Source: a virus. Taken from it: a stretch of DNA of 64,000 nucleotides. Position numbers and translations under genes: made by a program. The notes beneath the pieces are model-generated. The model saw nothing but the letters and a program-made list of their open reading frames with translations, was not told where the DNA came from and made no database searches. Location of the stretch: IMG/VR virus record IMGVR_UViG_3300023174_000082, positions 32,001 through 96,000 of that record; one strand, 5' to 3'. This document shows, in pieces, positions 1 through 64,000 of the stretch (its first letter is position 1; each line of letters starts with the position of its first letter).

Positions 1-78
1 GTGTGGCCGCCAAAAACTGTTTGTTAGTTTCAGTTTGAAAGATTTGCGGAAGAAAGTCTACTGAGCGTACTCGTGCCA

Positions 79-3000
79 TTAAATTACTCCGCTGCCTGGC
101 GCTGTGCGCAGGTTAGTACTGGTCAATGCTTCAATCACATCAATGTTATCAATGGTTGCGGCATTGGCAAAAATCTCATTGGGTTGAGACCGAATTTCAT
201 ACAAATCACCAAAGCTCTTTTGTGGATCCAAAGGAACTAGAACTACAGAACTGATGATTGTACCAAGTTGTCTGTGTAGGTAAGCAGCAAGTTCTGAAAA
301 ATAGAATGTGTCACCAAAGTTCCATTTGTCAATTGAAAAATAACTGTTCATTTCTGCTAGTACTGAGCTTTTGATTTCAGATGTTGATGCTGTTGAATTT
401 TGTGCTCTTATCACTTTGATAGTGGCACGCAATGTAGCCGCTGCTTTGTATCCAAACAGTGGTTTAAAAGTTACTGAGTTGACCACAATGTTGTCAGACA
501 CCATTTTGTAATCTTGTAGTCGTTGATATTCTGTACTTAGATCATCGATAGTTGGCTGTTCAGGTTCAGTGACTGTGCCAGTAGTGTCTTTCAACCAGTT
601 CTGATAGGCATTATAATAGCTCAAAGTAACCACATACAAATCAATGATGTTGGTGGTACCTGGGTCAATTCTACTGGTTAGTGGACTGTTGTGTCTGTAC
701 TGATAGTACAAACTTTGTCTGCCTGCTCTTGCAATCCATCCTGTAACTGCATTGAGTTCCAGCACTCCAGTCACTGTCAAACTCAGTTGATAAAATGCAT
801 CTTCACTGTATGCATAGAATACCTGTCCCGGTGACCACTCAGATTTTATCAATTCAATTTCGTCAAGAGTACCGTAGCTGTAAATTACCACACCTTCATC
901 TACCAACAGATAACGTTGCAAATTATCAAAGTCCACAGTTTGTTGTAAAAACACATAAGGTCCTGTGGTGCCAACTGGCCCAACAATTTCACTAAAGAAG
1001 TCTGGATTGTCTGGCACACCATCGTTGTCTGAGTCTCTGTATCCTACCAGCACCTGAAAGTCATCCACATAACCGTCGCTCTCCACTGGCTGACCAGTAA
1101 TGGTCATATAAATGTCACCTTCTAGCGGTTCACTAGAATTTGGTTGAGTGTTGACTGCCAGCACATTGATAAAATCTTTGATCACTGTGCCAGTGCGGCT
1201 GTCATAGATTTGCGCACCGTCATAGAAGAAGAATCTTGTTTGCAATACTGATCCAAAGTTATATGCAAGTCCACGGAATGTAATTGTGTAGTTTTGATTT
1301 TGAACCACAAATTGAATCAACCACGAAGAGTCTAAGTTGGCACCGCTAGTATTGCCAGCGTACTGCTGACTCCAGGCTGCGTCTTGATCTAAATTGGTAG
1401 ACTGGATCAAGTACCAAGAATATGGCGTGCCTGTGATTGACCCATCATTGTCATATCCTAGACCAAAATTACGGAATAGTACAATCTGCTCACTCATTGC
1501 TGACTCAATCGACAATGGCAAATCTGTAACAAACAACGGAATAATTGTGTCTACAATAGCACCAGTAGGAATAAAGTTATTGAGTATAACTGGGCCTGAC
1601 CCATTAGTTAGATTACCTAGACCAGAGTTCATACCATCGCCAGTTACTCGTATGGGGCTGGCCCAAATTTCCACACGTTCATCTGCCTTGGTTGGAGTAC
1701 CCAATTGTAGTTTGTTGTTTTTATCAAAAAAGTAACCGGTTGGTGGAACAAACCGCACTAGACTACCAACAATAGCATACAAGAAATTGGTAGTAGATTC
1801 ATCGCCCACTGCAATAGGTGTGCCTGAGCTGTTTTTAAAGTAACCAGTAGTTTCGTTGGCCAAAGTAGTGCTTTGATTCCAGGTGCTTCCGCCTGTACTC
1901 AAAGTGGTAACTGCACTCATTGAGCCTGAAGCCGAGCTTAATGTAACTGCTGATCCAGTAGCTGTAGTGCTTACAGTAAATGTACTATTGACTGAATTTA
2001 TGCTGACCACATAATATGGCAGGTCAGCAGTAATGCCACCAAACACTGTGCCTGAGAATGTGATTGGCATGCCAAGATAGGCATAGTCAAAAAACGCAGA
2101 GGTAGAACAAGTAATTGCATTGGTTGTAATTGTTGTAGCCGTGCAAGTGATATCTAAAGTGTTGATTAACTTTCTTGGAAAATTTCCATAGTAAAACTGC
2201 CGCATGGTAGTTTCAGTCAACTGTGGTTGCACCTGATTGGTAATTACATCAGCAATTTCATTGCGGTTGGTCCAACTAAACAGAATAGTTGGTAAAATAT
2301 TTTGTTCCCATAATCCGCCGTCGCTACCAAAGCTGTTGGTTGATGAGTATTTGCCAGTGTTGTCAACCAAGTCAAGATATCGACTGGTTCCAATTGACGC
2401 ACGATTCAATGCTTTAGATTTGATGATTGAATTGTACTGTGTGTAAGGAAACAAGTTATAGTCTTCGCCATTGACCATTCGATTTTGTGTGTAGTATCTA
2501 GCAGGCGCACGTTGTTTGATTTCTTCAATTGGCTCGCGTGCTTGGGCATTGCTTACTGGCCGAGTAATACCACAAGTAAATGTGATAGTTTGCAAATTGC
2601 CGTTGCGGTCAGTATAGCTAATAGGCAAAACTACATTTTGCATTTCTTCAGGATTGATAATGTACTGCAATCCATTAGAACTGCGCACATAAGCACGGAA
2701 AATTCCTACTGGAATTTCTGAAAATACGCCGTCACCAAACACCATAGTGATTTGATCGTTAGATCTCGAAGTTACAGAGTAAATGGGACGTAGTCCAGTC
2801 AACTGTTCAGTGGCGCCAACATAGATATTTTCTGTGTATTGCCATTCACGACTGATACTTCCCACGTTGTCAAGTTGAAACAACCAACGGTCTTCGTTGT
2901 TCACACCTTCAATGTTGATGTTTACTGTGCGGTTGGCAATACGTTCAGCTAAGTTAAAGTCTTGATTTTGTAATGTACCTTGTTTGAATGCAAAAAAGTA

Positions 3001-3759
3001 TCCAGTGTTAGCAGATTGATATCCCAGTTGGTCATTGCGATACAACACATTGAAACTGGTGTTTGGTTGTGGAGGCGGCTCGTAAATATAGTCGCGGCCA
3101 ACACTAGTTGAAGTTATTGCTTCAAACGGCATTGAAATTCCGTCCACAGTGGCGTTATAAGGAATAACTGGTAAGAATCCTGGCACAAGGTTAACAGCAT
3201 ACTCATCTGTTCGCACGCCTAATATGGTTTGTCTATTGCCTGGTCGACCAATGCGTTGACTATCTACTAGAGCAGCATTAATGATAGCAGTAAATTGTTC
3301 TTGCCAGTCTGGATTTGTTGGATCTGCCCAGTTCACAGTAACGTTGCTCAAGTTAACACCGTTATAGTCAATCACATTTTCAGTTGTGGTGACATTGAAT
3401 ACTTTGAGATACCCTTGAGCCGCAGTATTGCGTTTAGCAGTATAGCTGACCAAATTGGCCAAGCGCACAACTGAATCTCTGCGTTCTGCTGTGTCTAAAT
3501 AGTTTTCTCTGGTGTTTAGGTCCGTGCGAAAGGCCAGGGCTTGCCCCATAAATGCAATTACATCTAGTAAAGCAATGAATTCTGAGCTTTCGATGTAGTC
3601 GTTGAAAGTTTCTGGGTAGTAAAGACGTATGTAATCAATGAAACTTTTGCGTAGAGTTTCAAAGTCATAACTCTGAAAATCAGCTTCACGATAGGTTTGA
3701 TAGATCTGTTTCCAGTCTTCAACACCAAAAATTGCTGTTTGTCTTGTGGTCTTTGCCAT
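79..3759 (-). CDS. gp6: Baseplate wedge subunit (T4 gp6-like), 1226 aa
   Basis: N-terminal DFETLRKSFIDY...FNDYIESSEFIALLDVIAF...ENYLDTAERRDSVVRLA and internal ESIEEIK-like EPIEEIKQRAPARYYTQNRMVNGEDY motifs typical of gp6; follows the gp25-like gene. Confidence 0.85.
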   Translation of the reverse strand: MAKTTRQTAIFGVEDWKQIYQTYREADFQSYDFETLRKSFIDYIRLYYPETFNDYIESSEFIALLDVIAFMGQALAFRTDLNTRENYLDTAERRDSVVRLANLVSYTAKRNTAAQGYLKVFNVTTTENVIDYNGVNLSNVTVNWADPTNPDWQEQFTAIINAALVDSQRIGRPGNRQTILGVRTDEYAVNLVPGFLPVIPYNATVDGISMPFEAITSTSVGRDYIYEPPPQPNTSFNVLYRNDQLGYQSANTGYFFAFKQGTLQNQDFNLAERIANRTVNINIEGVNNEDRWLFQLDNVGSISREWQYTENIYVGATEQLTGLRPIYSVTSRSNDQITMVFGDGVFSEIPVGIFRAYVRSSNGLQYIINPEEMQNVVLPISYTDRNGNLQTITFTCGITRPVSNAQAREPIEEIKQRAPARYYTQNRMVNGEDYNLFPYTQYNSIIKSKALNRASIGTSRYLDLVDNTGKYSSTNSFGSDGGLWEQNILPTILFSWTNRNEIADVITNQVQPQLTETTMRQFYYGNFPRKLINTLDITCTATTITTNAITCSTSAFFDYAYLGMPITFSGTVFGGITADLPYYVVSINSVNSTFTVSTTATGSAVTLSSASGSMSAVTTLSTGGSTWNQSTTLANETTGYFKNSSGTPIAVGDESTTNFLYAIVGSLVRFVPPTGYFFDKNNKLQLGTPTKADERVEIWASPIRVTGDGMNSGLGNLTNGSGPVILNNFIPTGAIVDTIIPLFVTDLPLSIESAMSEQIVLFRNFGLGYDNDGSITGTPYSWYLIQSTNLDQDAAWSQQYAGNTSGANLDSSWLIQFVVQNQNYTITFRGLAYNFGSVLQTRFFFYDGAQIYDSRTGTVIKDFINVLAVNTQPNSSEPLEGDIYMTITGQPVESDGYVDDFQVLVGYRDSDNDGVPDNPDFFSEIVGPVGTTGPYVFLQQTVDFDNLQRYLLVDEGVVIYSYGTLDEIELIKSEWSPGQVFYAYSEDAFYQLSLTVTGVLELNAVTGWIARAGRQSLYYQYRHNSPLTSRIDPGTTNIIDLYVVTLSYYNAYQNWLKDTTGTVTEPEQPTIDDLSTEYQRLQDYKMVSDNIVVNSVTFKPLFGYKAAATLRATIKVIRAQNSTASTSEIKSSVLAEMNSYFSIDKWNFGDTFYFSELAAYLHRQLGTIISSVVLVPLDPQKSFGDLYEIRSQPNEIFANAATIDNIDVIEALTSTNLRTAPGSGVI

Positions 3760-3808
3760 GCCTCTTTGCCTTTAGATCTTGTATTTATTACTAGAAAAAA
3801 CGGCTCAG

Positions 3809-4183
3809 TTATACGTAGCTGGCTCTACGTTGTTGCAAATCAAAGAAAACACTTAAAAATTCAGCATCCGTTCCTGGTAACACTGCTATTTCTAACTGTA
3901 TCAGAAACCCGTTGTCTTGAGGAAACACTGCCATTTGTGTAACTTGTATTCTTGGATCGCCACCGCATACACGTTGAACTTCTGTTTCAATATTGCGTTG
4001 CAATTCAGTGATTTGATTTTCAAACACATAGTCCCACATCACAGTGCCGTACTGTGGTCGGCCTGGCAACTCTCCCTGACGTATGTTAAAGGCATTCAGC
4101 AGATCTCGTTTGATTAACTCAAAATCAACCAAAGTAAATTTTTTATATTGATTTATGGTATTGAAACCGATGAATGTGGTCAT
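3809..4183 (-). CDS. gp25: Baseplate wedge subunit (T4 gp25-like); start moved to ATG at 4183
   Basis: LIKRDLLNAFNIRQGELPGRPQYG...DPRI gp25/GPW motif; TAAATA lies 5 nt upstream of the 4183 ATG. Confidence 0.85.
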   Translation of the reverse strand: MTTFIGFNTINQYKKFTLVDFELIKRDLLNAFNIRQGELPGRPQYGTVMWDYVFENQITELQRNIETEVQRVCGGDPRIQVTQMAVFPQDNGFLIQLEIAVLPGTDAEFLSVFFDLQQRRASYV

Positions 4184-4199
4184 GACAATATTTATCGGC

Positions 4200-5705
4200 T
4201 CAAACAAGGTACTGTCTAAGCACTTCAATTGCGCTTTCAGTCACTTTGATTGATTCTGCAATTCTACGTTGTTCTTTTTCAATTTTGGCCACAAGGGCTG
4301 AATCATTTGCTAGTTTGGCCTGGCGAAGGAGTCCTTGCAATCTTCCATCAACAGCGTTATAGTCATTGATGTAGCTTTCAAGGTCTGCAATGTCTTTTCC
4401 GTAACTGTTTAACCTAGCTCGTTTTGCATCACTCTTGCTGAGAGTAATGACTGCTTGATCAAGAATTGCATTGGTCTGCTCAACAGCAATACCAAACTCA
4501 ATTCCTAGCTCGGATGTTGTAACTTTTGGCGGTGTGTTATTGTAGTCTACCGGGGGTATCTTTGGGTTACCAGTTACTCTAACTGCGGCAGCATTTAGTG
4601 TAACTCTGTTCACTGTGTCAAACACTGGCTCTCCTGGAGCCAACTGTTTCATTGCATCGTCAACTTTGGTTGCTGAAAAATCCACAGCAAAACTTGCATT
4701 TCGTGCTGTTTCATTCAGTGCTGTTTTAACATCAGTAGGCAGTGCTTTTCCTTGAGCCCAGTCCATGGTGTTGGTTATACTTTTGGCTGCATTCAATGCT
4801 GTGCCTGCTAGAGCACCGGCGCTGAGTTTGTCTGTAGGAATGCCTAATGCTTTTACTCCAGTCAGCCCATTGCTCATTAATTCTTGCTGTATGGTTTCTT
4901 GTTTTGGCAATGATCCTAACAAATCTTTTAGACTGGTAATGCCAGCCTTGCCTGTAAACACTGTGGGACTTTTTAAAACACTAGTCAATGTGTTGGTGCC
5001 ACTGGATAAAAATTGTGATACTGTGCCTGGTTTAAGAACTCCAGCAGCTTCCAGTTGAGACCCGTCAAACCCAAACTTTCCAACGCCTATAGAATTGCTA
5101 ACTTGACTGGCCACTTGTCCTATTGATCGAGATGCAGATGCCAAACTAGCAGTTACTTGACTTACTGATAAATTGCTAATGCCTGCCAACGCTGGCACTT
5201 GCTTGGCAAAATCTGGTATACCAATAGCAGCCGTTGGAGCTAATGCGCCAGCTGCGGCACTTTGTATGCCGCCAAGTGTTTGTTTGGCTACACTTATTCC
5301 TGAGTTTACTGCGCCAGCAATGCTGCTTGGTAATGCCGAAGCTGCTTGTAGTATTCCTGGTGCGCCAAGACCACCAGTGAGTCTGTTAGCAATACCCGAA
5401 GCAGCGCCATCAATACCACCAGGAATATTTTTTAATGCACCTTGCAATGCTCCTGACACTGTGCCACCAATGCCACTGGCAGCTTGTGACAAACTGGCTG
5501 CTGCCGATGACAATCCTTGTGCTGCCTGTGTGGCTGAACTCAAAGCATCGCCAACTTTTAGACCTGTTAGACTTCCTGTGCTTGCTTGTTTGTCAAAGAT
5601 AGCTTTGGCCTGATCAAACGTCATGCCTGGAGGAGCCTTAACTGTAAACACTTCTCCTATAGTTTTAGAAGAAAGTGCATCTAGGGAAAATTTAAATTCA
5701 CTCAT
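4200..5705 (-). CDS. Ala/Gly-rich baseplate-associated hypothetical protein, 501 aa
   Basis: Long ORF overlapping the gp5-like stop by 4 nt, within the baseplate operon. Confidence 0.6.
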   Translation of the reverse strand: MSEFKFSLDALSSKTIGEVFTVKAPPGMTFDQAKAIFDKQASTGSLTGLKVGDALSSATQAAQGLSSAAASLSQAASGIGGTVSGALQGALKNIPGGIDGAASGIANRLTGGLGAPGILQAASALPSSIAGAVNSGISVAKQTLGGIQSAAAGALAPTAAIGIPDFAKQVPALAGISNLSVSQVTASLASASRSIGQVASQVSNSIGVGKFGFDGSQLEAAGVLKPGTVSQFLSSGTNTLTSVLKSPTVFTGKAGITSLKDLLGSLPKQETIQQELMSNGLTGVKALGIPTDKLSAGALAGTALNAAKSITNTMDWAQGKALPTDVKTALNETARNASFAVDFSATKVDDAMKQLAPGEPVFDTVNRVTLNAAAVRVTGNPKIPPVDYNNTPPKVTTSELGIEFGIAVEQTNAILDQAVITLSKSDAKRARLNSYGKDIADLESYINDYNAVDGRLQGLLRQAKLANDSALVAKIEKEQRRIAESIKVTESAIEVLRQYLV

Positions 5706-7210
5706 GCTGTTTTCACAATCTCTACTCCAGCTGGTACCGGTTCGGCGCCTGGTGGAGGATCAGGCTGGCCTTCTTCAAAATCTAATTTAGTTTCAACTCC
5801 GGCATTGTGATAAGGCCAAGGTTCATGTGTGGGTGCTCTGGGCACAATAGTTTCTAACTTGTCTGTTTCAACTTCCCATCCTTTAGAAGTGCTAAATGTA
5901 GTTGAATCTAACAGTATTTTTTCTAATGCTTTTGGTGCATCAACTGCTGGGGCGGCAGGACCGTTGAAGTCAATGCCGCCAGCTGACACAACAAAACTTC
6001 CGCCAGCTGCCCAACTTCCGCCAGCACTTTCTAAGGCTAATGTTCCGTCAGCTTTCACACCAATTGTAGCTTTGCTGTACAACTTTAAATCAGCTTGTGC
6101 AGTAATTGATGCATTTACATCTGCTTCAACTGTGAAGTTGTTTTTGGCTTTGATATTAAAATTTCTCCCAGCGTACATGTTGATGTCTTGATCAGCATGA
6201 ATGTTAACATCGCCTTGACTGCGCACGTTTACTGAGTTTGTGCTGTAGACATCAATTGTACCTTCTTGACCTAGCTCAATCCAAGTTTGTCCGTTGGCAT
6301 GAATAAGATAGATAAAGTTGTTAGAGTCATTCATCATGAACTGATGACCTTTGGCGCTGCGCAGTCGAAACAGTTGATTTCTTCCGTTAATGTCGCCGTC
6401 GTCCATGACAAATGTGTGTCCGCCCATGCGGCCAATCACTTCTAACTCTGCTGGTTTTACTTCACCAGAGTTGAGTTTTTGTCGTATGTCAGCAGGCTTC
6501 AATCCACCTTGGTAAATTGCTGTTCCTGGTGTGGAAATACCAAAAACTGCTGACGGGCTTTCACGTTGACTTGAACTGCGGATAGGACCGCGTTCAGTGT
6601 CCTTGGCTAGTCCTTGTTGGAACAATGCCGCTGCCACTACGCTTTGCACTGGTTTGGCTTGATCAAAAAATCTTCCAGCGTTGTCTAGTTTGTTGTTGTT
6701 GGTGTTGAGTTCTGTTACTGGCAACAGTGGTGATTCGGCAAAATATGATTCTTGATTTGCATTGGTTGTTACATAGTTTGCTTCAGCACCAATAGCTGGT
6801 ATCATGTGTGTGAGTCCATTTTCTGGCAGCACACCAATATAGTAACCTTGTGAACGATCGCCATTGATAAAAACACACATGACTTGCAGGCCAAGATCAG
6901 GGGGAGTGAACCACATGCCATAGCTGTTGGGGTTGCCTGGATAGGTACCTGAATCGTTATCAGCTGTTTTGCCTGGAGGTGTTACTCCGTAAAAAGGTGG
7001 CATATAGCTTACTGTGGTCCATTTGCTTTGATCTTGGTCATCGCTTCCAGCATTGAATGCTTCAATAAACACTTGCAGTCTACCAAGTCGTGCAGGATCA
7101 ATGTTGTTCATTACTCGACCAACATAAGGACCGTACTCAGCAGGAACTCCGCCACGATCTTGTTTGTAGTTTGACGGTCTTCCCCTACTGCGTTCAATTT
7201 CTTCTGCCAT
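5702..7210 (-). CDS. gp5: Baseplate hub/central spike (T4 gp5/VgrG-like, OB-fold plus beta-helix)
   Basis: GRVMNNIDPARLGRLQVFI, MWFTPPDLG..V.C.FINGD OB-fold motifs; GHTFVMDD and beta-repeat C-terminus. Confidence 0.8.
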   Translation of the reverse strand: MAEEIERSRGRPSNYKQDRGGVPAEYGPYVGRVMNNIDPARLGRLQVFIEAFNAGSDDQDQSKWTTVSYMPPFYGVTPPGKTADNDSGTYPGNPNSYGMWFTPPDLGLQVMCVFINGDRSQGYYIGVLPENGLTHMIPAIGAEANYVTTNANQESYFAESPLLPVTELNTNNNKLDNAGRFFDQAKPVQSVVAAALFQQGLAKDTERGPIRSSSQRESPSAVFGISTPGTAIYQGGLKPADIRQKLNSGEVKPAELEVIGRMGGHTFVMDDGDINGRNQLFRLRSAKGHQFMMNDSNNFIYLIHANGQTWIELGQEGTIDVYSTNSVNVRSQGDVNIHADQDINMYAGRNFNIKAKNNFTVEADVNASITAQADLKLYSKATIGVKADGTLALESAGGSWAAGGSFVVSAGGIDFNGPAAPAVDAPKALEKILLDSTTFSTSKGWEVETDKLETIVPRAPTHEPWPYHNAGVETKLDFEEGQPDPPPGAEPVPAGVEIVKTA

Positions 7211-7218
7211 GTTTCACC

Positions 7219-10035
7219 TTAAGTTTCTCTTGCGCCTCTTTGTGTGCCACGAGGATTGGCATTTCTAAAAACTATAGCCGCACCTTGATTTGTATTAACA
7301 CCAACCACCTGCCCATTGCTAACAATTGGTTCTGCTGGATTCCAAGGGGTAGGTGTGTAGTTACTAAATCTAGCCAGCTCGGCTTGCGCAAATGAATCAC
7401 CTGCCGCAGATGGACCAGCTCTTGAAAATGGAGCATTTCTTGGTCCAGTAGCCGTGGCTTTTTTCACTGTGGCGGCGGCAGTTTTTGCTGCACTAGACCC
7501 GCCAGGGCCAGAACGAGTCAATGCCTGATTGATTGCATCTTGTTCAGCAGTTGACGCACCACCGTAACTTTCATCTCCAGCTGCTGGTGTAGATGCAGTT
7601 GTAGCGGTGTTTGTTTTTTGTGGAATTGGTACAGAATAAATTACAGCGTCAATATCTTGTTCAAATCTTCCTTGATTAAAACTACTTACAATTTCTTTTG
7701 CTCGGTATACAATACTTTGAATGGGCTGTCGATCACCGTAGATTTTTTCAGTACGACTATATGGATCGGCAAGACCTGTGGTTAAGTTGTAGTCTTCTGG
7801 ACGTTGCCACACCAACTCAAACAGCACGTCACGGATATCAAAATTTATTGTGCCATCTCGTGCAAATGGTGAGTATGAAATTTTACTTGCATCCAATGCT
7901 CCAGCAACAGATCCTTGTTGTATCCATGCAGGATCTCCCAAAATTTTTATCTTGGCGCTGGCGTTATCCGATGGGTTGTACAAGTACTCAGCCGCGCTGG
8001 CTCCCAGCTCGTTGGCTTTGCCGCCGGCTCCTTGAGAAGATTCTGTACTGCGACTTTGATAAGAAATAAAAGGAATTTCTCTCATGCTAGTGGCCTGTGT
8101 TTTTCTAATAGTGGCTAAGGCTGAATTTTCTGGGCTGGATCCAGTTAGTGTTTGAATGTACAGTTTATTGAAAGTGGCAGTGTAATTTAACACTGCTGTA
8201 TTTTCACCAGTAAACCACCAAGGGTAACGTTTAACTAAACCAGGAAACTTTACTCCAGGAAAGTAACTGCTTTTCATTTCAGCTGGTGAGTAAGGCACTA
8301 TAATAAATTTTACTCGATAGGCAAAATCGTTGCGTTTTTCATCATACTCCAAAGGAGTGGCCGACATCAATATGTTAAACCATTTGAAGTCTTGTGTTTC
8401 TGATCCTGGTTTAACTTCTGGATCACCACTCTCCTCATTGAGAATCAAGTTTGCTTGATCAGTAATATAGCTAGAATTTCTCACAATCAATTCAATTGCT
8501 TGCAGTACCTGCATGCCGGCTGTGATGCCAAAACTTCTTGTTTTAGTATCCATAGCACCTTTGTCTGGACTGGCTGCAGAAGGATCGCTTGACACTGGGG
8601 CACTTACTGCGGTAGCAGATTTGTTTACAGGCGTTCCAGGTTTTTGTACAGTGGCATCTTGTATTAATTCAGCGCCATTGGCAAATTCCAATTCATATAC
8701 ATCTGCCACGGTGTAAGTTCCAATTGATACCAAACGTTGCTGTTCGCTATTCATAGCTTCAATCAATCCACGCTGTATGGTTTTTTTGTTGTTAGGTGCA
8801 GCAGTTGCTTTGGGTGGGACTCGTGGATCGCTGGCAGCAGATCGGCGTCCGCGACCATCTGTCTGAGTTCGATCTGCTGTGGTTGTTGCGCCAGGGGTAG
8901 CGGCAGCAGGGGGTGCGCCGTATACTGCTTGGCCTTTAAGCATGTCAGACACACTGGCACCAGTGAGTTCAATGTCACCAGGGATAGTACCTCTCTTGGT
9001 ACCTCCAGCAATCAGCTGTCCAATTGGAGCACATTCAAAATCATAGCTGACCAGTTTGCCGGCCACAGACCAATTGATATTTTTGATTCTAAACGGAATG
9101 TATTTTTCTATCAAGGCACTAGGGTCTGACAATCCAGTTACTGGATCTGCCACACCTACTGTTTGTAAATTTCCATTTGCATCGTAGCCAAAAAATCTAA
9201 TTACCATGAGATATATTGCTGCTGCATAATTTACGGCACCTGCGGCACCTTTGGGTGCTACGTCTTGTACTGCTTTGTAAATGTTGTCTATCAAGGTAAT
9301 GTTGGCTGGCTCAATCACTGTGAACTTTAGGTCAGTTACTGAGTGCGCAGCCATGGTATTTTTGCCAAGCAGTTTGTTAGTGACTTTTATTGAATCTATG
9401 TAGTAGTCGTAAGGAAAAAACGGATTGCGTCCAGCTTCAAACGAAGGTGACTGAGGGGCTGCAGGTGTAGAACTACTAGTACCATCGTTTTCAAAAAATG
9501 TTTGTAATGAAGGTGCTGCTGGACCTTGAGGGCCACCAATGTTGTTGGGTGCGCCGCCAGTTTGAAACAGCAAATTATAACCGTTGATTGTTTTTTTCTC
9601 AGACAGTTGATATGCCGAATACTGTGCATTAGACATCAAATATACTGATGCTTGATAGGTATAGCTTGAAAACTTATCTAATACGTTTGGCTGCGGTTTG
9701 ATTGTTTCATTGGCAGGGCTTGCGGCATTTACTGCGGCCTGTGCGTTAACTGTGCTTGGTGCGGGATTGTTGTCATTGGCGCCAACCCCTGGTTCAGTTT
9801 TTAACTCAACACCACCTGCAATTCCTGACGCATCATAACGTTCACCAGTTTCGGGGTTTATTCGTAAGTTTGATAACGCACCGTCTTCTGCTCGAATATT
9901 GAAACCTATTGCTTGACCATCCTGATTTACACCATTAGTAGCTTGTGTCTGAGTTAGTGTTTTTACTGGAGGATCGGTATTTTGATCTCCTCCACCAGCA
10001 TTAGAAACAACTGGAACGTCTGCGGTTGTGGCCAT
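7219..10035 (-). CDS. Putative baseplate hub protein (gp27-like position), 938 aa
   Basis: Lies between gp53-like and gp5-like genes; C-terminal IKILGDP and YRAKEIVSSFNQGRFEQ motifs resemble contractile-tail hub proteins. Confidence 0.55.
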   Translation of the reverse strand: MATTADVPVVSNAGGGDQNTDPPVKTLTQTQATNGVNQDGQAIGFNIRAEDGALSNLRINPETGERYDASGIAGGVELKTEPGVGANDNNPAPSTVNAQAAVNAASPANETIKPQPNVLDKFSSYTYQASVYLMSNAQYSAYQLSEKKTINGYNLLFQTGGAPNNIGGPQGPAAPSLQTFFENDGTSSSTPAAPQSPSFEAGRNPFFPYDYYIDSIKVTNKLLGKNTMAAHSVTDLKFTVIEPANITLIDNIYKAVQDVAPKGAAGAVNYAAAIYLMVIRFFGYDANGNLQTVGVADPVTGLSDPSALIEKYIPFRIKNINWSVAGKLVSYDFECAPIGQLIAGGTKRGTIPGDIELTGASVSDMLKGQAVYGAPPAAATPGATTTADRTQTDGRGRRSAASDPRVPPKATAAPNNKKTIQRGLIEAMNSEQQRLVSIGTYTVADVYELEFANGAELIQDATVQKPGTPVNKSATAVSAPVSSDPSAASPDKGAMDTKTRSFGITAGMQVLQAIELIVRNSSYITDQANLILNEESGDPEVKPGSETQDFKWFNILMSATPLEYDEKRNDFAYRVKFIIVPYSPAEMKSSYFPGVKFPGLVKRYPWWFTGENTAVLNYTATFNKLYIQTLTGSSPENSALATIRKTQATSMREIPFISYQSRSTESSQGAGGKANELGASAAEYLYNPSDNASAKIKILGDPAWIQQGSVAGALDASKISYSPFARDGTINFDIRDVLFELVWQRPEDYNLTTGLADPYSRTEKIYGDRQPIQSIVYRAKEIVSSFNQGRFEQDIDAVIYSVPIPQKTNTATTASTPAAGDESYGGASTAEQDAINQALTRSGPGGSSAAKTAAATVKKATATGPRNAPFSRAGPSAAGDSFAQAELARFSNYTPTPWNPAEPIVSNGQVVGVNTNQGAAIVFRNANPRGTQRGARET

Positions 10036-10038
10036 ATG

Positions 10039-10341
10039 TTAATACCCCAATGTAGATTTTAGTGTTGATTCTTTGGGAAGATAAATTTGTGTTCCTACAG
10101 AAAAATCCAGTGGAGGTTTGATTAATGTGTTTGGATTGCGTTGATAGAACACCCACCAAAGACCTGGCACGCCATACAAGTCATAGGCCAACATGTCAGG
10201 TCTATACTGATAGGTTAAATTTATAGTAAACAAAATATCATCAGTTTCTTTGGGAATAGGTCTGTTGACCATGACATCCAAGAAAAATTGTGAGTACCCA
10301 GTTTGATAGTAAGGACTGGTAGAGTCGTAGTTTGTGGCCAT
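10039..10341 (-). CDS. gp53: Baseplate wedge subunit (T4 gp53-like, LysM-like)
   Basis: YQYRPDMLAYDLYGVPGLWWVFYQRN motif. Confidence 0.8.
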   Translation of the reverse strand: MATNYDSTSPYYQTGYSQFFLDVMVNRPIPKETDDILFTINLTYQYRPDMLAYDLYGVPGLWWVFYQRNPNTLIKPPLDFSVGTQIYLPKESTLKSTLGY

Positions 10342-11828
10342 TACCAGAATCCTCCTTTGAGCAAGTTACCTTTGGCAAAGTTTTCTAGACTAAATCCCTG
10401 GCTGACTTGTTGTCGAGTTTGTAGTGGGTGCAACACAATTGATATTTCTATCTTGGTAGGAACATAAGTTGTTTGACCCAATCCATTTACTGTATTGCGT
10501 ACCACACCTAAGTCTACTGGTGTTCCTTGAGCACCTTTTGGCAGTAGAGAAGTTTGTAGTCGTCGCAAAACACTTTCAATAGTTGATGCTGGCGAACTTG
10601 AAACCTTAGATGTTCTGTCAGACATGTTTAACCCTTGATTGTTAGGCTTGACTTGTATGTAATCAACGTTATTGGGCAAAGTATAATTGAAACTAGCAAC
10701 CAAACAAGGATGGTTGTTGAATTGATATTCGCCAAATCCAGACAGCTCAACCAATGGTGGTGGCGATCCACGTTGCGGATCCTTGCCATAAAACATTTTT
10801 GTAACTGAACGGAAAAAGTGTATCACTGCCAGCAAATATTCAGCTTCGGCAGTGTCTTGTGCTGTGAATGTTCCAGTAACAGTTATATCGCCAACTTGAC
10901 TGCTTTGATAAAAGTATCCACGATAGTTTGAGTGTGTGAGATTGTAACTGTCGTACTTGGCTGAGTACTGAGTTTGTATCGTTGGTGTGTAGGGAAAAAT
11001 TATTCCATCTGTGGGAACCAATGGGCGCAAAATACCAGGATCTTCTGCTTTGTAAAGATATTTTGCACCCGGAGCCAATCTCAGTCTAACACGCCAATCA
11101 CCTTGTGAGGATGTGTTAAATCGCTGTTGCAGTGTGAATTGATCACGCAGTTGTGATTGTGCGGCTGCCCCGGCTGCCGCAGCAAAATCATAAGGATCAA
11201 GATTGGCAGCCCGCGCAGCTTCTGCATCTACTGCTGCTGCATCATCACGTTCGGACAGCACTGGTGCTGGACCAAAAACTGCAACGCCTTCTTCTGCACG
11301 TATTCTTGCCAGTTCGGCTTCGTTGGCTGCATCTGTTGCTGCTGCATCATCACGTTCGGACTGAGCTGGTGATGGTCCAAAAACTGCAACACCTTCTTCT
11401 GCACGTATTCGTGCTAGTTCAGCTTCGTTGGCTGCATCTATTGCTTCATCGCCCGACGCTGACGCTGGCGCAGGTGCAAAAACTGCAACACCTTCTTCTG
11501 CACGTATTCTTGCCAGTTCAGCTTCATTGGCTGCATCTATTGCTTCATCACCAACTGGTGAAATGGTTCGTGCGGGTGGTATAGCTGCTAATGCTTCATC
11601 ACCATTGGCAGGGACCGGGGTTGGAACTTCGACTTGTGTTGCTGTAGTTGTAAATGATACTGTGTATGTGTTATCAGGATTAATCTTATCAGATGCACTA
11701 GTACGATCAAAACTGATATTTTGTCCTAATGTGGCAAATGCTTCGCTTCGTGCTTGTGCAGTAGCCAAAGACAAAGCTGTATCATAATCGTTAGCAGTTG
11801 CGTCGGCAGAAAATGTTGCTGAAGACAT
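10341..11828 (-). CDS. Putative tail-tube initiator/baseplate protein (gp48/gp54-like) with acidic Ala-rich repeats
   Basis: C-terminal IIFPYTP...ITVTGTFT...PPPLVELSGFG...VASFNYTLP tube-like domain; first gene of the baseplate operon. Confidence 0.6.
   Translation of the reverse strand: MSSATFSADATANDYDTALSLATAQARSEAFATLGQNISFDRTSASDKINPDNTYTVSFTTTATQVEVPTPVPANGDEALAAIPPARTISPVGDEAIDAANEAELARIRAEEGVAVFAPAPASASGDEAIDAANEAELARIRAEEGVAVFGPSPAQSERDDAAATDAANEAELARIRAEEGVAVFGPAPVLSERDDAAAVDAEAARAANLDPYDFAAAAGAAAQSQLRDQFTLQQRFNTSSQGDWRVRLRLAPGAKYLYKAEDPGILRPLVPTDGIIFPYTPTIQTQYSAKYDSYNLTHSNYRGYFYQSSQVGDITVTGTFTAQDTAEAEYLLAVIHFFRSVTKMFYGKDPQRGSPPPLVELSGFGEYQFNNHPCLVASFNYTLPNNVDYIQVKPNNQGLNMSDRTSKVSSSPASTIESVLRRLQTSLLPKGAQGTPVDLGVVRNTVNGLGQTTYVPTKIEISIVLHPLQTRQQVSQGFSLENFAKGNLLKGGFW
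11230..11560 (-). repeat. Three in-frame coding repeats (DAANEAELARIRAEEGVAVF), spacing 33 and 35 codons
   Basis: Near-identical DNA unit aaaaactgcaac.ccttcttctgcacgtattc.tgc.agttc.gcttc.ttggctgcatct occurs three times. Confidence 0.9.
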
Positions 11829-11884
11829 ATTTTTTTCCTATACCTTATTTATTGCTGATAAAAACAGCATAGTTTAACAAGAGG

Positions 11885-11912
11885 TTGACAATTGTTGTAA
11901 ATATGCTACAAT
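11885..11912 (+). promoter_or_regulatory. Sigma70-type early/middle promoter for gp55
   Basis: TTGACA-16 nt-TACAAT with extended -10 TG; AAGGAG RBS at 11919-11924. Confidence 0.7.
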
Positions 11913-11937
11913 CCTAATAAGGAGACCTTGTCATACT

Positions 11938-12834
11938 ATGACTCTATTACCAAAAGCGGCACCTCGTGTCAATTATCTAAACAACCGTGACATTTTGAAA
12001 GAAATACATTTCAGCAAGAACACCTACTGTTGTTACCGTGATCCAGCAACCGATCATCAATACGACATAATTTTGCCCAGTCTAGACAAAATAAATCAGC
12101 GTACCATTGTTGAAGCTCGAAGAAATCGAGCAGATCGTATCAAACGCGAAACTGGTGAAGTAATTGACCAAAAGAAGATCCCCAACACAGACCTTGTGTT
12201 TAGAATCACCTGCTGGGAACACATACCCATGGCACCCAAAAAAGTTACCAAAGCTGCTGCCAAGAAAAAGAAACTGGAAGATATACTTGATTTGGATGAT
12301 GTGTCAGAGGATCCGTTGGCAGACTTGATAGATGAACCTGTGCTGGACCCCACACATGTGCGTGTGAACTTTCCCCCGTTTTTTCACTACAGACTCGACG
12401 AACAAAAAATACCGTTTTTGGTGGGTAAGAGTCACTGGCGTGGCGATTTGACCACAGGAGAGTTTTCAAAGGATCACGGCACAATGACCAAGAAGCTGGC
12501 CATGATGTTTATGAAACTGTGTGAACGCTATGCCACACGTTCCAACTGGCGCGGCTATACCTACAACGAGGAAATGCGTGGACAAGCTCTACTTCAACTT
12601 AGTCAAATTGGTCTTCAATTTGACGAATCAAAATCGCAAAACCCCTTTGCTTACTATACCGCTGCGATCACTAATAGTTTTACACGGATTCTTAACATCG
12701 AGAAAAAGAACCAGAACATTCGAGATGACATACTTGAAATGAACGGCCTGAACCCGTCATGGACTAGACAGAACTCTGGCAAAGCTGGCATGGCGGCCAT
12801 GAGTGGTCCAGTGACCACTACATATGAAGAATGA
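11938..12834 (+). CDS. gp55: Late-transcription sigma factor (T4 gp55-like)
   Basis: YLNNRDIL N-terminus; NWRGYTYNEEM, FDESKSQNPFAYYT...F.R.LNIEKK motifs; upstream of gp47/gp46 as in T4-like phages. Confidence 0.85.
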   Translation: MTLLPKAAPRVNYLNNRDILKEIHFSKNTYCCYRDPATDHQYDIILPSLDKINQRTIVEARRNRADRIKRETGEVIDQKKIPNTDLVFRITCWEHIPMAPKKVTKAAAKKKKLEDILDLDDVSEDPLADLIDEPVLDPTHVRVNFPPFFHYRLDEQKIPFLVGKSHWRGDLTTGEFSKDHGTMTKKLAMMFMKLCERYATRSNWRGYTYNEEMRGQALLQLSQIGLQFDESKSQNPFAYYTAAITNSFTRILNIEKKNQNIRDDILEMNGLNPSWTRQNSGKAGMAAMSGPVTTTYEE

Positions 12835-13688
12835 CTGTTGCCATAGCTTACAGTTCAGGATGCTATGGAACTTATGTTGAGTGGTGCCTAACATCACTCA
12901 CATCCACAGCACCTGTTGTTAGTCCGTTCACTCAGATAGGAAGCAGTCATCGATTTATTGGGCGTCACTTGTATAACCTTGACGGATGGCGTTTATTACT
13001 TGCCCTAAACGACCAGCCGTCTTTTGTTAGATTACACCCAAAACAACATCCAACCATCAGTCTCAGTAAAAATTTAGACTATCTTTGCGAAACCGCCAAG
13101 TCTGTAGTTTATCTTTACCCCGATCGTGAATATCTGTTGTTAGTGTTGAACAACTGGATTACAAAAACTACATTTCATTCTTTTAAAGTATTGTTACATT
13201 CATTAGGGTTGGCTGCAAAAGATACTGAAATTTCAGGTAGTTCACCGCAATGGTTGCAACGCAAATTTCTAAGTGTTCATTTCATATCATGGGTTTTTGA
13301 AATTTTAGAATGGTATCATTTAGATCATTGGTCGCACCCTAATGCTTGTGTGGTAACTGTCAAAGAGTTGTTGTTTGATTTTGAAAATTGCCTTAATAAG
13401 ATACAACAACACTGCAACTTAAAATTTCTTAGATCACCAAATGAGTTGCAATCTTATCATGATCAAAATTTGCAACTACAACAATATCTGCATCAAGACC
13501 AATTGTGCAACAACATTGTTGAATCTGTACTGACTGGTGATAGTTTTTCTTGGCCTGGTTTGCCCTTGATGAGCGAAGCTTGGTTACAATGGCAATTGAG
13601 AAACCTGGGATTCGAAATACAGGGTGATGGGCTTGACAACTTGCCTACAAATAGTTTACAATTGAGAGAACTACTGTATACCGTATGA
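12831..13688 (+). CDS. Hypothetical protein (possible sulfotransferase-like P-loop fold), paralog of 19237..20289
   Basis: 285-aa ORF with 4-nt overlaps to both neighbours; shared N- and C-terminal motifs with the 350-aa ORF. Confidence 0.55.
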   Translation: MTVAIAYSSGCYGTYVEWCLTSLTSTAPVVSPFTQIGSSHRFIGRHLYNLDGWRLLLALNDQPSFVRLHPKQHPTISLSKNLDYLCETAKSVVYLYPDREYLLLVLNNWITKTTFHSFKVLLHSLGLAAKDTEISGSSPQWLQRKFLSVHFISWVFEILEWYHLDHWSHPNACVVTVKELLFDFENCLNKIQQHCNLKFLRSPNELQSYHDQNLQLQQYLHQDQLCNNIVESVLTGDSFSWPGLPLMSEAWLQWQLRNLGFEIQGDGLDNLPTNSLQLRELLYTV

Positions 13689-14698
13689 ACCTATTTAAAA
13701 AAGCTGCCATTTTTACTGACATACATTTTGGACTCAAAAGCAATTCAACCCTGCACAATGAAGACTGTTTGGCCTTTGTAAAATGGGCCACTGCCAAAGC
13801 CAAAGAAGAAGGCTGTGAAACTGCCATGTTCTTGGGCGATTGGCACAACAATCGAGCCAGCCTCAACATTGTTACACTCAACTACAGCCTTCGATCACTG
13901 GAGCACCTGAATGCTAATTTCGACCGTGTGTATTTTATTCCTGGCAATCACGACCTTTATTATCGTGACAAGCGCGATATACAGTCAGTGGAGTGGGCGC
14001 GACACCTCCCAAATGTTGAAATATGCAATGATTGGTTTTCTAGTGGCAACGTTGTTATCGCCCCTTGGTTGTGCGGAGATGATCATAAGAGGATCTCTAA
14101 ACTGACCGGCAAGTATATGTTTGGGCACTTTGAACTGCCAGGCTACTTGATGAATGCCATGGTAGAAATGCCAGACCATGGCGAAGTGCGTAGAGAAGAC
14201 TTTGAGAATTTCGAACATGTATTCACCGGACACTTTCATAAACGACAGACCAAAAAGAATATTACCTACATCGGTAATGCGTTCCCTCACAATTATGCGG
14301 ATGCTGGTGACGACGAACGAGGACTTACTATACTGGAGTGGGGAGGAACGCCTGCGTTTCATGCTTGGCCTGCTCAACCAACCTATAGGGTTTACGGACT
14401 CGCCAACCTTATTGACAACGCTCCGGCTCTTCTTAAGCCCAAAATGCATGTGCGTGTTGGACTAGACATTGAGATCTCATACGAAGAAGCCAACTTCATC
14501 AAAGAAACTTTTGTGAAAGACTATGACTTACGTGAGATGAGCTTGATTCCAAACAAGAACTCAGATGTGGACACAGACATGGCACCTGGTGAGATTAAAT
14601 TTGAGAGTGTGGATCAAATTGTCACAGACCAACTCACTAACATTGAATCAGAATTCTACGACAACAAACTACTGTTGAAGATTTATCAAAACTTATGA
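13685..14698 (+). CDS. gp47: Recombination endonuclease subunit (T4 gp47, Mre11/SbcD-like)
   Basis: Metallophosphoesterase motifs DIHFG, LGD, GNHD, GHF, GHFH. Confidence 0.92.
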   Translation: MNLFKKAAIFTDIHFGLKSNSTLHNEDCLAFVKWATAKAKEEGCETAMFLGDWHNNRASLNIVTLNYSLRSLEHLNANFDRVYFIPGNHDLYYRDKRDIQSVEWARHLPNVEICNDWFSSGNVVIAPWLCGDDHKRISKLTGKYMFGHFELPGYLMNAMVEMPDHGEVRREDFENFEHVFTGHFHKRQTKKNITYIGNAFPHNYADAGDDERGLTILEWGGTPAFHAWPAQPTYRVYGLANLIDNAPALLKPKMHVRVGLDIEISYEEANFIKETFVKDYDLREMSLIPNKNSDVDTDMAPGEIKFESVDQIVTDQLTNIESEFYDNKLLLKIYQNL

Positions 14699-16458
14699 TC
14701 CAAATACGAAATCTCACTGTTAAAAACTTCATGAGTGTGGGTGCCGCCACACAGGCCATTGACTTTGACCGCAATGACCTTACACTGGTGCTGGGCGAAA
14801 ACTTGGACTTGGGTGGCGATGGATCACGCAATGGCACAGGCAAGACCACAATCATCAATGCGCTAAGTTATGCCTTGTACGGTCAAGCACTATCAAACAT
14901 ACGCAAAGACAATTTAGTGAACAAGACCAATGCCAAACACATGTTGGTCAGCCTAGACTTTCACATCAATGGCACAGACTACCGGATCGAACGTGGGCGC
15001 AAACCCAACGTGCTCAAGTTCTATGTGAACAACGAACACAAAGCCGCAGAGGACGAAGCACAAGGAGATTCAAGAGAAACACAAGACGCCATAGAGCGTA
15101 TTATTGGCATGAGCCACGACATGTTCAAACATGTGCTGGCGCTGAACACATATACAGAACCGTTTCTAAGTTTGAAGGCCAATGACCAACGCACTATCAT
15201 TGAGCAGTTGTTGGGCATTACCTTGTTGAGTGAACGTGCTGACCGTATCAAAGAACTCAACCGGCAGACCAAAGATGCCATTCAGTCCGAAGAGTTTAGA
15301 ATTCGTGCTGTGCAAGAAGCCAACAAGCGCATTGAAGAACAAATTACCAGTTTAGAAAAGCGTCGAACCATGTGGTTCAAAAAGCAACAGGAAGATTGTG
15401 CAGGATTTGAAACGGCCATTGGCGACCTTGAACACATTGACATTGATGCCGAAGTACAAGCACACAGAGACTTGGAAGCGTTTCACACTAAGAAAAAAGC
15501 CATTGATGAGGCTAATCGATACATTCGACAAATTGCCGCAGATGATGTCAAGCAACAAAAACTGTTGGACAAACTCCGAACAGAGATTGCAGCCTTGGAC
15601 GATCACAAGTGTCACTCATGTGGACAGGACTTGCATGACAACAAACAAGACGAACTCAAGAAGGCCAAAGAAGAACTGTTAAAAGAAACTGCACTGCAAT
15701 TACTCGCCAACAACACCCAAGAACAAGAACATCGAGCCACGCTGACCAGGCTAGGAGAATTAGGTGTTGCACCCACTGTGTTTTATGACACGCTGGAAGA
15801 TGCACTAAATCATCGCAACACTCTCAGCACATTGCGAACCAGTTTAGACACAAGAAAAACAGAGTCAGATCCATATACGGAACAAATCACAGACATGCAA
15901 GGACAAGCCCTGCAGGTTGTGAGTTACGATCACTTGAACGAACTTACCAGAGTGCAAGACCATCAGGACTTCTTGCTCAAACTGCTAACCTCAAAAGATT
16001 CGTTTGTGCGCAAGAAGATCATTGATCAGAACTTGAGTTATCTCAACAGTCGTCTCACACACTATTTGGACAGAATTGGACTGCCACACACCGTGAAGTT
16101 CATGAACGACTTGAGTGTAAGCATTGAAGAACTGGGTCGCGAATTGGACTTTGACAATCTAAGTCGCGGTGAACGCAATCGATTAATACTCAGCATGAGT
16201 TGGGCATTCCGTGATGTGTGGGAAAGTTTGTACTCGCCTATCAACTTGCTGTTTATTGACGAGATGATTGACAACGGCTTGGACACACAAGGTGTAGAGA
16301 ATGCACTAGGCTTACTGAAGAAGATGAGTCGCGAACGCCACAAATCAATCTGGCTAGTGAGCCATAGAGATGAACTTACCAGCAGGGTAGAAAACATTCT
16401 CAAGGTTATCAAAGAAAACGGCTTTACCAGCTATAACACGGATGTAGAAATTGCGTAA
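14695..16458 (+). CDS. gp46: Recombination ATPase subunit (T4 gp46, Rad50/SbcC-like)
   Basis: KNFMSVG, Walker A NGTGKT, zinc-hook CHSC, signature LSRGE, Walker B LLFIDE. Confidence 0.93.
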   Translation: MIQIRNLTVKNFMSVGAATQAIDFDRNDLTLVLGENLDLGGDGSRNGTGKTTIINALSYALYGQALSNIRKDNLVNKTNAKHMLVSLDFHINGTDYRIERGRKPNVLKFYVNNEHKAAEDEAQGDSRETQDAIERIIGMSHDMFKHVLALNTYTEPFLSLKANDQRTIIEQLLGITLLSERADRIKELNRQTKDAIQSEEFRIRAVQEANKRIEEQITSLEKRRTMWFKKQQEDCAGFETAIGDLEHIDIDAEVQAHRDLEAFHTKKKAIDEANRYIRQIAADDVKQQKLLDKLRTEIAALDDHKCHSCGQDLHDNKQDELKKAKEELLKETALQLLANNTQEQEHRATLTRLGELGVAPTVFYDTLEDALNHRNTLSTLRTSLDTRKTESDPYTEQITDMQGQALQVVSYDHLNELTRVQDHQDFLLKLLTSKDSFVRKKIIDQNLSYLNSRLTHYLDRIGLPHTVKFMNDLSVSIEELGRELDFDNLSRGERNRLILSMSWAFRDVWESLYSPINLLFIDEMIDNGLDTQGVENALGLLKKMSRERHKSIWLVSHRDELTSRVENILKVIKENGFTSYNTDVEIA

Positions 16459-17302
16459 GATCAAAGTATTACACCTTGAACCCACCGATGTGTGCCAAGC
16501 CGCATGCCCAGCATGTGCTAGAGAGACTGACTCAAAGTTTCGCAAGGATCAAAAACATCATTTATCCATTGGGCACATACAACGACATTTTTCTGATCGC
16601 AGGATCAAGAGCCTAGACAAGGTTTTCATGTGCGGTAACTACGGTGATCCAGCCGCTGGTGCATATACTGGTGACATGTACAAATGGTTTAGACAGCTAA
16701 ACCCCACAATCACACTTGGTATGAATACCAACGGTGCCATACAAAACACTTTCTGGTGGCATGAAATTGGACGCTTGTTCAATCAGCCCCGGGACTATGT
16801 GGTATTCAGCATTGATGGATTGGAAGATACCAATGGCGTGTATAGAAAAGGTGTGAACTGGACCAAGCTCATGCAAAATGCACAAGCATTTATCGAAGCA
16901 GGTGGTTCGGCACACTGGGATATGTTGATTTATCAACACAACGAACATCAAGTAGATGAGTGCGAGCAGCTGGCTCGCGACATGGGTTTTAAGTGGTTCC
17001 GTGCCAAAGTCAGCAAACGACCACTGATTGGTAGACTGGAATGGCCACGCAACTATCAAGCACAAACATTTGAAGGCGCTATAAAGTGTCATGCACAGCA
17101 AGAAAAAAGTGCATACATAGATGCTCGTGGCAATCTTAGTCCTTGCTGCTGGATTGGTGCCACACAAACAGATTTTGTTCGCACTGACTCTGTGGTGGAC
17201 TTTTATCCAAAGAAACACGCAACTTGTGTTGCAACTTGTTCAACAGATCAAGCCAAAACAGCATTTTCAAATCAGTGGCGCAAAGAAATTCAGTTATGTT
17301 AG
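16451..17302 (+). CDS. Radical SAM protein with Cys-containing C-terminal (SPASM/twitch-like) domain
   Basis: CQAACPAC CxxxCxxC motif, GNYGDP, TNG, FSIDG, C-terminal PCC. Confidence 0.85.
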   Translation: MRKIKVLHLEPTDVCQAACPACARETDSKFRKDQKHHLSIGHIQRHFSDRRIKSLDKVFMCGNYGDPAAGAYTGDMYKWFRQLNPTITLGMNTNGAIQNTFWWHEIGRLFNQPRDYVVFSIDGLEDTNGVYRKGVNWTKLMQNAQAFIEAGGSAHWDMLIYQHNEHQVDECEQLARDMGFKWFRAKVSKRPLIGRLEWPRNYQAQTFEGAIKCHAQQEKSAYIDARGNLSPCCWIGATQTDFVRTDSVVDFYPKKHATCVATCSTDQAKTAFSNQWRKEIQLC

Positions 17303-18306
17303 CAACTTGGCATTTTCACATTGAGATCTCTAGCAAGTGTACCTTGCAGTGTCCTCGATGTGCCCGCCAAGAAGTGCCCAATGGCCTTGTGAACACAGAA
17401 CTAGATTTAGAATTTTTCAAACGTAACTTTACTCCTGAGTTTGTGAAAGCCAATCTAGAGAAAATTACATTCTGTGGCGATGACGGCGATCCTATCTATG
17501 CACATGATTTGATACCTGTAATTAGCTATCTTAAAAGTATAAAACCTGTTGAAATTGTCATTGTTACCAATGGATCACATAAAAAATTAACTTGGTGGAC
17601 TCAATTGGGTACTTTGTTGGATTCGAAAGATAGTGTTCATTTTAGTATAGATGGTTACGATAACGCCAGCAATAACTTGTATCGAGTAAACAGCGATTAT
17701 AACAGCATCATCGACGGTTTACAAACATTGCGTAGCATAAGTGATTGCCAAATTGTGTGGGCTGCTATTGCGTTCAAGTTCAACGAACATCATATAGACA
17801 CAATGAAAAAAGTTGCCCGACAAATTGGCGTAGACAGATTTCAATTGACCAAGAGCACAAAGTTTGGCAGTGTATATCCATCGTATGGCGTTGACGATCC
17901 ACTTGAACCCAGCGTAAAATTTGTTAGCAGTAGCCACAGATTTGAACGCGAAGTGACTGCTTTTTCAGAAGCAGGCAAATGGACCGCAATTCCACTCACA
18001 AACAACCGACTATTCAATCAAACTCAAAGTCGCAACGGTGTAACGCCGTTATGCGAGATAGGCAACAAAGGTTTATACATTGATGCCCGCGGCAGATTAT
18101 TTCCCTGCTGTTGGGTAGCAAACAGATACAATCACAATTCAGACTGGCAGCAACTCTCAAACCGCTTTGATTTAAACACAAGAACTCTAACAGAAGTATT
18201 GGCAGATAAATTTTGGGCTAACGAGTTCCAAACTTTCCAGTGGCAAGAGTGTCAAACCAAATGCTCTAGTGCATTAGTTGACGAAAAATACGCTACTTCT
18301 TGGTAA
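17296..18306 (+). CDS. Radical SAM protein (paralog of upstream gene); start moved to ATG at 17296
   Basis: CTLQCPRC motif, GDDGDP, TNG, FSIDG, PCC. Confidence 0.85.
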   Translation: MLATWHFHIEISSKCTLQCPRCARQEVPNGLVNTELDLEFFKRNFTPEFVKANLEKITFCGDDGDPIYAHDLIPVISYLKSIKPVEIVIVTNGSHKKLTWWTQLGTLLDSKDSVHFSIDGYDNASNNLYRVNSDYNSIIDGLQTLRSISDCQIVWAAIAFKFNEHHIDTMKKVARQIGVDRFQLTKSTKFGSVYPSYGVDDPLEPSVKFVSSSHRFEREVTAFSEAGKWTAIPLTNNRLFNQTQSRNGVTPLCEIGNKGLYIDARGRLFPCCWVANRYNHNSDWQQLSNRFDLNTRTLTEVLADKFWANEFQTFQWQECQTKCSSALVDEKYATSW

Positions 18307-18340
18307 AAGGACTAACTATAGCACATAATCAAAATCACAC

Positions 18341-18769
18341 ATGACATGGCTTTATCAAGATACCCCAATTGAGACACTGCCCGAAGAATGTGTAGGTTTT
18401 GTTTATCTAATCACAAATAATCTATCTGGACGCAAGTACATAGGCAAAAAATTAGCAAAGTTTAGCAAAACAACATACAAAACAGTCAAACAAAAGAACG
18501 GCACAAAGAAGCGGAAGAAGATACGATCAAAGGTCGACTCAGACTGGAGAGAGTACTATGGGTCAAGCCCAGAATTAACCGCAGATGTAATCAAATTAGG
18601 CACCGAAAACTTTACCAGAGAAATACTTTACTATTGTAAATCAAAATCAGAATGTTCGTACATTGAAGCAAGAGAACAGTTCACAAGAAAAGTATTGGAA
18701 TCAACAGATTATTATAACGGCCATATTCAAGTTCGTGTGCATGGCTCACACATCATAAACAAAATTTAA
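18341..18769 (+). CDS. Minimal GIY-YIG nuclease-domain protein, 142 aa, with Lys-rich insertion
   Basis: GFVY...KYIG motif, YYGS, catalytic-type Glu (YIEAREQ) and YYN; no appended DNA-binding domain. Confidence 0.8.
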   Translation: MTWLYQDTPIETLPEECVGFVYLITNNLSGRKYIGKKLAKFSKTTYKTVKQKNGTKKRKKIRSKVDSDWREYYGSSPELTADVIKLGTENFTREILYYCKSKSECSYIEAREQFTRKVLESTDYYNGHIQVRVHGSHIINKI

Positions 18770-18779
18770 AATCAACTAA

Positions 18780-19237
18780 CACCTAAGGTTGGCGGGCCAG
18801 TTTGTAATACCGCTGTGGAAAAACCGGGGAATAACCGGACACGTGACATATTGAGGCACTCCCCTGGGTAAATCCCAGTATCCTGAAAAATGGAAGTGAG
18901 TCTGAGGCTAGAACAATAGGGCCGACGCATTGATATAGTATGAATGTTAGCATACGAGAAACCGTGCTATAAAAACTTAGATACTAGGAACGAGGTCTAA
19001 GACGCTTAACAAGCGAGTCGATGTAGGTTGGGAAAGATCAGAGCCCATTAGCATCACGGTAAAAACACCTACTTCCAATGTCTAGGCTGTGACCACTCAC
19101 ATGAAGACAACAGCGGAACCGAGCAAAACGGTTCCGTCTGACTGAAACAATCTACATGAATACTTAATCGCTTCGCTCTTGAAAATCAATCACATTAACG
19201 AGCGATAGCGAAGTTAATAGACTTGCGTAGCAAGTCT
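18780..19237 (+). ncRNA. Candidate large structured non-coding RNA (family not recognised); strand inferred from the upstream gene
   Basis: About 460 nt without an ORF in an otherwise gene-dense genome; about ten local hairpins plus several long-range complementary pairs (see findings). Confidence 0.6.
19219..19237. terminator. Hairpin at the junction of convergent transcription units
   Basis: AGACTTGC-GTA-GCAAGTCT perfect 8-bp stem abutting the stop codon of the minus-strand operon; no clear U-tract. Confidence 0.45.
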
Positions 19238-20289
19238 TAAATGTTGTAAATGTTTTCAACTGAATGAATGTTTGGTTCTAACAACTTGTGTAGATCTTGT
19301 GTGTTGTTAGGAAACTTTTCAAGTTGCCAAGTTTTTAAATTGAGACCATGTTGATATATCAAACAGTGTTGTATGATTATTTCTTGATCAAATGTGAGAT
19401 CAATTTCGTAATACAAGTTGTTCACGATGGCGTCAACAATATGTGGTTGATTGTAACAGAAGTCTAAGAGATCTAACTGTTTCTTTTGCCAGGCTTTACA
19501 GATAGGTAACCAAGCATCAAATCTATGTTTGTTAATCTCCAAATCAAGATACACCATTACTTTCCCAATCACAGTTTCAGTTCGAGTCCACAAGTCCAAA
19601 CAGTTGATCCAATAATGCGGATGTTGATAATCAAATTTAAAATCAAAGTGATCAAAGTCAAATGGCCGAATGTTTAACGCAAGCCGTTCGCGTCTGTCCC
19701 AAGTGTTGGTCAACTGCAATTCTTGAAATGTTGTTTGACTTGATTTGTTAAACAAGTTATCTATAAAATTGAATAGATCTTCTTCTGATTCTGGCGGACC
19801 ATTTTTGAAACCCAAATACGTTGATAAGTTTCTTGTGTTTCTAGAATAAAGCACAGATCTAGGTTCATTGGCTACGTAGATAATGTCAGTCTGTGTGTCT
19901 TTGCAAATGTCAAAAATTTTAGCATAATCGTCTGACATGTGTTGTTTTAGTTGATGGTACACATCAGTAGATTCAAGGCTACTGGTGTCAAGATTTAATC
20001 TTTTGGCAATTGTTCCTGGCATCAAGTTGATTGGGTACGTAGAATATATTGCATCCAACGGAAGTGAATCAAATTTTTCTATTTCACGTTTGAACTCGTC
20101 TGCTCCTACTGGGTGATTTTTTAAATGTCCGTGAGCATTTAATTTTGTAATAGGATCGTGAGTCAAGTCAATCCATTGGTCAAGACTTACATTGTAGTAT
20201 TTTGACTGCCCAGATAAAAAATGAATGCTCCAGTCAACAAATGTACAACCTAAAGAATGCTTGCTGGTAACACATATTTTTTTGTTCAT
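19237..20289 (-). CDS. Hypothetical protein, paralog of 12831..13688
   Basis: 350-aa AT-rich ORF coupled to the nucleosidase gene. Confidence 0.55.
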   Translation of the reverse strand: MNKKICVTSKHSLGCTFVDWSIHFLSGQSKYYNVSLDQWIDLTHDPITKLNAHGHLKNHPVGADEFKREIEKFDSLPLDAIYSTYPINLMPGTIAKRLNLDTSSLESTDVYHQLKQHMSDDYAKIFDICKDTQTDIIYVANEPRSVLYSRNTRNLSTYLGFKNGPPESEEDLFNFIDNLFNKSSQTTFQELQLTNTWDRRERLALNIRPFDFDHFDFKFDYQHPHYWINCLDLWTRTETVIGKVMVYLDLEINKHRFDAWLPICKAWQKKQLDLLDFCYNQPHIVDAIVNNLYYEIDLTFDQEIIIQHCLIYQHGLNLKTWQLEKFPNNTQDLHKLLEPNIHSVENIYNI

Positions 20290-20825
20290 AGATTCAAATC
20301 TTTAAGTTTGTTGATGTAGTAAAGTTGTCCTTGTGCTACTTGCTGTTTCCAATCATTGTGTGCATGTTGATTGGCTTGATCGCTGATGTATTTCCAACAC
20401 ACAAACTCAACACCATGTTTTTCACATGCTTTGGCAATGGCATAGGCTTCCATGTCTACAACGTCTGCTGGTATTTCTAGTACTGGATTCATCACAAAGT
20501 TATCACCAGTACTGCAAGTTAAGCCAGTAGAGTTGCCAATGTGTGTGCTAGTTTCAAATGGTGTTTGTCCTGGCACACATCCCAATGCCTCACAGGTCAT
20601 GTCTCTTTGCACAAACTGAGTGCATTGATAGAATCCTGGTGCGACTGTTATACCACCGGCGGTGCCAAAGTTAATAATACGTCGGGGACGATACTTTGTG
20701 ATGACTTCACTAGCAGTTATGGCAGCATTTACTTTGCCCACCCCAGTATAAAACAAGTTCATCATGTGGCTGAGATCGGGTGCTTCGTCCTGGATGGCAA
20801 TCAACACAATGTCGTTCATGCTCAT
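20286..20825 (-). CDS. mtnN: MTA/SAH nucleosidase (Pfs/MtnN, PNP_UDP_1 family)
   Basis: GVGKVNAA, INFGTAGG, STGDNF, VDMEAYAIA, KYISD motifs. Confidence 0.85.
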   Translation of the reverse strand: MSMNDIVLIAIQDEAPDLSHMMNLFYTGVGKVNAAITASEVITKYRPRRIINFGTAGGITVAPGFYQCTQFVQRDMTCEALGCVPGQTPFETSTHIGNSTGLTCSTGDNFVMNPVLEIPADVVDMEAYAIAKACEKHGVEFVCWKYISDQANQHAHNDWKQQVAQGQLYYINKLKDLNL

Positions 20826-21157
20826 ACAAATGTATCTGGCCAGTCTCTAAATAAAGCATGTTGAATATTGCCTGACACAAATTGATTGAATGACTTGTGC
20901 TTGACTTCAAGTTCGCCTTCGAGTGGCGCCACTCTTTTGAACGCCGAGTCCATTTGGCCCATGTCTCGAAACTCCATGATGATCATCCATTCAGGCATGT
21001 CTGCAATTGAACGAAATCCCATCTTGCATCGTGTGATACGATAGTCTACCATCTTGTCTTCAGAGATCAAATGATCAAAAAAACTTTTCATTCCGTTGAC
21101 CCAGTCAAGGTCTGAGATGTCGCCTTCTTTGTCTGCCCAAATTGTGTATAAATCCAT
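20822..21157 (-). CDS. Hypothetical protein, 111 aa (possible dimeric alpha/beta barrel)
   Basis: Coupled ORF in the operon; fold guess from the EWMIIMEF.DM.QMD.AF pattern only. Confidence 0.55.
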   Translation of the reverse strand: MDLYTIWADKEGDISDLDWVNGMKSFFDHLISEDKMVDYRITRCKMGFRSIADMPEWMIIMEFRDMGQMDSAFKRVAPLEGELEVKHKSFNQFVSGNIQHALFRDWPDTFV

Positions 21158-21159
21158 AG

Positions 21160-21594
21160 TTACTCCAGTGGTCCTAGTATTTCAAATCCCGCCATGCTGG
21201 ATTTGTATAAGTGTGCTTGCTCAAGATACAGGTATTGGAACCCTCGAGCCTTGTAGATAGCACACTCTGCTTTCATTGTTTCAATTCCTAATCTCAACTT
21301 AGGATTGTTGTAGTTCCATGCAAATTGATCGCACAGTGCGTTATGATCATCATAGCGTTTGATTAACGAGAATGCAACCAATCGGTCATGGTCGTAGTAC
21401 CCAATCACATCAGTCATTGGATCTGTATATCTGCTGTCAAATATGGGCATTACACTTGCAAAATGTTTGTATTTGCAATAGTCTCTATAGATAGAGTTTA
21501 GCTGTTTGATATCAGGGTTAAACAAGTACTCCCACTTTACACTTGGTGTATAGTTGGTTTGGCTAAGATCAATTCGTGCAAACTGATAGCTCAT
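21160..21594 (-). CDS. Arginyl/aminoacyl-tRNA-protein transferase C-terminal-like (ATE/Bpt, GNAT-type) protein
   Basis: GYY..DRLVAFS, W.Y..PKLRLG..., GFQYLYL...YK pattern resembling the ATE_C domain. Confidence 0.55.
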   Translation of the reverse strand: MSYQFARIDLSQTNYTPSVKWEYLFNPDIKQLNSIYRDYCKYKHFASVMPIFDSRYTDPMTDVIGYYDHDRLVAFSLIKRYDDHNALCDQFAWNYNNPKLRLGIETMKAECAIYKARGFQYLYLEQAHLYKSSMAGFEILGPLE

Positions 21595-22091
21595 CGTGGA
21601 TCCCGGCGATGTTGGAACAATCCAGTAAGATATTCTTCTGGCCAGTTGTGATAGAATCCCTTCTCAGCCATTGTTCGGGCCTTGGCATCAAGATCGCTGA
21701 GACTCTGCACCAACGCCAGTGCATATGTTCCTTGGTTCATACACACGCCGTTGATCATTTCTACATCTGAGGGATGGTCTTCTAGTGCAAGAAGATCCTT
21801 GCGTAGTAAAAATTCTTTGTTGGCAATCTTCAAACTGTCACTGAACAATTCATATGGCCATTCTACTGGATTGTATGCATAGATTACAACTTCCCATTTG
21901 CCCATACCCCAGTGTGCTTGATTTTTTAAATCAAAATAAGGATGCACACCCACTCGCACATCGTAGCTTTTTTTCATTCTTGCTGAGCGTGCGTATGGGC
22001 AAGGAGCCCAGCCTCCTAAAGCAGGATGTGGAACTTCCACAAAGTTCACAATCCAGTTTTCAATATCTTGAGTAACTGTTTCTATATCCAT
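21591..22091 (-). CDS. Hypothetical protein (DUF1415-like)
   Basis: WI..FVE...L....CPYA and DHP motifs resemble DUF1415. Confidence 0.5.
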   Translation of the reverse strand: MDIETVTQDIENWIVNFVEVPHPALGGWAPCPYARSARMKKSYDVRVGVHPYFDLKNQAHWGMGKWEVVIYAYNPVEWPYELFSDSLKIANKEFLLRKDLLALEDHPSDVEMINGVCMNQGTYALALVQSLSDLDAKARTMAEKGFYHNWPEEYLTGLFQHRRDPR

Positions 22092-22321
22092 TAGAAATAC
22101 GGCAATTTTGTTTTGTTGGTCGTTTCCATGTTTTCTTCAGCAATCTTGCTAATCATTTTTCTTTCAGTGAAACTTAGTGCCAGCACCTGATCGTAGGTGA
22201 GTCCGCCGCGCATCAACCAAGCCAATCTTAAACTGTTTGATCTAATTGCGTTGGCCTCCTGATCAAGGCTGTCAATGTACTCGCCAATTTCCTCTACTGG
22301 GAGGATCAGGAGGCGGCTTCG
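22091..22321 (-). CDS. Unannotated gp51-like reading frame, probably reached by -1 frameshift from the upstream gene (internal ATG at 22213 would give only 40 aa)
   Basis: Open frame RSRLLILPVEEIGEYIDSLDQEANAIRSNSLRLAWLMRGGLTYDQVLALSFTERKMISKIAEENMETTNKTKLPYF*; its stop overlaps the next ATG (TAATG). Confidence 0.7.
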   Translation of the reverse strand, partial: RSRLLILPVEEIGEYIDSLDQEANAIRSNSLRLAWLMRGGLTYDQVLALSFTERKMISKIAEENMETTNKTKLPYF

Positions 22322-23151
22322 AAAAAATTTGTAAGATCCAGATTCAGTGCTTGATCATGTTCGTGATTGCATTCACTGCAGGTGAGATGCACAGGTTTGA
22401 GTTCTGTACGATTGCGCAATTCAACTGCGTGATCTCTAACAGCAACAAAAATTTGACGATCGCAGTTTTGCAAAAATTCATCAATGTGCTCGGACTCTGA
22501 CACAACAGACTGTGGTGTACGAATTGCTGAAATTGAGTACTTGAGAGCTCGCATGGTCAGCTGAGTCAACGTTTTCATCACTTCGGCTAGTTTTTGTAAC
22601 TTGTCGTCTTCACTGAGTTCAGTATCCATGCTAATGTTGCGCATCATGCGTTGATTTTCAAATTGCTCAAGATTGATTTCGTTTTGTTTTTCATAACTCA
22701 TTGGATGAAAATAAATTTCCAAATCTCCATAAGTCACTGTGGCAGAAAAGTCAGGCATGGTCAACTGATCCAGTGCATTGCGCAAGTCTAACGCAAAACT
22801 CTCAATGTGTTTGCAAGCAGGACAAGTGGTTTCAATTTCAAGCTCGTGACCGTAGCTGGCAATACGAATAGCAACCAGGATAGAGTTTAAATCTGCCACA
22901 GGAGCATGCCAGGCATTTTTAATTGACGGCACACAACTGTGTATCACATTGACCACAGCTTGCCCGCTAAACAGTGCATCTGGCGTGCGATAGGTAATTT
23001 CGTCAATGGCTGTCATGGGATAAACAGGCAGCTCACCGTTTTGAGGCACGTCTAAGCTGCCTTCTGGCCAGTATTTGCCCTCGCTGGGCAACCGCAAGTA
23101 AATTGCTGGTTGTCTAAAAAATTGTCTAAGTGGATTGTGATTTTGGTTCAT
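22306..23151 (-). CDS. Baseplate hub/tail assembly chaperone (T4 gp26-like)
   Basis: LPS.GKYW, PMTAIDE, DL..IL..IR..SYG, two CxxC pairs (CPAC, CSEC) and C-terminal NFF as in gp26 homologs. Confidence 0.7.
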   Translation of the reverse strand: MNQNHNPLRQFFRQPAIYLRLPSEGKYWPEGSLDVPQNGELPVYPMTAIDEITYRTPDALFSGQAVVNVIHSCVPSIKNAWHAPVADLNSILVAIRIASYGHELEIETTCPACKHIESFALDLRNALDQLTMPDFSATVTYGDLEIYFHPMSYEKQNEINLEQFENQRMMRNISMDTELSEDDKLQKLAEVMKTLTQLTMRALKYSISAIRTPQSVVSESEHIDEFLQNCDRQIFVAVRDHAVELRNRTELKPVHLTCSECNHEHDQALNLDLTNFFEAAS

Positions 23152-23161
23152 AGTGTACCCA

Positions 23162-23179
23162 TAAATATACTTCTACTTA
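23162..23179. promoter_or_regulatory. Two opposed late-promoter motifs: TAAATA (+, 23162-23167) and TAAGTA (-, 23174-23179)
   Basis: 41-nt gap between the divergent gp26-like and tape measure genes carries one motif per strand. Confidence 0.6.
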
Positions 23180-23192
23180 TAGGTGTTTTTCA

Positions 23193-26100
23193 ATGGCGGA
23201 CGTAAATCAAGCATCACAAGAAATGGCTGAAGTCATAGCACAAGTGTCTGACGACCTTAGACGTTTTGGGCGAGTTACCGAAGATACTCAAGCAGCACTG
23301 GCAGCTGGCAGTTTTCGCCGAGCAAAAGAACTTGACAAAGCCAGTGCGTTAACAGCAGGTGCGTTAGGAAATCTGGCAGGTGCAGGTCTAGCAGCCGGCA
23401 AAGCCATGTATGATGGCCAAAAAGGCGCCGCGGCATTTAACAGTTCACTTGACAGCATGAGCAAAGCAGTTACCGCAGCCGGTGCTGCGTTGACTTTCTT
23501 GGTTCCTGGCGGATTTTTAATCAAAGCTCTAATTGGCCTGGGCACAGCCGCAGTTGGCGCCAGTATTAAGATGACTCAAGCGGCCAACGACATGGCCGAC
23601 AATTTGTTCTCAGCCAATAGCAAAATGGCCAAATCTGGCCTGGCAGCATCAGATGGCATGACTGGCATATTCCGCGACGCCAAGAAGCTTGGCCTGAGCA
23701 TGAAAGAGTTGGGTGTATACACCAATGCAGTAGCAGCCAACAGCGCAGAATTGGCCTTGTTCAAGGGCACAGCATTTGAAGGACGTAAAGCATTTGCTGA
23801 CATTGGTGCGTCAATGAAGCCATTCCGCGCCAGCTTGGAAGGCGCAGGTATCAGTCTTGAAGATCAAATTGCAGGCACTGCTGGCTATTTGAGATTGCAA
23901 ACTCAAATAGGACAAAGTCAAAACAAAAGCACAACAGAACTAGCCAATGGTGCTAGAAAATATCTAGTTGAAATGGATGGACTCAGCAAGCTCACAGGCA
24001 TGCAACGTGAGGAGATGGAAAAACAAATGGAAGCTGCTAGAAGCGAGCAGCGTTTCCGGGCCAAACTAGATGCCATGCGAGCATCTGGAGATGCCCGACA
24101 AATTGCTGCTGCTGATAAGATGGAAAGAGCCAACATTCTTATCAGCAAACAAGCACCAGAGTTAGGACAAGCATTTAGAGATGCCAGTTCAGGTGTGCTC
24201 ACAAGTGATGCAGCAGTTAAAGGGCTGATTGGCACACAAGGCAAGCTGTTACAAGTGACTGATCAATTGGCAAATGGTCAAATTGACGAGTATCAAACGT
24301 TCAAACAGTTGGGTCAGGCTGCTGGACAGTTTGGTAAAGACATGAACTTTACAGCTCAGCTGGGCTTGCTGAATGATTTCAGCATTGATTATGCGCAGGC
24401 AATGAAAATTGGTATTGCCACAACAAAAGACACTTCTGAACTGGCTGCGTTAATTGCAGAAGAACAAAAGAAACAAATGGGCTCGCAGAATGACGCCAAC
24501 ACCAAGGCCATGGCTGATCTCAGAGAAAAACAACGCAATCTCAATGAGATGCTGGAAACTACAATAGCTAACCAGATGGGCACAGCTATATCAATGAGCA
24601 ACGCTCTAGCCAATGCCACAACACCTATTGCCACGGCATTTGACAGACTTGCACCATTGATGGAAAAATTCATAATCCAAATGACAAAACTCACCGACTT
24701 CTTGGCAGAAAAACTGGGATATATTGTTAACAAGAGTATTGATGTAGTAGAAGCCACACAAAAAGACGGCATGGGCGGATTTTACAGATCTGGTGGCAGT
24801 GAATTAGTTGGGTCTGGTGTTGGTGCAGTAGCTGGTGGAGTAAAAGGCGCAGCCATGGGTGCGGCTCTAGGTAGTGTGGTGCCAGTGCTTGGCACAGCTA
24901 TTGGTGCCGCCCTGGGCGGATTGGTTGGTGGTGTGGGTGGTTATTATGGGGGCAAGGTATTGGGTATGGGCGCTGATGCACTAGGTACCGCAGTAACTCC
25001 TCCTGGGCGTGCCGCCGGTGGTCCTGTCAGCAGACGAAATCCCTATATTGTGGGCGAGCGTGGCCCAGAACTCATGGTTCCTGAACAAGCAGGAAAAATT
25101 ATCAACAATGACAAACTAAGCAAGATGTTTGAGTCCATGGCTTCTTCTGTATCTTCAGGACAAGTTAGTGTTGATATGATATCTCAAGTGATGGGCAGCT
25201 CTGTAACTGTTGTAACCACAACCAATAGCGAACTGACTGACAATTTAAAAACTACACAAAACGTTGGCAACACATATCAAGCAATACTGAAATCTGTTGA
25301 CGAGCTAAATGACAAAACCAAAAAAACAACAGAGTCTGCAATTACAGCTCAACGAGAAACTCTAACAGACATACAACGCATTGAACGTTACACTGATCAA
25401 GACATGAAACGCACAAAAGAGTTTGTGGATTTTCATAAAAAATATCTTGACAGTATCACCCAGATATTGGGTGAAAACTTAGAGCTATTGCAAGAACAAT
25501 CAGAACAAAGTGGTTCTGCTGGTGCAGGCGGCGCTCCAGGCATGGGCGGAGGTACAGGACTGAAAATTCCAGCAGCGCCACCAGCCGGAGGCATGGGCGG
25601 AGGTACAGGGGTTAGGGCTGGCGGCGGCCAAGGCGTACAAGTTAAAAATCAAAACGATTTGTTGTCCATGGGTCTTAAATTTGATCCCAAACGTGATGTA
25701 CAAGCAGAAGGTGCGGCAATCAGTCCCAAGTTAATTGAGCTGGCCAAGAACGTTCAAAGTCTCATACCAGGATTTTCAGCATTCACAGGAATGAATGATC
25801 AGTACCACAACGAAAAGCATCCACGAAGCTTGCACGCCAAAGGTCAAGCCATGGACTTTGTGCTAAACAAAAAGCCCACAAAAGAAGAAGGTGAAAGCAT
25901 TGTTAGTTGGCTCAAACAGTCAGGAGCCAGTCTTGCCTTAGATGAATACAACAACGCTAATCAGCACACAACAGGCGGCCACTTCCATGCAGAAATTCCT
26001 GCATTTGGCGACGGAGGCATGGTAGACAAAGCCACACTGGCGTTGATTGGTGAAAAAGGTCCAGAAGCTGTGATTCCCATGGACGGCAAAGAAATTCCAC

Positions 26101-26645
26101 TGAATATATCCAAGCCAATTCCAATCAAGCTGGATCTCAAAGATGTATTTGCCGAAGGAGGCATTGGCCCAACATTTGGCGGCATGAACGAATACACTGG
26201 TTACAACATGGGCCACATGTCAACTGATTTGAGTGCAGTGAAAGAAATTGCTGCCAGCATGGGCGCCTTTGACAAAGCATCACAAACCATCACAGATCCA
26301 GCAACCTGGAAAGAAATTATAAATTCAGGCATTGCTATGAATTACGATCTTGGCATGGCCAAAATTGGTACTCAAATGGGAGACGGTATAGGACAAGAAA
26401 TGGCACAACGTCTGAATGACATTGTGGCTGAAAATGGTGTGAGTCAAAAGGAAGCATTTGATATCATGCGAACAGAGTTTGTAGAAGCCATGAAAACAAT
26501 CACAACAGAAATGTTCCAGAAAATGGCCAAAGAATCAGCCACACCAGAAACAGATGCGCTGATTGCTGGCATTGATGCGCTAATTGCCAAGCAGAGTGAA
26601 GCCAACGACATCAGCAAGAAGATACTCCAGGTGAGTGCAAACTAA
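23193..26645 (+). CDS. Tape measure protein with predicted Zn-peptidase (M15/LAS-like) domain
   Basis: Long Ala-rich helical protein, Gly-rich hydrophobic segment, two GG.V...GE.GPE motifs, H-x6-D (HAKGQAMD) and HFH. Confidence 0.75.
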   Translation: MADVNQASQEMAEVIAQVSDDLRRFGRVTEDTQAALAAGSFRRAKELDKASALTAGALGNLAGAGLAAGKAMYDGQKGAAAFNSSLDSMSKAVTAAGAALTFLVPGGFLIKALIGLGTAAVGASIKMTQAANDMADNLFSANSKMAKSGLAASDGMTGIFRDAKKLGLSMKELGVYTNAVAANSAELALFKGTAFEGRKAFADIGASMKPFRASLEGAGISLEDQIAGTAGYLRLQTQIGQSQNKSTTELANGARKYLVEMDGLSKLTGMQREEMEKQMEAARSEQRFRAKLDAMRASGDARQIAAADKMERANILISKQAPELGQAFRDASSGVLTSDAAVKGLIGTQGKLLQVTDQLANGQIDEYQTFKQLGQAAGQFGKDMNFTAQLGLLNDFSIDYAQAMKIGIATTKDTSELAALIAEEQKKQMGSQNDANTKAMADLREKQRNLNEMLETTIANQMGTAISMSNALANATTPIATAFDRLAPLMEKFIIQMTKLTDFLAEKLGYIVNKSIDVVEATQKDGMGGFYRSGGSELVGSGVGAVAGGVKGAAMGAALGSVVPVLGTAIGAALGGLVGGVGGYYGGKVLGMGADALGTAVTPPGRAAGGPVSRRNPYIVGERGPELMVPEQAGKIINNDKLSKMFESMASSVSSGQVSVDMISQVMGSSVTVVTTTNSELTDNLKTTQNVGNTYQAILKSVDELNDKTKKTTESAITAQRETLTDIQRIERYTDQDMKRTKEFVDFHKKYLDSITQILGENLELLQEQSEQSGSAGAGGAPGMGGGTGLKIPAAPPAGGMGGGTGVRAGGGQGVQVKNQNDLLSMGLKFDPKRDVQAEGAAISPKLIELAKNVQSLIPGFSAFTGMNDQYHNEKHPRSLHAKGQAMDFVLNKKPTKEEGESIVSWLKQSGASLALDEYNNANQHTTGGHFHAEIPAFGDGGMVDKATLALIGEKGPEAVIPMDGKEIPLNISKPIPIKLDLKDVFAEGGIGPTFGGMNEYTGYNMGHMSTDLSAVKEIAASMGAFDKASQTITDPATWKEIINSGIAMNYDLGMAKIGTQMGDGIGQEMAQRLNDIVAENGVSQKEAFDIMRTEFVEAMKTITTEMFQKMAKESATPETDALIAGIDALIAKQSEANDISKKILQVSAN

Positions 26646-26661
26646 CGGTAAATAAACAACC

Positions 26662-28431
26662 ATGGCAGAACCCAAACAACAAGGCTGGCGCAAATATTTC
26701 AAAGTTGCAGACACATCTGGAGTGATGAGTCCAATTTCTGGCAAAAATCAGTATGGACTACCCAACTACGGCAAAAACGACGGCACTGACTCGTTGATCA
26801 ACGATTTTACCTTTAGAAATTATGCCAGTAGACTGCCTGAAGTGTATTCAGGTCACCCCAACAGAGTAGAGCGTTACAACCAGTATGAGAACATGGACAT
26901 GGACTCAGAAATCAACGCCTGCTTGGACATTATTGCTGAGTTCTCCACACAAATTAATCAATCAAACGCCACCCCGTTTGACATTCAATACAACGAAACA
27001 CCCACAGACCACGAAGTTGACATCATTAAAAAACAACTGCAACAGTGGGTCAAGTTGAACAAGTTGGATCAGCGTATATTCAAACTGTTTCGCAACACCA
27101 TCAAGTATGGCGATCAAGTGTTTGTGCGTGACCCAGAAACGTTTGAAATGTACTGGGTTGACATGACCAAAGTTGCTAGAGTTATTGTGAACGAGTCAGA
27201 AGGCAAACGCCCTGAACAGTATGTTATCCGTGACATCAATCCCAACTTCCAGAACATGACTGTGGCAGCAAAAACTACCACAGACTACATGACCAATCCT
27301 GTGACAGGCTCAATATCTGGCGCAGCCAACTACACCATGCCCAATGGTGGCTCTGGTGGCGGTGTAGGCAACAGTCGCTTTATGACTGCCATGAATGAAA
27401 CATGTTTGGATGCCAAACATGTGGTACACATGAGTCTGAACGAAGGTTTAGACGTATTTTGGCCATTTGGGCGCAGTATACTAGAGCAAATTTACAAAGT
27501 ATTCAAGCAGAAAGAACTGCTAGAAGATTCAATTTTAATTTATCGTGTGAGCCGTGCTCCGGAGCGTAGAATCTTTAAAATTGACGTGGGCAACATGCCC
27601 AGCCACTTGGCCATGGCGTTTGTGGAACGTGTTAAAAACGAAATGCATCAACGACGAATCCCTACCATAACAGGTGGCGGAGCCAACATGATGGATTCGT
27701 CTTACAATCCACTTTCGATCAACGAAGACTACTTTTTCCCCCAGGGCCAAGACGGTCGTGGCTCATCAGTTGAGACATTGCCCGGCGGACAAAATCTAGG
27801 CGAAATTGACGATTTAAAGTATTTTAACAACAAAATGGCCCGTGGTTTGCGTGTGCCATCAAGCTATTTGCCCACTGGTCCAGACGACTCAGACCGTGCT
27901 TTTTCAGACGGAAAAGTAGGCACAGCCCTTATACAAGAGTACAGATTCAATCAATATTGCGAGCGTTTGCAAGGGCATATTTCACAAAAACTAGACGATG
28001 AATTCAAGATGTTCCTCAAATGGCGCGGGTTTAACATAGACTCTGGCCTGTTTAGTTTGAAGTTTTCTCCACCTCAAAACTTTGCAAGTTACCGTCAAAG
28101 TGAGTTGGACAACACAAGAATACAAGCATTTACACAGTTAGAACAACTGCCTTACATGAGCAAGCGTTTTATGTTGGAACGTTTCTTGGGATTGACTGAA
28201 GACGAAATCAAAGAAAACGAAGAGCTGTGGCGTGAAGAACGTGATCAGCCCGAAATGCAAAGTTCAGGTGGCGCCGACTTACGTTCTGTGGGTATTACTC
28301 CGGGCGGCATGGAAACTGATATCAACACAGGCGAAGAAATTGGACAAATGCAACAACCTGGCGCAGGTGAAATGGTTGGCCCGGGTGCTGCTCCGGGTGC
28401 TGCCCCAGGCGGAACTCCAGGCGGAGTATAA
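26662..28431 (+). CDS. gp20: Portal protein (T4 gp20-like)
   Basis: LLEDSILIYRVSRAPERRIFKIDVGNMP, EDYFFP, ETLPGGQNLGEIDDLKYF. Confidence 0.95.
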   Translation: MAEPKQQGWRKYFKVADTSGVMSPISGKNQYGLPNYGKNDGTDSLINDFTFRNYASRLPEVYSGHPNRVERYNQYENMDMDSEINACLDIIAEFSTQINQSNATPFDIQYNETPTDHEVDIIKKQLQQWVKLNKLDQRIFKLFRNTIKYGDQVFVRDPETFEMYWVDMTKVARVIVNESEGKRPEQYVIRDINPNFQNMTVAAKTTTDYMTNPVTGSISGAANYTMPNGGSGGGVGNSRFMTAMNETCLDAKHVVHMSLNEGLDVFWPFGRSILEQIYKVFKQKELLEDSILIYRVSRAPERRIFKIDVGNMPSHLAMAFVERVKNEMHQRRIPTITGGGANMMDSSYNPLSINEDYFFPQGQDGRGSSVETLPGGQNLGEIDDLKYFNNKMARGLRVPSSYLPTGPDDSDRAFSDGKVGTALIQEYRFNQYCERLQGHISQKLDDEFKMFLKWRGFNIDSGLFSLKFSPPQNFASYRQSELDNTRIQAFTQLEQLPYMSKRFMLERFLGLTEDEIKENEELWREERDQPEMQSSGGADLRSVGITPGGMETDINTGEEIGQMQQPGAGEMVGPGAAPGAAPGGTPGGV

Positions 28432-28434
28432 ATA
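28427..28434 (+). promoter_or_regulatory. T4-type late promoter TATAAATA
   Basis: Exact T4 late consensus, 5 nt before the ATG at 28440. Confidence 0.75.
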
Positions 28435-28439
28435 TAAAC

Positions 28440-28658
28440 ATGCTCCTACAAGAATTTTGGAAAAAAGATCCTGAAGCCTATCAAGATCTATCGCAAGACA
28501 ACAGTCAACCGCAACTGGGTGATCTGCGCAAAACTCGCTTGACATTAAGACAGCTTAACAAGTTGAGAAAAATGAATGACGTCCGTGCATTCGAATACAA
28601 AGAAAAACTCAAACTAGTGCGACAACAGTACGCACCGCCTCCAGCCCCTGTGGCTTAA
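28440..28658 (+). CDS. Small head-module protein, 72 aa
   Basis: ORF between portal and prohead core genes with its own late promoter. Confidence 0.7.
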   Translation: MLLQEFWKKDPEAYQDLSQDNSQPQLGDLRKTRLTLRQLNKLRKMNDVRAFEYKEKLKLVRQQYAPPPAPVA

Positions 28659-28750
28659 TTGGCATTTATCGCCATTTTGACTCCTTAAACAGCAGAGTTT
28701 TTGGTTGTTATGTAAATAACAGCACACTTTACCTATAGGAGTTTTCCCTT

Positions 28751-29608
28751 ATGAACAAATTTGAACAGTTGATCGAATACGTGATCAACGACGAAGACCA
28801 AAAAGCTCGCGAGCTTTTCCATGACATCGTAGTGGCCAAAAGCCGCGAAATCTACGAAAATCTAATGCAAGAAGAGGCTGATGAAGACATCGACGAAGCA
28901 GCAGAAAAAGAAACTGATGACGAAGATCTTGACGAATCAGAAGAAATGGATGAAAGCGCCATGGGCGGCGACGCCAGCGACGACTTGATTGATGAAATTG
29001 AAGCCGACGAAGAACAAGACATGAGCATGGAAGGCGAAGAGTCTGACTCTGAGTTTGACGACGAAGCTGAAGAAGCTGGTGACGATCTTACTCACGACAT
29101 TGAAGACATGCACGACGAAGGCGGCAGCGATGAGCCTGCAACCAAAGATGACGTTATGAATCTAGAAGACAAACTAGATGAGTTGATGGCTGAATTTGAA
29201 GGCTTGATGGGCGGCGACGACATGGGCGACGGCGATGATTTTGGTGGAGACGAAGGCGGTGATGCCATTGAAATGGACGACACTGAAGAAATGATGCCTA
29301 TGGCCGAAGCATTGACATTGAAGGCAGCACCAAAGCCAGTTACCACTGAACAAGGTGACGGCAAAGCAGGTCCTGTAGCATTTAACTCAGGCGCAACTGG
29401 AATGGCCAGCAAGCCAGTACACACTGGTACCAGCATGGGTGGTGTGCATGACAGTTCCGCATATCGCAACACAGTAAAAGAACTTGGCGTAACTCCTACA
29501 CAAGATGCTGGAAAAAAAGCATTTAAATCAGCTGCTCCTGCTCCTGTAAAGAGCCAGGCCAGCGGTGTAAACACCAAGAGCCCACTTCCAAGTGGTCGTA
29601 AAGGTTAA
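28751..29608 (+). CDS. Highly acidic prohead core/internal scaffold protein (gp67-like position)
   Basis: Asp/Glu-rich; between portal and protease; AGGAG RBS and TAAATA upstream. Confidence 0.65.
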   Translation: MNKFEQLIEYVINDEDQKARELFHDIVVAKSREIYENLMQEEADEDIDEAAEKETDDEDLDESEEMDESAMGGDASDDLIDEIEADEEQDMSMEGEESDSEFDDEAEEAGDDLTHDIEDMHDEGGSDEPATKDDVMNLEDKLDELMAEFEGLMGGDDMGDGDDFGGDEGGDAIEMDDTEEMMPMAEALTLKAAPKPVTTEQGDGKAGPVAFNSGATGMASKPVHTGTSMGGVHDSSAYRNTVKELGVTPTQDAGKKAFKSAAPAPVKSQASGVNTKSPLPSGRKG

Positions 29609-29612
29609 TTAG

Positions 29613-30251
29613 ATGTCATCTAGATACCTAAGAGAAGATCTTACTTTTAGCCAAGCCAACATCCAAGTTTTGGAAGAAGCTGATGTTGGTGGCAAAAAGC
29701 ACCTCTATCTCAAAGGCATTTGTATTGAAGGCGACAAGCGCAATGCAAATGAGCGTATCTATCCTCGACACGAAATTATCAAAGCAGTAGAAACCATCAA
29801 CGAGCAGATCCGTAACGGTAACTCCGTTTTAGGTGAAGTGGACCATCCAGACGATCTCAAGATTAACTTGGATCGTGTGTGCCACACAGTTGAAGGCATG
29901 TGGATGGACGGGCATGCTGGTTGCGGCAAATTGAAAATTCTACCAACCCCTATGGGTGAATTGATAAAGACTCTGTTGACATCTGGCGTGAAGCTGGGTG
30001 TTAGCAGTCGTGGTTCAGGAAATGTTGATGACAGAACAGGACATGTAAGTGACTTTGAAATTGTCACTATAGATGTGGTTGCCCAACCCAGTGCTCCTAA
30101 TGCGTATCCTACAGCAATCTATGAAGGTCTCATGAATATGAGAAACGGTCATAAGATCTTAGAGATAGCAAGAGAGTCTGGTCAGGACGACAAAGTGAAG
30201 AAGTATCTCGCAGGTGAGGTTAAACGCCTTATCCGAGAACTCAAAATCTAA
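29613..30251 (+). CDS. gp21: Prohead protease (T4 gp21-like)
   Basis: N.N.RIYP, LGEVDHP, LPTPMG, GVSSRGSG, DVVAQPSAPNA. Confidence 0.95.
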   Translation: MSSRYLREDLTFSQANIQVLEEADVGGKKHLYLKGICIEGDKRNANERIYPRHEIIKAVETINEQIRNGNSVLGEVDHPDDLKINLDRVCHTVEGMWMDGHAGCGKLKILPTPMGELIKTLLTSGVKLGVSSRGSGNVDDRTGHVSDFEIVTIDVVAQPSAPNAYPTAIYEGLMNMRNGHKILEIARESGQDDKVKKYLAGEVKRLIRELKI

Positions 30252-30263
30252 GGAGAACCAGGC

Positions 30264-31358
30264 ATGTTTGATGCTATTAAACCATTGCTTGACAGCGGCT
30301 TGATCAACGAAGATGTTAGTAAAGAACTCAACGAAGCTTGGGAATCTAAACTGACAGAAGCTCGTGAACTTGTACGTGCAGAACTTCGCGAGGAGTTTGC
30401 ACAACGCTATGAGCATGACAAAACAGTGATGGTAGAAGCCCTAGATAAAATGGTAACAGAAGGTCTTGCAGGAGAATTGGCCAATATTGCTGCTGAAAAG
30501 CAAGCATTGGCTGAAGACCGTGTGAAGTTTCAACACAAGATGAAAGAGTCAGCCACTAAGTTTAACAGCTTCTTGGTTACTAAACTTGCTGAAGAAATTT
30601 CTGAACTGCGTAAAGACCGTAAGATGCACACAGAAGGAGTTGCAAAACTTGAAAACTTCGTGGTGCATGCATTGGCAAAAGAAATTCAAGAATTTGCTGC
30701 TGACAAGCGTGATTTGGTTGAAACCAAAGTTCGCTTGGTAAGTGAAGCACGTAACAAACTTGAAACTTTGAAAGCACGATTTGTTAAAGAAAGTGCCAAC
30801 AAAATGAGCCAAGCTGTTAGCAAACATCTTAAGGCTGAATTGAATCAGTTACAAGAAGACATCAAAGTTGCTCGCGAGAACAATTTTGGTCGTCGTATCT
30901 TTGAAGCATATGCTACCGAATTTGGTGCTACTCACTTGAATGAGAAAGCTGAAGTTCGTAAGTTGCATAACACAATTGCGCACAAAGACAAGAAATTGTC
31001 TGAGGCAATTAAACTCACCATGAAAGCAAAAGTCCTGGTTGAGAATAAAGAGCGCGAACTGCGTATGATTAAAGAATCCAATGAGCGTGACAGCACAATG
31101 GATGAATTGCTACGTCCCTTGAACAAGGAAAAGCAAGAAGTCATGCGTAATTTGCTCGAAAGCGTCCAAACTAACCGTTTGAAAAACGCCTTCGAAAAGT
31201 ATCTACCAGCAGTGTTGGAAGACCGCTCCGTGAAAGCCCACAAAGTGATCACAGAAAACGTCACCGCAGTTACTGGTGATAAAACTGTTCCGAACCAGCA
31301 GTCCGCCCAAGAAGATCACAGCAATGTGATTGCACTCAAGCGCCTGGCAGGGCTTTAA
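30264..31358 (+). CDS. gp22: Prohead scaffolding protein (T4 gp22-like)
   Basis: Coiled-coil Glu/Lys-rich protein between protease and capsid genes; AAGGAG RBS. Confidence 0.8.
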   Translation: MFDAIKPLLDSGLINEDVSKELNEAWESKLTEARELVRAELREEFAQRYEHDKTVMVEALDKMVTEGLAGELANIAAEKQALAEDRVKFQHKMKESATKFNSFLVTKLAEEISELRKDRKMHTEGVAKLENFVVHALAKEIQEFAADKRDLVETKVRLVSEARNKLETLKARFVKESANKMSQAVSKHLKAELNQLQEDIKVARENNFGRRIFEAYATEFGATHLNEKAEVRKLHNTIAHKDKKLSEAIKLTMKAKVLVENKERELRMIKESNERDSTMDELLRPLNKEKQEVMRNLLESVQTNRLKNAFEKYLPAVLEDRSVKAHKVITENVTAVTGDKTVPNQQSAQEDHSNVIALKRLAGL

Positions 31359-31377
31359 AATTTTTTAGGAGACTTAA

Positions 31378-32574
31378 ATGTCACAAGAACTATTAGAAAG
31401 TCGTTGGGATGAGACCAAAGAGGCCCTGTTAGAAGGCCTCCAAGGCACCAAACGCAATAGCATGAAAGTTATTCTTGAGAATACTCGTCGCTATTTGAAA
31501 GAGAATGCTTCTTCTGGAAGTACTGTTTCTGGCAACATTGCCACACTTAACCGTGTGATTCTGCCAGTTATCCGTCGTGTGATGCCAACTGTTATTGCTA
31601 ACGAGTTGGTTGGTGTTCAGCCAATGACTGGCCCTGTTGGTCAAATCCACACCTTGCGTGTGCGATATGCTCAGAGCTTGACTGACAATTCTGCTGCTGC
31701 AACTTCTGTTACAGCCGGCCAAGAAGCATTGAGCCCATTCACAATTGCTACAGCTTACTCTACTGTTCCACAAGGAACATCAACAGCTACAGCCTACACC
31801 GGCGGCTCAACAGCCAGCATGGAAGGTACTGGCGGTAAGCAAATCAGCGTTCAAATCTTGAAACAAGCTGTTGAAGCCAAGACCCGCAAGCTGCAAGCTC
31901 GTTGGACATTTGAATCTGCACAAGACGCACAAGCCATGCATGGTATTGACGTTGAAGCAGAAATCATGGCTGCTCTAGCTCAAGAGATTACCGCTGAAAT
32001 TGACCAAGAGATTCTTTTGAGCTTGCGCTCATTGGCATCTACTGAGTTCACATACAACCAAGCTACCGTTTCGGGTACAGCTACATTCGTTGGTGACGAA
32101 CACGCCGCTTTGGCAGTGTTGATCAACCGTGTTGCTAACTTGATCGCCCAACGTACTCGTCGTGGCGCTGGTAACTACGCTGTTGTGTCTTCAGCTGCTC
32201 TGACAGTGTTGCAAAGTGCAACAACTTCAGCTTTTGCTCGTACCACAGAAGGCACCTTTGAAGCACCTACAAACACCAAGTTTGTTGGTACATTGAACGG
32301 CGCTATGCGTGTGTTCGTTGACAGTTATGCCAGCGATACAACTCCAGTTCTGGTTGGCTACAAAGGCTCTTCAGAAGCTGACGCTCCTGCATTCTACTGC
32401 CCATACATTCCTTTGATGAGCAGTGGTGTTGTGTTGGATCCAACAACCTTTGAACCAGTGGTGTCATTCATGACACGTTATGGTTACATTGAGTTGACCA
32501 ACACTGCATCGTCATTCGGTAACGCCGGTGACTATGTGGGTGAGATCGCTGTATCTAACTTGTCATTCTCCTAA
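31378..32574 (+). CDS. gp23: Major capsid protein (T4 gp23-like)
   Basis: VGVQPMTGPVGQI, VEAKTRKLQARWT.E.AQD..AMHGID, EITAEIDQE, AFYCPYIPL, FMTRYG. Confidence 0.96.
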   Translation: MSQELLESRWDETKEALLEGLQGTKRNSMKVILENTRRYLKENASSGSTVSGNIATLNRVILPVIRRVMPTVIANELVGVQPMTGPVGQIHTLRVRYAQSLTDNSAAATSVTAGQEALSPFTIATAYSTVPQGTSTATAYTGGSTASMEGTGGKQISVQILKQAVEAKTRKLQARWTFESAQDAQAMHGIDVEAEIMAALAQEITAEIDQEILLSLRSLASTEFTYNQATVSGTATFVGDEHAALAVLINRVANLIAQRTRRGAGNYAVVSSAALTVLQSATTSAFARTTEGTFEAPTNTKFVGTLNGAMRVFVDSYASDTTPVLVGYKGSSEADAPAFYCPYIPLMSSGVVLDPTTFEPVVSFMTRYGYIELTNTASSFGNAGDYVGEIAVSNLSFS

Positions 32575-32604
32575 TCAGAGAACCAACCCAGGGATGGGAA
32601 GGAC

Positions 32605-32631
32605 AAAAAAAGCACCTTCGGGTGCTTTTTT
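32605..32631. terminator. Bidirectional intrinsic terminator
   Basis: A-tract-GCACC-TTCG-GGTGC-T-tract between convergent capsid and glycosyltransferase genes. Confidence 0.9.
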
Positions 32632-32637
32632 GTTGAC

Positions 32638-33786
32638 TTAAACTTTGAACCAACCTAAGTATTGACTGACTTTTTTGGTAACTGCGGTCCAGTCATCAAA
32701 GTTTTCTTGTCTAAAAAGTCTAGCAGTCGAGTACCAAGGACTAGAATCTTGATTCAACAACCAACGCCAGTCCGTGCTGAATTTTTGTAGCATTATCCAT
32801 GTGGGACGACCTAGTGATCCACTCAAGTGTGACACAGCAGTATCCACACCAATCACCACGTCCATGGCCATGATCAAGGCCGCAGTGTCTACAAAACTTT
32901 TAACGCTGCCAGGATAGGCTTGCACTCCTGCTTCAAGCAAGGCTGCTTCTTCTTCTGGATCAGCATCAACTTGCAAATTGATCCATTCGTATTGAGGATT
33001 AGATTTAATCATGTCTAGCATTACAGAGAACGGCACGCTCTTGTGTTGATTGAGCCAGGAATCTCTGCGGCCGCTCCAACAAAAGCCCACACGCATGCGA
33101 GTTTTAGGACCCAGTATCTGCAACCACTCTTGCTGACGGCCTTGATCTACATTGAGATAGTTCACTGGCCTAGGCAAATTTTCCAACGTTACTCCAAGAA
33201 TGCCTGGAATGCTCATGATAGGAATCCAATAATCAAACTCACCCATGTCGTCAGTGTATGTTCCTAACTGCTGAATGACGTCGCTAGATTGTAATAACGG
33301 AATCAATCCGTCAGTAACCTGAAGCTTGATTTTTGCTCCAGCCACATGCAAGTTGTACAAGAATCTGCAAAACTGAATGTTGTCTCCGTGGCCTTGTTCG
33401 CCTACTACAAGAATAGTTTTGTCTTTGAGATCTTCGCCACGCCAGCGAGGCTGTTGGTGTTTGGGTTCAGTTCCGGCAAGATGTTCGTATTGCCATCTTG
33501 ATTCATAAGCTGGCCATCCATTGGTGTAATCGCCCATCAACAACAGTGCCACCGCCAAATTGAACCTAGCAGTTACATTATTTGGATCAAGAAGAATTGC
33601 ATGTTGCAAGAACGGAATGGCTCGCTGAGGATGGCCAATTTCTCGCATGACATTGCCGTAGTTGTTGAATGCCGCAGCAGAATCCATGTCTTTGGCAAAT
33701 GCCAATGCATAACATTGCAGGGCTTCACCGTATTGTCGGTCAGCTCGATGTTGGTTGCCTTGTGAAATTAAAAAATCAGTTTCCAT
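32638..33786 (-). CDS. TPR-repeat protein with GT-B (GT9-like) glycosyltransferase domain
   Basis: N-terminal TPRs; EQGHGDNIQF, VGFCWSG, DTAALI..MDVVIGVDTAVSHLSGSLG.P, DWRW...SPWY. Confidence 0.8.
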   Translation of the reverse strand: METDFLISQGNQHRADRQYGEALQCYALAFAKDMDSAAAFNNYGNVMREIGHPQRAIPFLQHAILLDPNNVTARFNLAVALLLMGDYTNGWPAYESRWQYEHLAGTEPKHQQPRWRGEDLKDKTILVVGEQGHGDNIQFCRFLYNLHVAGAKIKLQVTDGLIPLLQSSDVIQQLGTYTDDMGEFDYWIPIMSIPGILGVTLENLPRPVNYLNVDQGRQQEWLQILGPKTRMRVGFCWSGRRDSWLNQHKSVPFSVMLDMIKSNPQYEWINLQVDADPEEEAALLEAGVQAYPGSVKSFVDTAALIMAMDVVIGVDTAVSHLSGSLGRPTWIMLQKFSTDWRWLLNQDSSPWYSTARLFRQENFDDWTAVTKKVSQYLGWFKV

Positions 33787-33828
33787 GGTACTATTTAATG
33801 GCTATATGAGTTGATTCTAACATTTCCA

Positions 33829-33915
33829 TAAATACTTGTCAACACAATACGGTGTTTTATGCGGTTTAACCCGCCGCGTAGCGACTAGAACTCGCATCGG
33901 ACTTCTGTAAGGAGA
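33829..33915 (+). promoter_or_regulatory. Late promoter TAAATA followed by a structured 5' leader and AAGGAG RBS
   Basis: TAAATA 33829-33834; stems 33841-33856, 33858-33880, 33881-33895. Confidence 0.55.
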
Positions 33916-33922
33916 AACAAAA

Positions 33923-34708
33923 ATGGGACGTCCTCTTAAAATACAAAAATCAAGCACTGGTTCAGGCAACGGCGGCGCAGCCGTTAGCGTCGACATTGGC
34001 TTTCCAAATTTTGGATCATTAACTGCCCCTGTGACCAACACAGGCGACACACTCAGTGCTACTGAATATCTTGGCGTGGTGGGTGGCGCAGCCCCTACTG
34101 ATACACCAACTACAACCAATCCTAGAATTGACGTAATTGTGAACATTGCTGCACCTAGTGGATCTGGTATTGGTGTTGCCGCAGGATATATCATCCGTCA
34201 AAAAGGTTCACACAAATACCTAGTTGGTGATGCTACTGGCGTTAACGATGGCAGTTTTGTTGTTGGGCAAGCATATCAAATTTCCACAGTTGGCACAACC
34301 ACTAACTGGACCGCAGCCGGTGCTCCTGCTAATTTTGGATTAGGCACAATTTTCACAGCAACTTCTGTTGGGGGAGCTGGCAACGGCGCAGCATACTCGG
34401 TGGGTGTTTGTGTACTAGACGATGACACTACTCCAGCAGCTGGATTGATGGCTATCACATTTACAGTCACTGATTCTACTGCTACCACAATCTCCAAATT
34501 GACCAACAAGTTCTTGTTAGATTGGACTGGCGGTTCAACTTATGCGGCAGCAAGTGTTGTGGCTGACAAGCGTTATGCAACCAACTTCTTTACTGACGAA
34601 GGTACAGTTATCAAATCAGGTACTACTGCAACAGCAAACACAGGCACAGTACAAAGCGGACAACAAAATCTGCTTGACTTGGCCATTGTTGACAACGTTA
34701 CTTCTTAA
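33923..34708 (+). CDS. Putative virion structural/decoration protein, 261 aa
   Basis: MGRPLK N-terminus, YIIRQKGSHKYLV motif, Thr/Gly-rich; late promoter and strong RBS. Confidence 0.6.
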   Translation: MGRPLKIQKSSTGSGNGGAAVSVDIGFPNFGSLTAPVTNTGDTLSATEYLGVVGGAAPTDTPTTTNPRIDVIVNIAAPSGSGIGVAAGYIIRQKGSHKYLVGDATGVNDGSFVVGQAYQISTVGTTTNWTAAGAPANFGLGTIFTATSVGGAGNGAAYSVGVCVLDDDTTPAAGLMAITFTVTDSTATTISKLTNKFLLDWTGGSTYAAASVVADKRYATNFFTDEGTVIKSGTTATANTGTVQSGQQNLLDLAIVDNVTS

Positions 34709-34723
34709 TTGATTTAACCCCTG

Positions 34724-34756
34724 AGTCCTCCTAGATAACTACTAGGAGGATTTTTT
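34724..34756 (+). terminator. Terminator hairpin that also occludes the next RBS and has a late-promoter-like TAACTA loop
   Basis: TCCTCCTAG-ATAACTA-CTAGGAGGA-TTTTTT-ATG. Confidence 0.75.
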
Positions 34757-35344
34757 ATGAGTTTTGGTTTTGTATTAGGCAACGGCGTTAGTCGATTAGA
34801 ATTGAATTTGCAAACTCTCAAAGAGCTTGGTCCAACCTATGGATGCAATGCACTGCATCGAGAATTTGCACCCACTGTTTTGGTCAGCACAGACAAACCC
34901 ATCAGTGAATCTATTCAACACAGTGGATATGCCAGTGAACACAGAATGTATACTCGAAAACCCATACCGGGCTTAGGCGCACATAGAGTTCCAGATGATT
35001 ATTTTGGATTCAGTTCAGGACCCATTGCAGTGGCTCTTGCGGCTATAGATCAAAATCGTGCAGTGTATCTCATTGGATTTGATATGGGTCCCACAGCTGG
35101 GGACAGATTTAACAATGTGTATGCAGACACTGAATTTTACAAAAAAAGCTCTGCTCGCCCAACTTATACAGGAAATTGGGTCAAACAACTACAAAGAGTG
35201 TGCAAGGACTTTCCAGACGTTGGATTTTTCCGGGTAATGGGCAAAACCACAGCGGCAATTTCTGAGTTACGGGGCATAAAAAATCTAGCTGCCATGCAAA
35301 TGGAAGACTTTCAAAACCGCATAAATAACACAAAGGATCTTTAA
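34757..35344 (+). CDS. Hypothetical protein with GNGxS motif (Maf/DUF115 or sialyltransferase-like fold)
   Basis: FVLGNGVSR, YGCNAL, SSGP.A, VYLIGFD motifs. Confidence 0.55.
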   Translation: MSFGFVLGNGVSRLELNLQTLKELGPTYGCNALHREFAPTVLVSTDKPISESIQHSGYASEHRMYTRKPIPGLGAHRVPDDYFGFSSGPIAVALAAIDQNRAVYLIGFDMGPTAGDRFNNVYADTEFYKKSSARPTYTGNWVKQLQRVCKDFPDVGFFRVMGKTTAAISELRGIKNLAAMQMEDFQNRINNTKDL

Positions 35345-36859
35345 ATGACTACCTACAATCGTGTCGCAGGCAATTTGGTATTCCAATCTGTAGGAAATAC
35401 CGACACAGTAACTTTTGAAGGCTTGACAGCCAATGCAGCCACGGTTGTGATCAACGGTAACCTTTCAGTGACTGGAAACGCCGCACTTACAGGTAACATT
35501 TCAGGCGATAATATTTTCAACGGAACCACCAGTATTGCAATCCCTACTGCTAGTGGCAATGCAGTAATTTCAGTGGGTGGTGTATCCAATGTGGCAGTTT
35601 GGTCAACCACTGGTGTGGCTATTACCGGAACTGAATCTGTGACTGGTAACGTCACAGGTGGCAACTTGCTCACAGCTGGCCAAGTGAGTGCTACAGGCAA
35701 CGTCACTGGCGGAAATATGATTGCATCAAGCAATATTATTTTAAGTTATACTTCGGGTGCAACCACAGATAGAATTCTGCGTTTTTCTGATGCCAATACC
35801 GCTATTACCACAGTCGGTGCTAACATTGGAGCAATTGAATGGTTTACGTCTGATTCGGCACCAGGAGCTAGAGTTACTGCTGCCATTAGAGCTGTGTACT
35901 CTGACTCTCTTGGCAATGCTAATATTTTAATTCAAACAGCCAATACCACAGCAGCCACTCGTATTGCTATCATTGGAGCATCTGGTAACGTGGGCGTGGC
36001 AAATACTGCGCCTTTGCATACTTTTGCAGTTAGTGGCACCATGTACGGGTCAAGTACTATGACCATAGTTGGTAACGTAGATGGTGGTAATTTGCGTACA
36101 GCCGGATTAATAACAGCAACAGGCAATGTAACCAGTGGTAATGTGGCCACAGCTGGATTAATCTCTGCCACTGGCAACATCACTGGCGGTAATTTAATCA
36201 GCGTAAGTGCAATCGGCGCAGGAGCCGGCGGTGTTAGCACAACTGGTAACGTTACAGGCGGTAACGTAGTCAGCCAGGGCATTATTACAGCAACTGGCAA
36301 CATTACCAGCGGCAACGTGTTTATTGGTACTACTGCCAGTTTGACAGCCAATGTTAATGCTGGAAATGCAGTGATCACAGCAAATGTGTCCAGCGCCAAT
36401 CTCAGTGTTAGTACGCTGTTGACTGGTACAGGTATTGGTGTTCCAAATTATGTAGTTCAATCTAGCGACGCTCCAATCTCGTCAGTAACTCCAGCTAACA
36501 TTGGAACACTGACATTCACAGCAGTAGCCAACAATCGATATTACTTTGAAAGCTATATCACACTGGTACCAGACGGTTCAATGACTATTTCGCCCACTGT
36601 GAATTTTGCATCAGGCACTTGTAATTTTACAACTGAAACGCAAACAACCACTACATCCGCATTTGCTACAGCCACAAAAACCACAAGTGATGACGTGGCA
36701 ACTACCTATGCCAGTACCGGCACAACTGCTAGAACATTGAGAATATCGGGCACTTTCTTCAACACTGTAAACACCGCAGTGACCATGAGACTGCAAAATT
36801 CCACCGGTACAATGACCGCTAAAACAGGTTCTTACCTTATTTTCACCAAAGTTGCCTAA
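35345..36859 (+). CDS. Fibre-type virion protein with TGNVTGGN repeats, 504 aa
   Basis: Repeat composition; TAAATA at 35322-35327. Confidence 0.7.
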   Translation: MTTYNRVAGNLVFQSVGNTDTVTFEGLTANAATVVINGNLSVTGNAALTGNISGDNIFNGTTSIAIPTASGNAVISVGGVSNVAVWSTTGVAITGTESVTGNVTGGNLLTAGQVSATGNVTGGNMIASSNIILSYTSGATTDRILRFSDANTAITTVGANIGAIEWFTSDSAPGARVTAAIRAVYSDSLGNANILIQTANTTAATRIAIIGASGNVGVANTAPLHTFAVSGTMYGSSTMTIVGNVDGGNLRTAGLITATGNVTSGNVATAGLISATGNITGGNLISVSAIGAGAGGVSTTGNVTGGNVVSQGIITATGNITSGNVFIGTTASLTANVNAGNAVITANVSSANLSVSTLLTGTGIGVPNYVVQSSDAPISSVTPANIGTLTFTAVANNRYYFESYITLVPDGSMTISPTVNFASGTCNFTTETQTTTTSAFATATKTTSDDVATTYASTGTTARTLRISGTFFNTVNTAVTMRLQNSTGTMTAKTGSYLIFTKVA

Positions 36860-36870
36860 AACGGTAAACT

Positions 36871-36900
36871 GGATCTTATGGTAAATACACCAGAGGATCC
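36871..36900 (+). promoter_or_regulatory. RBS-occluding hairpin with late promoter TAAATA at its apex
   Basis: GGATCTT.TGG-TAAATACA-CCA.AGGATCC; GAGGA RBS lies in the 3' arm. Confidence 0.65.
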
Positions 36901-36909
36901 TGTAAACCT

Positions 36910-37611
36910 ATGGCACAACAAATAATTGACACCGGCGCCGCAGCCAATGATGGCACGGGCGAGCCATTGCGTGACGCATTTACTGCTGTAAATGATAATT
37001 TTACAGAAATTTATGCCGCAGGTCCTGTTGGCAGCAATGTTGTTATTGCCAACAATGTAATTTCTGTCAACGGTCTTAATTCCAATTTGGTGCTAGCCGC
37101 TAATGGTATTGGAAACATCCAGGCCAATAGTTCCATTATGCCTTCAATTGATTCTGTGTATGACATAGGATCTCCAACCAAACGAGTTGACACAGTTTAT
37201 GCTTCGTATTTTGTGGGCAATGGCAGCTTACTTACAGGTATTGCTGGTGGGTCTGGCAACGGAACTGCCATTGCAAACGGCACGTCAAATGTGGCTGTTC
37301 GCAGCTCGGGAGGCAATGTCACAATTGGCATTGGCGGAACTGGCAATGTGGCTGTGTTTTACAACAACGGTCTTACTCTCAGCGGTAATTTACAAGCTGC
37401 AAATATTCTCAGCACTGGCTTGGTCAGTGCTTCGGGCAACGTCACTGGTGGCAATATCAGAGCTACTAGCAATATCTACATTGGTAATACTGTTTTTACC
37501 AGAACATTGACTGTGGGAACTAGAACCACTCCAGTGTCTGTGCCATTGGCCAGTAACAACAGTTTTAATGTTTTAACTCGCACCGGCAACGTGGTCGTGT
37601 ATACCACATAA
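36910..37611 (+). CDS. Fibre/baseplate-attachment protein with gp9/gp10-like N-terminal motif
   Basis: IDTGAAANDGTGEPLRDAFTAVNDNFTEIY. Confidence 0.65.
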   Translation: MAQQIIDTGAAANDGTGEPLRDAFTAVNDNFTEIYAAGPVGSNVVIANNVISVNGLNSNLVLAANGIGNIQANSSIMPSIDSVYDIGSPTKRVDTVYASYFVGNGSLLTGIAGGSGNGTAIANGTSNVAVRSSGGNVTIGIGGTGNVAVFYNNGLTLSGNLQAANILSTGLVSASGNVTGGNIRATSNIYIGNTVFTRTLTVGTRTTPVSVPLASNNSFNVLTRTGNVVVYTT

Positions 37612-37633
37612 ATAATAAAATTGGATTAAGATA

Positions 37634-40600
37634 ATGGCAAACAAGATTCCGTTAGTAGTAAACACAGGTAGCGCACAGATTCAAGAGCTGGCCAGTGGCG
37701 ATAATTTGCTGTTGACCAACAATGATATTTTGGGTGTAGGCAGTATCACTGCTGCCAATAACATTGTTGCTAGTGGCAATATTTACGGTACGTATTTTAT
37801 CGGTAACGGTTCACAGTTAACTGGGCTTGCCACTGGCAATTCCACTGCTATTGAAAGTGGAACATCTAACGTTGCTGTTGTAAGTTCAGGCGGCAATGTC
37901 ACTGTTGGTATTGCTGGCACCAGTAATGTGGTTGTGGTTGGAACCAACACAGTCACAGTCAAAGCCAATATTCTTCCTGCTGCCAACGTAACCTACAGTC
38001 TTGGTAGCCCAACAGCACAGTTTAACGATCTTTATCTTTCCAACAGCACTATTTTCCTAGGCAATGCCACAATCAGTGCTAACTCAACTGCTGTTATAAT
38101 GACCAACGAAAGTGGTCAACAAACTGTAATTAGCGGCAGCGGAACCATTACAAGTTATGGCAATGCCAATGTGGCATCTTATCTTGCCAGTGGCACAGAC
38201 ACCAGCAACATTATCACCACTGGTAATGTTCAGGGCACTTATATCTTAGGCAACGGTAGTCAGTTAACTGGCTTGCCTGCAACGTACGGCAACGCCAATG
38301 TAGCAGCCAACTTGGCTGCATTTGGTTCAAATCCAATTTTGACCACAGGCAACGTCACCGCTGGATATGTGTTTGGTAATGGTTCACAACTGACTGGTCT
38401 GCCTGCAACATACGGCAATTCAAACGTTGCTGCATATTTGCCAACCTACTCAGGCAACATTGGCGCACTCGTTGCTAATGGCAACATACAAGTTGTCAAC
38501 GGTATCTTCATTGGTAACGGTGCTGGATTGACTGGGGTTGTGGCCAGCGGCAACGTTGGTGCAGCAAGTAAACTCACAAACGGCACAACAGAATTTAACA
38601 TTCCTGTAGCCAACGGCAACGTGGTTGGTAACATTGGTGGCGTGACCAACGTTTATACTTTTGCTTCAACGGGAATGAGTGTTGTTGGTAACGTAACAGC
38701 AAACTACTTTATTGGTAACGGTAGTCAGTTAACTGGATTACCTGCCAGCTATGCAGATTCAAATGTTACAACATTACTGGCTGCATTTGGTTCAAACGCA
38801 ATATCAACCACAGGCACAGTCACAGCAGGTAATGTCACTGGTGGTAATTTATTAACAGGTGGACAAGTTGTTGCTACTGCCAATGTGTCAGGTGGTAACT
38901 TAAACACAGCAGGACAAGTAAGTGCCACTGGTAACATCACAGGCGGTAATATTACCACTGCTGGGGTGTTAAAAATATCAGGGTCATCAGCTTATATAGA
39001 TGTAGCAGGTACAGGTTTCATTCAAAATGCTGGCATGGGCGAGATGCAAATCAGTACAACTGCCAGCAGACCACTCATAATCAACACTAATGCTGGTGCT
39101 TATGGATGGAACTTTGGCATAACTGGTAATCTGACTGCACCTGGTGCAATTTCTGCTGTGGGTAATGTAACTGGCAACTATATCATTGGTAATGGATCAC
39201 AGCTGACAGGTTTGCCAGCAGGTTATGCTGATTCAAACGTGACCACATTGTTGGCAGCATTGGGTTCTAATGTTATCAGTGGCACAGGCAATATCACAAC
39301 CACTGCTAACATTTCAGGTGGATACATTTTAGGTAATGGTAGTGCATTGACAGGTTTGCCAGCAGGCTATGCAAACTCAGATGTTTCAACATACTTGGCC
39401 AGTGGAACCAATACATCAAACATCATTACTTCTGCCAATGTCAGCGGTGGTAATTTGTTGTCGTCAGGTCAGGTCAGCGTTGCTGGCAATGTTACTGCCA
39501 ACAACATCAACACTACTCAAAGCGTGACTGGCACAGTGATCAGTGCTTCAGGCAACATCACAGGTGGTAATGTAAACACAGGCGGACAAGTTGTTGCCAC
39601 AGCTAATGTGTCAGGTGGTAATTTGACCACAGCAGGACAAGTTGTAGCTACAGGTAATATCACTTCAGCAGCCAATGTATCAGGTGGTAACATTACCACA
39701 GCCGGGTTGATCAGCGCAACTGCTAGTGTCTTGACAGGTGGAGTGATTGTTGCAACTGGTAACGTTACTGGTGGTAATTTAATAACCGGCGGCGTAGTCA
39801 GTGCATCTGGTAACCTTAGTGCAATTGGCAACGTAACTGGTGGCAATTTAACCACAGCAGGATTGATTACTGCCACAGGTAACATTGACGGTGGAAACGT
39901 TCGTACCCAAGGTGTTGTTAGTGCCGCAGGTAATATTATTACCACAGGTTACTTTGTGGGTAACTTTGCCGGTAACATCACTGGTAACTTAACTGTTCCT
40001 GGTTCAAACACACAAGTTCTTTACAATGCCAATGGCAATGCTGGCGCAGTAGCAGGATTTACATATAACACCGGCTCTAACACAATGACTGTGTTGGGAG
40101 TTGTATCTGCACAAGGCAATGTGATAGCTGGCAACGTGACCACAGTTGGTCAAGTCAGTGCCACAGGCAACGTGACTGGCAATTACTTTGTTGGTAATGG
40201 TGCATTGTTAACAGGTGTTGCAACAGGCACACCTACTCAAATTGTCAGCGGAACATCAAATGTTTCTATTGTAAGCTCTGGTGGCAACGTAGCAGTTGGC
40301 GTTGGCGGAACTGCCAATGTGGCAGTATATGCTGCAACTGGTGAATATGTTACAGGATTAATTTCAGCATCAGGCAACGTGTCTGGTGGTAATTTGAACA
40401 CAGCAGGACAAGTAAGTGCTACTGGTAACGTTACTGGTGGTAACATAATATTTGGTGCAGGTCAAATCACCGGTACAGGCAACATTGTTACCACAGGTAA
40501 CTTAGTAACAGATCAGCTAGTGGTAACTGGCGCAGTAAGCCATCCAAGTTGGACCACAACTGGTATTGCCATACGATCAGTGGCCAGCACATACACAGAC

Positions 40601-43600
40601 GCAAGCACACTGGCAGGAGGCACAGCCGCAAGCAATCACATTCACGTGTTGGCACAACCTACAATTGCTGGCGCTAACTTAACTCAAGTTACAACAGCCG
40701 CGGCCACCTTGTACATTGCAGCAGCGCCAGTGGCTGGTACCAACATGACAATTACCAATCCATATGCATTGTATGTGGCAGCAGGTAATGTTGTAGCAGT
40801 GGCCAATATTTCTGGTGGCAATTTGCTAACAGGCGGATTGATATCTGCAACTGGTAACATAAGTGGTGGCAACATCATGGGTGGTGCCAACGTTAATGCC
40901 ACAACTCACACAGGTACCACAGTATCAGTGACCGGCAACGTAACTGGTGGCAACATCATGGGTGGTGCCAACGTTAATGCCACAACTCACACAGGTACCA
41001 CAGTATCAGTAACTGCCAACGTAACTGGTGGCAATTTGACCACAGGTGGTCAAGTAAGTGCTACTGGTAACATCACTGGTGGCAATATTTTAGGTGGTGC
41101 AAACGTCAATGCCACATTATTCACAGGTACTACAGTCTCTGTTACCGGTAACATCACAGGTGGCAATATATTGGGTGGTGCCAACGTCAACGCCACAACA
41201 CATACAGGTACCACAGTATCAGTAACTGCCAACGTAACTGGCGGCAATTTGGTAACACTTGGTACCGCCAACGTAGCAAGCATAGTCACAAGCGGTACTG
41301 CAATTGTAACTGGTAACGTAACCGGTGGTAATTTGTTGACTGCTGGAGTAGTTTCTGCAACTGGTAACGTCACAGGTGGCAACATTGTTACCGCAGGCGC
41401 AGGCGGTAATATTACTGGTGCCAACGTTATCACAGCAACAACATTGAGTGCAACTGGTGTTGTTGTTGCAACAGGCAACGTCAGCGGTGGCAACTTGACC
41501 ACAGTTGGTAATGTCAGTGCATCAGGTAACGTAGCTGGTAATTACATTTTGGGTAACGGTGCATTGCTGTCAGGCATTGCAGCTGGGACTCCTACAAAGA
41601 TTGCCAATGGTACTACAGAAGCCAATATTGGTGTCACTGGTGGTAACGCCAACATTTCTGTTGGTGGTATTGCCAATGTGGCAGTGTTTGCCAATACTGG
41701 TGCGTTTGTAACTGGACTGATCAGTGCAACCGGCAACATAACTGGTGGCAATTTGGTAACCATTGGAACTGGTAACATAGCCGCACTGGTAGTTTCTACC
41801 ACAGCCGCTGTTACTGGCAACGTAACTGGTGGTAATTTACTAACTGCTGGATTGATTTCTGCAACTGGTAACATAACCGGTGGCAATTTGAATGCTACTG
41901 GATTGAGTCTAAGTGGCAACGTTCAAAGTGCATTGACCAGTGCGGCAAATATCACAACCACTGCCAACATCAGCGGTGGATACTTATTAGGCAATGGTGC
42001 TCTGTTAACTGGCGTTGTGGCCACCAGCATTGGTACACTGCCAAGTTTGAGTGTAACTGGCAATACTGTAACTGGCAACTTAAATGCATTGGAACAAGTT
42101 AGTGCTGTGGGCAACATCACCGGTGGCAACATTTTGTTTGGCACATTCAAATTACTTGGTACTGGTGAGGCACAAGTTGGTAATTTAACTGTTACCAATG
42201 GCCCAGGTACAGGTAACATTGTTGCTGGCAACATCATAAGTGCCACAGGTAACATATTAAGCGGCAGTAATATTATTGCAACTGCCAACGTCACTGGCGG
42301 CAATATCACTACTGCTGGATTGATTTCTGCAACTGGCAATATCACCGGCGGCAACATATTGGGCGGCGGAGTTGGTACTCAAATTAGCACAGGCGGAAAT
42401 GTTAATGGCGCGATATTTAATGGTAATGTAGCATTTGGTACTGGCACAGTATCAGGTACTGGCAATATCACCGGCGGCAATATTGCAGTATCAGGCGTGT
42501 TGTTATCTACTAACACTGTTTCAGCAACTGGCAATATCACCGGCGGCAATATTGGAACAGCTGGAAATATCACTACCACAAACACTGTTATAGCCGAAGA
42601 TATCAGAGTTGGTACTGGTATTACTCGTGGTAATGTAAGTGCATATGGCAATGTTACTGGTGGTAACTTGGCCACAGGTGGTATAGTAACTGCTACAGGC
42701 AATGTAACTGGTGGCAATTTGGCCACAGGTGGATTGATCAGTGCCGCAGCCAACGTCATTGGCGGTAATTTAATCACAGTTGGAACAGTCAATGGTACAA
42801 CACTTAATATCACTGGTAATGCAGTTGTGGGTGGTGACTTGACTGTTGATGGCAATGTTATCTACATTAACATCACAGACTTAAATGTTCAAGATCCAAT
42901 TATTGGATTAGGCCGTGGTGCCAACAACACACCTCTAACAGTTAACGATGGCAAAGATCGTGGTGAACAACTTTGGTATTATACCACTGCTGAGAATTCA
43001 GCATTTATTGGTTATCAAAACGCCACAGGCAATTTAATTGCAGCCAGCAACGTAAGCATTGCTAACGAAATTGTCACAGTCAACAGCTATGGTACATTTG
43101 TGGTTGGTGCGTTGGCAGCAGCATCTGTAACTGCAACTGCTACCATAGCAGCTGGCAATGTGACCACAGCAGGATTGATCAGTGCCGCAGGCAACGTTAC
43201 AGGCGGCAATATTAGAACTGTTGGACAAGTTAGTGCCACAGGCAACATCACTGGTGGCAATGTTGGTACTGGTATCTTAACAGCAACCACAGTCAGCGCA
43301 ACAGCCAATATCACTGGTGGTAATATTCTTACTGGCGGAGCAATTAGTGCAACTGGTTTGATCAGTGCAACTGGTAACATTACTGGTGGAAACATTGACA
43401 CTACAGGAACAATCAGTGCATCTGGACTGAATGTAACTGCCAACACAGCAACTGGAAATTTAACCACAGCAGGCACAGTAAGTGCAACTGGTAACATCAC
43501 TGGCGGTAACATCACTGGTGGTATTTTGTCAGCCACAGGCAATGTGGTTGGCGGAAATGTATCAACTGCAGGGTTGATTCTGGCAACTGGCAACATCACT

Positions 43601-45889
43601 GGTGGTAATTTGAATGCCGCAGGATTGAGCTTGAGTGGTAATGTTCAGAGTGCATTGAACTCTACTTCTAATGTCACAACCACAGGCAACATCAGCGCCA
43701 ATTTCTACATCGGCAATGGCGCATTGTTAACTGGTGTGGTTGCCACTGGCATTGGTACACTGGCCAGTTTGAGTGTGACTGGTAACGTTGATGGTGGAAA
43801 TCTACGCACGGCAGGTTTAGTAACAGCCACAGGCAATGTTACAGGTGGCAACTTGCTCACAGGCGGCACAATTACAGCCACAGGCAACATTTTTGGCGGC
43901 AATCTGCAAGGTGCATTGATTTCTGCCACAACAGCAATAACAGCAACTGGCAACGTTACCGGTGGAAACATTGTAACTGCTGGATTGATCACAGCCACAG
44001 GCAATATCATTTCTGCTGCTAACGTGTCAGGCGGCAATTTAGTTGCTACCACTTTGGTACAAGGTGCTGGACTCAGTGCCACAGGCAACATTGATGGTGG
44101 TAACTTAACGGTTAGCGGTGCAGTAGTAGCCACCGCCAACGTGTCAGGCGGCAATTTGGTCACAGGCGGCCTGGCTGCAATTACTGGCAACGTAACTGGT
44201 GGCAATTTACGCACAGTTGGTTTGGTAACAGCAACTGGTAATGTCACTGGCGGCAATATCACAACAGCCGGCACAGTAAGTGCAACAGGCAATGTGACTG
44301 GTGGCAATATCAACGGTGGTATTGTTAGTGCAACAACCAATGTCACAGCAGGCGGCACAGTAAGTGCAACAGGCAATGTGACTGGTGGCAACATTGTCAC
44401 AGGTGGATTGATCACTGCAACTGGTACTATCACTTCTGCTGCTAACGTAACAGGTGGAAATATCACATCTGGTGGTGCTGTCAGCGCAGCTGGTAACATC
44501 ACAGCCACAGCTAACATTGCAGGCGGCAATATTTCAACAGCTGGATTAATTTTGGCAACAGGCAATATCACAGCTATAGCTAATATTGCAGGTGGAAATA
44601 TTTCAACAGGCAATGCAATTGCAGGCGGCAGCATACTATCAAGTACCACTCTCAGTGCAGTGGGCAATGTGATTGGTGGCAATATCACTACTGGCGGACA
44701 AGTTAGTGCTACTGGTGCCATTACAGGCGCAAATATTTCTGGTACAAATTACACAGGTACCACACTCAGTGTTACAGGCAACATTGATGGTGGAAACATC
44801 AGAACAGTTGGTCAACTTTCAGCAACAGGCAACATCACTGGTGCAAATGTCATAGCAACCACATTTATTGGTAACTTGCAAGGTAATATCTCTCTAGCAG
44901 GCAGTAATACTCAAGTATTGTTCAATGACGGCGGCATTGTTGGTGGCACTGCTGGTATGGTGTTTGACAAAACTACCAATGCACTCAGCATCACTGGCAC
45001 GTTTGCCACAAACGGTGTGGCAGCAGACATCAACGTTGGCGGCAGAATTTCTGTAGCTGGCAATATTTTGACTGGCACTGGTAATATCAGTGGCGGTAAC
45101 GTATTGAGCGGTGCTCAAATCAGCGGTATTGGAAATGTAACTGGTGGAAACATTGTCACAGGCGGTTTGGTTACTGCAACAGGTACAATTACTGCAACTG
45201 CCAACGTTGCAGGTGGAAATATCACCACAGGCGGGCAAGTTGTTGCTACTGGAAACATCACTGGTGGAAACTTAATTACATCTGGAACAGGTGGAAACAT
45301 AAGTGGTGCCAATGTTATTACTGGTACTACATTGAGTGCTACTGCCAACGTTGTTGGTGGCAACTTGACCACTGCTGGTTTAGTAACTGCTACAGGCAAC
45401 ATTAATACTGGTGCTGGCCTACTGGCCACAGGCAACGTTACAGGTGGCAATGTCAACACTAGCGGCCTGGCATCTGTAACAGGCAACGTAATTGGTGGAA
45501 ACATTAGCACTGCTGGCTTAATTACAGCCACAGGCAACGTTAACACAGCAGCAGGCGTGCTGGCCACAGGAAATATACGTGGCGGCAATGTAACCAGCGT
45601 TGCTCTAGTACAAGGTGTAACTCTAAGTGCCACAGGCAACGTGGTTGGTGGTAACGTGACTACAGCAGGGTTGATATCAGCAACTGGTAATATCACTAGC
45701 GGAAATGTCAATACCACAGGCTTGAGTCTAAGTGGAAATGTGGTCAGCGCAATCAATATGACTGCAAATATTACCACTACAGGCAATATTTCAGGTGGAA
45801 ATATCTCAGCTACAGGTAACATAAATATTGCTGGACAGCGGGCAGCAACAGTAGCAGACGCAACAGCATTGGCAATAGCATTAGGATAA
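37634..45889 (+). CDS. Giant repeat fibre protein, 2751 aa
   Basis: About 16-aa SATGN(I/V)TGGN repeats, recurrent GNG(S/A)xL(T/S)G motifs, very few charged residues; TAAATA at 37609-37614. Confidence 0.75.
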   Translation: MANKIPLVVNTGSAQIQELASGDNLLLTNNDILGVGSITAANNIVASGNIYGTYFIGNGSQLTGLATGNSTAIESGTSNVAVVSSGGNVTVGIAGTSNVVVVGTNTVTVKANILPAANVTYSLGSPTAQFNDLYLSNSTIFLGNATISANSTAVIMTNESGQQTVISGSGTITSYGNANVASYLASGTDTSNIITTGNVQGTYILGNGSQLTGLPATYGNANVAANLAAFGSNPILTTGNVTAGYVFGNGSQLTGLPATYGNSNVAAYLPTYSGNIGALVANGNIQVVNGIFIGNGAGLTGVVASGNVGAASKLTNGTTEFNIPVANGNVVGNIGGVTNVYTFASTGMSVVGNVTANYFIGNGSQLTGLPASYADSNVTTLLAAFGSNAISTTGTVTAGNVTGGNLLTGGQVVATANVSGGNLNTAGQVSATGNITGGNITTAGVLKISGSSAYIDVAGTGFIQNAGMGEMQISTTASRPLIINTNAGAYGWNFGITGNLTAPGAISAVGNVTGNYIIGNGSQLTGLPAGYADSNVTTLLAALGSNVISGTGNITTTANISGGYILGNGSALTGLPAGYANSDVSTYLASGTNTSNIITSANVSGGNLLSSGQVSVAGNVTANNINTTQSVTGTVISASGNITGGNVNTGGQVVATANVSGGNLTTAGQVVATGNITSAANVSGGNITTAGLISATASVLTGGVIVATGNVTGGNLITGGVVSASGNLSAIGNVTGGNLTTAGLITATGNIDGGNVRTQGVVSAAGNIITTGYFVGNFAGNITGNLTVPGSNTQVLYNANGNAGAVAGFTYNTGSNTMTVLGVVSAQGNVIAGNVTTVGQVSATGNVTGNYFVGNGALLTGVATGTPTQIVSGTSNVSIVSSGGNVAVGVGGTANVAVYAATGEYVTGLISASGNVSGGNLNTAGQVSATGNVTGGNIIFGAGQITGTGNIVTTGNLVTDQLVVTGAVSHPSWTTTGIAIRSVASTYTDASTLAGGTAASNHIHVLAQPTIAGANLTQVTTAAATLYIAAAPVAGTNMTITNPYALYVAAGNVVAVANISGGNLLTGGLISATGNISGGNIMGGANVNATTHTGTTVSVTGNVTGGNIMGGANVNATTHTGTTVSVTANVTGGNLTTGGQVSATGNITGGNILGGANVNATLFTGTTVSVTGNITGGNILGGANVNATTHTGTTVSVTANVTGGNLVTLGTANVASIVTSGTAIVTGNVTGGNLLTAGVVSATGNVTGGNIVTAGAGGNITGANVITATTLSATGVVVATGNVSGGNLTTVGNVSASGNVAGNYILGNGALLSGIAAGTPTKIANGTTEANIGVTGGNANISVGGIANVAVFANTGAFVTGLISATGNITGGNLVTIGTGNIAALVVSTTAAVTGNVTGGNLLTAGLISATGNITGGNLNATGLSLSGNVQSALTSAANITTTANISGGYLLGNGALLTGVVATSIGTLPSLSVTGNTVTGNLNALEQVSAVGNITGGNILFGTFKLLGTGEAQVGNLTVTNGPGTGNIVAGNIISATGNILSGSNIIATANVTGGNITTAGLISATGNITGGNILGGGVGTQISTGGNVNGAIFNGNVAFGTGTVSGTGNITGGNIAVSGVLLSTNTVSATGNITGGNIGTAGNITTTNTVIAEDIRVGTGITRGNVSAYGNVTGGNLATGGIVTATGNVTGGNLATGGLISAAANVIGGNLITVGTVNGTTLNITGNAVVGGDLTVDGNVIYINITDLNVQDPIIGLGRGANNTPLTVNDGKDRGEQLWYYTTAENSAFIGYQNATGNLIAASNVSIANEIVTVNSYGTFVVGALAAASVTATATIAAGNVTTAGLISAAGNVTGGNIRTVGQVSATGNITGGNVGTGILTATTVSATANITGGNILTGGAISATGLISATGNITGGNIDTTGTISASGLNVTANTATGNLTTAGTVSATGNITGGNITGGILSATGNVVGGNVSTAGLILATGNITGGNLNAAGLSLSGNVQSALNSTSNVTTTGNISANFYIGNGALLTGVVATGIGTLASLSVTGNVDGGNLRTAGLVTATGNVTGGNLLTGGTITATGNIFGGNLQGALISATTAITATGNVTGGNIVTAGLITATGNIISAANVSGGNLVATTLVQGAGLSATGNIDGGNLTVSGAVVATANVSGGNLVTGGLAAITGNVTGGNLRTVGLVTATGNVTGGNITTAGTVSATGNVTGGNINGGIVSATTNVTAGGTVSATGNVTGGNIVTGGLITATGTITSAANVTGGNITSGGAVSAAGNITATANIAGGNISTAGLILATGNITAIANIAGGNISTGNAIAGGSILSSTTLSAVGNVIGGNITTGGQVSATGAITGANISGTNYTGTTLSVTGNIDGGNIRTVGQLSATGNITGANVIATTFIGNLQGNISLAGSNTQVLFNDGGIVGGTAGMVFDKTTNALSITGTFATNGVAADINVGGRISVAGNILTGTGNISGGNVLSGAQISGIGNVTGGNIVTGGLVTATGTITATANVAGGNITTGGQVVATGNITGGNLITSGTGGNISGANVITGTTLSATANVVGGNLTTAGLVTATGNINTGAGLLATGNVTGGNVNTSGLASVTGNVIGGNISTAGLITATGNVNTAAGVLATGNIRGGNVTSVALVQGVTLSATGNVVGGNVTTAGLISATGNITSGNVNTTGLSLSGNVVSAINMTANITTTGNISGGNISATGNINIAGQRAATVADATALAIALG
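40864..41240 (+). repeat. Recent 81-nt (27-aa) tandem duplication within the giant fibre gene
   Basis: 66-nt identical stretch at 40864 and 40945; two diverged copies follow. Confidence 0.85.
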
Positions 45890-45892
45890 AAA

Positions 45893-46228
45893 ATGGCAAA
45901 TACTTTTACAAGAAAACTCAGCAGACTAACAGGAGTCACAGCTACCACAGTTGGTGGTTATACTGTTCCTTCGGCAACTACCGCAGTTGTAGTTGGACTT
46001 TCTTTGACCAATGTCACTTCAAGTGCAATTGCAGCTAACGTATCAATTTTAGATAATGCGTCACAAACAACAAACTTAGCAGTAAATGCACCAATCTCAG
46101 CAGGTTCTAGTTTGGTTGTTGGTGGTGGCGATCAAAAAATTGTGTTGGTCACAGGAGATCAACTGCAAGTTCAAAGCAGCGCAGCTACCAGTATTGACGT
46201 AGTAATGAGCATAATGGAAATCACATAA
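45893..46228 (+). CDS. Small fibre-associated structural protein, 111 aa
   Basis: Beta-rich ORF coupled between two fibre genes. Confidence 0.65.
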   Translation: MANTFTRKLSRLTGVTATTVGGYTVPSATTAVVVGLSLTNVTSSAIAANVSILDNASQTTNLAVNAPISAGSSLVVGGGDQKIVLVTGDQLQVQSSAATSIDVVMSIMEIT

Positions 46229-49200
46229 TGAGTTACGTTGGCCTAAATCCGCAACAACAACTGCTGAATACCAGCACACAGACCTTTAGTGGTAATGCGG
46301 TAGCGTATCAGTTCACTTTGGGTCGAGCCGTTGCATCAGCGTCTGACTTGGACGTGATGATTGACCAAACTCTACAACGTCCATTCACTGACTACGAAGC
46401 TGAAAATGTAACATTGCTGTTTCAAACACCACCTCCTAGTGGTACCAACAACATCACAGTTACCTATCGTGCAGGCGCACTTAACTCTTTAAATCTCACA
46501 GCCAACGCATTTGGCGCTGGCACAGTTGGCGCACCTAGTGTGTACTCAGTAGCAGCCAACAACACTGGTATATATTGGCCAAATGCTACCACAATGGTCA
46601 TGACTGTGGCAGGTGGCAATCGTGCCACTTTCAGTAGCAATGTTGCATCAACTAGCAATGTAACAGGTGCGTTGACTGTGGCAGGCGGAGTTGGCGTTAC
46701 TGGTAATATCAACACTAGCGGAGCAGTAACCATTACCAACGCTACCAACAGTGGCAATGTAACTACTGGCGCATTGACTGTGGCCGGCGGAGCAGGTATT
46801 GTTGGTAACTTAAACATTGGCGGCGACATTACCTGTGTGGGAGATTTTACAGTTAATGGAACATTCACTACCACTGGCACAGACAGTTTGGAAGTTAATG
46901 ACCCATTCATCTTCTTGGCCAACGCCAACCCAGGTGACACATACGATTCGGGTGTAATCACACAGTATTTTGATGGCACCAACACACGCTATTCTGGATA
47001 TTTCCGCGACATCACAGATTCCAAATACAAACTGTTTGGTAATCTAATCGTCAAACCAACCACAGTTGTAGACACAGCCAATGCCAGTTTCACATACAAT
47101 GATTTGATTCTGGCCAATTTGAGTGCTACAGGCAACGTTAGTGGAACATATATTTTGGGCAACGGTGCATTGCTGAGTGGCATCACAACTGATACCAACC
47201 AAATTTTCAATGGTACTAGTAGAGTTATCATTGCTTCGGCAGCTGGCAATATTGTTAATAACATTGCCGGAGTAACAATTGCCACTGTTTGGTCAGGTGG
47301 TCTTGTTGTAACTGGTGCTATTAGTGGATCATCTACACTTTTAGTAACTGGCAACGTTACAGGTGGTAACATAACCACAGCTGGACAAATTACTGGCACT
47401 GGTAACATAACTTCAGCAGCCAACGTATCTGCTGGTAATATTTTAACAGGCGGCATGTTCAGCGCCGCAGGTAACATTACTGGTGCAAACGTCAACACTG
47501 GCGGTTTGGTATTGGCCACCGGTAACATCACAGGTGGAAACATTAACACAGCTGGTCAAACCAGTGCTGGTGGTAACGTAACTGGTGGTAATATCAGAAC
47601 TGCTGGATCAGTTTCAGCAGCCGGTGCGGTATACGGAGACAGTTTTAGTGCAGTCCTTGGCGTGAGTGCCGGTACAACTGTTGCGGCAACTACAGATATC
47701 ACTGCTGGCGGCACAATCTCAGCAGTAGGAACTGTTACCGGCGATGGTGGTATAACATCTTCTGCAAACGTATCTGGTGGAAATGTACTATCTAGTGGTG
47801 CAGTCAGCGCAACAGGTAACGTTATTGCTGCCAACATTGTAGTATCAAATAATATCTATGATGCCTCGGCAATGAATTTGTTGACTGGTGCTGGTAACAT
47901 TACTCTAACTCCTGCTGCTGGTTCAAATGTACAAATAACATCCAATGCTAACATTACTTCTACTACTATTTCAACATCTTCAACCACAGGTGCCTTACGT
48001 GTAGCAGGCGGTATTGGTATAGCTGGCAACAGTTATATTGGTGGTCTAGAAACTGTTACAGGTAATATTACTGGTGGTAATATTATTACAGCAGGAGCAG
48101 TATCAGCAACTGGCAATGTCAACGGCGGAAACGTAATTGCAACCACATTGGTTCAAGGTACTTCAGTTAGTGCCACTGGTAACGTAACTGGTGGTAACGT
48201 GTTAACTGGTGGAATTACCAGTGCAACAGGTAACATCACAGGCGGCAATATCATCACAGGTGGCGCTATATCTGCAGGTGGTGCTGTTAGTGCCACAGGC
48301 AATGTAGTTGGTGGCAATGTCACTGCAACTACAGCAGTCACAGCAGGATCAGGCGGTGTTAGTGCAACAGGTAACGTTACAGGTGGTAATATTACCACAG
48401 CTGGTTTAATCACATCAACTGGTAACATAACATCAGCTGGCAACATTGCTGGCGGTAATATATTAGGCACCTTGTTGGTACAAGGATCAATTGTAAGCGC
48501 CACAGCCAACGTTTTGGCTGCAGGCAATATTTCAGCAGTTGGTACAGTACTAGCATCTCAGTTGAGTTTGAGCGGTAACATTATCAGTGCAGTAGCAACC
48601 ACAGGCAATATCACTGGCGCTAACGTCAATGCTACCCTTGCATTGAGTGCAGTTGGCAACATCACAGGCGGCAATATTAGCACTGCTGGTAACCTGGCAG
48701 CACCAACCGCAGCTCAAAATACCAACACCACACAAGTGGCAACAACAGAATTTGTGATTGGTCAAGCCAGTTCAACTTCACCAGGTGCAGTTGGGTCAGC
48801 CGCAGTTGGAACAGGTACAACTTTTGCTAGAGCAGATCACACTCACTCAGGTGTTACAAACATCACTACCAGCAGCGGTTTGAGTACTAACACCAATGCT
48901 ACTGGTGCAGTTTCAATTACCAATACTGGTGTAACATCAGCAGTAGCAGGCACTGGTGTGTCAGTAAGTGGTGCAACAGGTGCAGTAACATTTAGTATTG
49001 GTCAAGCAGTTGCAACCAATTCAGGAGTGACATTTGCTTCGTTGACTGTGGGCACAGGTAATGTTACTTTAGGTAACATTGTAAACGGTGGTACCAATGC
49101 TACAGGTAACATTGGTTCGGCTACAACATATTTCAACACTGGTTTCTTGAAAGCAACCACAGCACAATACGCTGACTTGGCAGAAAATTATGCAGCCGAT

Positions 49201-49542
49201 GCTGCATATGAACCAGGTACTGTTTTGATTTTTGGCGGCAGTAACGAAGTCACAATATCAACCACAATAAGTGATCCTAAAGTGGCCGGAGTAGTTTCTA
49301 CCAATCCGGCACACTTGATGAACAGTGTAATGGAAGCCGAGCACATTGTAGCAACAGCGTTAACTGGACGAGTTCCAACCAAAGTTATTGGACCTGTAAA
49401 GAAAGGCGACATGATGGTGTCAGCAATCAATGGTCGTGCGCAGGCCTGCGCAACACCAGCCATGGGCACAGTGATAGGCAAAGCATTGCAAGACTTTGAT
49501 GGCGATCAAGGTACAATTGAAATTGTTGTAGGAAGATTATAA
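46228..49542 (+). CDS. Repeat fibre protein with C-terminal intramolecular-chaperone/auto-cleavage-like domain, 1104 aa
   Basis: Same TGN.TGGN repeats; C-terminal YADLAENY..D..YEPGTV...GVVST.P...ALTGRVP.KV.G.V.KGD...GKAL. Confidence 0.75.
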   Translation: MSYVGLNPQQQLLNTSTQTFSGNAVAYQFTLGRAVASASDLDVMIDQTLQRPFTDYEAENVTLLFQTPPPSGTNNITVTYRAGALNSLNLTANAFGAGTVGAPSVYSVAANNTGIYWPNATTMVMTVAGGNRATFSSNVASTSNVTGALTVAGGVGVTGNINTSGAVTITNATNSGNVTTGALTVAGGAGIVGNLNIGGDITCVGDFTVNGTFTTTGTDSLEVNDPFIFLANANPGDTYDSGVITQYFDGTNTRYSGYFRDITDSKYKLFGNLIVKPTTVVDTANASFTYNDLILANLSATGNVSGTYILGNGALLSGITTDTNQIFNGTSRVIIASAAGNIVNNIAGVTIATVWSGGLVVTGAISGSSTLLVTGNVTGGNITTAGQITGTGNITSAANVSAGNILTGGMFSAAGNITGANVNTGGLVLATGNITGGNINTAGQTSAGGNVTGGNIRTAGSVSAAGAVYGDSFSAVLGVSAGTTVAATTDITAGGTISAVGTVTGDGGITSSANVSGGNVLSSGAVSATGNVIAANIVVSNNIYDASAMNLLTGAGNITLTPAAGSNVQITSNANITSTTISTSSTTGALRVAGGIGIAGNSYIGGLETVTGNITGGNIITAGAVSATGNVNGGNVIATTLVQGTSVSATGNVTGGNVLTGGITSATGNITGGNIITGGAISAGGAVSATGNVVGGNVTATTAVTAGSGGVSATGNVTGGNITTAGLITSTGNITSAGNIAGGNILGTLLVQGSIVSATANVLAAGNISAVGTVLASQLSLSGNIISAVATTGNITGANVNATLALSAVGNITGGNISTAGNLAAPTAAQNTNTTQVATTEFVIGQASSTSPGAVGSAAVGTGTTFARADHTHSGVTNITTSSGLSTNTNATGAVSITNTGVTSAVAGTGVSVSGATGAVTFSIGQAVATNSGVTFASLTVGTGNVTLGNIVNGGTNATGNIGSATTYFNTGFLKATTAQYADLAENYAADAAYEPGTVLIFGGSNEVTISTTISDPKVAGVVSTNPAHLMNSVMEAEHIVATALTGRVPTKVIGPVKKGDMMVSAINGRAQACATPAMGTVIGKALQDFDGDQGTIEIVVGRL

Positions 49543-49934
49543 TGGCTTATGTAGGTTATTCACCTGTATTGGGACAATACCGTAAAATGGATACGTTGAC
49601 TTTTAATGGAGTCACGCAGACATTCAACATCACTGTGGGTGGTGTGAGTTTTACTCCACCTACTGCTTATGCAATGTTGGTGGTATTAAACAATGTTCCA
49701 TTGAATCCTGGTGTGGATTTTAGTGTGGCAGCTTCTACAATAAGTTTTTCTGTAGCACCTGTAAACAACACACCGTTCTTTGCGTTGTTGTTTGGTGATA
49801 CACTATATACAGGCACGCCCAGCGATGCCACAGTGATCAACAGTAAAATAGCCACAGGCGCTGTGAGTTATGACAAGTTCAGTGCTAGTACACAAGCTAG
49901 ACTAACTGCCGGACAAATTATATTTGGAGTTTAA
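49542..49934 (+). CDS. Small virion protein resembling the N-terminus of the upstream fibre (MAYVG/MSYVG)
   Basis: MAYVG...FNGVTQTF...LNPGVDF pattern parallels MSYVG...FSGNAVAYQF...QRPFTDY. Confidence 0.65.
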   Translation: MAYVGYSPVLGQYRKMDTLTFNGVTQTFNITVGGVSFTPPTAYAMLVVLNNVPLNPGVDFSVAASTISFSVAPVNNTPFFALLFGDTLYTGTPSDATVINSKIATGAVSYDKFSASTQARLTAGQIIFGV

Positions 49935-49937
49935 AAG

Positions 49938-52900
49938 ATGGCAAGAAAAAGATTATATGAGTATACGTTTACCCCAGGAACTGCTGGTTTAGGTACAGTA
50001 GCAGTTCCTAACCGGTATAACCTAGCAGACATTCTGGCCATCTACGACACAACTTACAACGTTGCTATCTACAATTTTGCTGATCCTACATTGGGGGGCA
50101 CAGTAAGCTGGGCTGCTGGAGTTACCGCTGCATTTCCTGCTGCGTATGCCGGTGTTACAACCATCACATTGGATTTAAACACCAGCTCATATCTCAGCAC
50201 TGATAAGTTAGCAATTTATGTTGAAGATAGAGACTTACAAATTCAACCCTGGGACTATGGCATGGATGCCATTGGCCGTGAACGTGTTTCAAACCCAGAA
50301 TCGTTGATTGACGCTGACTTTGAATATGGATTGCAAAACACCAAATGGGAAAACGTTTCAACCACAAACAACATTCCCAGTTTCTATGAAGACATTGGCG
50401 CAGATATTGTTTACAACACCAATGGTTATCTTACACTGTTGGCTGGTGACGATGTAATCACATCCAACGTTGATACATCAATCAAATTGGAAAATCAAGG
50501 TACAGCACCTTGGGTTGCTGATGACTATGTGCTGATTACTAGCCAAACACAAGGCAATACAACTCCGCTTGTGTCAACCTATACAACTGCTAATGTCAGC
50601 AGTTCAGCTGAACGCACATTTACTGTTGCCAGCACAACTGGAATGACTGCCGGAGATCTGGTGTTGATCATTGGCCGCCCAACCTCTGGTGGTACCACAA
50701 CTGCTGTGGCTGCTATTACCAGCACTGCTACAACTACACTTAACGTTACCAGTGCATCTGGCGCTGGCATGGTTGATGGTGCCTACATCATTGTTCAAAC
50801 TGATACTGCAAACGTTTATGAAGTGATGGCAATTACCAACGTAGCAACCAACGCACTTACTGTGGTACGCCAGTCAAATCGATCAAACGGTGCTGGAGCT
50901 AACATTGCAATTGGTAACAATGCTTACACTGTGGCCACTCTTGAAATTGCTCAAGTTCAATCAGTCACTGACGGCACAACAATACAACTCAATCGTGGTT
51001 GGTATAACAGTACATCGGCAAATTCTTATGCAACTGGTACAGTAATGCAACGTTTGAGTGGCAACGTAGAACTTTGTCAACACACTGTGATCAGTACTGC
51101 AATCAACGGAACACAAACAATCACACGTGGCCAATTTAATACCACAGCACTTACTGCCGCAGGTGTTGGATCACCTATGATCCGTATGACTGGTATGTTT
51201 TATGCTACTGGTGCTAACACAATTCCACAAGTTGGTGTCAATCAAAGCGACACTCCATTGGACGCTAATGAATATGTGAGCACACAAAATACCAACAACT
51301 CAAACACCGAAGGTGTGGGCCTAGTATTCCAAGCAAATACCAATAACTTTTTCTACTACCCACGTCGTAGTCCAAGTTTGGCACCTGGTTATCCACTCAA
51401 TCAAACAGATACAATTATTCGTCAAGCATATCCGTATACTGGCGGCTCAATGAACGTGTCAAGTATCACAAGTGACGGTGCAAACCCAAGCACAATTACT
51501 GTAACAACAACTTATGCTCACGGTCTTGTGCCAGGAACTCCTATTTTGATGAATTTGAGTTCTGGTACCAATGCCGCTTATGCTGAAGGTTCATTTACTA
51601 TTATTAGCGTGCCTAGCACAACTACATTTACCTACACTGCCAAAACTGGCGCCGCAGTCAGTGGCAGCATTGCTGGTCTTGCCTTTGTTCGAAGTAATGC
51701 AGCGTTCCTGCCAAGACCATTTGATGGCGGTGTGTTGATTGGTCCAGGAACACCAACACGTGGCGCAAGCGCAATCCGTGTTACTAAAAAGTACTTCCGC
51801 TACCAGTCTGGTAAAGGTCTCTTGTTCTCCACTGGTACTGTGTTGGCGCCAACATTTGACGTTACCGCAGTGAGTGCTGATGGAACTGCCACCAACAGCA
51901 ACATCACTATCACTGTTGACGTTGAACATGGACTTAATTCCGGAGCTACGTTAACGCTGTCAGGAGTGACTACCAGCGGGTACAATGCTTCAGGATATGT
52001 TGTAACATCAATCACAAGCGACACCAGTTTTGTTGTGCAAGCTCAAACAACACTTGGCTCAACCACACCTGAACTGGGACAATCACCTAGAATCAACATC
52101 ACTGGCTGGCACGGTGCTAGTATTCGTGCTGGTATGTTTGATGATCAAAATGGATTGTTCTGGGAAAATAATGGTATCACAGTAAATGCAGTTCAACGCA
52201 CCAGCACAAATCAGCTGGCTGGCTTTGTATCAGTTGGTGTGGGCAGTAACTTAGTCACTGGTGACGGCAACTGCCGATTCCAAGACCAAATCAACAATGG
52301 TGACTTAGTTGTTATCAAAGGTATGAGCTACACAGTTACTAGTATCACTGACAACAACCGCATGACCATTGTGCCACCATATCGCGGAGTCACAAATCAA
52401 ACTCGTGTGAGAATGGCGTTGCGCACTGAAATTCGTGTACGACAAGCAGACTTTAACGTTGATCCATTGGACGGCACAGGAGCATCAGGCTACACATTAG
52501 ACGCAAGCAAAATGCAGATGTATGCCATGGAATATTCATGGTACGGTGCTGGTACTGTGGCTTGGATGCTTCGCGGACAAGATGGACGTTTTGTACATGC
52601 ACATCGTAGACCCAACAACAATTTGAACAATGAAGCATACATGCGTTCTGGTAACTTGCCAGCTCGTTATGAAGCCATCAACGAAACACCTGTAGTAGGT
52701 TTGTCTGGAGCAATTGACAACAGTCAAACAACTATTACACTAACAGATGCCACAGATTATCCATCAGCAAGTGTTACATATCCTGTGTTTGTGATGATTG
52801 AAAGTGAAATTATCAAGTACTCGGGCAAAGCAGGCAATCAACTTACTGGTTGCACACGTGGTGCTACATTTACACAGTGGGCAGACGGACAAAGCCGCAG

Positions 52901-53897
52901 TTACACATCTAGTGCAGCCGCTGGCCATGCCAATAACACTGGTGTCATATTGATTTCTAATACTTGTGTGCCACTGGTCAGCCACTGGGGTAGTGCAGTT
53001 ATTATGGATGGTAGTTTTGATGGTGACGAAGGTTTTCAGTTTACTTACAACCGTACCAACTATGGTTTGCCACCAAACATTGGTGATAAAGCAGTGGCTT
53101 TTGCTATGCGTCTAGCACCATCAGTGTCAAATGGTATTATTGGTGATCTTGGTGTGAGAGAACTTATCAATCGCTCTCAGTTGACATTAGCAAACTTGAA
53201 CGTTCAGGTAACAGCAGGTCGTTATTTAATTGAAGGTATTTTGAATCCTTCAAACATTGATTCTGCCAATACTAGCTGGCAAGGTCTGAATAACTTGGGC
53301 GGTGGATTCCAACCTAGTTTTTCACAATTCTCAACTGCGCCACGTTACACTTCTGAAGCAACAGGTGGTTTGACAAGTGCTCCATACAACACCACAGGTG
53401 GTATGACACGCTCAGGTGTTAAACTGACATTCAGTTCTGCGCAAACTTATGCCAACTTGACACCTACAAACGTATCTAGCTCAGGTGCTAATGCTAAAAT
53501 TACCGTGCAGTTGACAGCCGCAGGCACTACCTATTCAACCACAACCACACAGATTACTGTTCAGCAAGCTGGCACAGGTTATGCTGTGGGAGATACAATT
53601 AAAATTCTTGGTAATACCTTAGGTGGAGCAACCACTGCAAACGACTTGACAATGACCATTGCGGCTATTACAAGTGAACTGCAAGGTGGCGAACGTTTGT
53701 TTGCTATTCCAATTTCAACAACCAACTCAGGCGTGTTGGATTTGGGTTCTGTTAAACAAATTGGCACAAGCTCAATCCCAGGAACAGGAACTTTCCCCAA
53801 TGGACCAGAAGTATTGGCTGTGCAGATCACTGCACTAACAACACAAGTGGCACCAGTGGGCGAAATTCAATTGCAGTTTGAAGAAAGTCAGGCTTAA
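49938..53897 (+). CDS. Large virion structural protein (fibre/spike), 1319 aa
   Basis: Thr/Gly-rich beta domains; RVSNPESLIDADFEYGLQ, YFRYQSGKG, EYSWYGAG, HGL motifs; end of the late fibre operon. Confidence 0.65.
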   Translation: MARKRLYEYTFTPGTAGLGTVAVPNRYNLADILAIYDTTYNVAIYNFADPTLGGTVSWAAGVTAAFPAAYAGVTTITLDLNTSSYLSTDKLAIYVEDRDLQIQPWDYGMDAIGRERVSNPESLIDADFEYGLQNTKWENVSTTNNIPSFYEDIGADIVYNTNGYLTLLAGDDVITSNVDTSIKLENQGTAPWVADDYVLITSQTQGNTTPLVSTYTTANVSSSAERTFTVASTTGMTAGDLVLIIGRPTSGGTTTAVAAITSTATTTLNVTSASGAGMVDGAYIIVQTDTANVYEVMAITNVATNALTVVRQSNRSNGAGANIAIGNNAYTVATLEIAQVQSVTDGTTIQLNRGWYNSTSANSYATGTVMQRLSGNVELCQHTVISTAINGTQTITRGQFNTTALTAAGVGSPMIRMTGMFYATGANTIPQVGVNQSDTPLDANEYVSTQNTNNSNTEGVGLVFQANTNNFFYYPRRSPSLAPGYPLNQTDTIIRQAYPYTGGSMNVSSITSDGANPSTITVTTTYAHGLVPGTPILMNLSSGTNAAYAEGSFTIISVPSTTTFTYTAKTGAAVSGSIAGLAFVRSNAAFLPRPFDGGVLIGPGTPTRGASAIRVTKKYFRYQSGKGLLFSTGTVLAPTFDVTAVSADGTATNSNITITVDVEHGLNSGATLTLSGVTTSGYNASGYVVTSITSDTSFVVQAQTTLGSTTPELGQSPRINITGWHGASIRAGMFDDQNGLFWENNGITVNAVQRTSTNQLAGFVSVGVGSNLVTGDGNCRFQDQINNGDLVVIKGMSYTVTSITDNNRMTIVPPYRGVTNQTRVRMALRTEIRVRQADFNVDPLDGTGASGYTLDASKMQMYAMEYSWYGAGTVAWMLRGQDGRFVHAHRRPNNNLNNEAYMRSGNLPARYEAINETPVVGLSGAIDNSQTTITLTDATDYPSASVTYPVFVMIESEIIKYSGKAGNQLTGCTRGATFTQWADGQSRSYTSSAAAGHANNTGVILISNTCVPLVSHWGSAVIMDGSFDGDEGFQFTYNRTNYGLPPNIGDKAVAFAMRLAPSVSNGIIGDLGVRELINRSQLTLANLNVQVTAGRYLIEGILNPSNIDSANTSWQGLNNLGGGFQPSFSQFSTAPRYTSEATGGLTSAPYNTTGGMTRSGVKLTFSSAQTYANLTPTNVSSSGANAKITVQLTAAGTTYSTTTTQITVQQAGTGYAVGDTIKILGNTLGGATTANDLTMTIAAITSELQGGERLFAIPISTTNSGVLDLGSVKQIGTSSIPGTGTFPNGPEVLAVQITALTTQVAPVGEIQLQFEESQA

Positions 53898-54334
53898 TGT
53901 TCAGTGGCAAGATAGCGTTCAACAGTGTCTATCTTGTCCTGAATTGCTTCAATATTCACAGTTGACCACAAGCCTGGATGCATGGGTTTAGGCCAGGTAC
54001 CTTTGTCTATCCAGGCATAGCCTAAATGTTCGTGATTTAGTGTGGGTTGAAATTCTTCAGCAACTACACATACCCAGGTGTGATATTCAAAGTTTAAATC
54101 TGCCGATGTGAATTTTTCCAAAGGCACCAAGCGTTGATAAACAGGAAAACTTCCCAGTTCTTCAATGCATTCGCGTTCCATGCCACCCAGTAGAGTTTCG
54201 CCAGTTTCTACTTTGCCACCAGGCAATCCCCATGCACCAGGATGTTTTGAGTCGTTGCGTAACAAATAAAGATAACGTCCAGTGTTACTGGCCCTAAACC
54301 AAACACCTACGGCTTTTACAACACCAGTCTCCAT
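53894..54334 (-). CDS. Nudix hydrolase; start probably ATG at 54334
   Basis: Nudix box WGLPGGKVETGETLLGGMERECIEELG. Confidence 0.88.
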   Translation of the reverse strand: METGVVKAVGVWFRASNTGRYLYLLRNDSKHPGAWGLPGGKVETGETLLGGMERECIEELGSFPVYQRLVPLEKFTSADLNFEYHTWVCVVAEEFQPTLNHEHLGYAWIDKGTWPKPMHPGLWSTVNIEAIQDKIDTVERYLATEH

Positions 54335-55713
54335 TGGCCTCCCGGATAGTAGCCTTGATAACTTTTCATCCATGCGTCACCAGTCCACACATACTGTTGG
54401 CTGGTAGTTATATTGGTCACATACTGCCCAGCAGGTTGACCGCTGGCTCTAAATGTAACGTGCCAATAATTGTTGGAGTATTCAATGATATCGTTGGCAT
54501 CAGCAATAAGTGGTCTACCATTTGCACCAATCCAGGCTTCTGCTGGACCCGAGTTGTCACTGGAGCCTGTGCTTTCGGTAAGCAAATATCTTTGTCCTTC
54601 AAGCGCACTGTCCAATCCGTTTAATGGCCCACTTACCTGTGGGTTAATCACAGCGTCAATTGCATCCATTGTGTTTTGCGGCACAGTATCAATGTCAATG
54701 TCGTACAGCACAAATCGATCATCATTTGGGTCAAGCGTGATAGTACCAACAACCTCAGACCCATCGGGTTGTTCCAAATAGATTTGACTAATTCCAGGTC
54801 GTAAAACACCGTACGCATCAATAATTGCCGGCCACAACAAATTGCTACCGCTTGCAATAACTGTTGGTGCTAGGCTGCTGTTGCTGGGCTCATCTACAGA
54901 ACTTGGTGGACGCAAAATTTGTATTTTGTTGCCAATCAACACTGTGGCATAGTTGTAAGGAGTGATTACCTGTCTGGTGCCCAACAACAAATCATTGTTT
55001 GTTATGGCATCAACAGCATCACCTTGTGCATCAAACACACTGGCAATGACCCTTTCTACCACACCTAATTTTTTAACTTTGGCTGGTGAACTGATCCAAA
55101 TTGGCAATGTAAAACGCAACGTGCATATATCTATGGGATTCTCTGTGCCCATGGGTATGGTGCGAGACGTCCATGTTGTACCGTCCAGTTCTACCACACT
55201 CAATGAAGTCCAATCAATGTAATTGTCTGTGCTTTGAATTTCCAAACTGGGATTGAACAGCGTTAAAATTTGCTCAAGCAATTGCAATTTTTGATTGGTG
55301 TTTGAAGTCCACAAGTCTAAATTTATAGTCAGCTTGTAAGGAACAGGCATCAATCTTTCAATGGTAAATGCATTGCCTTGAGTGGTTTCGTAAGTTTCAG
55401 TGCCTGGGTCATAAGTGCGTTGACGCACAGAAATCTTACTCACATGATAAGGCTCTTGGATTCTAGGTCTATCGTAATCTAGTGCAGTGATGTAAAATGT
55501 CATCAACGGAGTAGATGGCAAACTGCTTGCAGAATTTTGCTGAAGAATAGTTTGTGCGTTTCTACTTGAATCTCCGTATCTCACAGGAACTCTAAGCAAG
55601 GCCGCATTTTCGCTGCCTTCTTCTCTGCCGTACTCAACTTGGAATCCTGAAAAGATTCTAGTGAATTGCAGTAAGAATCTGCGTATTTGTTCGTCGTAAA
55701 AAAATTGTTGCAT
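54316..55713 (-). CDS. gp15: Tail sheath terminator/completion protein (T4 gp15-like)
   Basis: FFYDEQIRRF..QF..IFS, VPVRYG, MPVPY.L...L, QLLEQIL..FNP. Confidence 0.8.
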   Translation of the reverse strand: MQQFFYDEQIRRFLLQFTRIFSGFQVEYGREEGSENAALLRVPVRYGDSSRNAQTILQQNSASSLPSTPLMTFYITALDYDRPRIQEPYHVSKISVRQRTYDPGTETYETTQGNAFTIERLMPVPYKLTINLDLWTSNTNQKLQLLEQILTLFNPSLEIQSTDNYIDWTSLSVVELDGTTWTSRTIPMGTENPIDICTLRFTLPIWISSPAKVKKLGVVERVIASVFDAQGDAVDAITNNDLLLGTRQVITPYNYATVLIGNKIQILRPPSSVDEPSNSSLAPTVIASGSNLLWPAIIDAYGVLRPGISQIYLEQPDGSEVVGTITLDPNDDRFVLYDIDIDTVPQNTMDAIDAVINPQVSGPLNGLDSALEGQRYLLTESTGSSDNSGPAEAWIGANGRPLIADANDIIEYSNNYWHVTFRASGQPAGQYVTNITTSQQYVWTGDAWMKSYQGYYPGGQWRLVL

Positions 55714-55715
55714 TG

Positions 55716-57086
55716 TTAACTTGACTTTTGTCCAGGTTGTGTGCCAGGGAAAGGTTTAGCAGGTTTGTCGCCACCTTGATCACCATTGTCGGCCCGAGGT
55801 TTCAATATCTCGCTGAGACTTTGTCTACTTGGTATGTTACCCATGTCAGTAGTAGGCACAGTGTATGTATTGTTCACAAAGGTCGAGCGCAAAGTATCAT
55901 TGGTAGGACCATTGTTAAGGTTTGTACGCACATTGCTTTCAATTTTGACCCAGCGGCGGCCATCATAGCGGAACAGTCGATTTGGTTGATAATCTAATCG
56001 CAAGGCATAATCTCCACTTACAGGATTGGTTGGAAAACTCACACCCGGAGTAACAGGCAAGCCATTTGGCGCCATGTCGTCGCCAGTGAGATAGCCCATA
56101 GTATAACCAAATGACTTTGGTGTGACATTCATGCCACCTTGTGTGCCATCCACAGTGACAGTGCTTTCGGAACCAAGGCTTGCTGGATTGGCAGGTTGAC
56201 CATCTTGTGTGGGCTCAATATAAAATTTGGTTACGTCATACCCGCTCAATGGAACTTCCACGTCAGCCTGTGTGAGTATGGCGTCGTTGATTTGTGTATC
56301 TTTGGTGCGAGTACCTTGCACATCACTGATGGTAGCAGGAGTGTAGGGTGCCCAAAATTCAGTGTTGGTTATTTCTGTGCCTGCTGGAGTATTTTTTTGA
56401 GCTTGATAATATACATCTCCATAGTTCACAATAGAACCCATGGGATAAAAATCACCTGGATCCCAAATGTACTCAGCCACAAAAGGTTTGTCAGTGATTG
56501 ATTTGTATTCTTGTTGATCGTTCAGTGGCGTGGCTTTCACACGCCACAAGTGTGGCAACCAAGTTTGTGAAAATCCCTCAGAAGCAAACGCCGCATCTTG
56601 TATCACATAGTATTTTGGAAATGCTTTTGGGATAGCAGGATTCAGCGGATTGTAATCTTTTAAATTTGGAATCTCAAGCACATCGCCGTTCATGAGTTTA
56701 CGACCAAATGTGTCAATCATGTCGTTGTAGTGGAACGTGATAAACAGCGTGTCGTTGTTCAAAAACAAGCCAAATTGTGTAAGGTCAAAATCAATGTCTT
56801 GTGTGTTGTACACACCGCGCATGACATAAACATCTGTGTCATACACTCTATCTCTGTTTTCCAGCAACAGCAAGTCTTGAATGTTCAGTACACTTTGCGT
56901 TTCATAAACGGGTTGAGTGGCATCAGCATTGCCGCTGAATGCAGAATCTTGGCCGCCAGTTTCTGGCCCTAGATACTTGTGAACAAGGATATCCAATCCT
57001 CCCACAGTGTACATTTCACTGATGGTGCGGTCAAAAAATTGATAATCTTTGGTTCGGTTAGGGCGGTAGAGTGACAGGCGAGGCAT
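55716..57086 (-). CDS. gp14: Neck/head-closure protein (T4 gp14-like); start moved to ATG at 57086
   Basis: LTQFGLF...D.LFITF...GDVLEIP pattern; upstream of gp15-like gene; TAAATA 7 nt upstream. Confidence 0.65.
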   Translation of the reverse strand: MPRLSLYRPNRTKDYQFFDRTISEMYTVGGLDILVHKYLGPETGGQDSAFSGNADATQPVYETQSVLNIQDLLLLENRDRVYDTDVYVMRGVYNTQDIDFDLTQFGLFLNNDTLFITFHYNDMIDTFGRKLMNGDVLEIPNLKDYNPLNPAIPKAFPKYYVIQDAAFASEGFSQTWLPHLWRVKATPLNDQQEYKSITDKPFVAEYIWDPGDFYPMGSIVNYGDVYYQAQKNTPAGTEITNTEFWAPYTPATISDVQGTRTKDTQINDAILTQADVEVPLSGYDVTKFYIEPTQDGQPANPASLGSESTVTVDGTQGGMNVTPKSFGYTMGYLTGDDMAPNGLPVTPGVSFPTNPVSGDYALRLDYQPNRLFRYDGRRWVKIESNVRTNLNNGPTNDTLRSTFVNNTYTVPTTDMGNIPSRQSLSEILKPRADNGDQGGDKPAKPFPGTQPGQKSS

Positions 57087-57107
57087 AGTTAAGTATTTAT
57101 GGGCAGG

Positions 57108-57136
57108 TTGACCAATAATTCCCAACCTGTTATACT
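57108..57136 (+). promoter_or_regulatory. Sigma70-type early promoter
   Basis: TTGACC-17 nt-TATACT with extended -10 TG. Confidence 0.75.
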
Positions 57137-57142
57137 TTGGGC

Positions 57143-57400
57143 ATGAAAGTAGTTAAACTGGACCGTAGATTTCGCCAATTCAAACAGCACGGGCATGTGA
57201 TTGCGGTGCGATGTGATAGTTGGCTGGGGGAAGGTGTTGCTCTTGAAAAAATATGCAATGCTAAACTGGAAGGCCACGGCTACATGCCCGACAATGACTG
57301 GCATGCATATTTTGGCAAAGACAACGGCCGCCCCAACCGCCCATTCTGGATTTCCTTCCGCAGGGAAGCAGATCTTACTTTAGTACTACTTTCTGCCTGA
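57143..57400 (+). CDS. Small early hypothetical protein
   Basis: ATG 6 nt after the -10 box. Confidence 0.6.
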   Translation: MKVVKLDRRFRQFKQHGHVIAVRCDSWLGEGVALEKICNAKLEGHGYMPDNDWHAYFGKDNGRPNRPFWISFRREADLTLVLLSA

Positions 57401-57429
57401 TTGACCAAATAATCAAAATCTGCTATAAT
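57401..57429 (+). promoter_or_regulatory. Sigma70-type early promoter
   Basis: TTGACC-17 nt-TATAAT with extended -10 TG. Confidence 0.85.
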
Positions 57430-57456
57430 ACACACTTGTTCACTACAGGAGCCCGT

Positions 57457-57744
57457 ATGCAAAAGGCAGCAAATTTTGTTGCAAAGTACTCTACTGCCAA
57501 CAAGTCCAAAGCAGTGGTGCCTTATGACCTAATAAAAGCCACAGAAAAATGGGTGGAGTACAGCCTGGACATTGTGGATATGAATCGTATTTTGATGCAG
57601 TCAGACTTTGACACCAAATGGCGGCTGATGGAGGCTCTTGATGTTGCAGAGCGCAAACGAAAGTACATGTACAACCACAAAAACTTTAAACTCAAACGTG
57701 CCACGCAATTGTTTGAACTCTGCCGAGATTTACCTGTAAAATAA
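57457..57744 (+). CDS. Early hypothetical protein; start moved to ATG at 57457
   Basis: AGGAG RBS at 57447-57451. Confidence 0.65.
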   Translation: MQKAANFVAKYSTANKSKAVVPYDLIKATEKWVEYSLDIVDMNRILMQSDFDTKWRLMEALDVAERKRKYMYNHKNFKLKRATQLFELCRDLPVK

Positions 57745-57756
57745 GTAAGGACACAT

Positions 57757-58893
57757 ATGAGCACCACATTCAAAATTAAACTGCTAAACCCTCGCAGTTC
57801 TGACACCAACATCTTGGGCATGGAGCCTACTTGGCAGATCCAGCCCACAGAGTATCGTACCAGTCGACTGAGCAAAGCATTCTCGTGGTACAACTATTTC
57901 TACGGCAAGAAAGATGCCCGGGATATGATTGTAAACTATCTTGAAGCACATGACCGCAAGGCCGATGTGCGACTGCTCAAAGGCATTCCAGATTCAGCCA
58001 TTCGCTTGACTACAGGTTGGCTGTGCCGAATGAGCATGGTGGGCTTGGAACTGCATGCTGAGGAACAACTCAAATTGCAAAACCAACTGCGAGAAATATT
58101 GGACAGCAAGCAGAATGAAGTTGCGCCCGAAGCAGTAGTGGAAGACGCTACACCAAGAATTACCATCCAAGACCGACTGCGCGAAAAAGCGGCTGAGTGT
58201 AACGGTGAATTGGAAGGCTTATTTGATGAATTCATGCTAAGTGGCGCCAAAATGACTGCTGACTTCAAACCTGTAGTAATCATGCGTGGATTGAACGTAG
58301 CACCACAACTGATCAGTCAAATTTCTGACAACTGGAAACGCAAGCTCTCAGAGTTTGAGCGTGTGGCAGAAGGCAAAGACCCTCAGTTGATCGAAGGCTA
58401 CAGTTACCTTTCTAAAATACAACTGCGCAATGTGATCAAGTTTTGCGAAGCTGTGGTCAACGACTGCGGTGCTTATGTGCAGATCAAGAAAGTGGAACGC
58501 AAGCCACGCAAGGTCAAGGCAGTGCCACCAGAAAAACGTGCGGCCAAGTTCAAGATGCTGGCAGAGTTTGCAGAACTCAAACTCAAATCATTGCCAGCCG
58601 CAAGCCTTGTGGACAAAACAGAAGCCTGGTTGTATGACAGCAAAAAGCGCAAGCTCATCCACCTTGTGGCAGACAGCCACACACAGGCATTCACTGTAAA
58701 GAACAACTCAATTATTGGGTTTTCAACTGTGGATACAGTACAAAAAACTCTGCGCAAGCCAGCAGAACAGCTGAAGGGTATTACAGGTGCTGGCAAGCCG
58801 GCAGCTCGCAAGGCGTTCAAAGATATCAAAGCCACTGAAACTGCATGGAATGCCCGTGGCACAGAGAACTTGATCATACTCAAGAGTTGGTAA
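57757..58893 (+). CDS. Hypothetical phage protein, 378 aa, basic C-terminus
   Basis: Long ORF with AAGGA RBS; no motif I can assign. Confidence 0.7.
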   Translation: MSTTFKIKLLNPRSSDTNILGMEPTWQIQPTEYRTSRLSKAFSWYNYFYGKKDARDMIVNYLEAHDRKADVRLLKGIPDSAIRLTTGWLCRMSMVGLELHAEEQLKLQNQLREILDSKQNEVAPEAVVEDATPRITIQDRLREKAAECNGELEGLFDEFMLSGAKMTADFKPVVIMRGLNVAPQLISQISDNWKRKLSEFERVAEGKDPQLIEGYSYLSKIQLRNVIKFCEAVVNDCGAYVQIKKVERKPRKVKAVPPEKRAAKFKMLAEFAELKLKSLPAASLVDKTEAWLYDSKKRKLIHLVADSHTQAFTVKNNSIIGFSTVDTVQKTLRKPAEQLKGITGAGKPAARKAFKDIKATETAWNARGTENLIILKSW

Positions 58894-58916
58894 ATATAGG
58901 GACACGGAGTCCCTAT
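58891..58916 (+). promoter_or_regulatory. Late promoter TAAATA overlapping a hairpin that covers the RBS and start codon of gp13
   Basis: TAAATA 58891-58896; ATAGGGAC-ACGGA-GTCCCTAT 58896-58916. Confidence 0.7.
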
Positions 58917-59682
58917 GGCAGAACAGCAAGACACACTATCTCAACTCAAGCAAAATCTCAATGAGTATGTACAGCTTCAGCTGGGCAGTCAAATCATTGA
59001 TCTTGAACTAGATCCCGAACATTACGAAGCGGCATATCAAAAGACCATTGGCACCTATCGTCAACGTGCTAACAATGCCTATGAAGAAAGCTACAGCTTC
59101 ATGTACTTGGTCAAGGACGAAAACATCTACCAACTGCCGCAAGAAGTTGTAAGTGTGCGCCAAATATTCCGTAGAACATTTGGTGATGCAACTGGCCCAT
59201 ACGCAAGTAATTTTGATCCGTTTAGTCAAGCCAGCTTGAATGTGTATCTGATGAACTTTAACGTGGCTGGTGGCTTGGCCACGTATGACTTTTACAGTCA
59301 GTACGTTGAGTTGGCTGCCAGAATGTTTGGCGGCTACATGAATTACACATGGAATCCTGTAACTAAAAAACTGCAATTGATCCGTGATCCCAAAGGTACC
59401 GGCGAAGCTGTGTTGTTGTGGACTTACAACTTGAAACCAGAAATCAATTTGCTCAGCGACTATCAAATTCAACAATGGATCCGTGACTACATGGTTGCCA
59501 ACTGCAAAATGATCATTGGTGAAGCCCGTGAGAAGTTTGGTCAGATAGCTGGCCCACAGGGCGGTGGTACCCTAAATGGCACTGCCATGAAAGCCGAAGC
59601 GCAAACCCAAATGGATGCTCTTCTTGAACAACTCAAAATGTATGTGGACGGCAGTCAGCCGTTGACTTGGGTAATTGGATAA
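58915..59682 (+). CDS. gp13: Neck protein (T4 gp13-like)
   Basis: LG..IIDLEL...Y, Y.LP.EV.SV, WIRDY..A..K..IG....KF..I.GP.GG.TLNG. Confidence 0.85.
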   Translation: MAEQQDTLSQLKQNLNEYVQLQLGSQIIDLELDPEHYEAAYQKTIGTYRQRANNAYEESYSFMYLVKDENIYQLPQEVVSVRQIFRRTFGDATGPYASNFDPFSQASLNVYLMNFNVAGGLATYDFYSQYVELAARMFGGYMNYTWNPVTKKLQLIRDPKGTGEAVLLWTYNLKPEINLLSDYQIQQWIRDYMVANCKMIIGEAREKFGQIAGPQGGGTLNGTAMKAEAQTQMDALLEQLKMYVDGSQPLTWVIG

Positions 59683-59711
59683 TTGACACAAACATAAATC
59701 CCTGCTATAAT
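59683..59711 (+). promoter_or_regulatory. Consensus sigma70 early promoter
   Basis: TTGACA-17 nt-TATAAT with extended -10 TG. Confidence 0.9.
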
Positions 59712-59716
59712 GTAGC

Positions 59717-60238
59717 ATGGACTTAATGATCGATCTTGAGGGCTTGGGAACAGGCCCTGACACCACTATTCTTACCATTGCCGCCCAAGCGTTTGATCCG
59801 TTTGGCTCTGGCTATTACGAGCAATCATTCTATGCTAGGGTTACACTGGAAAGCCAGGAAACCCGTAGCATACAGCAAGGCACCATAGAGTGGTGGTCCA
59901 CACAACCTGCGGTGGTTCGTGATGAAGCATTTGCTGAAGATGGCCGTATACCCTTGGATGAGGCGCTTGATGGCTTGGGCCGACTAATTTGGCACTCCAA
60001 ACGAATCTGGGCACAAGGTCCAACATACGACATGAACATCCTGGAGCATGCCTACAAGAGTTACAACAAACCCTTGCCCTGGCAGTACTATATGGTACGT
60101 GACAGTCGTACAGTGTTCTCGTTGTGGCCCGACCAGCCCATTCCGCCTACCAGTCACCATGCACTAGAAGACTGCCGCCGACAAATAGGCATGCTACAAA
60201 ACACACTCAAGCATCTTAGAGTTCAAGACCTAAAGTAA
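59717..60238 (+). CDS. DEDDh 3'-5' exonuclease (T4 DexA/Rv2179c-like)
   Basis: MIDLE, WAQG..YD..IL, RDSRT, HHALED. Confidence 0.85.
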   Translation: MDLMIDLEGLGTGPDTTILTIAAQAFDPFGSGYYEQSFYARVTLESQETRSIQQGTIEWWSTQPAVVRDEAFAEDGRIPLDEALDGLGRLIWHSKRIWAQGPTYDMNILEHAYKSYNKPLPWQYYMVRDSRTVFSLWPDQPIPPTSHHALEDCRRQIGMLQNTLKHLRVQDLK

Positions 60239-60243
60239 TTGGC

Positions 60244-61320
60244 ATGACACACGTAATTACATTTGACTTTGGTGGTAAATTCAGTCCTGTTTCGTATCAA
60301 AAACTTTTGACTGATATTGCTACCGCGGCCAACACAAGTAAAGACGTTGTTGTGCTGGGCTGTAGAGAAGAAGATTGCAACCCTTCTGAAAATTACGTTC
60401 AAACGCTAGAACTACAAAAGTACATACATGATCTTGGCATGAAATTTTGTGTTCTGTTCAATCATTACACTCAGTACACCAATGAACACATGCCAGGTAT
60501 TGATGTTGGCTATGTTGATTTCATGTTGTTGAAAACAATTTATCATGCACCTGCTCCACTGCCCAGGCAAGGAAATCGCATTTTATTTTTGATGGGTAAA
60601 CCCAACAGACTACACCGAGCCCCTCTGTTGTACAAATTTTATGAACACAATCAACTTGATCGTCTAAGTTGGTCACTGTTTGTGCCCAAACCAATTGAAG
60701 ATCAAGTGAGAAATCTGATTCCCACTGCAAGTAATCAACAATGGCAAGATTTTTTAGCATTACAGCGCAGTCCAGATGGAGTGGTACCTTTACTAAGTGG
60801 CGACAGTATTCACATCTGTAATTATTTTTGTTATGATGCAACTGTATTTGCAGATGCCAACATGAGTTTGATCAGTGAAAGTATGTTTGAACAACACACT
60901 TTAACGTCGGCCCGTGCCACAGAAAAAACCTATAAAACAATCAACAATCGACATCCTTTTGTGATTGCTGGTCCTGTAGGTACATTGGCAAGACTTCAAT
61001 CGTTAGGATACAAAACTTTTGAAAATTATTTGCCTTGCCCGGACTATGATCAAGAAATTGATGTTGACAAACGGCTAGAACAAATTTACAAAAACACTCT
61101 GGCATTGCATGAATTGGTTACAACTGATCCAAAAATTCTTGCAGATGATGTAGAACATAATTATACTGTGAATCAGCAACGTTACCAGCAAGAACTTGAT
61201 TGTGTGTCTGCCATGCTAACAAAGTATGGCTATTGTGGATTGCCCATTGATGTTCTTATGATGCATGATCAAATAGCACCAAATGCATTGACAGAGAAAT
61301 TTATACAGATCAACAAATGA
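60244..61320 (+). CDS. Hypothetical protein, possible glycosyltransferase-like
   Basis: K...HR, SLISES...TEKTYK.I...HPF...G....L...GYKTF pattern. Confidence 0.5.
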   Translation: MTHVITFDFGGKFSPVSYQKLLTDIATAANTSKDVVVLGCREEDCNPSENYVQTLELQKYIHDLGMKFCVLFNHYTQYTNEHMPGIDVGYVDFMLLKTIYHAPAPLPRQGNRILFLMGKPNRLHRAPLLYKFYEHNQLDRLSWSLFVPKPIEDQVRNLIPTASNQQWQDFLALQRSPDGVVPLLSGDSIHICNYFCYDATVFADANMSLISESMFEQHTLTSARATEKTYKTINNRHPFVIAGPVGTLARLQSLGYKTFENYLPCPDYDQEIDVDKRLEQIYKNTLALHELVTTDPKILADDVEHNYTVNQQRYQQELDCVSAMLTKYGYCGLPIDVLMMHDQIAPNALTEKFIQINK

Positions 61321-62405
61321 CCAAATCTAATTTCATGTGCAAAGCACCTTGGGTTAGCGTAGCGTTCCAACCCAGTGGCCAAGCTGGGCCGTGCTGTGTT
61401 TATGAATTGAACTGTCTTAAACCAGTGGGTGATCCTATTGCGGATACATTTAAACAAGAACGTGCAGATTTTTTAACAGGCACTGTGCCACCAGGATGTA
61501 AAAAATGTCATTACAGTTTTTTGGAAACTGGGAAAAGCTATGCAAACACATTTGATCAGTACTATACTGACTTTGACAAAGTTCACGTACAAGAAATAAA
61601 TGTCAAATCAAACAACATTTGCAATTTGGCCTGCAGGAGTTGTGGACCGCACTTTAGTTCCAAGTGGGAAGAAGAATTTGCTCCGTTGATAAAAATAACC
61701 AAAGACAACACAGTATCAGAAAAACTAAAGTTATTAAACATAACCAAACTCAGAAGGATAGTGATAGCCGGCGGCGAACCCACACTAACTCAAGAACATG
61801 TTGATTTATTGCAAACTCTAGTGGATATAGGGCACACCAATGTTGAAATACGCATTTCAATTAATCTTACAAATTTAAAATACAAACAAACAGACTTGGT
61901 ATCTTTGTGGAAAAAATTTCCCAACTTACTTTTACAACTCAGCATTGATGCTGTAGAAGACCGCGCCTCAAACATACGGTCCGGCACTGACTGGGAGTTA
62001 GTAAGCGCCAATCTCAAAACTGTCATTGACAGCGGAATATCATACTATGTCAATGTAACAGTAAGTGCATTGAACATTTGGTTTCTTGAAGAAACATTAC
62101 TGCATTTGAAAAATACTTACAATATTAAAAACGTTAATTTTACACCGCTGATTGGTCCAGAAGAACTAAGCATACAGGTAATTCCAGACCAATATCGGGC
62201 TCAGTTAGATCAAATGCTTACTCGTTGTGAAAACATGGGCTACACCCTTAAACAAGTTAAAGCATTTTTTCATAGCAATCACAGACCAGATTTGTGGACA
62301 AAATTTTTAATATACAACCTCATGTTAGATCAAACAAGGAACGAAAGTTTTTTTAAAACTTTGCCTATAAAAAACGATCTAATAAGTCAGTGGCTTGCCC
62401 TTTAA
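61317..62405 (+). CDS. Radical SAM protein with N-terminal Cys-rich (twitch/SPASM-like) domain
   Basis: C.APW...PCC N-terminus, CNLACRSC, GGEP, LSIDA. Confidence 0.85.
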   Translation: MTKSNFMCKAPWVSVAFQPSGQAGPCCVYELNCLKPVGDPIADTFKQERADFLTGTVPPGCKKCHYSFLETGKSYANTFDQYYTDFDKVHVQEINVKSNNICNLACRSCGPHFSSKWEEEFAPLIKITKDNTVSEKLKLLNITKLRRIVIAGGEPTLTQEHVDLLQTLVDIGHTNVEIRISINLTNLKYKQTDLVSLWKKFPNLLLQLSIDAVEDRASNIRSGTDWELVSANLKTVIDSGISYYVNVTVSALNIWFLEETLLHLKNTYNIKNVNFTPLIGPEELSIQVIPDQYRAQLDQMLTRCENMGYTLKQVKAFFHSNHRPDLWTKFLIYNLMLDQTRNESFFKTLPIKNDLISQWLAL

Positions 62406-62417
62406 CAGGAAAAATAT

Positions 62418-63068
62418 ATGATCATTGGTATATGTGGATTCATTGGGTCTGGTAAAGACACCATTGCTGATTATTTGGTAAATTTACATCACTTTCGTAG
62501 AGAAAGTTTTGCAAGTACTTTGAAAGATGCTGTGGCTCAAGTGTTTGGATGGGACAGAACCTTGTTAGAAGGACGTACAAAACAAGCCCGAGAATGGCGC
62601 GAGCGTGTGGATCCATGGTGGGCAGATCGCCTGGGTATGCCCACACTAACACCACGCTGGATCTTGCAATACTGGGGTACAGAAGTATGCAGAGCAGGAT
62701 TTCACGATGACATTTGGATTGCCAGCTTGGAAAACAAACTGCGCCACAGCCAGGATGATGTTGTGATTTCAGACTGCCGTTTTCCCAACGAAATTCTAGC
62801 CATTAAGAACGCTGGCGGACGTGTGATTCGTGTAGTGCGCGGACCCGAGCCTGCTTGGTACAATGCGGCTGTAAGTGTTAATCGTGGTGCCAATGGCAAT
62901 TCAACATGGGCATTGAGTCGAAATAAGTTAGAAAAACTTAAAATTCATGCAAGCGAAACTGCATGGGTAGGCACTGATTTTGATGCTGTGTTAGACAATA
63001 ACGGTACACTGGATGACCTGTATCAGCAGGTCAAGAGTCTGGTTCAAGATCCCCAGGCTTCCATGTAG
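62418..63068 (+). CDS. gp1: Deoxynucleoside monophosphate kinase (T4 gp1-like)
   Basis: GFIGSGKDT P-loop, FA..LKD, TPR.ILQ..GTE, VISDCRFPNE. Confidence 0.9.
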   Translation: MIIGICGFIGSGKDTIADYLVNLHHFRRESFASTLKDAVAQVFGWDRTLLEGRTKQAREWRERVDPWWADRLGMPTLTPRWILQYWGTEVCRAGFHDDIWIASLENKLRHSQDDVVISDCRFPNEILAIKNAGGRVIRVVRGPEPAWYNAAVSVNRGANGNSTWALSRNKLEKLKIHASETAWVGTDFDAVLDNNGTLDDLYQQVKSLVQDPQASM

Positions 63069-63375
63069 AATCTGTACGTTTTAAATCTGCCACACAATTC
63101 AAACACACAGTCTTTAGATTACGAAGCTCACAGTTATTGAGGTTACTATCCACATGGTATACCAACAACTGACTGTGATGTCTGGCCTTAAACCCACATC
63201 GATCACATGTGGGTTTTTTCTTATATCCACTTGATTGCCAGCGCGGCACTGGTGCTTTGATTTTGCGATTTTTCTTTATGCAAGTTTCGCAACGACTGCG
63301 ATAGTATATCTTGCCATCTCTATAACAGTTTACAGCTCGAGGCCGTTGATTACATGCCGGACATACAGGTCTCAT
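63031..63375 (-). CDS. Zn-finger/HNH-like protein, 114 aa
   Basis: CxxC pairs plus VYHVDSNLNN...NLKTVCLNC; TAAATA 4 nt upstream. Confidence 0.7.
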   Translation of the reverse strand: MRPVCPACNQRPRAVNCYRDGKIYYRSRCETCIKKNRKIKAPVPRWQSSGYKKKPTCDRCGFKARHHSQLLVYHVDSNLNNCELRNLKTVCLNCVADLKRTDSTWKPGDLEPDS

Positions 63376-63470
63376 GTGGTATTTATGCTCAAACCTTACG
63401 GTAAGGGCAGTCTACGACACCGTTTTTTGAATATACCCATAAATATCTACAACTTGAAAAGGAACCCACC

Positions 63471-64000
63471 ATGGCTCTAGTATCCCCAGGCGTAGAAGTA
63501 ACAGTAATTGACGAAAGTCAATATATCCCTTCAGCCGTTAACACCGTACCGTATTTTCTCATTGCCACTGCACAAAACAAAGTGTCCGGCGATGGAGTAA
63601 CTGTTGCTGCTGGCACAACTGCTGCCAACGCCAACAAGACTTATTTAATCACCAGTCAACGAGATTTGGTGGCCACTTTTGGTGTGCCATTCTTTTATTC
63701 TACCACAACTGGAACTCCTATCAACGGTTACGAACTCAACGAATATGGCTTGCTTGCCGCTTATTCAGCACTAGGCGTCACAAATCGTGCCTACATACAA
63801 CGTTGCGACATTGACTTAACTGAACTTACTGCTAGTTTGACTCGTCCAGTGGGCGAACCAGCTGACGGTACCTACTGGTTGGATACATCAACTTCAGTTT
63901 GGGGCATCCAAGAGTGGAATGAAACCACCAATGTTTTCACTGTTAATGCACCAATTCAAATTATCAGCACAGATGACGTTGTTGATGCCGCAGGCGGAGA
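63471..64000 (+). CDS. gp18: Tail sheath protein (T4 gp18-like), truncated by window end
   Basis: Translates MALVSPGVEVTVIDESQY...ITSQRDLVATFG.P; TAAATA at 63440-63445 and AAGGA RBS. Confidence 0.88.
   Translation, partial: MALVSPGVEVTVIDESQYIPSAVNTVPYFLIATAQNKVSGDGVTVAAGTTAANANKTYLITSQRDLVATFGVPFFYSTTTGTPINGYELNEYGLLAAYSALGVTNRAYIQRCDIDLTELTASLTRPVGEPADGTYWLDTSTSVWGIQEWNETTNVFTVNAPIQIISTDDVVDAAGG

Follow-up and report, generated by a model that had tools for sequence, protein, structure and literature searches.

Directly downstream of a small GIY-YIG nuclease gene, the virus DNA analysed here (‘the window’, a stretch of 64,000 nt) encodes a large structured RNA on its plus strand (18770–19237), which is absent from Rfam 15 and previously uncatalogued. 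We lean towards the view that this RNA of a T4-like phage lineage, with approximately 18 helices and at least two pseudoknots, acts in its own right; more speculatively, a pair of matched 7-nt ‘twin words’ might be its specificity element. The parts of the locus are listed here.

18341..18769, plus strand: small stand-alone GIY-YIG nuclease gene, 142 aa (Pfam, phrog, AlphaFold2, Foldseek)
18770..19237, plus strand: whole structured RNA, subtype A, from just past the GIY-YIG stop to the terminal hairpin (gap, conservation, covariation)
18776..18965, plus strand: subtype-specific 5′ domain (alignment A2, pair counts and blastn; 19 distinct sequences after inclusion of 14 further loci)
18976–19001 and 19003–19015, plus strand: two neighbouring hairpins (compensatory pairs 3/7 and 5/5; cells paired 100% and 94.9%)
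19017..19165, plus strand: 3′ core common to all subtypes (match to covariance model R1, which was built from subtype C; 20 bits, E 0.0045, full model length)
19095..19105, plus strand: twin-word unit 1, ACTC + ACATGAA, with the same word as unit 2
19114..19136, plus strand: conserved hairpin between the units (8 pairs, near-invariant in subtype A)
19150..19160, plus strand: twin-word unit 2, ATCT + ACATGAA, 55 nt after unit 1
19194..19218, plus strand: hairpin whose stem is hypervariable and whose 13-nt loop, GAGCGATAGCGAA, is conserved (6/6 pairs compensatory in subtype C, helix 17)
19219..19237, plus strand: terminal hairpin at the 3′ end of the RNA (compensatory pairs 7/8 in subtype A and 7/7 in subtype C)

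The 467 nt from 18770 to 19236 form the biggest internal stretch of the window without ORFs of 60, 80 or 100 aa, and the only longer ORF-free stretch (63481–64000) abuts the window end; the claim of a preliminary description that the largest such gap begins right after the GIY-YIG stop is thus borne out for internal gaps. The gap contains no plus-strand ORF of at least 40 aa, and a coding reading was rejected, as a short ORF beginning in twin-word unit 1 is interrupted across relatives by indels of 1 and 2 nt (alignment A2, by eye). The RNA measures 467 nt here and 382–601 nt in relatives, matches 10 other loci along its whole length at 82–88% identity (blastn), and has a plus-strand minimum free energy of −128.5 kcal/mol (z = −3.0) that none of 100 shuffles equals.

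In subtype C, an alignment of 48 relatives yields 93 pairs in 18 helices with two pseudoknots. These pairs are 93.1% paired, as against 34–41% in slid controls and 78.4% in shuffles (0/500 reach the observed value), with compensatory changes at 60 of the 93 pairs and a covariation score of 0.419 versus 0.166. In subtype A, to which the RNA of the window belongs, the stems of the preliminary description are 91.1% paired (slid controls 31–40%; shuffles 83.1%, 0/500 reaching) and 21 pairs show compensatory changes, in a structure that rests on 19 distinct, fairly similar sequences. Covariation, which that description had listed among its checks, is present in both subtypes, and its suggestion of pseudoknots agrees with the two in the covarying subtype C structure.

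All 12 of the stems and long-range pairs that it had proposed occur exactly where and as it gave them, and most of them hold up across relatives. Compensatory changes back CCGG/CCGG, CTGGG/CCCAG, CTTAGAT/GTCTAAG, CGCTT/AAGCG and the terminal AGACTTGC/GCAAGTCT, while GGCGG/CCGCT, GTATG/CATAC, the inner CGGAACCG/CGGTTCCG and GTAGGT/ACCTAC are near-invariant in subtype A and thus compatible but uninformative. ACCGTG/CACGGT is 41.6% paired as aligned, with 14 of 19 sequences pairing one register over (A2 rows, by eye). Three proposals, however, find no support in subtype A: one-sided changes break TGGAAGT/ACTTCCA in 2–8 of 19 sequences per pair with no compensation, one pair of GTGAGT/ACTCAC is broken in 8/19 sequences, and the outer CAG/CTG is paired in 5/19 and 8/19. 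Within the 5′ domain, the hairpins at 18824–18838 and 18864–18878 both carry compensatory changes, a GGAAG block near 18892 is conserved, and the loop of the hairpin at 18938–18955 resembles the pseudoknot-forming loop of subtype C (helices 10, 11). Similarly, the hairpin between the twin-word units, near-invariant here, has a subtype C equivalent (helices 15, 16) with compensatory changes.

These alignments also bear on whether the locus acts as RNA or as DNA. Direct repeats flank a palindrome here, beside the recombination genes gp46 and gp47, and matched repeats are known in protein-bound DNA sites too, such that the hairpins and repeats might work in DNA as a replication origin (an alternative raised in the preliminary description), a recombination site or a packaging site. 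Against this, G-U outnumbers A-C among the alignment cells (303 versus 84), which favours a plus-strand RNA; compensatory changes are seen in the loop-to-strand pseudoknots of subtype C (helices 1 and 11); GNRA-type loops are confined to the plus strand; and neither composition nor skew shifts at the site. We regard a DNA-level element as extremely improbable.

The RNA matches no catalogued family. A search of Rfam 15 (4227 models, including group I introns, GOLLD, ROOL, HEARO and self-cleaving ribozymes) gave no match to the RNA region at the gathering score, and at E ≤ 10 the region 18650–19350 has a single chance-level match, to a mammalian lncRNA model (E 2.5, 12 bits against a gathering score of 40); a known family is thereby rejected. 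A full-text literature search turned up no account of an RNA after this GIY-YIG gene. The available main text of Weinberg 2017 (PMC5737381) mentions neither GIY-YIG, freshwater nor nuclease, and its supplementary motif lists could hold an earlier listing. Elsewhere in the window, at 33840–33925, Rfam 15 reports its sole match at the gathering threshold, the freshwater-2 motif of the same study. A group I intron remnant, also suggested previously, is rejected for lack of an Rfam match and because the upstream ORF is complete with its own stop codon. Such an intron would interrupt a gene with same-strand exons on both sides, whereas here most loci have downstream genes of the opposite orientation, and the genes flanking the RNA on either side vary between loci.

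The carriers are freshwater T4-like phages of approximately 330–350 kb that form one lineage, and each of three near-complete genomes (331–347 kb, 95–100% complete) has one RNA copy by covariance model. The linked GIY-YIG gene occurs in at least 597 viral contigs and the RNA motif in at least 120 further stretches; among loci collected by the GIY-YIG gene, 76 of 82 carry the RNA (profile). No DNA match of this phage was found among 50,697 GenBank phage records, nor was any cultured member of the lineage found. Cellular genomes gave 27 pattern matches, 24 of which fail the model beyond the pattern's own 21-nt hairpin (3 partial, 21 none), while the remaining three come from contigs assigned to Bacteroidota MAGs and represent this same phage locus. 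The RNA always ends a rightward block of gp55, gp47, gp46, zero to two radical SAM genes and the small nuclease gene, and this block end usually meets leftward genes in a convergent junction. Extra ORFs lie between the GIY-YIG gene and the RNA in 13 of 95 loci, and those of 88–356 aa have no Pfam family.

Co-transcription of the RNA with the GIY-YIG gene is plausible. The first conserved RNA block begins approximately 7 nt past the GIY-YIG stop codon, contigs from three RNA libraries (three studies) cover 18770–19232, and one such contig (18680–18957) bridges the stop, although contigs of this kind cannot prove transcription because RNA libraries may contain DNA. Thus the co-transcribed large RNA of the preliminary description stands as plausible, but the guiding role attached to it is unsupported. 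A plus-strand sigma-70 scan of 18200–19400 gave three consensus matches against a shuffle mean of 2.8; one of them (18745–18772) straddles the GIY-YIG stop, so that a promoter belonging to the RNA itself is possible. The same RNA-run contigs leave 19233–20195 almost uncovered, an observation that cannot show absence.

The position of the RNA invites another reading, namely a purely cis-acting 3′ element with no trans function, which would shield the upstream mRNA at its 3′ end and separate or terminate the two convergent transcription units. The RNA stays at the end of the plus-strand block even where ORFs have been inserted after the GIY-YIG gene, and its strongly covarying terminal hairpin directly adjoins the stop codon of the gene that converges on it (19237–20289, minus strand). 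However, some 400–470 nt with two pseudoknots, conserved loops and matched words go far beyond the needs of end protection, and in two loci (L091, L150) the RNA is embedded among genes that all point the same way, with no convergent junction. Nor does the plus strand from 18200 to 19400 contain an intrinsic terminator (hairpin plus T run), the terminal hairpin having no T run; the one terminator-like site on the minus strand (19136–19114) is no more than shuffles give. A purely cis-acting role therefore strikes us as rather improbable.

The upstream protein matches Pfam PF19835 (SegE_GIY-YIG; E 4.1e-33, profile positions 1–123 of 123) and phrog_447 (E 8e-38), and its AlphaFold2 model (pLDDT 97.1) places the Lys/Arg-rich insert in a predicted beta hairpin at residues 40–66. 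Against the PDB, Foldseek gives one meaningful fold match, to the catalytic domain of I-TevI (1LN0 and 1MK0, probability 0.93–0.94). Eight residues do not vary across 76 homologues (Y22, Y33, G35, K37, Y72, S75, E109, N126), and by analogy with I-TevI the catalytic ones are presumably among them; the conserved Tyr, Tyr, Glu and Asn positions together with the GIY-YIG fold make it a SegE/I-TevI-type protein. Likeness to T4 endonuclease II was considered and rejected, as neither the single protein nor the 76-sequence profile gave a PDB sequence match and Foldseek gave I-TevI only. AlphaFold2, Pfam and Foldseek agree with the earlier reading of a catalytic domain plus a Lys/Arg-rich insert and no DNA-binding tail. 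A homing endonuclease would be sporadically present and carry a DNA-binding domain, whereas this tailless gene lies upstream of the RNA, on the same strand, in 95 of the 101 loci collected by the RNA.

That linkage, and an enzyme with a basic beta hairpin and no DNA-binding tail, are what might suggest a nuclease–RNA system, in which the RNA binds the upstream nuclease and the twin words aim two catalytic domains, or else the RNA regulates or inhibits the enzyme. Hypervariable words within a conserved scaffold would suit such a system, as would the occupants of the same slot elsewhere: a PD-(D/E)XK nuclease in L130 and L192 (PF24608, E 7e-26 and 4e-26) and a 357-aa SegE+NUMOD3 nuclease in L186. 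Three unrelated or distant nuclease types before the RNA are more than plain synteny predicts, and coupling to a nuclease is accordingly still conceivable. Yet the 142-aa family, insert included, is found in 524 GenBank phage records; of these, three were inspected (Melnitz-3, S-SSM7 and BUCT-ZZ01), and none has a long gap after the gene; the covariance model likewise found no RNA copy in the whole records of Melnitz-3 and S-SSM7. The basic hairpin is family-wide, RNA-less homologues included. Conversely, the small GIY-YIG gene is missing in six of the 101 RNA loci, five RNA contigs have none anywhere along their 16–93 kb, and three RNA loci have no nuclease of any kind nearby. Unrelated ORFs may intervene between the two, no column of the GIY-YIG alignment follows the variable words (mutual information at most 0.36, entropy 0.95), and the gene–RNA linkage may simply be inherited because all loci belong to one phage lineage. 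What survives of the system proposed in the preliminary description is thus a conserved pseudoknotted RNA on the strand of the GIY-YIG gene, immediately past its stop, whereas binding, guiding and specificity are unsupported. Overall, we consider a nuclease–RNA system unlikely.

The twin words are a strange feature of the RNA. Two direct repeats, 47–64 nt apart, share an identical 7-nt word that differs between phages (here ACATGAA, at 19099–19105 and 19154–19160). Among 140 distinct unit pairs, 135 are identical at all seven positions, with 12 different matched words, and the word has changed at least 32 times on the tree with 98 of 101 rows concordant. A candidate for the guide-like segment sought by the preliminary description would be this hypervariable 7-nt word, although it is internal and present twice, and a complementary target was not found nearby or in 117 kb of this genome. 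Specifically, mutual information gives the words no pairing partner inside the RNA (3′ part and full-length subtype C), exact reverse complements in the 6-kb loci reveal none, and wobble-tolerant complements from −2.5 to +1.5 kb reach 9/151 in the best bin against 5.0 for shuffled words, again with no partner. The 117 kb contain 11 + 9 copies of the 7-mer, near a rough chance estimate of approximately 14, and the extended complement occurs only as the units' own antisense and at one other site; a genome-wide motif was rejected on these copy numbers.

Other explanations of the words were likewise tried and rejected. An antiparallel helix between the units, as drawn by RNAalifold for the non-A subtypes, meets two C-C clashes with the AC word of the window (by hand) and leaves the word matching unexplained, and readings as a K-turn, CsrA site, stop codon or ribosome-hopping site are countered by the occurrence of AGATCAA, AGACGAA and ACGAAAT in both units. 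Ordinary RNA folding does not account for the concerted evolution of the repeats, which hence hints at some specific, testable mechanism. Conceivably, the words are a new RNA specificity device, in which a rigid scaffold presents a freely evolvable 7-nt address twice, either so that the neighbouring nuclease (GIY-YIG, PD-(D/E)XK or Seg) has two target copies, or both target strands, docked for it, or so that a polymerase can jump from one word to the other. We hold this with little confidence; if true, it would represent an RNA-programmed activity without a described counterpart in T4-like phages.

Polymerase jumping leads to a further alternative, a template RNA in which a polymerase jumps between the matched words, as in the DRT2 RNA with its ACA-1 and ACA-2. 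Short identical direct repeats around a hairpin, with the word itself freely chosen, are what template jumping demands, and DRT2 loses function when ACA-motif homology is broken (available portion of PMC11100668). However, no RVT_1 reverse transcriptase is present in 117 kb of the genome or in five relatives (three of them 95–100% complete), and the 47–64 nt period does not prefer multiples of 3 (32/136). Of 104 sequences with a period indivisible by 3, only 7 have a stop-free concatemer frame, compared with 28 of the 32 with a divisible one, for which a single open frame suffices; a never-ending ORF of the DRT2 kind is rejected by these counts. A head-to-tail word joint was also unseen in contigs of four RNA runs, a weak point as contigs drop rare forms. 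The template reading appears very doubtful to us.

We therefore return to an RNA that acts in its own right. It would form the 3′ portion of the transcript from upstream, end at the covarying terminal hairpin and then work as a scaffold, decoy or catalyst rather than as a specificity subunit of the GIY-YIG enzyme. Its nuclease neighbours would then be a legacy of inherited gene order, in a plastic region that gains and loses small nuclease genes and other ORFs. The most speculative step concerns specificity: the element might be the identical, single-stranded words flanking the conserved hairpin, perhaps recognised in both places by a single partner, the simplest candidate being a trans nucleic acid that varies from one phage line to another.

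To our knowledge, descriptions of large, pseudoknot-rich RNAs from bacteria or phages are few, and this one is abundant, shows unusually clean covariation and comes from a jumbo phage lineage. Large RNAs of known function include ribozymes, ribonucleoprotein cores and guide RNAs (such as HEARO, later the IscB omega-RNA). HEARO/IscB is the tempting comparison, as both pair a large pseudoknotted RNA with a compact nuclease gene that has no DNA-recognition domain of its own, and both have a variable segment in a conserved scaffold. As far as we know, however, the HEARO/IscB RNA occurs wherever its nuclease family does, with a single guide at one end. Here, in contrast, the nuclease is a GIY-YIG enzyme of a family without the RNA gap in the three GenBank records inspected, the RNA is downstream and separable from the gene, the variable word is internal and double, and HEARO, like the rest of Rfam, does not match. 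A minimal nuclease beside an ornate RNA does not alone make an RNA-guided nuclease, and that inference is corrected here. The T4-type Seg endonucleases belong to the same catalytic family (PF19835), and L186 has a NUMOD3-tailed full form in the slot; unlike them, the 142-aa form is tailless and regularly rather than sporadically placed, and GenBank phage records show it to be a widespread, conserved cyanophage gene. In T4, a seg gene sits among the tRNA genes.

Two further comparisons concern the RNA itself. In DRT2, two short identical repeats (ACA-1, ACA-2) flank a structured template and their identity is functionally required (available portion of PMC11100668), and DRT10 and telomerase-type template RNAs offer a comparison with a repeat-flanked template (accessible part of 10.64898/2026.06.29.735271). 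The likeness, as far as these sources go, lies in identical short direct repeats within a pseudoknotted RNA; unlike DRT2, there is no reverse transcriptase gene, hypervariable 7-nt words take the place of conserved 3-nt ones, and the concatemer has no open frame. GOLLD and ROOL, in turn, are large ornate RNAs, often phage- or prophage-borne, whose biochemical function is given as unknown in the available portions of PMC5737381 and PMC12286853. The present RNA is smaller, outside their Rfam 15 models and in a tRNA-free window, but shares with them, on that description, the character of a large, ornate, phage-borne RNA.

The 467 nt that follow the GIY-YIG gene lie within a T4-like phage, as the late sigma factor, gp47-like and gp46-like genes, among others, around the locus show. 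The window covers positions 32001–96000 of a 116,950-bp viral contig, 34% complete by CheckV; relatives reach 331–347 kb, with terminal repeats in one. No DNA match was found among 50,697 GenBank phage records, and no tRNA genes were found in the window. The features of this region are:

11938–12834, plus strand, late sigma factor gene
13685–14698, plus strand, SbcD/gp47-like gene
14695–16458, plus strand, Rad50/gp46-like gene
16451–17302, plus strand, radical SAM gene, first of two between the gp46-like and GIY-YIG genes
17224–18306, plus strand, radical SAM gene with SPASM domain, second of two
18341–18769, plus strand, GIY-YIG gene
19095–19105, plus strand, unit 1 of a direct repeat, ACTC plus a variable word
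19150–19160, plus strand, unit 2 of the direct repeat, ATCT plus the word
from 19237 onward, minus strand, minus-strand genes

Upstream neighbours differ among loci: depending on the relative, the gp46-like gene precedes the GIY-YIG gene directly or with one or two radical SAM genes between. The gene 3′ of the RNA is also variable, as one RNA-run contig joins 19237 straight to 20325, skipping the ORF at 19237–20289, and in loci such as L003, on a related phage contig, a PNP-family gene stands directly 3′ of the RNA. The window's only Rfam match is a freshwater-2 motif (RF02980) at 33840–33925, plus strand (68.6 bits; gathering score 49.9), which reaches the ATG of an ORF at 33923–34708. The GIY-YIG and RNA locus, with matched words, also occurs on three GTDB genome contigs (L225, L232 and L237; 1.7, 148 and 183 kb) assigned to Flavobacteriales and Haliscomenobacter MAGs. 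Most likely they are phage contigs that were placed in those bins, and the assignment hints weakly at a Bacteroidota host.

As the preliminary description claimed, 18770–19236 is the window's largest internal gap without ORFs. Close relatives of the nuclease are encoded on at least 597 viral contigs in a protein-based scan, and among the 80 of these taken for locus comparison nearly all loci have ~380–500 nt without ORFs after the plus-strand block, with widely differing downstream neighbours. Of 82 loci, an iterated nhmmer profile detected the conserved region in 76. Among the six missed, five have <210 nt of downstream DNA available, and in L060 two extra ORFs take up the 2 kb available downstream. 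Some loci carry an extra ORF (88 to 356 aa) after the GIY-YIG gene, and there the conserved region comes after it. The RNA falls into three subtypes, A (the window's, 19 distinct sequences), B and C, whose 5′ halves differ and whose 3′ core is common to all. With a covariance model built on the core, each of three near-complete relatives gives a single hit, and the entire genomes of Melnitz-3 and S-SSM7 give no hit.

This structured RNA is real, abundant and uncatalogued: Rfam 15 yields no match to it at gathering thresholds and only one, at chance level, at E ≤ 10. The subtype C structure, drawn by eye from an alignment of 48 full-length sequences, comprises 93 pairs in 18 helices and includes two pseudoknots, one of H-type at the 5′ end, the other joining a hairpin loop to a strand ~130 nt downstream. 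Standard pairs fill 93.1% of cells versus 78.4% in shuffles (0 of 500 as high) and 34–41% when partners are slid by 1–3 columns, a control against which the structure is favoured by having been taken from the test alignment itself; the compensatory counts are independent of that, with both-sided changes in 60 pairs. The covariation score is 0.419 versus 0.166, and RNAalifold alone recovers 64 pairs, with compensatory changes in 36. G-U exceeds A-C by 303 to 84, which identifies the plus strand as the one that folds; in the window this strand beats 100 of 100 shuffles (z = −3.0), the minus strand being less clear (z = −2.3).

Every stem listed in the preliminary description is present in the window as written, and in an alignment of 19 subtype A sequences these stems are overall 91.1% paired versus 31–40% when slid. 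Compensatory changes support five local stems, and four stems hardly vary. One proposed long-range pair is 41.6% paired as aligned, though by reading of the rows it forms with a shift of one register in 14 of the 19 sequences. Two other long-range pairs found no support, nor did the outer portion of one stem. In the MFE fold, 19168–19178 (TCGCTTCGCTC) is able to base-pair with the next hairpin's conserved loop, GAGCGATAGCGAA (19200–19212), possibly a third, facultative pseudoknot; in other relatives the equivalent stretch is deleted or folded into its own small hairpin.

The first conserved block starts ~7 nt 3′ of the GIY-YIG stop codon. A sigma-70 consensus match at 18745–18772 spans this stop, so the RNA may have its own promoter; the plus strand of 18200–19400 holds three such matches against a shuffle mean of 2.8, no excess. 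Three metatranscriptome runs, each from a different study, supply contigs that cover 18770–19232, and one contig, running from 18680 to 18957, crosses the stop codon; because DNA may be present in such libraries, the contigs only hint at transcription. Read on the minus strand, the hairpin between the twin words (19136–19114) resembles a terminator, and does so in no subtype but the window's; it is a single site, no more than in shuffles.

The nuclease ORF aligns with Pfam SegE_GIY-YIG over its full length (E 4.1e-33), and its sole fold match is the I-TevI catalytic domain. The 142-aa family numbers 2,170 cluster representatives and occurs in 524 GenBank phage records, mostly cyanophages. Homologues in many cyanophage records and phrog_447 are labelled 'NAD synthetase' (e.g. 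NC_015287.1 195003–195440, locus L084:3971–4408); judging from the Pfam match and modelled fold, the label is wrong and these are GIY-YIG nucleases.

A search by RNA motif only gave 134 loci, of which 101 have 1,600 nt or more of upstream sequence and were used for counts; some contigs are common to this locus set and the one found by nuclease protein. A small GIY-YIG gene lies on the same strand within 1.5 kb of the RNA in 95 of the 101, adjoining it directly in 82 and with an ORF between in 13. Among the six exceptions, L130 and L192 carry a 172–173-aa PD-(D/E)XK nuclease exactly in the GIY-YIG slot before the RNA, and L186 a longer protein:

L130:335–853, minus strand, PD-(D/E)XK nuclease gene (PF24608)
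L192:11831–12352, plus strand, PD-(D/E)XK nuclease gene (PF24608)
L186:2526–3599, plus strand, 357-aa SegE-type GIY-YIG protein with NUMOD3 motif, upstream of the RNA

The L186 protein is 35% identical to the window nuclease over the catalytic domain, and an 81-aa ORF separates its gene from the RNA. No nuclease was found near the RNA in L091, L141 and L150, and no small GIY-YIG anywhere on the 16–93 kb available for these three, L130 and L192. Since all RNA-bearing loci come from a single phage lineage, most of the linkage is accounted for by inherited gene order; the sole observation that asks for more is that the type of nuclease before the RNA can be swapped. The earlier proposal that the RNA guides the nuclease finds no support in the comparisons, but is kept alive by one line of evidence. 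Several results speak against it: there are RNA loci without a small GIY-YIG, the variable words of the RNA are not tracked by any column in an alignment of the nuclease, and homologues without the RNA exist, with other genes directly after the GIY-YIG gene and no RNA gap in Melnitz-3 (a Methylophilales phage; 49.6% identity), S-SSM7 and BUCT-ZZ01. Nor does the Lys/Arg-rich insert, offered as a hint of RNA binding, single out RNA-bearing loci; it is a confidently predicted beta hairpin (pLDDT 97.1) found family-wide, and both the homologues without the RNA and the long protein of L186 have it.

The variable words are a genuine oddity, worth experiment. The top mutual-information pairs of the RNA alignment include columns that are identical, not complementary: two repeat units, 47–64 nt apart with a conserved hairpin between, share one 7-nt word that differs from phage to phage. 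Among 140 distinct unit pairs, chosen by best match (at least 5/7) beside constant flanks and hence with mild circularity, 135 agree at every one of the seven positions; these full matches comprise 12 different words, and identity drops to 17% one position past the word. Rare words (AGATCAA, AGACGAA, GCATAAT, ACGAAAT) are present in both units together, and in one locus the two units share a 2-nt deletion. When a tree is made from the RNA around the words, which were masked, at least 32 word changes are seen on it, a count that recombination may inflate, and 98 of 101 rows are concordant. No complementary partner turned up within the RNA itself, close to it or elsewhere in the 117 kb of this genome. 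No reverse transcriptase gene was found in those 117 kb or in five relatives, and no coding concatemer from the inter-word segment. Direct repeats that are identical although the word is freely chosen are the pattern expected if one reader meets both sites. Such a reader may be a partner in trans that pairs with both words, or else a nascent strand re-pairing after a polymerase jump. For the polymerase jump there is a precedent in the DRT2 RNA, whose ACA-1 and ACA-2 words re-pair the nascent strand after such a jump (PMC11100668).
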